From Auanema rhodensis (lineage: Eukaryota; Animalia; Nematoda): a stretch of 64,000 nucleotides of DNA. Location: assembly GCA_964057225.1 (NCBI GenBank), contig OZ059895.1, positions 5,084,001 through 5,148,000 of the forward strand, read 5' to 3'. The position numbers were made by a program, and so were the translations under genes. Below the pieces are notes generated by a model. The model did no database searches and had not been told where the DNA came from. It saw only the letters and a program-made list of their open reading frames with translations. Below are positions 1 to 64,000 of the stretch, in pieces (positions within the stretch are counted from its first letter, which is position 1; the number at the start of each line of letters is the position of its first letter).

Positions 1-79
1 GAACTTTTGCTGCTTGCATTTTTGGGTCTTGAATTTTAGGCTGTGCGGCCTCTCCTCCGGGGTCTCCGTCCTTACCCAT
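1..79 (-). CDS. First coding exon of an unidentified gene running off the window (MGKDGDPGGEAAQPKIQDPKMQAAKV...)
   Basis: TTTTCAG acceptor about 5 nt before the ATG on the minus strand, with a GC-richer open frame continuing to the window edge. Confidence 0.55.
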   Translation of the reverse strand, partial: MGKDGDPGGEAAQPKIQDPKMQAAKV

Positions 80-1590
80 CTGCTCTGAAAATAGAAAATG
101 AGTACCATGAAAAAATTAATGCAACCAGTCGATTATTGAACAGAAAATGCGAAAAGATTACGCGAAACAATTTCTCACTTTACACTGGAATTTTTTCGCC
201 TGGAGAAATAAAAAGCTTGGGAAACAAATCAATAATTAAATGACCTATGGCAAATAAACAAGTAGTGATACTCTACAGAGAAAAAGAATAGATATGGTTT
301 ATGTCGTTATCACAAAATATTATGCTGGAAATAAAAATAAGCGGAAAAGGGTTTGGGACCAAATATACGAAAAAAGTTAGAAAAGGAAAACCAACATATA
401 AGAATGAAACTGTTTAGGAAGTTTCAACAATACTAAGAGAAAATAACTAGGACAATAAAATATCAAAAGAGAAGTATGCCTGCATCAGAATGGTGTTGCA
501 AAAGACGCTAACAAATCAGAATGCTTTTAATTATGTAATGGGGCAAACATATTTCTATTAGAAACCGGTTGAACTTATAAATTATATTTCTAATGATGCT
601 TATATTTCTACTAGTCGTTGGTTCAAACAACTTCAAAATTAGTTTAACAGTTCGAATTAAGAAAAATTAGAATCAATAAAATCCTAGAAAACATGAGGAA
701 TTTACAGCAGGCTGCGCAAATTGGAGCCAGACGCAAGCAAGATAGAATATATAAAAGAGAAGATCAATACTGCGACGGCGCATGGATGGGAGAGGAAATT
801 GAACATTTTCTTTCACAACAAGAGCAAGGGTTAAATATAAGCATAAACATGCAAAATACAATTCAAAAACAAAAAGTTGAAAAAAACAAGAGGTTCGAAT
901 TGGAAATTGTCTGCATAGACGGCCTTGTTGAGGCAGAATGACTCAATTCTAGTTTTGAGTTCTTCCTGCCCGCCTACTCTATTATGTATGACTGCAACAG
1001 CGCTATGTGCGAACCAACAATGTATCGACTTTTCCATTCAATCTATTAAAACCATACGAGCTATATCAAACATAGGAAAAATTCAGAATATTGCGAAGTT
1101 TCACGAATCAAAATGAAACCGTTTCCTATACGATTGAATACCAAGGACGTTTCAATCGAAATGAGAATACAAAACATAGTGAGAGATAATTGAAGAACAG
1201 ATACAAACAGTTTTGAATGAATTACAAATTTTTCACATGTTTTCAGGCACTATTTAAATTTTCTATCCTGAAAACTTGCTTCAATGTGAAAATGAAGAAT
1301 TTATAAACTAACTAAATCGTGAAAAATAACCTAAACAATAAGAAAAAAACAATATTGACCACATTAGAATTCAAAGGAAAAAAGAGAAAACAATCAATAA
1401 ACTATACAGAACCAATATTGTAAACAAGAAAGAAAGCTTATGAAGAAAATTTGAATTTCGACATCTTTTTTGAATATTAGACAGTTTTAAAAAGTTAAAG
1501 GGTTGTTTTCATCAGCGTTTCCTAATAGAGCGCAACTGTGACATATTTATTGTCCATTACATGAAAAATTGAGCATTGTGTTCTTAAGAG

Positions 1591-2404
1591 ATGGTTTGTC
1601 ACTTTTTTTTTAAAATACCTTTTAAATGATTTAGAGATTCCGTTTTTTGGGCGGACTTGATTGCCCAGATTGGTTGCTTAGTCAGTTTGCAGATTATTCA
1701 AAATTGGTAATGATATATATTATTACCATCTATAAGTTTGTTTAGACATCAATCAAATTTAAAAATGTATGCATGTTAGCTGTAAAATTTCTGTTAGGAG
1801 AACAGGTTGTTGATGAAGATCTTGCGAAATATGTTAATGAAAGCTTAGGTACAATTTTTATAAAAAAAAATTTAATTCTATGGAATTTAGATGTAATTCA
1901 TTTGAAAAGATTTTTGGGTTCTTTAGCTTTTATAATGCGACGTGCCGTCAATTTTAATTGTGAAATTAATGATGTTGAAGCAGAATGTATACAATTAGGG
2001 CTCCCACCTGGTAAAAAAATGAATTTAAAACTTAAGTCTAATAATTATTACAAATCTAGAACATGGAAAAATGTTAGGAAAAGTGCTTTCTGAAAAATAT
2101 GGAGAAATTCGGAATTTTTCTACTACAGATATCCCCAAAGGTTTTGAAAATTTAGAAGCATCATTAATAAAAACCTATGTTTAACAGAACCATGTATGAT
2201 GATTGAGTCTTTAACTCCGCTTGGGGGTGATCAGTTTTCACTCAACTATTGCAGGGAGAGTTCAAACCAAAAGGCTGTTGAAATGTCGAAAGGACAATTG
2301 AGCGACTTTTTAGATGGTGAAATTTGAATTCCAAATACGATTTCTTATGATTGTTTACAGATATGAAAAAAGTAGGGAAAGTTCTTCTAGAAAAAATGGG
2401 ATAA
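1591..2404 (+). CDS. COMMD4: COMM domain-containing protein 4 (multi-exon)
   Basis: Spliced ATG|[24 protein letters not shown]...[11 protein letters not shown]...[11 protein letters not shown] matches the COMMD4 signature MRFRFCGDLDCPDW...LQQLGLPKEH. Introns are canonical and short. Confidence 0.9.
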
Positions 2405-3300
2405 AGTCCACTTATCAAAGGAGAATGTGATTTTTGGAATTTTTGTTATATTACTAGCTATGACCGAATGTCTGTATGTTTCTGGATCTCACTTCTACTG
2501 TATATAGATAGTTTTGTTTTATCAACATTCAAAGTTGTCTTCAAAAATAAAATGCTTATCTTTGAAAGAATATGAATGACATGTGTCAAAAATAGAGATA
2601 GATGAATGCCTGCTAAGGCTATGTGGCCCGTTGCCATTTGTTTGCTGAAATAGCAATACTTCGTTTGGCAACTCTCAATCGATATCTTTCAGTAGAAACC
2701 CGAGGAAAAGAAAGTAATGATTTTTTCATTAATGCTATACTATGAAAGTGAATAATAAATATACTTATATTGTTTTTAACTTTATATTACTTATATGTAA
2801 ACTTAAATTTCTGACTGTTAATTTTTCAAAAAGCAAAAAACAGGTTTAGAATTAAGGACAATCTGCAGGTAATATACGCTCCAGGAACAATTTAATGTTA
2901 TTTTGTGTTTTAGGAAAATTTGAAAAAAGAAACACGGGTTTAGCAAGTTTCTTTAGTATAATGCACTTATGCTACTTAATTATGTCGAATTAAACGCGGG
3001 AAAGCAAGAAATACTAAAACTTTTTCCATCGTACGACCCTTATCATGCTACTATCATATTTTTTACTGCTATAGCGAACAAAAGGGCAATATCTTTTTTC
3101 TTCTTTCTTTTCTTAATTGAATTTGAACTAAAACATTCGCTCCTCAGCGACATACTGTTGTAAGTTCGTGGTAGCTCTATCTGTTTGTATCACTTTCGAT
3201 CAATATTACACCGAATCATTTAAGCCAGTTGTTTTGCTTTACATTTAATATTCGTCATCTGAACCAGGCAACTCAATTTTTATTTTTTTGCAGGGTAATA

Positions 3301-5050
3301 ATGGACTGGGATTCTCTGAACAGTTGCTTAGAGTTTACAAATTTCCTTGTTCAGAATGATTTACCTTCACCAAATATGGTTATATGGGTATTGACGGTAA
3401 ATTATGCTAAGTTGGCTCGTAATACTCAAATATATTTCAGTTAATTCTCATTCTTCGTTTTCTTCATGTATTATCATCTCCAGAGGTTCCTAAAATTACA
3501 ATTAGAGAGAAATCAAAGAAAAGCTTTATGAAAGATCTTGTTAGCGGAATTACAATGCTACAAGAACCGTAAGTCTACACATTCCTGATTTTTCTAAACA
3601 AAATTGCATTTGATGAGTTTCTAAGATTAAACTTATGTTTTCGTCCACTTTTACACTAATCCACACTATTTCCTTCAGATATCGGCCACCACCATTATGG
3701 GGGAGATCGGGGCATATTCAAACAGCGGCTTATGGTCTTCTTGGCCACTCATCCCTGAAGAGAACTTTTGATCGTCGGGTTCCATTAAAAATGCCGGATG
3801 GTACTACTGCTTATGCGGATATATTCGAGCCAATAAACTTACACCCGGTATAACTATAAGAATTATTATAAAGACACTAGTTATTTAAGGATGGTAAAGA
3901 TGTTACCTTAACACTTATACCCGGTATAGCTAATACAAGTGAAAGTAATTATATTAGAACATGTGTGCATTTTGCTCAAGAACAAGGGTTAGCTAAGCCT
4001 TAATAAAGTTGATAATCATTTTAATCTCAGGTATCGCTGTGCTGTTCTTAACCATTTGGGTGCTTTACCAGATATGAAGTTGACCGGAAACAGAATTTTT
4101 TCTTACGGTATCTTATTCCATATTTATATATATATTAAATAATTATTTTTTATTGCCTTTAAACTTATAAACACATGCTCCACTTTATAGGTGGAACAGA
4201 TGAAGCTTTAGCTATGATGGATTTTCTTTTTGTTGAGTACCCAACTACGAAGTTTGTAAACATTGGCTTTAGTATGGGGGGAAACATCACAACACTTTTA
4301 CTACTACGACTTCCATCTGAACATAGGTATAAGGAGACTTTGAACTAAATTATTGATCATGAATTTATAGGCATCGTATTATAGTCGGACTAAGTGTTGG
4401 TCAAGGCTATTCTGCAACTGTTAGTGCTCCAATGTATCATGATTGGGAAAATGGTCGACGTGCTTACAATTATATCATAACTGAAAATATGAAAAGGCTA
4501 CTTCGACGAAATTATGATAAAGCGGTTTTGCCTCACGTTCAATCAGGTCTAATTGACGAACAGGTTTTTTTTCTCGACATCTTCTATTCTTGAATGCTGG
4601 ACTATTTTCAGCGTCTCTGGGCTGCAACCTCGATTATTGCGTTTGATGAGCACTACAATCGTAAAGTGTTTGGATATTCATCTTTAGATTCGTTTTACGA
4701 AACTGCTAGTTGTCTACCTCTTCTTAGGTGAACTAGATAAAACAAAACATTAGATAACGATTTTTCTTTTAGTAATCTGCAAATTCCAATGATATTTTTA
4801 AACTCGGAAGATGATCCAATTGTTCCACGAAGCCTATGGGAGCCCGTGAAGGTTTATTTCATATTTTGTAAGCGAAAATTATGTTATTATTCAGAATTTT
4901 GCTTCGGAAACAGAAGATATAGCTTTTGTATCAACTCGCCATGGAGGTCATTTAGGATTTTTAGAAGGTGGTTCATTTAGTCCTAAATCTATCACATGGC
5001 TTGATAGATTCATAGTGGAAATGGCAAATCAAGCTGTTAAACTAACTTAG
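3301..5050 (+). CDS. ABHD2: Alpha/beta hydrolase, ABHD2/ABHD1-3 (YheT-like) family
   Basis: YRPPPLWGRSGHIQTA, nucleophile elbow GFSMGG (about 4264-4281), NSEDDPIVP and HGGHLGFLEG catalytic motifs, N-terminal hydrophobic anchor. Confidence 0.88.
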
Positions 5051-6709
5051 GATTTATGTGTACGTGTATATTATTGTTTTCAAAGAGCTTTAAACTACTC
5101 AGATAGTTTTATTAAATTATATCATGTTTTATATAATTGTTCATTTCTGTAAAACTAATCTGATATCAAAATTAATTCGTTTATTTTTATTGATTCTACA
5201 TATTTATATCAAAATTTTATTACTGGGTCAAAACATTAAATTCTTAATAAGTTTATCTTTACTTATCTTACCCCGTTCCCTCTATCTTGTTCTCGCTCTC
5301 CTTCTCGTTAGCTTTTTCGCACTCTCTATTCCTCGTTTCCGAGTTCTCTTATTTCTCTCATACTTGCTCTATTATCGTCCTCGATCAACGGTATAAATCA
5401 CTATGACTAGTCAGTAATATTGTCCCTTGCATCCTTTAATATTATATTTTTACCTTCAAACTTGTTTTTCAGTTAGAGTAAACTTGTTCATCTTTACGTT
5501 TAAAACTATCTTTGAACATGAAAGTCAGAGTAATGACCACGAAACCTTTTTTTCATGAAGAATGTAAACAAAACATTTCTGATTTAAAAAAAATTCAAAC
5601 AACTGTTTCCTTGTTTTCGAATTTTGTTTGAGTTTTGGTAGTTGTTACATTGCCTTTACAAGATCGAAATATATAAAAATATGAATGTGATTCATAATAT
5701 TGAAATCATGAGTCTTAACATGAAAGTGACAAATTTAAAATTTTCTATTGCTGACAAAAGTCTTCATTAATTTTTAATTCAACAATTTTCATGAAAATTA
5801 GAAGATTTAGGTTAACGAATTTACCAAAAAAATGTTAATTTTATGTTATGGTTTGCAGAGTTATCATGTAAAATTTAATTCAAATAAGAAATAGTTCTCA
5901 ATTTGATAATTGGGAACCTTTTAGATTTGAAGATTTCGCTTTTCGGAAACCTGGAAACCTGGAAATTTGACATTCTCTAATTCAAACTTATTTGTTACTG
6001 GTTTCATCTATACAAATGTTCTCTTCTTTGTTCTGCTTTCTCCTACCTTTTCAGTAATATTTTCTATGTTATGGGCTTGTTTACCACTACACAGATTCGC
6101 GAGTTTTTCAAAAAAAAAAATCATAGATAGAACAGTTGTAAGGGGTCGAGGAGCGTATCGTTTTTCACACAATTTTAAACCAATACTCATTGCTCATCGT
6201 TTGATCAATTCATTATATATTATATGTATGTGTTTGTTTTCATCCTTGTAGTAATAAACTCTATGTCCACGGGTCGGAATATAGAAGATATGTTATTGGA
6301 ACATAATGATGAAAAAAGTGAAGTTTTACCAAATAAGATGAATAATGACTATGTTTTATATGAATAAAGTGTGATTTGGGAAGACTGCAACCAAAAATTA
6401 ATCCGATACTATTATGAAAGATTATTTAAATTCGCAAGAGTTGAATATAAATAATAAGATGATATATACTATATCTGCCACTATATATCTATTACATTAT
6501 GTTGGACACTACAAACTATACGTATATTAGAGAAAGCTCAGTCGGATCTCCAACTAAATTTATTTTCATGTATATATACATATACACATATGTACAGTTG
6601 TACACAAAAACTCTAATTTTAAAACCATATTGTATAATTTGAATCACATGGTATTTTTCCTATGTTTTCACCGAAGGTATTTCCGTTTTTTTTCGAATGT
6701 TCATTGGTT

Positions 6710-7531
6710 TCAGTTTATAATGTTTAGATTTTTAAATTTCTGAATGGGGTAGAGACATACAGCAGATGTTACCACGTTTTGGCTCTTTTCTTCCAACCAA
6801 TGTTGAAATGAAATATAGTAACTCTTATGAACAAGAAAGGCTCGAGAAGGGAAACTGACTACGAAAAGAATTTACTTACGTCATGGACACAATTAAAATA
6901 ATTGATTCAAGTTTATAATTGAAGTGATACTCACCATTGGAGTGAAGCTGAAAATGTAATACTCGTAACTAAGTGTTTTTTTTATTTTTTGAAAGCCGTT
7001 AAAATATAAAATTGTTAGAGAATATTTATACTAACTCGTAAAATGTATCCATGGGGAGTTAGATTTCGACAGGCAACTTCTAACATTTCACATCCATTAT
7101 CGTCGAAGTATGTATTTACTTTAATTCAAAATTCATAAAATAGTTGAAAATTTCTTCCAACAACTTACACATGTTGGAGGGCATTAGTTAAATAGGAATT
7201 ATCATGTAATTGTTCGCATCCTAAACATTTGGAAGCTGCAACTAGGATAATAGGAGGTATAATGTTTAGAACTCAAATATTACTTTTTTCAATATATTAT
7301 ACGAATTCAAAATAAATATTATATTCTGTTATGATATTACCTTGATTATTACGAATAGAGCCGAAAAGAATAAGGATCAAGAGAATATTTCTATCAACAC
7401 AGATCGCTTTTGGAAAAAAAATCTTTCCTAGCTACCAGAAACAGTTGATGCTGACAATATAAAAAATATTGCTGAATGTTAAGAAAAGAAATAAGATTGT
7501 TAGTCTCTACATACATTCGGTAGTGATGCAT
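6710..7531 (-). pseudogene. C6-domain secreted protein paralogue, probably disrupted
   Basis: Signal-like NILLILILFG, then CLGC, DNGCEMLEVAC, (N)CVHD and HW...AVCLY parallel the neighbouring intact gene. The homologous reading requires a TG acceptor, a 1-nt frameshift and an AA acceptor. Confidence 0.6.
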
Positions 7532-7693
7532 AAATTGACTAACTTTTGAGTTTCAATCTGTTTTGAACTATTTTATATTTTAAAAAGTTTGGAATATCTC
7601 ATAACTTATTCATAATTTCAGGATTTTTTAACATTTTAATTAATTATATTTATGAATATATTTATTTTTGTTTACATTTACACTCAAAAATGA

Positions 7694-8380
7694 TTAGTGA
7701 ATCACATAATGGCAACCAATAGCTTCAACAGCGTTCGAATTTCCAGTAGCGTACCATTTCTGAATTAAAATAATAAAAAGTTTTTAAAAATAGCGAAAAA
7801 AACAAAATAAGTGTAAAGATTTGAATATATGCCATGTATGGATCTACTTACTCCGTTTTTGCATTCAATTGTTCCTTCATTATTGTTTTCAGCAAAATCA
7901 TCTTTCTCTAATCTGATCTGTAAACAATTAAAAATTGATATCTTTGTAGTTTACACCAGTTAGCTAAATTTCAAGACGAAGTTTAAAACTTACTGATAAT
8001 GAGAATTGAGTAACCTTTTCGCAGGTTACATGTAGTAGCTCGCAATTGTTTACTATTTTCTTACTGAAAAATATTTGTTTAAAAAGATGAGTAGTTATTT
8101 TGGAATTTATAAATAGTTTTGAATGTTCTTGGAATTCTGTTTTTTTCTTCGAAAAATACAGTAATGTATCGGATTTTTTTAGTGATATGAATCACAAACT
8201 TCATAATAACTTCTCCAAAAGAGGGACTTGAGTAATGATCGGGAAGTTGACAACCCGTACAAGAATCTACAAAAGTGATATTTTTAAAAAAAATATTTGA
8301 ATTGGTAATATTAATGCATTCACAATACCTCCAGCATAAACTACAAAACAGAAAGCAAACAGAAATATCAATGTTCTCAT
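7694..8380 (-). CDS. Small secreted six-cysteine (nematode C6-domain-like) protein, 5 exons
   Basis: MRTLIFLFAFCFVVYAG signal peptide, then CTGC...NNCELLHVTC...TIECKNG|KWYATG...IGCHYVIH*. All splice sites are canonical. Confidence 0.75.
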
Positions 8381-8448
8381 CCTATAAGAAAATAAATATA
8401 ACATAAATGTTCATAGCAACTGGAGATGAAGTAATTCGGGAACAATTT

Positions 8449-8462
8449 GGGGGGGGGGGGGG
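8449..8462 (+). repeat. G14 homopolymer tract
   Basis: Directly visible, about 70 bp upstream of the C6 gene ATG. Confidence 0.95.
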
Positions 8463-10580
8463 CGAAATTTTAAATAAAGAAAGACTTTAAGCAAATAGTT
8501 AGAATGAAGAAATCGCTAGACAAGATAGTTTGTTGCGCATTCTAAAGCTTTAAATATCCCTTCTGACTTCTGATTAACGACCGCCCCATATCAAGATTGG
8601 TGAATTGGTAAAAGAATTATCAAAAACATCCAATGGTTTTCAATTCTTCGCATAACATATGATATGTACTTCCTTAAATTGCGAATTTTGGTAAAACAGG
8701 CAGTTATTTGATTATGAAATCTTCTTTGAACTTTAATTGAGCTCTGTGTACTAGGTCAAAACCTATTAGTCTTCCTTATACGTTCTCAGAGGAATTTTCG
8801 GAAGTGAAAAAAAATGAGTTCATGAGGGGTGTATATAATATATTGTTTAACATTTTTCGTTATTCTTATCTATAACAGTAGATTTAACATTTCAATATTA
8901 ATAGCATTTTGATAAATTTCTTTTCAAATTTCTTTAACTAAGAAATGATATGAGAATTTTAAAGAGATAGAAAAGACATAATAGCTGTATATAAAAAAAG
9001 TTTATTACAATAACAAAAGAACAAAGACTGTATGCTATAAGTGAAAGCAAATTAAACATTGATAACATATAAAGATGACCTAAAATTAATTTTAAACAAT
9101 CCTATGTGAAAAAAAAAGTTCTGAAAAAAGAAAACTGAAGGAAATCCATCACAGCTGAAAGGCGCCCATTGATTATTTAAGAAAACGTTTCTCCAAATCA
9201 CATCAATAACGAATCTGAAGTTTAAAAAGTTAAAAAAGCATAATTCCAGTTTAAAAATAACGTCATCAAGAGAGAGAGAAAGAACTATACAAGGAAATAA
9301 AAGTTTAAGAAGAAGGATGTCTGATTAAATGTGAAATAAACAGTTCAAGGATAAAATCACCTAGAGATCAAGTTATGGTTTTGTATAAATAGTGGCTGAT
9401 ATGCCATTGAAAAGAACGGCAAAACAACTTCGTCAGTTTACATTCCTTTGAACAAAATAAAAAAAATTTAACAGTGAGTAATCGCTGTTGAACAAGAAGG
9501 ATTGTTTAGAAAAGAAATCTGTGAAAGCTTTACTTTCAAAACGTTTGTAAAGAAGTAATATTTTCGATAGAATCAGAAATATCGAATAAGAATAATATAT
9601 TGAATATTATAAAATGTTCTATTGAACAGATTGACTTTTAGAAACTTAAATTCATTACATTTTCGAATTACAAAATAGCTTTCTTTGACATTACTCAACT
9701 GTAAACATTTTTTGGATTACTCTGATTCAGAATATTATCAGTATGTTAGAATTAATAATTCATAGTCATATAATGTGATAAATGTATCGAATCTTCATAA
9801 AGATTGTTCTTGAATATTTGAATGAAGATAGTAGTGACGGTGATTAAATCAGTAAAATAATGTAAATATAATAATAACAGTTAAAAAAAACTTATCAATA
9901 ATTATAGAATATGTTCATAAACAACAAATAAAAATGCACAATCACAAAATATTAACATTCTATATTATCACACTAAACTATTCAGAAGAAGGTACAGAAC
10001 TTTTGAAATAAGATCTGATGGTTTAAACGTCGAAAGCTGTTCAAATATGAATATGATTCGTAAGAATAAACTAGAATGAATCAACCAAAGAAATGTATGA
10101 AATTAATTACACCGAAATACTAGTATAGAAGTTAGAAAACATCTTTGATGCTTGAAATATAATTAGAAAATTATAAACCTAGGAATAATCAGAATGTATC
10201 AACAGATGAAAGATGAAAAGAATGTTCGACCGAGTTGTTGAGCAAGAAGAGAACCGTCCCGAGGAACCAAGAAAAGAAAGATATGAGGCAAAATAGCAAT
10301 AAAACGTATTTTTGACTTTTTTTTTCAATAAAAATCTTCAAAACACGAAAACCCATGGCAATATCTCCAAAATGTTTTCTAATAGAAACATGTCATAGCT
10401 TTAAAGAGTTACGTTATGAGTCAAAAAAAATCTAAAAAATACTTATCAAACGATATGCATGATACAGAAGAACAAGTTCCCGAAATATTGATGCACCATG
10501 ATCATGACCAGAAGCAAGAAATAGCACAAATAAAACCAAAACAATAATAGAAATAAATAAATAAAACCCGCAAAACATAG

Positions 10581-12925
10581 TTAAGTATGCCTTAGTGGTC
10601 GCCCTCCACCGCCATTTCTTCTTTGACCCCCTCTAAATCTGAGGTTAGGCATTCCCCGATTAAAAGTAGGATGGGGTGGGAGAGAATGCGGAGGTCCAAT
10701 AGGCGGAACGTGGTGACGTACACCAAGTGCTGAATTTCCACCACGAGGAGGTCCTTTATGGAGAGGTGGGCGAGACATAGGATTTCGAGGCATACCATGT
10801 CCACGATGAAGAGCTCTTCCTGAAATAGGGCCAGAATGCGCGTGATGATGTCCATTCACTGGGGGTGTATTAGGCGTATACTCGTGATTCATCTTCGGTG
10901 GTGGTTGCGGCGATGAGGCTTCGTGAGACCAAGGTTGGCTTGCGAAATCATGAAGATTAGCACTAGGGTAAGGCGGTCTTGTTTCGGTAGGTTGCGTCCT
11001 GGGAGATTCTGCAGCTTTCCCTCCTATTCCAAGTGCAGAAAGAAGAGCATTAGTAACGGTTTGATTACTGATGGTTGGAACGGGTTTGTCTTCAGCAGAC
11101 CTTGTGCTATTTGAAGGCGTAGGAGGCTTAATTGAATTGAATCCAGAAGTTGGGGTAGAATTCTGAAGAGATCCTCGGTGAGATCCATTAGCTCCTGTAA
11201 GAGGAGTGGACGGGTTTGGCATTTTATTATTTTTAAATGGAGTCAAGTGGCCGGGAGTAGAAGAAATTATTCCATTCATCTCTGCAGACGATGTGTGTTC
11301 AGACACACGATTTTTAATTTCTGGTTTGATATCACATGGACGAAGGGGTGTGATTTTAACATCTAACTTTGGCATATTATTCTGCTGCTGTGGAATGGTG
11401 ATTTTCTTAACCATAATGGTAGGTGGCGTTCCTACCGGTGGCATGATGTTCTGCTGAGGAGGAGGAGGCACATTAGGAGGCGGAACAGGAATAGGCCCGC
11501 CTGTTGGAGGTGGAAACATAGGCATTGGAGGTGGCGGCATCATAGGAGGAGGAGGTTGCATGAAAGGATGAGGCGGCACAGGTACAGCTGTAGGCATAAA
11601 TGAGGGTTGCCTCAATAATGTTTCCTTTTCTTCTTTCTAAAACAAACAAATAGGATAGATAAACATAAATATAAACGTACAACAGGCCAAGGAGGCACTG
11701 AGGTATCCAACTTGCTAGTTGTGAATGACGGAGGACGAGGAGGTGGCTCAATAATGGGAGGTGGTGGTGGGGGTGCAACAACCGGAGACTCAAAATATAC
11801 ATTTAATTTGTTCATGATCTTCAAACTTACGGGAGGTTTCTCTGGAGATAATGAACCGTCCGATACCAATTCCATCTTTACAGACACATTATCCCTACTC
11901 CGTCTTAAATTAGCTAATAAGAACAATTAAATTCCATATGACCACCTTGGAGGTTCTGGGCGAGTAGGAGAAGGCTTGTCATCCTTTTTCTTACTCACTG
12001 ATGATATGATTGCATCTTTAATTTTTTCCAGAAATGTTGTCTGAAATAAGTTACAGCAATGTTTTTTGCCAGCAACGTACCTTTCCCATAGATCCAATAG
12101 CTTCGCTCAATTCAGATCCAAAATACGCTTGCAATTGGGAAACATTCGAACCAGTAAAAGCAGCAACATTAGCGAGATTTGTTTTTTCATCTTCTTGGGG
12201 AGGTAGACTAGGAGGAGTTCGAGGTCCAGGAGATCCAGGAGGAGTCTTCGGTCCCTTTCGTGGAGCTGATGGAGGCGGCTCTTCCATAGGCGGAGTTCGT
12301 GGCCCAACTTTCTCATACTACAACAAATAAAACAAAAATTCGATATCAGCTTACCGCAAATGGTGGAAATATTGCTGAATCAGATTTAACGTATCCTAAA
12401 TTTGGATACGCCTGAAGCCTCCCTTCCATCATTTTATGACCCAATAGTTGGTACATAATACAATCCCTGTTGACAAACTAAATATGAAAAATGTTTCACA
12501 ACAGCAATGATATCTGAAGTTACATCTGCAACCATAGTATTATCCATAGGCATGTTCTCCAGCGCATCTCTAGTCAATCTGCATATTTCTATGCTCGGCT
12601 CTGACTCCTGAGCTATTGCAGCAGCTTCTGCAGCAGCGGCCGCAGCTATTTCTTTTTTTCTTTGTACTTCTCTATAAAAGAAATGAAATTTAAAATAAAA
12701 ACACATTGAACGTCTTACTTCTCCATTTCTTCCATAATAGAATCTAATGGAGCAATTTGATGCCGCAAAGAGCCTGTTGCTTCAGGCTTCTTTTTTCTTT
12801 TAGGTTCCGGTTCGGAAGGAGAATTTCTGTGAAATGAATAATAATAGCATATTTTATGACTGTCAAACTCACTCTCTCCTTTCCTTACTGGTTGTTGGCA
12901 GCATCTTGACACGTTCAGACGACAT
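10581..12925 (-). CDS. Proline-rich, low-complexity, probably nuclear protein of unknown function
   Basis: MSSERVKML..., PKRKKK NLS-like motif, GPRTPP/GPKTPP repeats, a final exon of about 1 kb that is Pro/His/Arg-Gly-rich. It has its own ATG after an acceptor and lies downstream of the DOT1L stop. Confidence 0.7.
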
Positions 12926-13745
12926 ATTTCCTATTAGACAAATTAAATTAAAACTGGGAAAATAACTTACAAAAATAAGCGGTAAACTCGACAATATCAA
13001 AACTATCGAGAATGTTGTATATTCACACAATGGATTTCGGCACGATTTGAATAAAAAACAAATTCATCCTGAATAAAGAAAAAACATATCATAAGAGCTT
13101 TAGGAAAAGATACCAGAAGCGGATGCTACCGTTTCGAAAATAAAAAAATAAAATAATAACTCAAATACGTTTTCACATGTAGGAATATGACATTTTTAAA
13201 AAAGGCAGCAGCTAGAAAACAACGCCAAGTAGTCAAAACGACCAGATAATTCATACATTATATGGAATATATGCTGGATAAACACTGAATACAAGATGCC
13301 CATTGAAACAACTTTAAATAGAAAGGCAGTGAAACTGAAGTGATCGATACAAAAAATCTTGATTTTCCTGAGCCTATAGCAAAGCAGGGAGTATATTATT
13401 AAGTGGTTAAAACGAGATGATAATGTAGTCCGGGATGAAAGAAGGCTCTAAGAGAAAGATCATTGTGAAATATAACAAAATAACAGAAAGGCATGTACAA
13501 ATATGGCACACAAAGAATTAATAGTACCATTGTTTAAAAGTGAGAAAGTAGAACAAAATTGGGATGTACTTGACAGCACCTATATATTATACATTTCCTA
13601 CTTCCTAATAAATAAGCTTCTGTTTGACTGCGTTAAAACAGAGATAAGTTTTGGATTTTGATTTGATAGGTTTGTAGACCAAAATATGATCAACAATATA
13701 CATAGTTGCTACCTGGAGAACAAATGTGCAATAGTAGACTTTACA

Positions 13746-16700
13746 TTAAGCGTCCACTGATGTAGCACCAGTAGATCGTCGTGCAGGTTTTTCACCCATA
13801 GCTACTCCGCGAGCACGGCATTCTTTCTCTCGAACATCATTCTCGACTTTCATCGCCTATAAGAGATATATTTATTATTTAAAAATAAAAAAAATTACCG
13901 CATCTACAATTCTTTGAACTTCCCGTTCCAATTCTTCTGTGTTTTCATCCGTTTTGCCTTTTCTGCCAGGTCCAGGACGGGGACGTGGTCGTCGACGAGT
14001 CGAGCCATTATGGGTCGTGCTCTCTACAGGATCTGTTTCTACATCAAGTCGGGGGCAAGGAATACCAGCCTAAGTCATTTTGTTTAAATTGTTTATTTTT
14101 GACGCTTACTTCAATTGCACATTGTTGTATAAACCAAGCATATTTATCCTTTTCACTTTCTGGACAGTCATCAACCACTGTAAACAACTTTGGTATTGAA
14201 CCAAAACATAAAATAAAATCATACTTGCTAATTTATCAAGAAGAAGTTCGCCAAAAGAGATGCTAGATCTAGTTTTGCCTTCAAGACATGCCACTTCTGC
14301 TTCACGCGTAGATACGTTCTGAGTCAGTTCTTTATGCTGCGCAACAATTCGTTTAGAGCTGAAGGATTTAAAAATCATAATTTTTTTTTCCAAAATTAAA
14401 ACTCACTGATGTAAAAGTTCACTAGGAGTCTCAACATGAGCCATTCCTAATTCTTTCAGTCTGCTTCTGAGCATAGAAACACCCATTGACAGCATGCTTT
14501 CGAGATGTGATTCTTTTTCTCGCACCTTATCCACCAATTCGTGATGCCGCATCTTGAAAATATTCTTCATGAGATATATTATTTCAAATAATTCAAATTA
14601 CCGATTGTATTTGAATTGCTTCCGTTAATAAGCGCTTGTATTCCTCAGTGTTCATTTGCTGCATATAATCCACGTACAGTCTTCGTAATTCAACTAGAAG
14701 AGGAAACCATAACTCTGTTATAAGAAAATAACATACTCAGCATCTCATCAAGAGGGTGTTCTGGATCTAAGATTACAGCCCCAGCGGGTAGCGAAGGACC
14801 AGGTGTCACATCGGGTAATGCAGGAGAATCGGGGGGAGCAGTGATAGAAACTTTAACTAAGCCAGCTGTAAAAAGTAATACGTTATTATTCACGTAATGA
14901 ATGAATACCTTCTCCTTCCGATTTTATGGGCTTTTGATTCACAATTTGAGCATGCATAACATCCATACCGACCTGAGCATCTTCAGAAAGACGTGACTTT
15001 ACAGGCTAAAACAAAAACTAAAAACAACAAAAAAAGAAATCTATTACCTTTACTTTTCCTGCGCTCTTCTTCGCAGGAAGTTTGGGAGGCTTTACAATTG
15101 GCAAGTTCTTTTTTTGTTTCTTTGCACCCGGAGGAATATATTCACGATCAGCTTCATTCCATCTAGGACTAGTTGAAGTAGGACTAACTTTTCTCTTTTT
15201 TCGGTCCAAATCATTAACATATTCCTTCCATTTATGACGAGTAGTTGGACCATACCTAGAGAAAGCTTCTTTGTAAAGCAGTTAGCATTATTAAACATAC
15301 GCGCTCTCGTCATCGTAATCGTTTTCAGCTTCAGCAGCTATTTTTTGATCTATCTAAAAATATAAGTCAAATGTACGGATCGAAAAAGCAAGCGTACCAC
15401 CATCTGACTACCTTCCCGACTGCTATGGCTTGATTTGCTGGACATCGAAGCTCGTCGACTATGCTCATTAGAATGAGAGTTCGACTTCGCTCTTTCATAA
15501 AAGTAGGCCTCCAGCTAAAAGCGATTGGATAATATTGAACTAGCAAACTAATTAATCACCTTAGCACGATTTACGGTATGTAGGAAGTAGGGAACATGCT
15601 TGTCCGTCCAAGATGTAGGACATTGTACAGTTTCTAATTCCCTAACGTCAAGAATAGCCTCAACATCTAAATCAGTAATCAACATATATAATAGTTATTG
15701 AAATCATAGTCAAACCACTTAGCAATCTATCATTAATTTCTTTTGTTCCAGTAGCATAGGCTTTCGTAGAAATAATACGTGTTCCATCTTTCATCTCAGC
15801 TAATAATTCTCTCTTAATCCTCTGTTCCAAATCGGGATTGAAAGCATAATTATTAATAAACACTATAGTAGCTTCCTTAAAATTTAAATATTTTCTTTAG
15901 ATAGATTTCTCATACTTTAGTAATGAGATCACGGTACTGTGAATCTAAGAAATCGCCGGTGATTAAATCAAACTGACGGTATTTTTTCTTATACCATCCC
16001 ATCCATCTATGAAATATTATTAGCATTTTATATTTATAACAACAATACCTCTTATATTCACTTTTCATTTTTTGAGCATATCCTGCTGGTACAGTAGCTT
16101 TCTCTATGCCAACAGCTTTGCGAACCTAAAAAGATGAATTAAAAAATTAACGATTTACAGCAACAGACCCGAGTGCCACCAGCTACATACAGCACAAGAT
16201 GACCTACACCCGATCCTAAATCGACAAAAACATCAGATTCTTTGAATTTCAATTGCTCAATAATCTTTTGCATTTGCTCATAGCGTGTCTCTCCGTAAAC
16301 CTGAAGAAAATATTTTAATCAATACTGGTTGTGGAGATATACCTCGGAACTAAAAGGTGCGTAATGGCTGTTTAAACTTTTTACACTTGAAACGGCACTG
16401 AAAATGAATACAAACCGTTAATAAATTTCAAAAAAAGTCCAACCTATTGAAGACAGTACTGCATATATTTGTTAAAAGGGGAACATCAACAACATCCTGG
16501 CTCCAGGAAGGGGCTTCTGGATTCGTGGCTCCTTTCCACTTAAAATGTGAAGTAAAGTGATACGAAATGTATAGTATGATATTTATACCAATTTGGACAT
16601 TGTAGCCGCAGCAGCATTAAACGTATCCAGAATATCTTTAACCTCTTCATAACTTTCCCTATTAACTTTTTCAAGACGTTGTTGGGAGGACACAAAGGCC

Positions 16701-17020
16701 ATTTTTACATTAGAAAATTTTTCCATACATTGACTAAACAAATCAAACTACTATGAAAAGTGATTAAAACGCTTACTGAATAATATCAAAAACAATGTTT
16801 ACTGTGTCAGCATTAGAACCATCAACTTTCCAAGAAAAATATAAAGCCTCTCCTCCAACAACACTGGTCTAGAGAATACAATTTAAAAATTTATATAAAT
16901 ACAAAAGTTGAAGAATATTAATATAAAAGAACCAACCAATTTAAGTTTTTCTTCCCCTGTGGCCAACGATGCTCCACTTGATGGATTCGATGGGGTTCGA
17001 GCAGGCTCTGCTGGTTCCAT
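13746..17020 (-). CDS. DOT1L: Histone H3K79 methyltransferase DOT1L (dot-1.1-like)
   Basis: YAPFSSE|VYGET, DVFVDLGSGVG SAM motif, GIEKA, GDFL, FINNYAF, GTRIISTKAY, SWTDKHVPYF, and a C-terminal coiled coil. TAA at 13746-13748. Confidence 0.93.
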
Positions 17021-18589
17021 ACCTTAATGAATATAGTTAAATTTAATTTGTTTATTCAATAACGCAAAAGTCAATATAAAACTATTATGTAGAAAATATT
17101 AATAAATTGTAACAAAAATAACAAATGTAAATTGATTATTATAAAGCAAGCGTAAGAGGACCTTAATAGAAATTTCATTCCGTTTGGGCCCCTTAGCACA
17201 CAAAATCTTAATGGTTATTTTACAGCTAAAATAAGATAAAGAAGTTTAAGTTTAATAGTATGAAGTTCAGATGTTATATTTTATAGAACAAAATGTGTTT
17301 AAAATGCAATGAAATCGGTAGAAGACGCTTCTTCATCTGAAAAGCTCATACTAGAAAAATCAATTAAGAAATGAGTAAATCCGTAGTATTTGAGATTTCA
17401 ATTTCAATAATGAATATTTTAAAATATAATATTCTGAATATTCCTTAAAACCAGATAAATATCTTTTTATCAGGGTTAATACTTCTTCGCATCCTTAATG
17501 CAGGATACGAGAATTCAACCCTTGTGCTGCTGGCATCAATCCAATTGCACGCGACGCGGCCGCTCGCGGTGGGAGCAGAGCGAATGAGATGCCATTTAGG
17601 TTCATAAGGATGCTATGGGATATTTGGGATAAATTGTGAAAAAAGAGAATCATACAAAAAAGAAGGATATAGTAGCTTTTTCAGTTATCCAAATATTCTA
17701 AGAAGTAGGCTGTTGAGGTGGCCATCAAAAATTTTCAAATTTGGGTTTCCAAATCTCATAAGCCTAATATTTGTTATAAAGTTTAATAAAAAACTAATTT
17801 GTACTATCTCAAAGCAGAATGAATTGTATCATATTAAAGTTTAGTTTTAAGAAGACGTAGAAATTGACTAATAATAGGTTTTTCTCCTGTTGAACTTTTT
17901 TGATTATTAAATTATTTGACAACAATGCGCTATTTATAGTTCGCTTAAAAAAACTGATCTTGGAAGCAAGGTGGCGTGAAAAAAAGTTATGTTCAGAGAA
18001 TTTCCTATTAGAGTTACTTCACTTCAACTCTCGCTTTCCATCTATGTCTCTAGTATACCTAACGCTGTTTCCTGCTAATTGGGTATAGCACAGCTGTCAA
18101 TCATCTATACTTTAGCCAAGAGGAGAATGAAAGTGATAGAGTATGAGGACATTTCTCCAATTACGTAGCTTAGCTTTAGTGTCCATTGAGTTTTCTCCCT
18201 TTTCTTCAACGTTTCTAGTGGTTCAGACTATCTCTGGATATTTTGCCTTTCATTTCTTGATGGTCTCCTTCCCCATTACTTGACTCTCCTTCCTCCTTCC
18301 GTGAATATATATATATGTATATATTTTGCCTACGAATTATCCACCTAAAAAGGCTCTACCTTTTTTTTTCTCTAAATTCTACTGCTGATTCAGTTTTCAA
18401 TGCAAAGGAACATATTATTTTGATTCTATACAAATATCTGTCTGGTTCTGTACTTTGTTGCTCTTCATTATTTCTCTTAGATTTTTCACTTTTGATTTCC
18501 AAAAGCTTTAAGTGATGACCATAATCATCTAAATTCATGTCAGCCTTTTAAATATATAATTGAGTTATTGTTAGAAATGTTTTCATGTG

Positions 18590-18720
18590 AGAAGATTGGC
18601 GTAGAGGTTGCGGGTTAAATTATGATTGAACGTCGTGGGTTCAATTCTCAGCTATGACGAAAGAACTTATCTGCTCTAATGAGACCGAATCATCGTGTGG
18701 AGCGTTCGCACCCGAGCTGC
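18590..18720 (+). mobile_element. tRNA-derived SINE-like relic or pseudo-tRNA
   Basis: A box TGGCGTAGAGG (18597-18607), B box/T-arm GTGGGTTCAATTCTCA (about 18635-18650), no intact acceptor stem, non-tRNA tail. Confidence 0.55.
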
Positions 18721-21700
18721 TTATATTTTTATATATTCACCTGAAACCACTTAAGCAATGCTATCATTTTATGAATGATTTTTTTGCTAAATGAATAAAT
18801 ACTCCCGGTTTCTGCAAGCGGTGTGACTCTTGTTAAATTTGTTTGGATAATTTAAATGAATTTCAAATAAGGAAAATCGAATAAGTAGAAATTCGCTTCA
18901 AAACTGTCATATATATGTACATATATAATTATTATATAATCACAAAATGCAGAAGATCGTTTTGAATTATACTGGTTTGTGCTGCAGATTTCAAGCTGAA
19001 AATATTTTGACGGAATTGAACACAAAAAAATTATAATTTACCATGTGCGGCTCTAGTTTTTGAATATTTTATTCCATTTTCTTGTTTTGACCACTTGGTA
19101 TCAGTTTACGCATTTCGTTCTGACTAGTTTACTTCGTTTCACTGGGAATATAACTTCTTTTTCTGCTATGAGAGCTTATATGTGACATTTCATGATCCTA
19201 CAGAGTGTCTAATCTAATAAATGCATATTCCTTGACTTTTGTAATATCTCTATATTCTTATTCTTCTTCTTTTTGTGGAATTTTTGCAATGAATACTTTT
19301 TGTGAAAATGAATGAAAATTGAATGATTTGATGCAGAAAATAAATTGTTTAGGAGATTCCTCATCTGTACTCTTCTTGTCAACAATTGAAGCTTCACATT
19401 CTCGCACTCATAGTCAACAACCGTTCTGTTTTTGGTTTTATTATGCTTATTTATTTGTTGTCCACCGAATAGATGGATGGACACTCTCTGCCATCTTGAA
19501 CCTTAGCTCTTTCTCATCATCCATTCTCTCTCGGCTATTTAATCTCGTCTTTCTCATACTTTCTCTATTTGGTTTCTGCATATAGCTCTTCCTATCTCGC
19601 CGTTCAAAAAATCCTAACTTGGCTTTAGCTATCAGCGTATTGGTTTCAGGTAGTCTAAGAAAGAATATATCAAGCTCGTTTAATATATGCATATATTATA
19701 TATATACAACATGCACACTTATATATATTATGTGGTTAAATTGTTTCGTAGCCCTCCATTAATTTTACAAAAAAGTTATGCTAATTTTTCATTAGATATA
19801 TGAAAAAATTTTTCAATATATATATGTGCAACTTAAGTTTGATTAAATGTTTTATTCTGATGCATTTATTGTCATTATATTTTAATATAATCTCCAATCT
19901 ATATACCAAGAAATAAATAAATTTATAATTATGTATGTATTTATTTGTATTACTCGCTACTTTTATATTTGCTCGATCTATCATTGAAGTTGATGTATAA
20001 AAATGTGTAATTATTAGTAAAAACATATAGTATGGGCTCGCAAATAATTTGTACATGTATGGTAAAAGAAACTTCATATATTTTGATATATTGTAAATCA
20101 TATATATATATATGTATATATATGTATGATCGATAGATCTTTTTTTAAAAAATTTATATCTAAAACTATCCAGAATCTATTGTAAAAGCAGTTGCTTCGA
20201 TTCGATATCAGTCTCCTGCTGCTTATAGTTCACTTCAACTCTAGTTTGTTTTCCATATGCACTCGAAGATCCTTTCGTTCGTATCGCCGCCAATTCCAAA
20301 ATCCTTTTCATTTCACATGAAATAACTTACATTTTAACTAATACATAATATCATCTTCAAATTCATTTTTTCAAGTATGAAAACAGAAAAAAAATTAAAT
20401 TTCTCATAGCTTGAGACCAATTATTTTTCTTATTTTTTGACTTTTCGAGCTTTTCTTTTAGATATCTATTTTTACTATTTATACTATTTTTAAAAATTCA
20501 AATGTAACTATAATAATAGTGGAAAATGTGTGTAAATTAAATGTACACACAATTCAAATCAAGCTTAAGACTTTTATTGAAAAAGCAATTGTTTTTTTTT
20601 TAAATTCTTCTTTTTCTATCGCTCTTTAAGTTATGTGATTGTATTATTAAATGTTCAATAAGGCACAACACTTAACTATTCTTTCCTAGCGTCTGCCAAA
20701 CTTTTTTTTTTCTAAATAAATTTTATATACGTATTTAAATAAATATATTTTTTAAAATTTATTTAAACATTAAAAAAATTTAAATTAAATTTTAGTTTAG
20801 TACTTGTTGCTTGTTCAATTAGTTATTCACATATAGCACAAAATTCACTTATTCATTCTTTAAAGTACAGTATACTAATTACATATGACTAGATAAGTCT
20901 GCGTATGTATTTTGTTCATCAGAAAAAGTGCATCCAATTTCTTTTTTATTTTCATTTTTTTGGTTATTTATTCCCGTTTGATACCCCTATTTGTCAGTTT
21001 TTTTGCATATATTATTGCTTCACCTTATAGTACTTCATGCTCCTCCCGATTTAATAGTATAGTAGCTTACGTCACATCCTTATATCATTCACTCTTTTCT
21101 CTATTTTTTTGCTCATTTAGACATTTCACGGGATTTTTAACATGTTCATGTCGTACTATATGAATAAGCAAACATAACTTTCTCAAAGTATGCAGTCATC
21201 CGTATGGAAATGGTGATCAAACTTCTTTCAGTTATAGAACTTGTTATTCATATTGAAGCATTATTTCAAGATGAAAGTATTCGTTCGACATATGTAGTTA
21301 AATAGAGTGAGATTAATATTCTAGCATACATCGTTAAGATATGAGAGGTTTCAATGTATGTAATTGTTTGATTAATAGTTGACAATTCTTGTCTATTTAT
21401 ATACTTATTTATCTTATTTCTCAAGTATTTAACGATTGTTTTTACATCAGAGAGCAATTAACTGCTCTGATTCGTTTCCTTCATCGTTGTCGTTGACTTC
21501 AGCATAAGTAGCGTGGTATATAGCCATAAATGACTAATGAACAAGCTCATTTCTATAACATATATGACAAAAAATAATCTTATCTTGTTATTTAACAGAT
21601 GATGATTTATTTCAGATAAAAATAGAAACCAACGATTGAATTTGAATGAATGACGCACGTTTGAGAGTAGAACAAGACTTGAAAGAAGCAAAAAAAACTT

Positions 21701-23267
21701 GTAAATTCAGTTATCTATTGAGTGAGGTTATATGATTAAGCCTTGGAAAACATCAATGTTACCATGTGGTGATGCACATGAGATTTCGAACAACTTTCAG
21801 GTTATAGGCAAAGCGTTGTCTTTTTCGTTACTCTATTTCAGAAACATATCTTATAATTCTCTATAACTTCCTCTTCTTTTCGTCTATTTTTTAACTTTTT
21901 TTCTTGTTTCTTTTCTTTCATCTGAGCGCATCATCTTATTTATATTATTTTTCTTTATCCTAATCGAGACAGATCAACATAGATAGATAGAAAGATATTC
22001 TTGTTGGGATGTGCCTGTGTATGTATTTGTGTGCCTGCTCTTTGCTTATTTTCAGCTTCATTGTGTTCAACTCGAATGTTCCTCAATATTCTGTTTTGAC
22101 ATTTCTCTTTTTATTCATTTTGTATCTTAATTTGGTTGAGCAAAAAGCACACATATATATATATGAAGCCATAGATCACATTACTAATATAAAAGGCGTA
22201 GTAGTTTAGTAATTTGTGCTCATGTTATATGTGAATACTTAGCGCCTCTCTATCTGTTTCGCTCTTCTACTTATCCCTTTTCTCTGTCTCCTTGAACTAA
22301 TTGAATTTGTCATCTCATTTGTTACAATTGCTAGATTGTAGTTAGAGTCCTCATCTCGATTTTACCTCAAATACATTTTCATGCAGCTAATGAGGAAGAA
22401 GAAAATTTTTCGATTTCCAAGATGAATCAATTAGAAATATGCAATCATAATGACATAATTAACTAAATTATTGAGGAACATAATTAACAAATTGGTTCTC
22501 TTAGAAAAGAATATTTTGTTCTTTTAGCAAAAAAAACATTCGAAAATTGTGAATTGCTTTAACAATCAAAATACCCTTCTCAAATCCATTTCAAAGAAAA
22601 AGACTGAGCTATATTGCCCTTTTTTCGAATTAAATCGTTTCAACAGAATAAAAAATTTTATGATCTTAAAATCGCAGATAAGACAGCATGAATCTTTCAT
22701 GTAGAATATCGGATGTTAAAGCTTCTCAGTTCAAACAGACAGAATTTTGAAAGATGATTCAGCTCCTTCACCACAGCATCTGCTCAACCCGTTCACTGTT
22801 CGGGGGTAACGGTGAACGGACGGAGCTTCAAAATTAATTCAATTCTTTCAATAATAAGTTTTTTATAACATAAAAAAGAAATTTGAAAAGATACAGTGAA
22901 TATCTAATTATATTCTCACATTTGTTTGTTTTCTGTTTTTTTCCTAATAATTTTTTGTTTTCTTCTCAAATGACCTAGTTAGTTAATGAACATGTTATTG
23001 TTCTTGCCAAGCTGATTCAATTCAAATTGTTTTTTGTTTCTACCAGAAAATCTTCAAACCCAAGCATTTTAGAATAGTTCCCCATTTCTTAATTTTTTTG
23101 TTTCTCATGTTCCTATAATATATTAAAAATTAACTTCTATACCATATCATACAAATTCATTTCTTGTTAATACAACTAAATTTATAATTTCTTTTACTGT
23201 AATATGTTCGTTTGATTTATTTCTGAATGAGTTTACATAAATTTGTGGAATTCGGTGTATGTTTCAG

Positions 23268-26200
23268 ATGTTAGTGTCACTTTCTGATGATGTCATGATG
23301 TCGGAGCAATATGATCTACATCATGTAAGATAGTTACTTATTGATCTTAACTGCAGCGAGAATATAAATGAATAAGAAATGTAAAAAAATGTGTACAAAG
23401 ATATCTCGTATCTTTTTCATTTCAACAAGAAACTTTTTCTATTCTCCATTCCGTTAAATGCCACAATTTGCAAAATTTGCTTCGAATAAAAATTCACATC
23501 AAATGGCACTTTTGCGTGTATAAAGTTGAAAATTGTAGAAATCTATTTACATATTAAGTTTAAATGTTTGCAAACATTTAATAAATTCTATTATTTCAAA
23601 ACAATTTTTTTCAGGATATAGCTCATTTACATCCATCAACTCATTATAGCTCTGGACAAGAAATTGAGGTGTTCTATTAGCTTATCATCTATGTTTTACC
23701 CCAAATTTGAATTCATTAAATGCATTTTTTTGTCTTAAAGCTCAGTGATCAACGGTTTATTTAGATAACACTGGATTCTAAAATAGCTTCCAGTATTCGA
23801 ATTATTGGAAATAGGTCTCGAGGCATTTTCATAGACTATATTAGTGAAGATATACAGGTATTATTATGTTATTATATATAGCTTTTCTAATATTTATTTC
23901 GTTAATTCAGATGTAATATAATATTTTTAGGATAAATGCTGCCTACAATCTGGAGATCAAATTAAGTATTGCAATGATAAAAAATTTGTGGGATTAACAA
24001 CAGAACAGGTAAGTAATACTATTACCACATGTATTTTTAAAAACTTGAAACAACCTAAAATACATGTATGTAGTTAATATTGTTTTTTTGTCTTATAATT
24101 TGTATGTTCAACGTATAAAAAAGACGAACAATGAAAAATCAGATTGTTTTTCATATAATTTGCTTGTGAACAGAAAACTGTGTACGTCACTTTGAAACCA
24201 AATCTTATTTTTGTTTTAATAACAATGAAGATAATACTTGTGGCACCTCTTCTCCCCTATATTTTAATAAGAGCCATTATTATTAATTCTATTTTGGAAT
24301 AGACCTTTTAAAATTTTTGTTTTTCTTCTGATCATTTTCAATAATTTTATATTATATGTATATAAATATAAAAATATATATATATATTGTTTGGCATTCC
24401 TTGTAATTTCTTAAATTTCTGAAATTCAATGCTGCAATAATGCTGAGAAAAAAAAGTAATAACATAAGAAAATTAGTTTTATGTTTAATGGGTTGAGATG
24501 ATATATAATCAGTGTAGGATACTCATGTATTAGATATGTATATATAAAGACAGATAAGACTTATTTAAATAATATTTACTTGAAAAATATACCAAATAGC
24601 TATGTAAAATCATATATAGTACATAATAATATAAATATTGGCATTGGTGTATGCGTAATTTTTAGTTTTTTTTCTTCTTGAGATTATAAATATTTAAAAC
24701 ATTCAATACTTTTCAGGCAGCATCAATTCTACGTTACTCATTGAACCATTGTTGTTCTTTACGACTTTTGATTATCCGCCATGAAAAAGCAGCTGAAATG
24801 ATGCTTTACAGACGAAGTCTAGTGTCTGTTGCCCAGGAACAAGAAGAACAGTGGAGAATAGTATGTTGAATTCAAAAAACAATAGCTAAATAACTCTGGA
24901 AGGAAAAGGAAGAAATTCGAAAGATAGGAAAATAAGGCTTAGAGAAAGAAGAAAGTTAAAGACGCAAAGTATACGAAAAAGAAAATGATTTAACTTAAAT
25001 AAAATAACATGCTTAATTTGATAAAAAAAAATTGTTAAAACAAGAAAATTAATGTTTATAAGTGAAAAGCGAAGGGTTTACTTGAAACATTTTCTAAAGA
25101 GGAATTAAAGAGAAAAATATTCAAATTCAAAATGAAGGTGTTCAGTAAGAGAAATACTAGAAAGACTTTATACATTCATACATAAATATATGTACGAATA
25201 TAAAAATATGTGGACACAAAAGAATTATCTATGTATTTTTTCTTTTTTTCTTTAGGCAAACAGCAACTCGCATCTTCATACAACTGCTTCAATGACCACG
25301 TCAAAATCACTTCCAGCTTTCAATAGGTCCACATACGTTTTTTTTATTCTTGCTAGTTACTTTGGTTTACTTGTGTAGTAAAACTATATAAGATTAATTA
25401 ACTTTCATATTTCTAATTTAAAAGCTTTTGTTTGGATTTTTATACTTAAAATATAACAAATTAACAAAAATAATATATATTACAACTTCTTGTTTCTCTT
25501 CTTCTCGTCTTTGACGTCACAATAATTAGGCTTTCTCTACTTAACTCTAATGCTATCTGATAATTTCTGTTCACAAAATAGAGAAGACGTGAAAAGAGGA
25601 GAAATATTGATGATGTAGCGATTATCATAATTTTTAGATATATTAGTTAAAGAATAAGTTTTATTCTTTGTCTAACTACGTGTTGTTTTTTCTTGTTCAA
25701 GTTAGTTTCTTGTAGCTGGAGTAACTGTCGAAAGCGCGTCTATCATGTGGCTCCTTCAACATCGAGTGCTATGCTGAAAACGTTTGAAATGGTTAGATAT
25801 AGAGTTTTCAAATATACTAACAATAGCTTATTAAACAATTATTTGGGAACTAATAGCTTAATTAACATTTAGCTTCATGTTTCCTTCATTCATTATATAC
25901 ATACATATATATCTCAGTAATTAATATAATTTTCTTCGTTTAGGATGAAGATATAGAACCGTTGACAGAATCTGCTGCTAAAACAAGAAAAGCTTTTAGA
26001 ATATCAAAGTAAGCGAATGAGATATCAAATTGGATTACTCAATTTGTTTTTTTTAGGTCTATTCAAACATTTGACACTTCTGAAATACGAGAGAAGGTAG
26101 TGTGCCCAGTTTGCAACAAAGAAACTCGCTTAGTAAGTGGAATTTCTTATCTTTTCCAAAATTTTATAAGGTTTTGATAAATTTCTTTTAGAAATTTCTT

Positions 26201-26296
26201 CATGTGTGGACTCATAGCTGGATGAGTTCAGCTAGACGCTTTCTTCCCTATTCAAAATCTGAAAGCGCTATTAACACACAATACACTTTACTATAA
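23268..26296 (+). CDS. PDZ domain-containing protein (5' end uncertain, may extend upstream)
   Basis: Spliced ITLDSKIASSIRIIGNRSRGIFIDYISEDIQ|DKCCLQSGDQIKYCNDKKFVGLTTEQ|AASILR...LRLLIIR follows a PDZ fold pattern. The protein ends TQYTLL*. Confidence 0.72.
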
Positions 26297-26429
26297 TTTT
26301 TCTGAAGAATCTCATAAAATCAAATTTTATTCAATAAACTTTATTGTTTTCACAATTCTTGATTAGATTTGATGCCGACATGGAGTAGAGAGATTTTGCG
26401 AGCAAGGACTGTATCTTTTATCCTAACGT

Positions 26430-27783
26430 TCATGCTATTCCCTTTCTAGGCTTGGGACATAAGCAGTACAAAGCATCTTTTCCTTGCTTGCCACTTGGTC
26501 CAGGCTGAAGATTAGCATATTAATTATGAATATTGAAAACGAAAACACTTACTAAACCAACTTGTCCAACTATTCCAGGTGACCCAATTTTACCAGGAGG
26601 TCCCGGAAAACCTCTAACTCCAGGTCTCCCTGGGAGTCCAGGAGGCCCTCTGAAACCCATTTTTCCCGGAGGTCCTTAAAATAAATTAAAATATTACGGA
26701 TATCTAAATAATAACCTTGTTGTCCAGGAGAACCTGGTTGTCCTCTTGGTGCCGGATAAAGCTGACGGAATCCATCATTTCCCGGAGGTCCGTCAGGTCC
26801 AGGCAATCCGGGATAACCTTGAAGTATTTAAATATTTGTGATCTTTTTTCTTAAAATACCTAGAGTTCCTGGATCTCCTGGCGGGCCTGGTGGTCCAGGT
26901 GGTCCAATAATTATATATGAATCAAAGCCAAACTCTCCTGGAGGTCCTGGCGGTCCAGGGGGGCCTGAAAATATATGATCAATGTTCAACAATGGTAAAA
27001 CTCATTGCCTGGTGGTCCCGGCATTCCAGCTGGACATATAATACATTCTAGATCCAAAGCTACGTGAATTCCTGGCTTACCATCAGCTCCATTATCGCCG
27101 TTTTCTCCTGGTTCTGGAATATAAGTCTTAAATAGTCTTGTTATGGTTTTCATATACGGACCACCATCCAACCCTGGTCGACCAGGTGGCCCTGGGGGTC
27201 CTCTTGGGCAAGTTTTTCTATATACAAGTCTGGGTGGTCTAGCGGGGGGTATTTTTGTAATTCTTGAAATAGGAGGAGGGCCGGTAGGGTGTATAACAGG
27301 CTGTGTTGGAGGCGGCAATGGCGGGTTAGCCGATTGAGCTTGAGCTACAGTAACTATAGGATCTGGGTTAATATATTTATTGTTTGATGAATTAAGAACT
27401 CGTGGATTAACATAAGCAGCTCGCCCTAGAGGATGATGCCTCTGATCAAAACGATCACTGAAATGAGAGTGAATAATAAAAAATAGTTTTAAGCTTGAGC
27501 TGACGTAAATCGCTTAGATCTTTGATATAGTGCTTCAGAATTTTCTTTTATGATATCATTCCATGCTTCATTAGTATAGAACTAAAACAATCTTGATAAT
27601 TAGTTATAAAGCTGGAAAAGAAGAAATTATTACCTTGAACTCTATTAAATCTGTCTCAATATCAAGTTGAAGGTTATGAATATCAACAACTATGGAGACT
27701 ATAGTTAAAATACTTGTTATTGTTATTGCGAACGTAACAAACACATAAGCAGAAATAAAATTATCTGTCTTAAAATTAGACAT
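26430..27783 (-). CDS. Nematode cuticle collagen
   Basis: N-terminal TM/Col_cuticle_N region, RSKR furin-type site, interrupted Gly-X-Y blocks, LECIICPAG and terminal YCLCP cysteine motifs. Confidence 0.93.
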
Positions 27784-28768
27784 TCTGCACTTTCTAAATT
27801 ATAAACTTCATTCAAATACAGCGATAAGTATCATTAAATGTTAAAATTCAGATTTACAAATTACCTGGAAGGTGAATCTAGCTTCCATGAAACAAACGAA
27901 TATAATAATACTTATATGAACAGCAAATCACGAGATTATGAGGAGTTAATATGAGGAGAATTCTACTGTTTTTCCGTGCCTTATATAGATAATAGCAGCC
28001 GGTTTGTTAGCTTATAAAGACTAAAAGAATATAAGTAACATAACAGGATGACTGCCCACTGAATTAGATAACATTTTCCTCATTTGGAACATAACTTCAG
28101 AACCTGTTTTAACACGACGACTGGTCAATTTTTTGTTATTTGTTCTAATATGGCGGATTAAGGAAGAGCTGAATGATGTTATTACATGCGTGATATTAAT
28201 GTGTAGTTTACTCTTGACTGGTAGCACTTTAATCAATTGTCATACTCATAGCTTTTCTGGTGATTTTTTTTTTTGGAATAATGATAAGACAGCCAGATAG
28301 AACATGATAGATGCATTATAGAATATAATATAAGATAATGAGGAATGCTTGAGGGAACAACAATAAATTTGTATATACAGTTATATATGTATATATATTG
28401 GTATTTCCAAACTTCTGATAATTTAAACTTTTGGGAAATAAAGATTAAAGTTAGGATAAGCATGCGTATCTCTTCCAACAAAACATTATTTACAGGGTGA
28501 TATATATTTCATTATTTTAACTAATGATATATCATTATGATTTTAATTCCTAATTCTAATTATTTTTAGAATCCTATAAATTAAATATATTAGGTATTGA
28601 TGATCAAGTGTTGATCAAATTTTTGTTTTCTTTTGAAATTATGTGAGCCACATACGCAATAGATTAGAATATTGCGTGAATCTCACGTCTCGAACTAAAT
28701 CATATTTATTGGTTGGTCCTCAATTTCACCATTACACTGGTAACGTCAATAACTTTCGGTTGGATGTT

Positions 28769-29707
28769 ATGGATATTTTTTCTGAAGACACGGCTTCAAT
28801 AGATAAGAATGAAAATTTCATAGAATCGTCATTAATCACCAATACAGAAGAATGGGAAAAGGATATGTCTGATATACTTGCTACAAATTTGAATTCAATT
28901 TATCAAAGTATGAAGATAGATAATGAATTAGAGAGCACGGTAGAATATAGACCTCTTTCGGTAATATTTATATGGTTTATGAAATATACTTTGAAAATTA
29001 TAGAAAATAGAAAAATATCGTCATTGCATTGTCTGCAAAAAACGAACATTGAGCCACTACATTCAAACTTTCACAACAGTTTCACCTAGGAGGTTTTAGC
29101 TGAATAATTAGTTTTCCAAATAAAGTTACTTTGCAGGGAAATATGGATTGATATCTTAGGATCTAAAAATAATGTTATTAAAGAATATTTGACGACGGAA
29201 CTAGTAGGAAATAGTAGAAAGTATCTTAATCTATAAACAAATTCAATTAATATGGTATTTAGATTTATTTGTTATGATCATTTTGATTCTTCACAATTTA
29301 TGGACTGCTTTGTTAGTCGTTCTCGCATATTACGACGAGATGCAAATCCGGAACCATATGTAACTGATTGTTTTGAGTACATGTCTTTTATACTTCGTAG
29401 GTTCCCGAAGAATTCACACCTAATCGTCATGATGTAATTAGGATTCCAACGAGCGAAACGAGAAGGGCAAGTTATCTATCGGTAATTATTTATTCATTTT
29501 AGCAATTATAATATTGTTCGTTTTCAGAATAGGAAAACCAGGAATGCAAAAGATTATAAAAACCTCATTTTCAAAGAAACAATAGGAATTCCAACACATA
29601 AATTATCTTCAACAGACTATGTGAAGTGGCTAATTAATATTAGACTTCTTCGAAGAAACAAACAAAAGTTCGAACTTTATGAAATATTGTTCAAAACAGA
29701 ATTGTAG
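28769..29707 (+). CDS. THAP (C2CH zinc finger) domain protein
   Basis: Spliced HCIVCKK...RREIWIDIL...FICYDHF...LRRDANP gives the C2CH ligands, the conserved W, and an AVP-box variant. Confidence 0.8.
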
Positions 29708-29951
29708 CTGCGCACAGATGCTATACTTGTTTCATTGTTTTTAATGTTAATGTGGTAAATCTTAACTTCTTTCTGTATCTAGTTCACAGAAATCAAGAAT
29801 AATTAATCTGATTTAACCTATCAGTTATGAGAAAAGTACGAGTAATTGCGTACCGTTTACATACCGCGAATTGTTAATTTTCGAACATTTTTTTTTCAGC
29901 TTTTCATAATATATAGAAACATTTATAAGCTTCATTTGCTTCAGATTTTTA

Positions 29952-32900
29952 ATGACTACTGCCAATAATTTTCCTGATTTAAATATTTCACCAATAAGAC
30001 GTAACACTGACAATGAACAGTCAGCTAATAGCTTAGAATCTACTGTAGATTTTATTGACTTGGTGAGCCTTGTTCATATATTATATTTAATGAGAATAAA
30101 AGTGAGTAGTTTAAATATTTCAGACAAACCTTGAAAGAACATTACCTGTAACAATTGACGAGTCAAGCGCATTTAATTTGTCCTTATCTAGAATACGTGG
30201 GAATCCTGTGGATTCGATAGATATTAGAGATTCTGATGAAATTGTTAGCGAGAGCAGAGGACCTTTTCAAATTATCGAAGACCAATCTCTTAATTTTCAA
30301 AGTTTCCGAAATACAACTGTTTCTATATCCTCTGGCGCAGATACCTCAGATGAAGAGAATTCAGAAGACAACTTTGTGGAGCAAACTGTCAGTCTGTAAT
30401 ATAATACATATTGACTTTTTGGTTATAGGCTAGTGTAGTGAATCAATCTTCTGAAGAGGCTTTTAAAAAGTTAGAAAAACAGGTAGAACCTTTGCTGGAT
30501 GAAAGTGATAGCAGTATTGACTGTGGACAAGCAATTGTAGATGAAGATTTTTATGATTTCTTAGGGGGTTTTCACAAAAAATAATTATATATGCTAAAAA
30601 GTATTTTTTTAGGTATTAAAGTATTCGTAGATGTAAATAATGGTGAATATTCGTCTCTAATCAAAGATCAGTTGAGACAAATGGGAGCAGTTGTCTCGCG
30701 CAAACTTACTGAAACCACAACTCATATAGTCTTTGTTAATGGTGGATCAAAAGATGTATTATTTATTTGCTCATTAACTGTTTTTATTATATATTTAGAC
30801 TTTAAATACTGCTTTCGGCATGAAAGAACGACCTGAGTTGATAGATCCACACTGGGTTCATGAGTATGAATTATTACTCTGTATAAGCGTACCAATATAA
30901 TGTGTCATTTATAGCTGTTGGGATCAAAAACGATTTATTAATGAAAATAATTATTCATTGTACGGCGGAAAATATTTAATTGAAAGTTTACGTCGTGTTT
31001 CAACTTCTATGTCGTTCCGGAAGGTTTGTGTTTGTATATACACTATTTACGAGAATGGTTTTAGGTTGATCTAAGGGAGTCAGCAGAATATAGTAGAGTT
31101 ATGAATCTAAGTTCTGGCCAAAATAATTTCGGTTCCAGGATACCCAGTCGTACATGTACATCACGAACTAATACTACTGACACAGTAATGCTAACCCTAA
31201 AATTCAGATATAATAATACATTTTCATTACAGAGTATGGAAATGACTTTTGATCAGCCAATGACAGCTACGCAACTTCTTGGTAAAATTGATAAGTTATC
31301 CAAAAAGCTTGACAAACTCACATGTAAAATTTGCTTGATTTATCCTTAACTTTGTTCTATATATAGCTTGCCCAAACGAGGGACTCTCGCGAGAGAGTTC
31401 TCAAGAGAAGTCTAGTTGCTGTCAGCCGTTCAAAACTGTAGGAACAACTACTAATACCAGAAACCCCGGGCTTCCTGTGCCTATTCAGCAGAACATTCTT
31501 AGACGTCGAACCCATGGTGCTTTCGCTCTAGCTCATCGAGCTCCATTTTCTATTGCTAGTCTACATCATAAAGTAAATAGAGGTTTTAATATTATTACAA
31601 ATGATGAAATGCTGATTGATTTAAAGATGAAGCAATCGCCATAGGTCAGGTATTAGACAATGTTCCAGAGCATTGCACATTAAAAAAGGATGAAAGAAAT
31701 AAAAGACTCATTGTCAATGGACTAAATGACATGAAAAAGACGGTTCCAGCTGATTTGAATGAAATTCGAGAAGTTGCTTTCGCTTGTACATCTTGCTTAT
31801 CATAACTTTTTTTCTTAGACTCTACTACGTAATGCATCATATCGTAAGAAGGGCACAGTTAAAACCAATAATCTCTCAGATATGATTAAAAATCTGAAAA
31901 TCAATCAGCAAAATGACGATAGTCTTGGCTCTAGTATTCAATCGTTTGAACGTAACTTTCATTTTTACGTAAGATTTAAATTAATCATGCTCTTATTTTA
32001 AGCTCCGAAAGGACGAAAAGTAGTCAAAACAGCATCAAAAACTATGAATAAACTACAATGTATTCCAAGTTCTGATGAATTTGTTAAGAATAAGCAAAGT
32101 CGCCTAAAGAAAAAAGAGAAAAATGGAATAGTTTTCACTGCATTCAGAAAACGGTCAGTTTCCTTGTTTCAATTCTCTAATTGAATGTCCAAGTTAAAGG
32201 GATGAGCAGGAGATGAAGCAAAAGGCTCGAGGATTAGGAATGAGGATACAGTCAGAAATAACGCATAGTGAGTTATCTCGAATTTACATTATCTTCATTA
32301 CTATTCCCAGACACTAGATGTGTAATTAGTGCCACAGGTAGCAGGACTCTAACATCTTTGCGAGCTATTGTTAACGCTGTCCCCATAGTTAAGCCGGATT
32401 GGGTATTTTTTTATTGAACTGTGTCAGTTTAATAATATTTTTAAGCTCATAGAAAGCTACAGTATCGATAAACTAACTCCTTTCGGAGTGCATGAATATG
32501 AGGATTGGAAAAATCTTATTGAAGTGAGCTCTTTGAATATTTTCCATAATAGAATATTTTTTCAGAAACGGTCTGTCGATTCTGAGGTTTTCGACTCAGT
32601 TGGGAGTATTTTAGTTACGAATCACTGCTCCCCTCCTGCTGAAGATTTACGCTTTATGATTAGAAAAAGTGGAGGACATGTCAGTTTATCAAAAACAAAT
32701 GTATTACAAGTTAAGTTTATTTAGATAACACCTTCAATATTGGAATGCCGTCTAGTCGTGACTTCGCCTAATGCAGAATTTGATTTTCCTTGGACTGACT
32801 CACCTCCTCCAATAATCGTCGGAGAAAAATATATTTTGGGTAAAATGTTCATATTTAACCGAAACCTTGCGTAACTTTTAGACTGTATAACAGAAAATGA

Positions 32901-33009
32901 ACTTCTTCCTGTCGAAAACTATATATCTCATCGAATAGAAGCCATAAGTGACTCTGAGCAGTATGATGAAGACGAAGAGGAAATCGAAGAAGAGGAAAAA
33001 GAAGAATGA
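29952..33009 (+). CDS. MCPH1: Microcephalin-like triple-BRCT protein
   Basis: BRCT1: VFVDVNNGEYSSLIKDQLRQMGAVVSRKLTETTTHIVF. C-terminal tandem BRCT: IVFTAF...RTLTSLRAIVNAVPIVKPDW, IRKSGGH, EKYILDCITEN. Acidic tail. Confidence 0.8.
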
Positions 33010-33480
33010 TATGTAGATGCACTTTTCTTATCATTAAAATCAATTAATGCGCGTCGTGCTCTTATCTTTTAACGCAAAAGTAAGCTACAAAAAAAGCACT
33101 TTTTCACATAATGTTTGCCACATTTAAAAATTACAATATTTTAATTTTATTTATTTGTACATAATGTTTCGGAGTTTTCCCAATACGGTACTCTTTTCGC
33201 TTTGTTGCGTATCTAATTGTGTTAGTATAATAGCTCTATTCTATCCTGTGTTTACTTATCAACTTGTGATTTGATTGGTTGATCTTCGATATAATCTTGT
33301 AATACTTGAAACAAAATTATTTTTGTCTATGTATTAATGAAATATCACAGGCATCTTAACAATTCCCCTTTTTAAACATCTAAGGTTACAGCCGTAATCA
33401 ATATACTATTGACACTATTCCTCTCACTAGATATAATATTATACTTTTTATTAATTGCAATTTAGTTTAGTAATTTTAAT

Positions 33481-34744
33481 ATGAAACATAGTCAAATGCG
33501 GTCTTTATTGATTATTGGAGGATGTTTGGATAAAAAGGAAGTTGGTTGCTTATCAAGTTTTGAACAAATAAACGTTGGCTTCTATTCCTTATGTGGAAAT
33601 AATAGCGCTTTCTTGTTTTTGATTAGATATTTTTGGAAGCTGATGGTCCTCGCTTTGAAATTGGAAAAGTTGGTGATCTTTTAGAACAAAGACGCAGTCC
33701 ATCCGTCTTGAACTGTGTAACAGGATTAACAATCCTGGGGGGTACACTTAGAATTGATTTGTTATTTAAATATGCTAGTTGCTGTGTCTTCCAGGTTGCG
33801 AAAGGGAGAATAATCATCTGAATTCGATTGAAATTTTGACAAAAGTCAATAATATTTGGTGTTCTTCCCTGTTACCTAATACGATAACTAATCACAGCTG
33901 TGCTGCATATTTAAATGTCGATGTGTGTTGTGCCTTTTTAATCAATTGATATATCTTTTTCTATAGAAAAAACTAGGAGTAATTTTCGGTGGATATGATG
34001 GAATAGATTGTTTGAATGAATATCAAGTTGTAGATTTGGAAACAATATCAGTTAGGGTAGTCGTTTAGTGTCAGCTCCAATGCTTACTTTTTCAAACATT
34101 TAGAATGTAGGCAAATTACCCTGTCGCTTGAAAAATTCATTTGCCATTAAAACTAATGGAAAAATATTTTTATTAGGTGGTTGGGACGAGCAACGGACCA
34201 TGCGTACTGTTTACAGGTAGCAAGTAAAATATTTCATGTTTAATGATTGTTTTATGCAGTGTTGATTATGAGAAGTTGACTGAGTTCAAATTTTCTATGG
34301 TAGGATTACTTCCCTATCCTGTTGAGGGGCATGCAGCTATAACTCACAAAGATGCCATTTATATAGTGGATATTTATGTTTTTACCCCACGCAATATCTT
34401 TTTTCCATCTTAGATTGGCGGATATGATGGCTTTTCCGTAGTAAAGACTATTATTCGATATGATACTTCTAATAACCGAGCTGAAATTTTGCCGATAATG
34501 CTAAAAACAGCGCGAGAAAATCATGTGGCTGCTTGTGTTTTTGACGAATACTTATTAGTTATTGCTGGTTGGTCAGGAAGGTACTTCATCACTAAAGCTA
34601 TGAGTAGGATTCTAATTTTCTAGGGAATCTTTGTCTTCTATAGAAGTTTTCAAAATGCTTGACAATCATCCATTTTTACGACACGTTGAGTGTAACGAAA
34701 CCTTAGACGTTACACGAAATAGACCAGCGTTGATATCACTTTAA
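33481..34744 (+). CDS. Kelch-repeat beta-propeller protein (no BTB seen)
   Basis: Repeated IIGG, IFGGYDG, LLGGWD, IGGYDG and IAGWSG kelch motifs, with LPCRLK/LPYPVEGH/ARENH blade starts. Confidence 0.85.
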
Positions 34745-34881
34745 TATGTTTTATTAGTACTTTGCTTTATGTTTTGCATAATTCTTGAACTCGCACTGTT
34801 GTTCATAATGTTCGTATATTAAATATCAATGTTTTAGCTATCCCGGATGTATAAAAGATTACATGCGTCGTTGTCCAAGAT

Positions 34882-37800
34882 ATGAACTTGGAAAATATTC
34901 AAAATGATCAAACTTTATCTCAGCTTCTTGTAGAACTAACCTCTTTAGATGGTTTGAGTTTTCCTACTAGTTCTTCTAAACGAAATAAGGTATTTTTCAA
35001 GTTTTACATTCAAATATTTTTATATATTTATTTACTTGCTGCATTAGTGTTTTCCTAAAGTTTTCTGATATTATAAGTACTTTGTAAAAATTGGCATTTC
35101 AGTTTACATGTATTGATGCATCAACAAGATACTTAGTATTAGGCACTACTACTGGAACCGTTTATGTTTTTTCTCGGTATAGACAAAAGAGAAGTGCTAT
35201 TTCCGGATCAACTTTACCACCTGTGGATGTTTTTTTAATAAAGGATGGTCCTGTTAACACGGTACCCTCAAAGAAAATATGGAAATATTCCTCGTGTTAA
35301 GATTGTTGTCAGTCCAAATGAGCAATACATCGGAATTGGAAGTGATAGCGGTCGCATATCTGTTGTTAACTTGCTTGCAAATGAACAGAAATCTTCTATT
35401 ATATATTCGGTTCCTGGTGATGCTCGGAAACCTGATAAAGTTGGAGCTCTTTGTTGGAATAGAGAATCTAAAGTTTTGATTGCTGGACATTGCAGTGGGG
35501 TTGTAAATTTGCATCGTTTTGATGTATATAAGCTTTTTCTCATTTCTTACTTTATATAATTTTTACAGGCTCGTTCGGTATTTCGTTCTAGCCATGATAC
35601 ATTATGCGATTTAACTTCAGAAATATTCCAAATAGACATAAATAGCAATAATATGTTGCTGATATCTACTTCTTCCGCTAGTCATGTTTATGATATTGAA
35701 ACTAATAAACTGACACAGGTAATAATACTTGTTTTCACCTTTTTTAGAATTGTTTTTAGGTTGGCAAAAAGCCCAGAAACGCGAAAATGGGTGCATGCTT
35801 TCTTGAATCTAGTGAACCTGATCAAACATGTGGTGTTTTTATAGTGGCTGCTCGTCCTAATGGAAGAATTTGGGAATGTAACACAGCAGGAGTGGTATAT
35901 AGGTAATGCTTTCATTTGCTATTTTTTTTATTAAAAACGATTTCGCAGAACTCATCAACTACGATTATCACCCTCCATTCCAAGATGTAGCATAATATCT
36001 TTTAGACATCCATTTCAAGGTAATCATTAAGCGAAACATTTTTTCTTGAAAATTGTTGATTTAAAGGACAACAAAAAGAAGATGAAAACAGTGTTCTGGA
36101 ATCTGCAATCAACATGGATGTCAATTTTGGGTTATTATATCGAATCAATTCTGAGACGTAGCGAAGTTATACTTTTCGAATTACAACATTCTTTTCATTC
36201 AGAAAAAGCTTAGCTCTTACGTGTAGCGGATCTAAATTTATAATTGCTGATCCAGATAGTTCCCAAGTCGTATTAATGACTGATATTCATGAAGGTATTC
36301 GACTTTTTATATATTATTTATCGCAAACTTAAAATCTAAGATATTCTTGGAATATCGGTTTGTGGGTCTGACCTATTTGTCCTTCTTTCGGGAGCAACTT
36401 TTCTCAAAAAATTTAGTTTAATGTCTTTGAGCAAGGCAGCAGAAAAGCTCAAAACGCGTGGTAGTTTTTATCAGGTTTGACAAAAACAGAACAGAACAAG
36501 AAAATAAAAAATATTGTCTTAGGCTGCTCAATTAATACTTCAGACAGCTCAATTACCTATATGGGAAAAATCATTTGTGTCCGAAGTTATAGAAGGGTTA
36601 TCGAAATATAACAAGAAAGTACGACTTAATTGTTCTATAATAATCATTACTAGTATATTCAATTAAGAATGAATCTGAGTATAAACAATTGAAAATTGCT
36701 CTATTGAGTGAACTTGATCGAGTTGGAACAGTATCTTCATACGATAATATCCCTAAAGGTTTAATTTTGATGCATTTTTCCGAATATTAACCATTTGTTT
36801 TAGGTTCTGTAAAGCACCCTAATTCTTCCCGCTTACCATCGGGTGTTTACCGAGTCCATTCATCTAACGTTCCTGATGACCATTTTGCCTCATACTTACC
36901 AAATTCTCTACGTGATCGGAGTTTGAGCAGTCCTAATCTTGAACTGGGGTAAGTATTTACTTTTTTATTTAAATTTTAATTAGTAAATTTCAGTTCCCCG
37001 AATGGAATTTTACAGAAACGAGCTTCGATGCCAATCACAAATGATGAGGTGAAAGTTTCTCAAACAGGAAGTTCAGAAAACGTACGAGCGGATATTCTAA
37101 CAAAAGCAAGGGAACTTCTGGTATGTTGTACATTTGTATTATATTGCTTATATGATGATTCCTAATTTTACCGTTCGAAAATATTAAAATATTAGTTGTT
37201 TCTAATAAATTCAGAGCTAAATTTGACTTTTCATCATATAGTACAGCTTTAACAACTATTTTCCTCACTGGATATCGAAAATTAATTACAAATGAATTCT
37301 GAATCAGAAGTAATTGAACGCTAATATCAATTGTGTTGTTCACTTGCTTCGTGGCAATTTCCAAAATGTTATAACGCAAAATTGCGAAACCGATGTTGTT
37401 TTTACAAGAATCTCATAAGATCTTTTAGTTTTTTATTTGTTTACTCCAGATAATTATTCTAGCGTATTTTCATGAATAATATTACTTACAGGAGACTGAC
37501 GGACAAATTACTGAAGTAGAGTCATTACGCGTTTTACTTCAATTAGATCTTGTTACTAATAACGATGTTCTTCGTTTTGTTCCAACGGTAATTAATTGTT
37601 TTAATTGAAATAATTGTTTCATTATATATATTTAGGTGACAACAGCAAATGTTGCAAGAACTTTAGCTGAGTTATCCATATCTCCCCGTGTTGATTTGCC
37701 ACGTATTGCTGTAGAACGTAAAAACGTTGGAGTTGATAAAATTAGGAGATCTGGCCCAACCATTGTGAAGCCAATTAGACCTCAACAAGTTTGTTTTTCT

Positions 37801-39654
37801 TTTTCTTGTTTATCACTTTTTGTTTTTTCTTCAAAGCAAGTAAGACAATTTTTTTTCATGGCTTATATTTGGTTTTTTGTATTTTGTATTTTTTGTAATA
37901 CTTTATATCAGCAACTTTCTATATTCTTCATTTAAAATGTATGAGTTTCAGATTAAAAAAGCTGCTGTTGTTAAAAATTCAGCTATTCAAAATGTGGCTG
38001 TGGCAGCGGTAAGCTGGACAATTTATTCACAATTTATTCAATTGAATTTTTTAGTTTGATGTAGCTCCTCATATAGAGCCGAACTCTAACTGCGTCATTT
38101 CCAATAAGGAAGTTATGAATACAGATATCTCATGTAACGATCACGAGAATAATGAAGTAGAGATTTTGGAGGGGGAATGGTTACACAATAGACTTCAAGC
38201 TTTAACATCTCCTCAAGGTTAGTGAACTTTTTAACTTTTTATTTATAAATGTGAACTTCAGATGCTGGTAAGCCATTTAGTGGAATGGTGGTCAATGAAG
38301 AGAATAACGAATATGAAGAATCGGAACCACCCACACCACTAAATATTCATTGTCAAGATTGTGGAATTCATAGGTGAACATATGCAATAAACTCTTTGTC
38401 TTATACTTGGAAGTCATTCCAGAAGTTGGATTGGTGTATCCTTATTGGCTCTGGTTTGTAGGCGTATAAAAATTGAAAAAGATCTGTTCAACTTAGGTAC
38501 TTTAAGAATTTAGAGTTTTTTAAAAATATGCATTTAGGTTCGGTACCCAGCACATATGCACAATGGCTCAGCTTATTTCAAAAGCGCTTCACAAAATCTA
38601 AAGGTTCTATTTGTCCTAAATGTGAAGTTTGTATTGAGTCAGCTAAAAAGATCTCCGGTTTGTTTATTCATTATTATCAGTAGTTTATTCTCTTTGTAGT
38701 CAATAGTAACTTCACCAAGCCCGCTGTAAGACAAAAATCTTCTGCTGAAAAATTGCGCGAAAGAATAATCAACGGAGATGAAACTCGATTAAGACAAATT
38801 CTTTTTTCCTCAAATACTAAACAGGATGGAGTTGAGCTAGAAGGTACTTATAAACAATATATCGAGTCAAGAATATTATAATATAATTTAGGGGAAACAT
38901 TAGTTAAGGTGGAAGAACAGCCTTCATTGGAGGATGAAGGTCCATGCGAGGGTTTTATGGAAAATTTAAATTGGATCACAACGATCGACATAAAATCGGT
39001 ATTTCTTTTTTTTGTATAAAAATGAATATCTGGTTGTAGCTAATATCAATCTGTTGTATTGTTATGGGAGTTTCCGATTATTTAAAGTTGGCTCGGCAGT
39101 TGCCCATGCTCAAATTATCTATGGATGACGATTGTTGGGCGCTTTTAGTTGTCCTCATCATTCGCGAGCACGCAATGCGTGATCGATTAGTTCATCAAAG
39201 TGTGAGATAAATTTGGTTGTAAACCGTATAATCATTGGTTTAAGGCTATTAATGATATTATTTCTACTCTTGGCTTAGAGGGATTTTTAACTCCAGATAA
39301 TTCACAAGAGTCTTCGCCGCGAAAGCGAAACCTATCTCGGAATACATCTCCACCTCTTTATAGTTGGATTGTTGATTGTAAAAGGTAGTGTTTTTGTTTT
39401 TTAATTTTATTTTTATAATGCTTCTTTCAGTATTTGCCCTATCTGCACCCTTTCCTTAAGAATGGAAGGAAATATCCCTGAAATAGTTGTTCGTTCTTTC
39501 AGTTGTGGTTCGTCATCTTTTCAAATATTTCATACGAGACTTTTTTTCAGGCCATTCATATCATACACCATGCTTATCAGGAAAACAGTTTTGTATAGCT
39601 TGCCAGCTGCGAGCTCGTCGAACTGCAGCTCAATCAAGAACCGTTAGACAATAA
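34882..39654 (+). CDS. HPS5: HPS5/TECPR2-like WD40 protein with C-terminal RING-H2
   Basis: LVELTSL, FTCIDASTRYLVLGTTTG and VGKKPRNAKMGACF...AARPNGRIWECNTAGVVYRTHQ match HPS5/pink motifs. The C-terminus reads CPIC...CGHSYHTPC...CIAC. Confidence 0.8.
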
Positions 39655-40007
39655 CTTTCTTATTCCTTAATGTTTCCAGGATCTCTAAATTATCTATTTT
39701 TGCCTTTTGATTGTAGTTTTCGTATTTAGGAAGTGCTTTAGCTATTCTAGTAATACGGTTGATCATTGTTGCTTGCTATTTATTGCTAAGTTGTCATACT
39801 GGTTTTAAGTATTCTTCTAGTCCTTTTGTATTCATATTATCTAATTGCTTATAAAAAGAGCTATATTATTAAGAAAAAGCATTTATTAATGTCTGTCTTA
39901 TGTTCTTCTTCTTTCTATAGTGGTTTATAAACCCTTTAAGTTATCTGCAGTCTATGTGAGGTATTTGGTAAACGCTATCATCGTCTTCAACTATGCAGGA
40001 ATCGAAT

Positions 40008-40362
40008 ATGGTATTATCCTTTTATGGTCTTTTAGAAGCCGCTCTATTAATCCTTAACGGTATTGCTATTCTGCACAGGGATCGCTTCCTCAAGAAGGTT
40101 TTTGTATTGCTTTGTTATGAAGCTTATCATTTACTTACAGTATGGTTTGGCAGCTCCAGTACACTCTTTTGATAATCAGCCAAGTGTTAAAACTCAAATA
40201 ATTAATTTAATTTTAGCTGTTCAAACTGTGATGAGAAGTAAGTTTATTTAAGGTTCCTTATTCATAGTTCTTCCTCATCCGTTGTTTCAAGATTTAAACT
40301 TTTCAGTGCCTTTAATTGCTATTAATCTGGTTGTGATCGTATTCAAACTTGTATTGGGTTAA
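40008..40362 (+). CDS. IER3IP1: Immediate early response 3-interacting protein 1 / Yos1
   Basis: LLEAALLILNGIAILHRDRFLKK|YG...SVKTQIINLILAVQTVMR|MPLIAIN...LVLG*. Confidence 0.93.
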
Positions 40363-40956
40363 TTGGTGCTGTTGCTATTTATTATATTTTAATTGTTATA
40401 TGTTCATAGTCACTCTCCTTATGAAGATTTGTTTATAGTGAAAACTATAAGAAAGTATGAGCATTTGAAAGTAAATTCTTAACTAACTAAGTTCATTGTT
40501 TTTATAAAAATAAGATTTACCTTAAAAACACTTATTTAATAAGATTTCATTCGTTTTACTTTGATATATACATATCATGAAAAGCTGGAATATTTTTTTT
40601 ACTTCAATGCTAAGAATATACGATAAATATATAATATTAAATATCATAGACAATAATTGTTGATTTGGGAACGAAGAGATAGGTTTCTCACGTTTACATT
40701 TTCTCAGATACATTTATGAAATTACAGCTTTTTGTTCTTGTTATTTGTTAAGTATCTTTTTCTTATCTAATTTCTTTTGGAAAAGATAGGAATCGTCATT
40801 TGAAAAAGTCAGAAAGTTATTAAATTTTTTCTATATTTTGTTATTTTCATTGAATAAAATGAAAAAACTTTTAAAAACTTCCGAAACTACAGCGATTTCG
40901 CTTAGTACCTTAAAAATATTAGTTTTGTTTGTTAGATATTATGTTCTCCCAGTATT

Positions 40957-41838
40957 ATGCCTGAGTTACAACCTATAATAGTCTTTGGAATAATTTTGGT
41001 TGCAATACCGCTTCAGTTCTTTCTATCTCCATCTACTACGAATGAAATAAAATATAATTTACAAAAGTAAGTAAATTTAAGAAAAAATGATTATATTTTC
41101 TATAGGCTTACTGATAAATTCTTGGATATTGTTAAATCTTATGGATATAATATGCCCGGTGTAGAAGATAGACAAGAAACGTTTCGACATCATCGAATAT
41201 CTATTGAGGATAGAAGAAGTAGCAAAGAATATTATGCATGTAAGTCAAAATCAATGAGAACCCCTATCTTATTCTGATGTTTAGCATCTTCGAAGGTTCG
41301 TGAACGAACTCCGGAGGTCAAGTTTCGAATTGGCGATGTTGTTCGTAACAAAGTGAATTCAATAAAGTTTGAGAATACAATTGTCTTATATTCTAGGCTT
41401 TGAATTACCGTGCTCTAGTAATCGGTTGGGATTTAAGGGCTCAAGCACCTCCGGATTTTTTTGAAGCACTTAGGGACACTCCGGTATTAATTGCCAGCTG
41501 CACTAACAAATTTCTAACAATGGCTTCCGTGTTTAGGACTGGAAAGATGGCCCTCATTATGTTGTATTAGTTGATGGTCAGGATAGGCTATATCCAGAGA
41601 TGGGTTATGCCCCACAGGTTAACAATATTTTAATAAACTACAAATCTTTAACTGGTTTCATTTAGACAAATTTAGTACCATCTGAAGGCCGAGTGTACCA
41701 TCATCTTGTCACACGGTACGTTGAGCGATACGACGAAGTAGCCAAACGGTTTGTTTTCTTCTTTCTTTGTCAACAAATAATATTATTTTAAGCTATGTTG
41801 TTCGTCCCCGATTGAAAGAAACATATCCAGACGACTAA
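40957..41838 (+). CDS. YccV/HspQ-like (hemimethylated DNA-binding / FBXO21 C-terminal-like) domain protein with N-terminal TM helix
   Basis: VKFRIGDVVRNK..NYRALVIGWD, PHYVVLVD, YAPQ|TNL, RYVERYD, and terminal YPDD*. Confidence 0.85.
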
Positions 41839-42275
41839 AGTTTAAAACTTTGCTTATTTTGTAAAAAAGAGAAGTTTATATAATGTCTCCTGTAAATTCA
41901 GCGTTTCCAATTTGTGTTCACCAGCCATAAAACAATCTGTGATGGATCTACATGTTAATCTAATGTTTAAAGCTTATGAGGAGCAACTACTACATAAAAC
42001 AAATTTAATTCAGGCTTCGAAAAATTTATAATTTCTCCGTTTCCTGACTATTTAAACCTTTGACTCCTTATAAGTACACTAGTTATATCTACGGGAAGAA
42101 TATATCAAATTCATACTTTTTCAATTTGTATCTAGTAAATGGTTTACACCTATTCACTTAAATAAACGTTTCTTACCAAATTTGTTTATTATATTGATAT
42201 TTGATATCGCGTTCTGCTACTTTTGGTCCTAGCCCGCTGGCTGGTTGTCCTAGTTCTGTGGTATAGATTTTCGTC

Positions 42276-42286
42276 TCTGCGTCTCT
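42276..42286 (+). promoter_or_regulatory. TCTGCGTCTCT motif upstream of unc-11
   Basis: Exact match to the GAGACGCAGA-type (EOR-1-associated) nematode promoter motif. Confidence 0.45.
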
Positions 42287-43971
42287 TATTCGTATAAATG
42301 CCCTCGTATTGTTCTTTCCTTTTCTCTGGCCTCCTTTTAGCTCCTCCTACTACTCCTTCTCCACCAATCATCCTTTGGTTTTGGTTCTCCTTTTACTACT
42401 GATTTCCTACGTCACTTTTGTCTCTCCAGCCTTTAATCGTTTTCATTTTTCTCGCCATTATCATGTTTTGACAAGTTGTTATTTTTTCGGATATATTATA
42501 TTACGTTTAAGATAAGTTCATCTGTCACTGAGTTGCTACCGCTGAACCGATTTTACCTATTTTCTGTACTTTGAGATCTCCCGCTCTATCGATTATTCGA
42601 CCAATGGTATTAACATTAACCCTCTTAGCTCACCAAGAGTCTGTCTATGTGTACTTTTTAATATCTCTATCTCAATAATAATCTCTATTCTGATTCTTTG
42701 TCGACATTTCGTTTTATATTTACTTTCCTTATGTGGTGTCGATAACCTTACCGGAAATAGTTCAGGTAGCACACCTGTCGACTCATTGAATTGACACTAA
42801 AAAAGGCATTAATGAACATTTTGAAAATTTAGCCAAGCTCCGAATTAGTATTTGTCCTTGATGTCTTTTCTTAATTTCATAAACCCTGATAATACGGATC
42901 ATACAAGATCAGGTATATATGTTTCATCATTTATTGTTTTCACATTACAAATATCTTCAAGTGTTCATAGTTAGTTGAAACTTTCATATAGAAAGAAAAT
43001 AAAAAAATATTTTTCCTTTTGCCATTCTCGGAAGAAACGGGGGTTCCTATTCAATAGTGACGCGATATGCTAGTGCCTAGTTACCCATCGATCTCGTGCC
43101 TCTAGCTGCGCCGTCAATATGTGCGCTCGTCTCGACGAGGCGCTCCCGAGAACGAGCGAAAATGCTGCGGTCGAGCGAAGTCTCTTTTTCTCTTGCCTCT
43201 ATTAAGGATTTACAGATGTTGTCTTTAAAATGCTGCTTTCTCGATTTGCTTTTTTAGGATGAAATGTTCTTTTCCATATTCCTGTCTGTCTATCTATCTA
43301 TCAGGGCTGTCGTTTTCATAGTGTTGAACGTAGCAGTAGCAAGCAGCAGTAGCAGCTGCTGCCGCCCTTTATTTTATGAACAATTTTCTTCATTTTTTAA
43401 CCAAAATATTGATATTACTTTCAATTTTTCCATTTCTTTCTTATATTTCAAGACGTCTCCTTACTTTTAACTTTTCACGATTTAGTTTTATTTTTCGTTC
43501 GCAGAATTAATAAAATGAATGTAGTGTGTAAGGAAATTGGAGATCGCTCCAGCATCAACACGAAAAATGACTCACCTTAGCAAATATGTTGTTTGTTTTT
43601 TTTTGCACTGAAAAGTTCAGCTCCTTTATTGATCAATAACAGTATTCATGAGTTTCTTTTTTCTTCGTTTTTCTGTTCTTTGTAACTTTTAGTAGCCTTA
43701 CGTGTTTCATTTCGTGATTAAATCGTTTTTTGCTTGGAACAATGTGAAATAAAGAATGAAAAATCGAAGCTCGGAGCATTGTGCGACCGCTCAATATGAA
43801 CTTAAAATAGACATTTCTAATATTTCATTTCACTTTATAAACGTGGCAAGAGTTTTTTTTCATTTAATGTAAATTTTTGTTTTGTCGCAACTTTTATATT
43901 TTGTATTTCTTTTATGAACTTTTTTCTTTTACAGATTTTTTTTTCAACTTGGTCATACTAGCTGTGACAAG

Positions 43972-46566
43972 ATGCAAACCATAGAAAAAGCTTTACATCA
44001 ACCTATGCCCTTCACTACTGGAGGGCAAACCATATCCGACAGGTAAACTAAGTTTTTTAATTCAATTATTGATACTCCAAATATCCAAATCCTAGTGTTT
44101 TATTTTCGGCTTTATTGCTAAATATACTAAAAGTTTATGAGTATTCTTTAACTCTTATGTGTATGTACATAAATGTGAGTGTGCTGCCACAGTTTTTGAT
44201 GTTTCATGGGCTTTATCATGCCTTATCAATTTTTTCATACAATTCTTGTCACTATCTTCTGTGTAATCTTCTGTATAGCACGCACCCTATGCAAAAAGCC
44301 ATGCCGTTCAGGTTTTTCGTTCAGTTTTCTGCTAAAACTCATATTATTTCAGATTGACAGCGGCAAAACATTCATTGGCTGGAAGCCAACTAGGAAAGAC
44401 GATATGTAAAGCTACGACAGAGGAGCTGATGGCTCCCAAGAAAAAACATTTGGACTGTAAGTTCAAGCAAATATGCGATCAATACAAATTTTTCATTTTA
44501 AGATCTGTTACATTGTACTAATGAGCCTAACGTTTCAATTCCATCAATGGCTAATCTATTAATTGAGAGGTTTGTCAAATTGTCAACATGCTGTTTTACT
44601 CTCATCTTTAACTTTTCAGAACTCAGCATCCCAGCTGGACTGTTGTATACAAAGCTTTAATTACAATCCATAACATAATGTGCTATGGCAATGAGGTATT
44701 TTTCGGCGTACAAGTGTTTTCCTTGGAGCCTCAACTTTTTTTTCAGAGATTTTCTCAATATTTGGCTTCTTGCAACACAACATTTAACCTAGGAAACTTT
44801 TTGGACAAAAACAGCACTGCTGGTACGTTGAATATTATTAATTTCTTTTACTTCTATATATTCACATAATAGTAGAGTTTTCTCACCATACATTGCTTGT
44901 TGATTTATTGTTTCTTGTTTCTTGAAGCATGTGGTCTAATGCTTTTTGCCTTGGTATTTAGTTTTCATAGTTGTTGTAAAAGTATTCATTCTGGGAACAT
45001 TCTTCTTGTTTCTTCTTCACCATTTTGACTGAACATTAACATTTAACACTTTCCTTTCAAAATAATTAATGTGACTGCATGATTGTGTTGTGTGTAGGCT
45101 TGCGTCGTGAATCCAGTTACAACTATCATATTAATCAAAACCAGGGAGGTTGGTACCCAGGTATGATATCTATCAATTGTACCTCCAAATTTTATGTTTG
45201 CATGTTGCTTATTGTTTACTAACAACTTGTTCTAAATTCTTCCTTTTGCATAGGTTTATATTAGTAAGGTTAGTTTGTTACTTTTTAGGATATGATATGT
45301 CCCAACATGTCCGACGCTATGGAAAGTACATTGGAGAAAAGATTGCAACCTACAGAGTTTGCGCTTTTGACTTTTGTAAAGTAAAGCGAGGTCGCGAAGA
45401 TGGCCTTCTTCGTACTATGCACACTGATAAGGTATTGTAAATGACAGTTTGCTATTTTAATGTGATTAATGGTTGATCTTTCAGTTATTGAAGACTTTGC
45501 CTATTCTTCAAAATCAAATTGATGCTCTTCTCGAGTTTCAAGTTCGTGTTGTAACGGTTGAACTCTTAAATTCTTATTTTTCAGGTATCATCCAGTGAAC
45601 TTAATAATGGAGTTATTAATTGCTCCTTCATTCTTCTTTTCCGCGATCTTATTCGTCTCTTCGCTTGCTATAACGATGGTAATTAACTCTGTAATTATAC
45701 TATTCGAAGTTATCATTTTCAGGAATAATCAATCTTCTTGAAAAATATTTTGATATGAATAAAAAACAATGCCGTGAAGCTTTAGATACTTACAAAGGAT
45801 TTTTGGTGACTACTTTCTAGTTTCAGCAGTTTAAATGTTTTTCACTTTTCAGACTAGATTGGATAAGGTCGCAGACTTTTTGAGAGTAGCTGAATCTGTA
45901 GGAATAGACAAAGGTGAGATTCCTGATCTCACTCGTGCTCCAGCTAGTCTACTGGAAGCTCTTGAAGCTCATTTAATCGTTTTGGAAGGAGGACGCGCTC
46001 CCCCTCCAACTCAACAGGTATGAACCATCATTTCTCTTTCAATTCATAATGTCGTTATTTTGCAGAATTTCCAGTTTCAAAATCAAGTCAACAGCTTTTC
46101 CATTGCCGGAGGTTTCCAAGTAATATTTTCTATAAATCATAATTTAAAGTTTGTTTATTAGTCTCAAGCTCCTGTTAATGATAATGAGAGACAACGCTAT
46201 TTGGAATTGGAGAAAGAAAGACTACGCCAATTTGAAGAGCAAAAACGCCAACAAGGTGTTGGAGGTCCCTCGCAATTCAATCCTTTCGCAGTTGATGCTG
46301 CTGCAGCATCTGGAGCTGCTCCACTTCCAGAGAAAACTAATGATCTTCTTGATTTTTTCAACACCCCAGTGCAGGTTTACTACTTGTACTTCGTCTAAAT
46401 TACTCATATTGTCTATAACTTTTAGCCTAATACAGTTCCTACAACTGATTCAACTAACCCGTTCGCCCAATTCACTTCTGTATCATCCGTGCCACCAGCA
46501 TACCCACCTCTAGGAATTAATAGCAATGGTATGGGCTGATGATTCTATTTCTTATGTTACATATAC

Positions 46567-46642
<76 letters not shown>

Positions 46643-48503
46643 TGATGATATGCATGTATGTATATCCATTAGTCGTTCACTGAATTCGTATTGTGTTAGT
46701 GTTTGTTGTAGTTTCAATGCCATATGGACAATCATTGATGCCAGTAGTTGCTCCAACGCCTATTGCTTCTCATAATGGATTTACTGCTGATTTCAATAGA
46801 GCGTTTTCTGCTCCAGCTCCTTCAAAGCCAATGAATGGAACAGGTAACCTCGAAGAATATGATAAAATAAAAAATATGACGAAGAGAGAAGATGCCTGGT
46901 TTAAAAGTATATTTCTTCCTTACTGCCTTAGCTTGTTCATCATGTTTGTTTTCATTCATGTTTAGATGTTGTTTAGATGTTGTATTGATATTTGTTTTGT
47001 TCGTTATAGTGACTTTGTTTTTATATGTTTATCGTTGTTCTAAGCCTTTCATATTTGAGTTCCACAACAAGCTGATACTAACCCTTTCCTGTCTGAGGGA
47101 GCTGGAGCTTCTGAAATGCAGCCTGCTGAACAATGGCAACCAACTTTCGAAGTTGCTCCAAATATGGGTGCTGCTAATCCTTTTGCAGCCTATGGACAAC
47201 AATCTCAAGGTTCCCTTCACAGTATAAAAACTAATTATTCACTGTCTTCAATTTAGATTTGCCTTCTGGAATGCCTCAACAAGCTGATTATCCTGGATCT
47301 GTTCCGATTCCGATCAATGGACAACCTCAACATCTTGGAATATACGAGCAAACTCCATTTTGTAATTTATTTTTTATTAAACATACTTATTTTCCTTTTA
47401 TAGCTCATTTGGATAGTAGCTACACAGCTCAACCCAGCATTCCGTCTCATGTTATGGAGACCGTGGTTAGTAGCAATGAACAGTCCCCTGCTCATCAAGG
47501 TATTTAAACTCTAAAAGATTCGACTTTAATATTATTCTGAACAATTTAGGCATGCCACCTGTTCCACACCAAGGTTTTAATTTGTAACTCAATGTTGTGT
47601 AGTGTGTTGTTGTGTTATATAATTAGCTTCTTCTTTATTCTTGGCATCTTCTCTTATTCACTTAAAATCACAAACTCAGCTTTATATCAATATTTTATCA
47701 GCAATGTTAATGTTTCATTCAGGTTCTTTTGATGCTTTCAATACTAACCAGTCAAAAATCGGTGGAGATATTGACTCTGCTCTCTCCAGCTTAGCTGACA
47801 ATTTATCCATTAACGGTGCTAAAGTTCAACCAAAGTAACTTAGATATCATATATGTTAATTCTTTTTTTTTCTTTACAGCCAACCTGTTCAATGGAGCGC
47901 CCAAAGTGCCCCTCCTGCTAGACCACCACCACCAGTTACCACTCAACCAACACTTCCACCATACTCGGCTGCTCCTACTGGTCCATTTGCCCAGCAGCCG
48001 TTCGGAAATCCCTATGGAGCTCCACAGCCATATGGAATGCCAAACCAAATGCCAAACCAAATGCAATGGGGAATGCAGCAACAAGGAGGTAACTAGATTT
48101 TTCTTCTTCTGGTCGTTTCATTTTTTATGTATTAGTGAAAGTTTCATAAATATCGCAAGTCCTATTACAATTAGCTCAAAAGTAATTTAATTTTCTTGAA
48201 GCTTTGTTGTTTGGGTTGCGCATAATGAACTACTTTCGAAAGATATAGTAAAGATAATTGAGAGTGATGGTTTTCTTTTTAGGTATGTACGGCATGCCTC
48301 AGCAACAATATCAGATGCAACCTCAAATGAGTTATCCTGGTGTTCAACCTCAAATGAACTATGGAATGCCTGCTCAACCAGGACAACAACAACCTCAACC
48401 TGTAAGTATTGCTATTTTTTCGAGATATGCTTTTTTTAAAAATTCTATTAGTAGAGCTTTTCAGGGCATGGCGCAACCTAAAGATCCGTTTAGTGGATTT
48501 TGA
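43972..48503 (+). CDS. unc-11: AP180/PICALM clathrin assembly protein (ANTH domain plus NPF-rich tail)
   Basis: [24 protein letters not shown]|[11 protein letters not shown]...[37 protein letters not shown], and multiple NPF/DPF motifs. Confidence 0.96.
46561..46639. repeat. (AT)n microsatellite in an unc-11 intron
   Basis: Directly visible. Confidence 0.97.
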
Positions 48504-49150
48504 AGTTGACTTAAAATGCAGTAACCGAAGGATATTTGAAATTCCTTTATAGTTTATTTATTTGCCTGCTTATAATTAAACATATATGACAAACAAATAA
48601 GTTTATATAAATTTACGTTTTTAAGTAATCTATGCATAATGTCCTTAGTCCTTAATCTCAGTCAAGTTTTGAAGATTTTTATTTCTTTTAAACATTACAT
48701 GTGCATAACGTTAGATTTTTATGACACTTCTAATCATCACTGTCTCACTTGCAATGGTTGTACTTGAATTTTATATTTATTCAATTTTTAAAATCTTAAT
48801 TTTTTGTATTTTTTCATAGTCCTACCTTCTATTTTCACCGAAAACTTCCTTACTGTCTGCTTTTCCGATGGTTTGTATGCACTGTTTTTTCGAATGTGTT
48901 ATTGTGAAAATAAGTTTCCTTGGAAAATCAAACAATTAGTTCGAAGCATATATTTATATATAGTTTGTGATGTTTTAGCTGCGCAATACATTTTTATAAT
49001 AATCTCTTGTTACTTGATAATATCATTTGTTATTCTCTCATCAAATACGATATCGAAAATGGAGAATCTAAACTGGATCTTAAGATAATATTTCAGCTTA
49101 TCTTTCATGTCTTCGAAATTTTCAATTGTGTACAGAGGTTTGAACTTACA

Positions 49151-50294
49151 ATGTCAGAGACACTTTTCGGTAATTGTATATACGTTATTGAATCTGAAAA
49201 CTTTGTTATTCCTTTGAAGGCTAGGCTTCCATCGCCCGAGCTTAGAGAGGTTTTAAACAAATGGAAGGGAGGCAATGTATCTCTTGTTGGTGATGGCCCA
49301 GTTCATCGAATGGTACTTGATAGGCCGGATAAATTTAACTGCATATCTGGAGAAATGGCTTTGAAGATGGGTGCTGTTGTTAACGTTTGCTGCTGTTAGA
49401 TCATACTCGAATAGTCTATGCACTTTCTAGAATCTTCCAAATTTACTACCAAACTCAAGCATTGTTGTTGTTGAAGGTTTAGGTAAATCGTTTTGCAGTG
49501 GAGCTGAACTAGGCATGATCGACCAGGTTTTGAACGGGATTCACTAAAATCACAATAGATAATGCCACTTGCAGCTTAGCACATCTGAAATGGGATCACA
49601 TCTTTATGCATACATGTCTTCAGTGTTACGAGAATTGCACCAATCTCCACAAATAGTAATAGGAAAGCTTCATGGTCATTGTTTGGGAGGTGGAACTGAA
49701 ATTGCAAATGCTTGTGACTTGAGAATTGCTCATAAAAATGTGAAGGTAACTAATTATTCAATGAGATTCTGAGAACTCTGCATTTCTTTTTAGATTGGCT
49801 TTATTTACACGAAAATTGGAATCACTCCTTCGTGGGGCGGAGCTTTATGGCTTGCTGATATTGTTGGTCGATCAACAGCATTAAAACTCATGGCTAAAGC
49901 TGAAATAATTGGTTTTTTGATTCAAAAAATATAATTTTCATGAATTCTCATTTCAGATGCGGAAGAAGCAAAACGCATTGGATACGTAAATGAAATTTAT
50001 GAAACTGAAGAGGAAGCTGAGGTATGAATTGATTTACTATGTTCATTGATCAGATATTTGAATTTGTTTAGGAAATTATAAAGTCTTATACACATTCATA
50101 TCCATACGTGACCAGAGCTCAGAAAAGTATGTTATTTGCGGTCAAATGTGGATTTGAAAAAGAAGATGGTTTGTTGAAAATTGAATAAAGTTTAATAAGG
50201 ATTCAATAATTCTTTAGAGGTTATACGATCTGTTTGGGGTGGTGAAGCACAAACTAAGGTATTTGAAGCAATTCGAAATAAAGGAAAGAAATGA
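49151..50294 (+). CDS. ECHDC1: Enoyl-CoA hydratase/isomerase family, ethylmalonyl-CoA decarboxylase-like
   Basis: NCISGEM, FCSGAEL, GHCLGGGTEIANACDLR, GITPSWGG and SVWGG motifs. Confidence 0.82.
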
Positions 50295-51098
50295 GGTGAA
50301 TCCTGCTTCTGATTCAGTGGAAGAAATCATATTTTTACTTTTATTTGGGTGTTTTTGATATATTTTGACGATAAGTTAGGTTATTTCTTATTTTATATTT
50401 ATATTATATTCAAATTATATTTTACTTTTGCTCTATTTGATACGAGTATATTTGTATTTAGCTCAGTTTTGCGGTTGAAAAATAAATAAAAAATAGCTTT
50501 TATTACTTGATTAATATAATTTATAAAATACAAACAATTATTACATATAAAATAAAAAACATAATATTAATAATTTAGGATTATAAAATTAAAATAAAAA
50601 AAGAAAGAATAAAGACGAAAGAAATAATATTGGTATGTTTGGGAGGATATTTTGCAATGAATTAACAAAGTGATATCGAGACAATGTAGGATCAAATCTC
50701 AGAATTTAACAACGACGACAATCGATCAAATTCTGAAAACAGCATTCAATAAAGAACAAGAGAGATAGAATACAAATAAATATGTTTAAAAATGGTTAAA
50801 TTAGTTATACATATGTGTATATACTCCCTTGTTATATACATATTTACAGTCCTAATATTCTTCCTTCTTGTAATTCGGAATATTTTGTATATTGTTTGTG
50901 ACAAAGCTTGATCTATTGCAATGAGCATGAGTGCATCATTTGTCCTGCTCCTACTTCGTTCTTAAATACATTAATTATTATATTTCTTCATTATTTTTGA
51001 TTAGAAATATGTGAAATATTGTAATCACCTTTGAAGTTCTGGTAATACTTGTCGTCATTGCTCTTGATTTCAATTTAATTCGTACTTTGTGCCTGAAC

Positions 51099-54000
51099 TC
51101 AAGAGTATTCTATCTTCTCGATTTTGAGGGAATTGTCGTCAAAACATTTCGTATAATCAGTCCACATCATGTATCCATTACTTCTAAATATCCTGTAATA
51201 TAAAGAAATAATTGAAGTAAACATATTGCTGATTATACTTCTGTGTTTCACTAGAATGCAGAGTATGGGCTACATCTTTTGTCAATACTTTATAAATAAA
51301 TTCGATTCTTCTAAAAATAAGTTATTATTTTCCTTTATTTTCAGATGTTTTGTGGTTTTTTTGGCACAAATAAACTCACACTGTTAGATTTTTTAGGTAC
51401 TCATTAAAATCATAAACATCATAAGACACTGAATTTAGAAAGATATGAAAACCGTAAAATAAATCTTCTTCGGTTTTTGCTGGAGTTGGATTTTTCTAAA
51501 GTTTAGTTATAAGAGGGTTGAAATGAGATAAACTTACAGTCGTTTGTGGTGTATTATGTATTGCAATTATTTCTTTCCATAAATAATACAATTGTAGATC
51601 AAAGTCAATGTCTACCCAAGGATTATTTGTTTCTTTTTCAGAGTTAACGTTGGGAAATAGCTCAGTAGCTGCATATCCCAACGAAAGTTTGCAAATGTTC
51701 TTAGGCATAATTTCTGTTACTGGAATCATTCTTTGGAAGAATTTCGTTCCATCGATTTCATAAAGTTCATGTAATCTTTGTTTCACATGACAAACTTTTG
51801 GGTATGCTTGTTCATATAATTGGATTAATATCTGAATTAAGAAATTTTGATTAAATTTGAATTCAAAAGAAACTTACATTCCGAGGAATTTTACTGGTTT
51901 CTGAATTTGTTTCAACTCTCATTAAAACTCTGAAAGATATGCCATAGTAATGAAATATATTTCTTAGCATGTAAGTAATTCAAGAATTAAAACTTACTTA
52001 ACATGTTCCCAAGTTGCAAATAGTCGAAATAGGTTTAAACGTAATTCAAACGGAAGTGGCAGTTTATTGGTGCTTTTTTTATTTTTATTTGAACCTTTCT
52101 GAAAGAAAAACTATAATTATGAATTAATAACCTTGAGAGATAAGTTATAAAGTACTAGCAAACATAGTTTTAAGAAAATGATTATGATTTTTAATATTAT
52201 TTCAAACATATTAAGCTTACTTCTGGCAGATCAGCATTGTCGTCGTCTTCACTATTATAATTTTCGTCTAATATGTTGTAGTCCACTAAAAGAAATTCAA
52301 TATAAGTGATAAAAACATTAATTAAAGCTAACTCATTCTTACTGAATCAATTTTCATCAGAAAAGCAAAATTTATAAATTTTACTAGGTTTTTGAGACAT
52401 CTTTCGAATATGAATTTCAGTTTTGAAGAAGGATATATACTAGAATCTCTTTTGCTGTGTGACGCTTTAAACACCTGATTGAAAAGCTATAAAAAAATTA
52501 TATGTTTTATAATATTTACAAGATTATACTTACATCAAACGCTACTACCGGTACTGTTAGTTTCGTTTCGTCGTCATCTTCGAAATTAGATGAAGAATTA
52601 TGAATGAAAAGCATATGTGTTTCTAATAGTCGCAATAATTCAATCAAATATACATTATAAAAGTATTCTGCCCTTATAATCGTATTCTCTCCTTTAGCTA
52701 AAGAGTCCACATTTCGGAAATCGTGACGTCGAATCTTAGGTGTTTCACGAAGTATTTTGAAAAATTCGCTGCATCCAGTTATTGTTTTCTTAATAATTTC
52801 AGTCTCAGTATTTGTTTCTGAGCTTTGAACTGAACAGTTGAGATGTGCAAGGAATGCTTTGAACGTTTTGTGGAAATCAGCTATAAACAATGCTGTTGAT
52901 AATTTTTGAATATGTCCAGGAGTATTTTTAGAAAGATCATTTTGACGTATTAAACTGTGCAAAATTGAAGAATGACTATTCTGAATATTTTCCAGAAATG
53001 CCGCACGAATATATGAGTTTTGTACTTTATCACGTACACCGTTGTTAACAGGACTTGCCGGAGTAGAGTTAGGCTCAGCTTTGATATAATAATACAGTTC
53101 TGACATTTTCTCTTGAAAGGTGTTTACAGCATTCTCATAGCCTGCTTTGATATTAGGTAGTTCTTCAAGCTTCAAATTTTTGCTTTCAATGTCACAAGTT
53201 ATAAAAAGTAGTTCATCCCAGAAATTTTCCAATTCCGAAGATTCATATTCAGATATCTTCATTGTTAGCACTAAAATTCCTGATTCTTCAGTAATCTTCA
53301 GTTGTCCTTCAGCTTTTAATTTCGTTCCTACGTAATAAGCTTTAACGTAGTTCCGGTTTAATATATCAAACACTGCTTCTTCAATAAGTTCTGGAGTTAA
53401 AGACAGTGAATAGTCAATCGGTAGTAAAAAGTCGATGTTGAAGCCATAGGTACAAACTTCTCCATAGACATAAAGCCTAAACACTGTCTTTTCTTGATTT
53501 AATGATTTGATGATGTTGAATATGTGCAATCTGACATCAGAACACACTGGAATCCAGGCAACCGGAGATGTTGGTAAATCTATGACTTCAGATCTAACAC
53601 CACAAGACACTGGAAACCGAATATTCGTTGATTGAACATCCGGGACTCTATGGCCGCTAGCTTGGGAAGCTATCATATTTGGTACAGGAGAGGGCAATGA
53701 AGATCCTACGCTTGACGCTTGAACTTGAGCAACTCCAGAGATGGGAATTTGATTAAATCTTGATGTTGTAATATTTTCTTGATGATACGAAGAAGCACAA
53801 ATGTTTGTTGGATGAGCTGCTATCTTTGGTGGAATATAGAAAACACCTGGTTGCCCAATTGTTGAAGCATGTCGATCAGGAACTGTTAGAGCGGAACGTG
53901 GATTGTTATTGCTCGAAACTTTTGAAACTTCTGTGGGAGTGGCAGCAGTCATCTGTTTTAAGACTTCCTGAAATAAGAAGTTAATTTAACTAATATGATA

Positions 54001-57000
54001 TATCTTACATTGTTTGTAGAATCCTTTTCACTTTCCTCAATGGTTTGCCTTTGTGATTGATTGTCATTTTCTTCCAAACTTTCGATCTCTGATATATCAA
54101 TGTATAAAGCATCATCAATAGATGAAGCGTCATCATTGTCTGCTTCTTTGTTATCATCAGTAGGATAGTTGAGAGATTCGGCAATAGGTTCAGATTCTAA
54201 TTCATTTTCAACGAAATTAGGCTCAGTAGGAGTAATTGAAGCAGGAGAAGACTGCATTGAACAAACAGTTTCATTGGCACAAGCTCTCACTCTCTTAACT
54301 AACGATTCCGATGATATGTATTCTGAAAAATGAAAAAATTACGTCTATGAATGAAAAAATCTCAAACTTTGTTCCCATTCACTGATTTGATACAACTTAG
54401 AAAACATATTAATCGGGAAACAATCGAAAAACTGTTTCGGAGAAAGTCGAGAATTTGGTTGAGGAATGAGCGACTTGATTCGTAGTTTTCTTATTTCATA
54501 CGAAATATGTTCATGAGATTTGAGCAAATGAGCATTTAATCGTTGTACTAACATGAAGCCAGAACTGAGAACATTTTCTTCAGCAATGAAGCTATCTCTC
54601 AATGTATTTCGTCCAAAACGTCTTAATATAAAAAAAAATTAAAATTAGAAAATAATTTAGTTATAAAAAAGAATTTTTATAACTTTTATAAGATATAATA
54701 TATTACTTTGATCTGGTATTCATCTCTTTTTGTTGTTGTTGAATCCATTTTTCATTGTAAATATGTATTTGTTGACGATTAAGAATTATATAGTGAGAAA
54801 GAATTTGGAGAAGTTCAATCATATAGTCATCTTCATAACCATTTTGAGCATAAGTTTCAGCTGTTTCATATAAATATTTGGCGAGTTTCAACAAAGATTT
54901 ACTACGATAATCAAAACTTTCTAAATATATAATTAAAATTATTTTATAAATATATATATAAACTTACGAAAAAGATCAAATTCTTGTTCAGTTTGAGGTC
55001 TAACTTCAAAATGAACATTTTTATTTGTTTCAATAACTAAAATATTAAAATATAATTTCAAATAATATTAATTATAACTTGCCTGGTTTTATTTTTTCCA
55101 TATCTTCATTTGAAATATAAAGATGTTTTAAAAAGAATGTTGTTATAAGTTGTAATAATTGATGTCTTTGCTCTGATGTAGATTGAACAAGAACAGTACT
55201 TAATATTATTTTTAATTGACTTCCTTGTGCAAATACATGTTCAAGATCTTCATCCATTTCCAAATCAAGTATTGAACCTTTTTTACTTTTATTACAACGT
55301 GCTTAAAATAATTTTTTTAAAATTATATTAATATTAAAAATAAAGATTAGTAGATTTATACTATATATACCTGAACGTTTTCTAAATCCTGATGCACTTA
55401 TTATAAATTTAGCAATTTGAGGCAGTTCCAGATGAAAACAATTGTATTTTCGCTAAAAAAATAATTTTTTATTATAAAAATATTTAATATAATTACCTCA
55501 AATGCCATTTCTGGACAATATGATGCTCTATCTATGAGCTTGTATAGGATCATTTGGTCGTCATCTTTCTCAAGTTCAAGCATGTTGTTTGAAATATTCA
55601 CATAATCAAGATCAGCATGTTCTGATTTGATAGCAGAAAATTGAAATTTGCATTTCTTATTTCCATATAATAAATTATGGAAATCTTTCATCTTATCTTC
55701 ATCTTTCATATCAGAATTGATTCTCAGAAGTTGGAAATATTTCTTTAATACTTCTATAAAAATAAAATTTTAATCATTTATTTTTTTTTTAATTCCTTAC
55801 CATCTTGTTGATATTTATCACTTTCTGTTATTTCTTTATTATTTATATAATTATTTAAATGATCCAATTCTGATGGACTTGGTTCAGGAACTAATATTCC
55901 AATATTCAGAAACTTTTCAATAACATAAGGATTTTTTAGAATTGCATGTTTTGCAAGTTTCACAGGATCAAGTACACTGCTGAAATCTCCCTGAAAATAA
56001 GATTATCAAATAATTAAAAATATAAAAAAATATATTTACTTACAATCATCAATTTATATGGAATATCATATGAATCTTTTTTAAAGAAACGAACTAAGAT
56101 ATTCATTTCATCCATAGTCTAAATTATATTTTTAATATCAAAATTATTTTTATTCATATCATTATACTTACCAATTTGTCTACGTATTGCATATTCTTTT
56201 TTTCTTCTTTTGGTTCTTCCTTTAAATAAAAATTATTTTTTTATTCAAAACTTTCAAAGTTTTTGAATTCTTTAATTCAAATCGTTTTTCAAAATTTTTT
56301 CTTACCTTTAAGTTTTCCGATTCTTTTTTTAAACTGGATATTACTTCGTCAATACTTGATATCATGCCGTACATTGTGGATTTTCTTTTGACAAATTCAT
56401 AATCATTCCAGAATTTCAACTGTTTGATTAGTAAAATCTATACAAAAATTTAAATATTAATTTAAATTTAATGTTAAACAATTGAAAACTTACTCCTGTT
56501 CCCATTGGAATCATTTTTTCAGTGTCATCAGTCAACAAAACTTTGTAAACTATGCAACGACCACAAGAATCAACATCCAATATTTCTTTTACCTAAATAT
56601 TATAAGAAATTATTAAGTAATCTTTTGAATTTATTAAGTCTTACTTGATCAAAATTAGTAAAATCGATGTCGATATCAAGAGTAGTTCCCTAAAAATTAT
56701 AAATAAATAATAAATATTTTATTTCTTTCTATATATACCGATGATTCATCGTCTGAGCCGACATCACAAATTTCAATTTTGGTTCTATTGATGTAAGCAG
56801 TTAAGTTCAATGTCATTTTGCGATCAATTGAATCAGATGCTAAAGACATTCTGATCCAATAGTTAGTTGCCATACTGTATGCTTGCTAATAATAATTATT
56901 ATTATAAATTATTTATATATTTCAAGTTATACCACACAATTCGCATATTCCCAGCTTTTAGAACATCCCATCCATTGAACATTGTAAATTAATTTATCAT

Positions 57001-57141
57001 CTTCCGGTATTACATTTTCAATTCCCATTATCTAAATTATATATATATACAAGTATATATGTATATATATAAGTTAATATCTTAACATACCGGATAATAT
57101 GAGCTTTCTACATCTCTGGTTGTAACTACCAGATGAACCAT
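51099..57141 (-). CDS. Large (roughly 1,500 aa) protein with N-terminal divergent tandem chromodomains and an unknown helical C-terminal region
   Basis: YYP|IMGIENV...IYNVQWMGCSKSWEYANCV and FDQ|VKEILDVD...VYKVLL chromo-like exons. About 20 exons with canonical junctions, including one of 1.4 kb. I checked frame continuity at only some of the junctions. Confidence 0.65.
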
Positions 57142-57957
57142 TGTTGAAACAGTTCACTTAAATCAAGTATTATTTCCAAATTTTATTTTATAAAATAATT
57201 ATTTTAAATTTAAATTATTATTTAATTCTAAATAATAAAAAAAAGATCTGCAGGATATCAAATATTTTCTTAGTTGGATATTTGATAAAATTATTATTTT
57301 TCATAATTTATTATAATATTTAATTAATTTTTAAATAAAAAATACTGTAAATACCTGTTGTAAAAGATCAGAATCTCCAAATTTGAGACGGTTAAACTTC
57401 TATTTATCAATATTGATGTTTTAAAATTGATATAAAAAAGTTTTTTATGGTTTTAAGCCTGAAATAAAAATTAAATTTCATCATAATAAAACATATTTGG
57501 ATATATATTTAAATATTAAATTACTGTAATTAAACAGATTATTATTAAATGAAAATAATATTTTTTAATTTGATTATGAAATTATATATAAACTACATCG
57601 TTTTTTTTTACAAAAAAAAGATAAGAAGAAGAGACTAAATCAACTATATAACAACAATAAAGAAATAATTAATATTTACAAAATTTAAATTATAAAGGCA
57701 AGTTATATGACATAATTATAATAAAATGAAAAAAAAAAACATTTGACTAATGATAATGACATAGTTCATAGATGATAATACTTTTCTGAGATACATTGAA
57801 AAGACCATTTAAAGATTCAAAGAGACTAGTTGTTGATATTAACGAAAATTCTTGAAAGAAAAAAAAGAACAAGGGATAGAAGAAAGAGAAAAGTAAAATG
57901 CTGCCGTAGCACATGGAAATGCCATCTGAGGGTCAACTGAATGCTTTATACCGAAAT

Positions 57958-57996
57958 AAATGGGCGGAGCTTCAAGCTAAATTCAAATGGGCGGAG
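57958..57996. promoter_or_regulatory. Duplicated AAATGGGCGGAG GC-box-like motif
   Basis: Two exact 12-mers (57958-57969 and 57985-57996) in a small GC island, about 0.8 kb upstream of the 57141 ATG. Confidence 0.5.
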
Positions 57997-59050
57997 ATTA
58001 GTAATGAGTTGACATTACATTCAAATCCTGGTGATATCAGGTAATTAAAGGATTAAGTCATATGATATTGACTATAATATAATAGTTAATGAGATAGATC
58101 AAAGATGAGATCAATCCCTTGGAGTAATCCAGCAAAATAAGTGAAAACCCCTTCGTATCATTTAAGTAATATAGAAATAAAAGCTCGCAAATTCAAATAG
58201 CATATGATTTATGACAAAAATTAATTTTTTGAACTTAATTTGTTTAATTTCAAAATAATTATGACTAAAGGAATTATATATGGAAATTGATAAATTATTA
58301 TTTATGAAAATAAAAAGTAGAAGTTTAAGATATAATTCAATTTCTTTTTTTTTAATAAAAACTAATGTTTTATTAATTATTATGTTTATATTTTGAATAA
58401 AAAAAAAAGAAATTTCTTTCTTTTTTAAATTTTTTTCCAAAAGAGCAAGTTTTAATTTTAAAAAAAAGTTCATATGATATGTGATGGTGAAGTTGTAAAT
58501 AGAAACAACAAACATAGATTTTTACTGCAAAATGTTGTGTTTTTCTGAATTGGAATAATTTTTTTTTAAAGAAAAAGTTTGAAAGAACGAAGAATATGAT
58601 GATGATACATACATACATACATAGTATATGTATATTTGTATTTAAGATAAAACAACAACAACAACAACAATGTAGAATAGACTTCTTTTTTTTTTTTAAA
58701 AAAACTTTTAAAATTACTTATTATAATCAAAGTTATGATTACAGTATATTTTCTATTTTGTTTTATAAAAATTCTAATTATAAGCATTGTTGGTAAGTGA
58801 ATAGGATAGAAAAGGTAAAAGATTTGTGTGTTACCTAGTAACAGGAATGAATAATTGCTTCATCAAAAGGAATTAATTCCAATGATATTGGAAAGATGAG
58901 AAGATATTTCTAATAAAAATTTTGAAAAATTTTTAGAAGATGAATGTTTGGAAATAAATTCGAGGAATGAATCAAAGCAGTTCGTCATATGGAAAAATAT
59001 TTTTTCAGATATTATGCTCTGCACTTTTCGTCTTTAATATTTTCTGTGTT

Positions 59051-60346
59051 TTATGGCTTTTCCATTTCTTCAAGCTCTTCGCTATGCTTAGAGCTTTCTA
59101 ACTCATCATTCTGTTCTGATTCTTCGTGTTCTCCGGCATCTTCATATTTTTCCGTCTCATCTGGCTCTTCCGATGTGTCATGGGATGTTGTGTTTTCAGC
59201 AATAGGTTGTGATTCCTCATCGGGCAGTTCCGAAATTTCCAAATCTTTGTAGGATGTTGTAATCTTTGGATTTTTGATTATAACATCATTTCCAAGAGCT
59301 TCAACATCAGGATCGAGATTTTCATAGATATTTAAGCCAATTGTTCGTCTGAGTAGGCGAATTCCATTCATAAGAAGGGGAAACATTACATCAAAGCAGA
59401 CAACCTTTGATGGAAAAGGTAATACTGATTTGGACATGAAAGCATTGTAGATGTATTGAGCAATACCAATACAATACGGTATTAATATGTGAAGAAACCT
59501 GTTGACAAATCGAATAATTTCAGGCATATCTTCAACCTGAAATGATAAACAAATCAGCTTAACTATTAAAGTTTGAAATGTTCAACATACTTTCAACTTT
59601 TTCAAGTAAATCCAGCGAAGCTCGTTTGGTGTATTTTCAATTTTGCACAATAACCAGATACGTTGTCCCATACGACGAATGTCCATTACAGTTTCAATCT
59701 ATAATATATTTAATATGATTGTGTTATGATTGAATATATTTACTTTAGGACGTGTAATAACATATTCCGTTTGTAATTTTAGCTGAAATTCTGGAGTTTG
59801 AGCTTCTTCTTCAAGCCTGCTGATCAATACTGCACATCTTCTTTGAACCATTTCAAATACAAAATGCTCACGCATTTCAAGTGCTGAGTTACCAAACCAA
59901 AACCCCCAAAAATCGTCGATTTTTTCCGAACAATTCTAAAAATATTTGAATGAGTCATTCTTTTTCTTATTTTTTCATAATACTCACACATTCTTCTTCA
60001 GAGATGTAAGAGTTTTCAAGATGGGAATATCCTCTCCAGCTTACTTGATATGAGATCTTACCATCAGTAATTCGACAGTCAATAACCCGTTCAACCTAAA
60101 TAAGAACATATTTGGTATTAAACATTTATGAAATTCATCTATTACCTCATAATGACCGAGGCCATCTTCATCAATGAGTACGAGATTAGTTAGTGGCAAA
60201 TGTGTTGATGTTGTTACTGCCGTTGAAGTCTCCTCTCGTGTTCGTTTCACCGTTCTTGTTCCTGGTGATTGTCTTTGCCTCTGACGACGTCGCTTTAATA
60301 CGGTAGATACTATAGAGTCATCGTCATCCTTAGCTCTAGGAGTCAT
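59051..60346 (-). CDS. Double chromodomain (or chromo plus chromoshadow-like, HP1-like) protein, 364 aa, 5 exons
   Basis: Exons 60346-60146, 60095-59988, 59935-59744, 59698-59591 and 59536-59051, all introns phase 0. HYE|VERVIDCRITDGKISYQVSWRGYSHLENSYISEEEC|NCSEKIDDF is a canonical chromodomain. Confidence 0.85.
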
Positions 60347-63300
60347 CTAAAATAAACTTTTATTGTAAAAAGGATATTGAAAGGATATTTGATTAAAATT
60401 GGAAAATCTAATTTTAAAAATAGTTTCTCTCTTCCTCTTAATACCGTAATCTCTCACTTCACTTTTAGGAAAACAGAGATGTTGAATGAAACAAAAAGAT
60501 GAGAAATGGTAGTTATCTGTTCATGTGTAAATGGTAAAAGGCAATTTTTTCTGTTTGGAAAACTCGAAAACTGTTCTGACTCATGAACATAGACAAAAGA
60601 AATTGTAATGGCCTTCTGATAGTTGGGGTTCCAAAATTTATGAGACCAAAGAGAAATGGTGAGGAAGCAGAATAAAAACATTCGTAACCGATGTTGGTAG
60701 CAGAATGTTCTTCTCTTTTTTTTTGTTAATTTTCGGCTATGAGAGAACGAATAGATGTTAAGACTGCAATTGTTTGTGGCTCAATTGCTGTATGAGGTTG
60801 TGAACTATTGAAAAGAAAGAAATAACCAGCTGATAGAAGAATTAGAAGTAAAGATTCAAAAAGAACAAAAAATTAAAAGAGAGAAAGAGAGAATAAAAGA
60901 AAAAAAGATGGAAGAAAGGTTGAGATGAGCGATTGGCGGTTAATATGGAGTGCAGATGTTGGGAAGGATTTTGAGAAAACCCTGACGCACAGATTGCGGT
61001 CTTGTTTCGCAATAGGAGAAGAGAAAAGTAAAAGATTCGATTGAACATGTAAGAAATTGAATGAGAAAAATAAAAAAAAAGATGAAGGGGAGGTAAAGGA
61101 GGAGAAGTAAAGAAGAGTAATGAGGAGGGAAAAGTGTAGTTGATGAAAAAGAAAGAGATAAAGGACACAAGAGACGAATCATGTTTGATGACAAATCTTT
61201 GGTTATGAGTTGTTTTATACTGACTTATTAGCTTCTACTTAACTTCAATGTTATGTCTAAAAGTATATAAAGTGTGGTTGAAGTGGAGTACCAAAAATGG
61301 TATGCGAAATGATCAAAACTGAGATGAGAGGCTCAATCCAAAAGGGGGGGGGGACTCGAAGAGGCCACCACATGTGAGAAGAGTGCTCACATTATGTCAA
61401 AAGGGTAATTACGTAATAGCGTCAAATGGTTCAATAAATATGAATTGCCCGATGAAACGAAGCTGTATTGGTGGTCTGACATAGCTTTCTTCAAAAAAGA
61501 ACGAATGAGTTTTTAGAAGGCACGGAGTAGAGAAAGCAGTTGAGTTTGAATGTAAGAAGATGGCAAATCAAAGCCAGGTATATGCGAGAACGACTATAGC
61601 AAAACAAGTAGAGAAGTTCTAACTTGTTCTTCCTGCTTCTTCAGTGTTTGATCTTTTCATATAACCATAACAGGTAGAATGTTATTATATGACTTGAGCT
61701 CTTTGATTTTGAATAAAAAAAAAGTTGAAAAGAATCAAATTACATATTCCTTTCCAAAACATTAAATAAACTAGATAGAAAAGAATTCCATTAATAAAAA
61801 AAAATTTTCATTCACTAAAGATTTTTATTTTTTTAATATTTAAATATTCATAATTAAAATAAAATATTATATTTATCTTTTAATATAATATATGTATATT
61901 ATACAGTAATTCTATATTTTTGTTTATATGATTAAATCTTTTAAAATTTGAGAGATAATTCTTCATATTTTTGGTGTCATCTATCACACATCTGTACTCT
62001 TAATGACCACAAAAATAATTTTTTTTAATATATTAGTTGAATTTCTGTAATTTTTAACTTTCTTTTATCTATAAAACGTATAAGTAGATGAAAGAACACG
62101 GGAATATTGAAGAAACATAAGAGAGAGAGAGAGAGAACGATGTCTCAATCAACCCCCTAATATGAAAATTTTTTGCAAAAGTTTGTTTTCTTCATAATAA
62201 TAAATATAATTTGTTCATAAAACTAATAATATGTTGATAAGATGAAGCTAAGATTGCTCAATGGTCGTAAGATAGGTAGTCTCAGTGGAAATATCGTGGT
62301 CTACAGGGATTTATTCAATTTCCATCAATGAAAATACTAAATGAAGAAGGAATTATTTTTTTTTTATTGAGAAAAAAAGAAAATTTTTTTGAAAATAAAA
62401 TGAAAAATTATAGATTATAGCTATAGATAGATATATTATTTGTAAGTATATGGTTAATAAAAGTTATTATTAATTATTCTCTGTTAATTTCCTTTTTGGT
62501 AAATTGAGTTGGATTTCGTGATCAGAGAGCTTTTATCTTATATTATACATTCTACTCATAGAGTTTTCATCGTGTGAGGGTAGGAAATGACATAAGGAAA
62601 TAGGTATACGAAAGGGGAGGAGGTACGATAATGACCCAGCTTAGGATATGAAGAGAGAGAGAGAGGGGAATGAGATAGGAGGAACGATGAGGATTAGAGG
62701 ACAACGGAGATGAAAAAGGAAGATTGGGAAATACAGAAAAAGGAAAACTGAAAGATATAGAGAGAAAGGGATTGAAACTAGAATGCAATTCATTTTCAAA
62801 GTAAATGAAGTCCAGCATTCTAGTCTTATGAACATCTCTTAGGCTGCTCCACATTACTCTTATACAGCAGATTTCGTCCAGAAACTTCATGATAACGTTG
62901 TATAAGCCAAGCGCAGAAAATAGCAAATGAATACGATTTTACTTTAAACTAACAAACCAAACTTATTTGATTCATGAGTAATCCCTTCTATAGTTCAATC
63001 TCCTTCCTCTTCACACTCACTTTCTCTCTCATTCAGGTCTTCTCATCATTCGGCTATTTCCAAGGCATTGCATAAAGGAAATAAAGCACAGAATAAGCTC
63101 ATTACTAAAAGGAAGAGATGTCAGTAACGAACATTGAAGCAATGAAAGATTCATTTTGACGTCGCTATATTCCTTTAGAATTAAAAAGAATATTATTTGA
63201 ACTTGTGAATCTCAATAGGCTCCTGAGTTCCGGCGGTAGCTTGTATATATAGCTTTGAAATAGCTATACATTCATATTATTCTTCATCAAACTAATTTTA

Positions 63301-63918
63301 TTTCCAGATATTCGCTAGTATGTAGTTTCTGGACTATGGGTTTTAGCCAATTTTGTCGGTTTGGGGTAAAGAGAAGTAGATAGACATATGCGTATCTACC
63401 GTAGTGACTCTATGACGTGAACCTCCCGTTCGTCAGCAGACTTATATGCGTCTCAGGTGTGCCACATAGGATAATAACCATCCTTAATACGTCACTAAGC
63501 TCTGACCTCTAATCATACGTAGAATCTAAGAAGAGGGGCTAAAAAACATTCAGGCATAAGCTATATCGGCAGATGCGGCAGTTCATGACCTCCTGACCAA
63601 ACGTGGCAGCAATCGAGTAGGCAAAAAACAAATTCAGATTTAACAATGAGGATGGAGCGAGGTGGGGGGTTCGAATAGAAGAAGAGGGATACTCCTAAAT
63701 ATGTCTGGACCTTTCACACCTGCACAGACTATTGCTGCAACGATAGGTCATGTCAATTGGCCCAGGGTCGAATTGAAGATGTTCCACTCTTTCGTCTTTT
63801 CAGCTGTAGAGGAGAGATGAGTAGTATTACATATTAGTATTATAATTAGTAAATAAACAAAGAAAAAGTTAGTTGAAGGGATATAAAAACATTTTGTTAT
63901 TGAAAGAAGATAAATGAT

Positions 63919-63923
<5 letters not shown>

Positions 63924-63952
<29 letters not shown>
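63924..63952. repeat. (CT)n microsatellite
   Basis: Directly visible. Confidence 0.95.
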
Positions 63953-64000
63953 TTACCATTTATATAAATATATATATATATTTTATCATAAATGAATGTT

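Follow-up and report, generated by a model that had tools for sequence, protein, structure and literature searches.

As a rule, the proteins of the HP1 family are conserved adaptors of small size. The described systems closest to the two genes which we analysed here, called A and B, are HPL-1 and HPL-2 of Caenorhabditis: in all of them a chromodomain is followed by a linker and by a domain which is, or in A and B resembles, a chromoshadow domain, the aromatic cage of the chromodomain is intact in B, and the chromoshadow domain of HPL-1/HPL-2 is the nearest to the second modules of both A and B. A and B differ from HPL-1/HPL-2 by the absence of exact common introns, of a basic hinge and of any Pfam Chromo_shadow match, by a chromodomain of B for which the HP1 profiles of vertebrates and insects give a better score than that of Caenorhabditis does, and by a tail of 160 aa on B and an extension of 1,400 aa on A.

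In Diptera, which belong to another phylum, new HP1 copies diverge strongly, often with germline roles, and we know of no HP1-headed protein of the size of that of gene A among these young paralogues. Recurrent expansion of the dipteran HP1 gene family (Rhino, HP1D/E and others) is described in PMC6188558. The CEC proteins of C. elegans (CEC-4, CEC-5) are chromodomain proteins, many of which have no defined human homologue; in vitro, peptides with methylated H3K9 are bound by their chromodomains, for which an alignment with those of human HP1 and Polycomb has been shown (PMC9988841). The comparison with them is by description only, and the accessible part of PMC9988841 does not describe a second, chromoshadow-like module.

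In CHD1 and CHD4, as would be the case in A and B, two chromo-type modules are connected by some 60 aa of helical linker (they are the top Foldseek matches, but weak ones), but they also have an SNF2 helicase, the first module of B is HP1-class in sequence, and the second modules of A and B are nearer to a chromoshadow domain. The original prediction had seen neither a helicase nor a SET domain, and our Pfam scans agree with it: neither domain was found in eight large exons of gene A (1,054 of its 1,558 aa) or in the last exon of gene B, which also separates the pair from SUV39-type methyltransferases. Judging from the sequences, we consider it probable that A and B are very diverged, tandem members of the HP1 family which originated by tandem duplication, B likely being a reader and A possibly a scaffold.

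Exon architecture of two adjacent genes

The window, that is the whole stretch of 64 kb which was analysed, contains the two genes next to each other and on the same strand. Their parts are the following.

59051..60346, minus strand: gene B, predicted splice model with 5 exons, 364 aa
60346-60146, 60095-59988, 59935-59744, 59698-59591, 59536-59051, minus strand: exons of gene B
59906..60160, minus strand: module 1 of B (B1), HP1-type chromodomain, residues ~63-113, cut by introns 1 and 2
59744..59935, minus strand: linker of B, a single exon of 192 nt (64 aa)
59480..59698, minus strand: module 2 of B (B2), chromoshadow-like, 108-nt core exon and next helix (PEIIRFVNRFL)
51099..57141, minus strand: gene A, predicted model with 25 exons, 1,558 aa
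57141-57091, 57031-56933, 56885-56739, 56689-56645, 56592-56494, minus strand: N-terminal exons of gene A, all phase 0
56856..57099, minus strand: module 1 of A (A1), degenerate chromodomain, 99-nt core exon 57031-56933 plus flanks
56645..56885, minus strand: linker of A, acidic, two exons of 147+45 nt (64 aa)
56390..56592, minus strand: module 2 of A (A2), chromoshadow-like, 99-nt core exon and next helix (LKFWNDY)

The exons, the four common phase-0 intron positions and the 64-aa linkers with [FY]W at positions 9-10, all announced by the original prediction, were reproduced in our predicted models. In gene B every intron is GT-AG, in phase 0 and 45-54 nt long, and each of its positions recurs in gene A, whose model has one additional intron, within the linker. 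The junction peptides (a slash marks the intron) are HYE/VER, EEC/NCS, RPK/IET and KLK/VED in B, and YYP/IMG, NCV/QAY, FDQ/VKE and GTG/ILL in A. Both linkers measure 192 nt and have FW (B) or YW (A) at positions 9-10; no similarity was found when one was compared with the other. The linker of B is hydrophobic and acidic in composition and helical by prediction (in a low-confidence AF2 model), and as both linkers are acidic or hydrophobic, without a basic hinge, the statement that they are unlike the hinge of HP1 stands. Within each gene the two core exons are equal in length (108/108 nt in B, 99/99 nt in A), and the Y-x-V-x-W motif lies 15 residues from the intron in A and B alike. Beyond core 2 there are 161 aa in B against about 1,411 aa in A, which is the contrast in C-terminal size that had been claimed.

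Base composition also speaks against a chance pattern: the GC content of both genes is 0.33-0.38 in the exons and 0.15-0.21 in the introns (0.325 vs 0.152 in A, 0.383 vs 0.209 in B). Indirect evidence comes from four RNA-type runs, which contain 0.56-0.57 of the sampled words of the stretch; the share computed for both genes spliced as modelled is about 0.53, plus UTRs. No more copies of the genes were found by tblastn within the window. None of the four intron positions of A and B occurs exactly in hpl-1, C. brenneri hpl-2, zebrafish cbx3a or Danaus HP1: the introns of hpl-1 and C. brenneri hpl-2 lie 7 aa before VEKV, after KWQ, after the chromodomain helix and before (F)PSQVI. These different positions, the absence of close relatives of residues 45-264 of gene B in a word-index search, and the failure of a 473-aa exon of gene A to match any of 1.84 billion representatives bear out the view that we are not dealing with plain 1:1 hpl orthologues. 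As A and B have a derived exon architecture in common and a detectable similarity of their cores (see the next section), the simplest reading is the one already proposed from the sequence: the genes were duplicated in tandem long ago and have since diverged strongly. The duplicated ancestor would have carried the four phase-0 introns already, and the two copies would then have diverged fast.

First and second modules

By its sequence, B1 is an HP1-class chromodomain. It matches Pfam PF00385 (E 3.7e-13), its closest PDB structures are CBX3, CBX1, CBX5 and Drosophila HP1 (E 8e-9; hhalign 98%), its aromatic cage is intact (Y66, W87, Y90), and it reaches 43 bits against vertebrate and insect HP1 profiles vs 13 bits against the Caenorhabditis profile. 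It is the sole module recognised as a chromodomain by standard tools. The HMMER check which had been suggested, with PF00385 and PF01393, was thus positive for B1 with the former, while A1, A2 and B2 matched neither Chromo nor Chromo_shadow, even with E up to 10.

For A1, phmmer found no relevant match in the PDB. A MAFFT alignment sets Y16 and W37 of A1 on cage columns; the third position is a Cys (C40), so the cage is incomplete, with two aromatic residues out of three. The similarity of A1 to B1 has a p of about 1/2000, and of <2e-4 when the two are aligned without gaps from the exon starts. When gene A was scanned with an HP1 chromodomain PSSM, A1 ranked 3 of 1538 and scored best at shift 0, as did all four core exons, and the best match of a nematode chromodomain HMM within the whole of gene A is again A1. 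When A1 was compared with a chromodomain profile by hhalign, 6 shuffles out of 100 scored as high as the observed sequence.

The second modules have no cage residue (0/3 in A2 and 0/3 in B2), and phmmer found nothing relevant for them in the PDB. When hhalign compares them with the chromodomain and chromoshadow profiles of vertebrates and insects, both stay at the null level, and for this reason a by-eye alignment to the vertebrate and insect chromoshadow profiles was set aside. With a PSSM of 33 columns made from the chromoshadow domain of Caenorhabditis HPL-1/HPL-2, A2 has rank 1 of 1525 (shuffle p=2e-4) and B2 rank 1 of 331-344 positions (shuffle p<=2e-4); shuffle controls remove strand periodicity, and p-values obtained with them may flatter any strand-rich segment. 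An HMM of the same domain, run on the whole of A and the whole of B, gives matches only inside A2 and B2, in a common register. In free local alignment to the HPL chromoshadow domain, run with null controls, A2 reaches p=0.004 and B2 p=0.008, and the hhalign score of A2 against it was reached by none of 60 shuffles; TDDTEKMIP of A2 corresponds to the HPL motif SDDTARLLP. The score of A2 is 17.8 with the chromoshadow PSSM but -6.5 with that of the chromodomain. For B2 the two PSSMs score about equally, the 18.5 obtained with the chromodomain PSSM being 2nd of 344 positions in B. Compared with each other without gaps from the exon starts, A2 and B2 give p=0.0014.

The AlphaFold and Foldseek check which had been proposed gave a single-sequence AF2 model of the head of B of low confidence (mean pLDDT 42.5), with CHD1 and CHD4 as top matches (E 0.04-0.1); Foldseek and VIA matches of this model are to be taken as hints only. 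In it B2 has the order strand-strand-strand-helix, and 37-40 aa of it superpose on chromodomains with a deviation of 1.4-2.6 A.

Family assignment and competing readings

The genes had been described as double-chromodomain genes. By standard tools B1 alone is a chromodomain, and two methyl-lysine readers per protein are not what we found, module 2 being cage-less and chromoshadow-like and A1 having an incomplete cage and no Pfam match. Since module 2 lacks the cage and has an affinity for the HPL chromoshadow domain, the architecture appears to be of the HP1 type and not one of two reader chromodomains; and since a chromodomain followed by a chromoshadow domain is the order of HP1 itself, A and B would be diverged HP1-family genes rather than a new class of readers.

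The pair might instead be a true tandem-chromodomain family, similar to CHD1, CHD4 or cpSRP43, in which a symmetric phase-0 chromodomain exon was duplicated internally and module 2 has another origin than the chromoshadow domain of HP1; we hold this to be unlikely. The equality of the core exons within each gene and the similarities across domains (p=0.004 for B1-B2, p=0.0016 for B1-A2) speak for it, and the score of B2 with the chromodomain PSSM goes in the same direction; against this, A2 prefers the chromoshadow PSSM, and the motifs TDDTEKMIP of A2 and LLCK of B2 are peculiar to chromoshadow domains of Caenorhabditis. The predicted helix of the linker and the first places of CHD1/CHD4 in Foldseek (at an rmsd of ~21 A) also recall these remodellers, but B1 is in sequence HP1-class and not CHD-class, module 2 is without a cage residue and no helicase domain was found.

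It can also be argued that a chromodomain is encoded by gene B alone, A having an unrelated N-terminus whose exon match and weak similarities are coincidental, or the model of A being wrong. This is very unlikely in view of the similarity of the A1 and B1 cores (p about 5e-4 to <2e-4), of the identical 15-residue spacing from the intron to Y-x-V-x-W, of two linkers of 192 nt, of the first rank of A2 with the chromoshadow PSSM and of the adjacency of the genes on one strand. What speaks for it is that A1 and A2 match neither Pfam nor PDB, that some shuffles of A1 reach its hhalign score, that two unrelated positions of gene A outscore A1 in the chromodomain PSSM scan, and that the junctions of A are predicted from sequence.

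Extension of gene A and proposed roles

The HP1-like head of gene A corresponds to residues ~15-165, and no relatives of the approximately 1,400 aa which follow it were detected. One exon of this part was searched most widely.

52534..53967, minus strand: exon 17 of gene A, 478 aa, an S/P-rich part and then a predicted strand-then-helix region

An exhaustive HMMER search with a 473-aa query from this exon returned 0 matches among 1.84 billion protein representatives; there was no Pfam match and nothing from the ESM Atlas, and the mean pLDDT of the region in single-sequence AF2 is 38.7, too weak a result to be used. Three joints of the model of A are in doubt: exon 12 is followed by a GC donor, exon 15 by GTTTGA and exon 18 by GTTAGC. 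Should the joint behind exon 18 be wrong, gene A could stop near 52328, and its modelled last ~260 aa would have to be left out.

Gene B is made of a basic NLS-like N-tail, the chromodomain, the 64-aa linker, the chromoshadow-like module, hydrophobic helices and an acidic tail, in which D+E account for 36%. A transmembrane anchor in gene B was considered and rejected, as the best 19-residue hydropathy window is 1.57 for a cut-off of 1.6. An Rfam search of positions 1-57000 of the window gave no match. Upstream of gene A there is a short repeat, possibly a promoter element, with 2 matches vs 0.12 expected.

57958..57996, minus strand: two exact copies of CTCCGCCCATTT, 27 nt apart, ~0.8 kb upstream of the ATG of gene A

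Under the HP1-family reading, B, as its aromatic cage is intact, would most likely bind methylated lysine of the H3K9me type. Its module 2 most likely serves dimerisation or partner binding, like chromoshadow domains, and its basic N-terminal stretch is probably used for nuclear import or nucleic-acid contact, in replacement of the absent basic hinge. In gene A the same kind of head, with a cage weakened by the Cys in third position, is joined to its long extension; A would probably be a scaffold, and one may speculate that it is recruited to chromatin via its own head or by pairing with B. Pdd1p is a chromodomain protein in ciliate DNA elimination. It is a loose parallel to a further idea, which we regard as highly improbable: if the host is a DNA-eliminating nematode, A and B could together form a heterochromatin module particular to this lineage, by which repeat DNA that is to be eliminated is marked or handled, with B as methyl-lysine reader and A as an HP1-headed scaffold, the two pairing via their chromoshadow-like domains.

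Finally we must note that divergence has carried three of the four chromo-type modules past the reach of Pfam, PDB sequence search and hhalign, and that the intron register together with a clade-specific profile found domains which general libraries miss. The pair, which looks lineage-specific, is unusual in that the basic hinge is replaced and that in one copy the HP1-like part is the head of a ~1,558-aa protein, for the rest of which relatives could not be detected. If confirmed, it would mean that HP1 diversification has been recurrent and rapid in nematodes, as is known for flies, and it would provide two concrete candidates for lineage-specific heterochromatin functions.

Gene models and exon architecture

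In this window, G+C content is 32% and introns are short (41-122 nt), with 3' ends TTTCAG or TTTTAG. Together with a cuticle-collagen-like ORF, these features mark the window as nematode DNA. Both genes were rebuilt from the sequence, as follows:

60346-59051, minus strand: gene B, 5 exons, four GT-AG phase-0 introns, 364 aa
57141-51099, minus strand: gene A, 25 exons, 1,558 aa

Every junction peptide of the original prediction was recovered in the rebuilt models, which also confirm its observation of a tandem pair with a matching exon architecture. The linker between the first module (B1 or A1) and the second (B2 or A2) has the same length in A and B, 192 nt or 64 aa, with FW and YW at its positions 9-10 in the two genes; it is a single exon in B and two exons in A (147+45 nt). 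The core exons, which hold the core of each module, measure 108 and 108 nt in B, 99 and 99 nt in A. The G+C content of exons versus introns is 0.325 against 0.152 in gene A and 0.383 against 0.209 in gene B. Weak donors are found at three joints of gene A (GC after exon 12, GTTTGA after exon 15, GTTAGC after exon 18), and the end of the gene would move to near 52328 if the joint after exon 18 were wrong. Four RNA-type runs hold 0.56-0.57 of the sampled 31-mers of the stretch; the share computed for both genes expressed and spliced as modelled is about 0.53 plus UTRs, and about 0.43-0.45 if A only is expressed. These shares support the models indirectly.

Immediately before the ATG of gene B lies TTATTTTAG (window 60346-60355), which resembles an SL1-type nematode trans-splice acceptor. 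About 0.8 kb upstream of the ATG of gene A, two exact copies of CTCCGCCCATTT (minus strand, window 57958-57969 and 57985-57996; 2 matches vs 0.12 expected) stand 27 nt apart within the AT-rich intergenic spacer; they form a possible promoter element, which would be followed by a non-coding first exon. The spacer between B and A contains short (GTT)n and (TATG)n microsatellites and long A/T runs (window 58600-58700). Elsewhere in the window we noticed an ORF in which Gly-Pro-Pro repeats occur together with a 10-residue motif, as typical of nematode cuticle collagens (26986-27318, minus), an ORF resembling by eye an AP180/ANTH-type exon (45150-45440, plus), an ORF resembling by eye an enoyl-CoA-hydratase-like exon, for which this exon alone gave no Pfam match (49007-49399, plus), and a proline-rich 344-aa ORF, also with no Pfam match, in the region of highest G+C of the window, 0.41 (10581-11615, minus).

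Identity of the four modules

Standard tools recognise B1 alone among the four modules (Pfam Chromo, E 3.7e-13); its nearest solved chains are CBX3, CBX1, CBX5 and Drosophila HP1 (E about 1e-8), and the three residues of the aromatic methyl-lysine cage are present (Y66, W87, Y90). For B2, A1 and A2 there was no relevant Pfam match up to E 10 and nothing relevant in a PDB sequence search, and hhalign stayed at or near the null level against profiles of the chromodomain and of the chromoshadow domain derived from 81 HP1 proteins of vertebrates and insects. A word-index search with B residues 45-264 found no relative.

Between VEK and ENL, the core exon of B1 can be aligned to the HP1 chromodomain with no gap, so that the exon start sets the register in advance. 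We compared the first 20 residues of the modules gaplessly from their exon starts, with 5,000 shuffles: A1-B1 gave p<2e-4, A2-B2 p=0.0014, B1-B2 p=0.004, B1-A2 p=0.0016, and the summed cross-domain score p<2e-4. With a 20-column PSSM of animal HP1 chromodomains, all four cores were positive at shift 0 alone among shifts -8 to +8; B2 took second place among the 344 positions of B, with 18.5 against 3.6 for the following one, and A1 ranked 3/1,538. In a MAFFT alignment, Y16 and W37 of A fall on cage columns, and the third such column holds Cys40. In both genes, all cage positions of the second module lack aromatic residues.

The second modules were then compared with a nematode set, made of C. 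elegans HPL-2 and HPL-1 and eleven further Caenorhabditis HP1 proteins (the HPL retrieval query has 94% identity to the database entry named hpl-2). Run unfiltered on whole A and whole B, the Caenorhabditis chromoshadow HMM gave one match per protein, at 135-143 of A (TDDTEKMIP vs tDdtarLip) and 174-188 of B (IRRMGQRIWLLCKIE vs lTkapgeLHFLckFt), and places the core-exon starts of A2 and B2 on one common profile column. With a 33-column gapless chromoshadow PSSM, A2 ranked 1/1,525 and B2 1/331, each with a sharp peak at shift 0 and a shuffle p=2e-4, and free local alignment of each module plus its helix to seven chromoshadow domains gave p=0.004 (A2) and p=0.008 (B2), with two control segments both null; these p-values are somewhat generous, because shuffling destroys strand periodicity. 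In hhalign with the Caenorhabditis profile, 0/60 and 2/60 shuffles reached the observed score. Over 33 columns, A2 scores clearly better with the chromoshadow profile (17.8) than with the chromodomain profile (-6.5); the two profiles are not told apart for B2.

Single-sequence AlphaFold modelled the head of B at a mean pLDDT of 42.5, even the certain chromodomain being badly modelled; in this low-confidence model, B2 is predicted as three strands and a helix. All top Foldseek matches of the model are chromodomain proteins, led by the tandem chromodomains of CHD1 and CHD4, with a best E of 0.04. VIA-align fits 37-40 residues of the model segment 108-148 (B 162-202) to chromodomains from CBX, Polycomb and CDYL2 with deviations of 1.4-2.6 A, the Z scores being low (2.4-2.7). 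These matches of a predicted model serve as hints. The model of the exon-17 domain of gene A (pLDDT 38.7) was left out of the analysis.

Introns of HP1 genes and origin of the pair

We mapped introns in C. elegans hpl-1, C. brenneri hpl-2, zebrafish cbx3a and the 3' half of Danaus HP1. Their chromodomain, in the genes where it was mapped, is interrupted after KW(Q/KGFT); their chromoshadow domain is interrupted within its core or just before its last helix. None of the four intron positions of A and B is exactly shared with the four HP1 genes mapped, the closest being the intron that the hpl genes have ahead of (F)PSQVI, at a distance of 3-4 residues from KLK|VED of B. Hence, the architecture is specific to A and B. 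This and their adjacency on the same strand support an origin by tandem duplication from an ancestor in which these introns were already present. In zebrafish cbx3a (L002 8708-10668), an intron lies just after the second-strand KW in both the chromodomain and the chromoshadow domain, a within-gene symmetry which sits at another position than in A and B.

A probable diverged HP1-type pair

Both genes are in HP1 domain order, a chromodomain followed by a chromoshadow-like domain. The earlier label of double-chromodomain, not HP1-like, genes should give way to that of a diverged HP1-type pair. Both are far diverged from hpl-1/2 and, unlike HP1, have no basic hinge. The N-tail of B is basic (KRRRQRQRQ...KRTRE) and its C-tail acidic (36% D+E). 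Gene A has a very long extension without detectable relatives: a search of 1.84 billion cluster representatives returned no match to its 473-aa exon at E<=0.001, and this exon also has no Pfam match and no Atlas neighbour.

Auanema rhodense undergoes massive programmed DNA elimination (10.64898/2026.08.27.747507); neither chromodomain nor HP1 genes are mentioned in that preprint. The reader cage is intact in B and weakened in A. We infer that B would read H3K9me-type marks, that pairing may take place via the second module, and that gene A may act as a scaffold.
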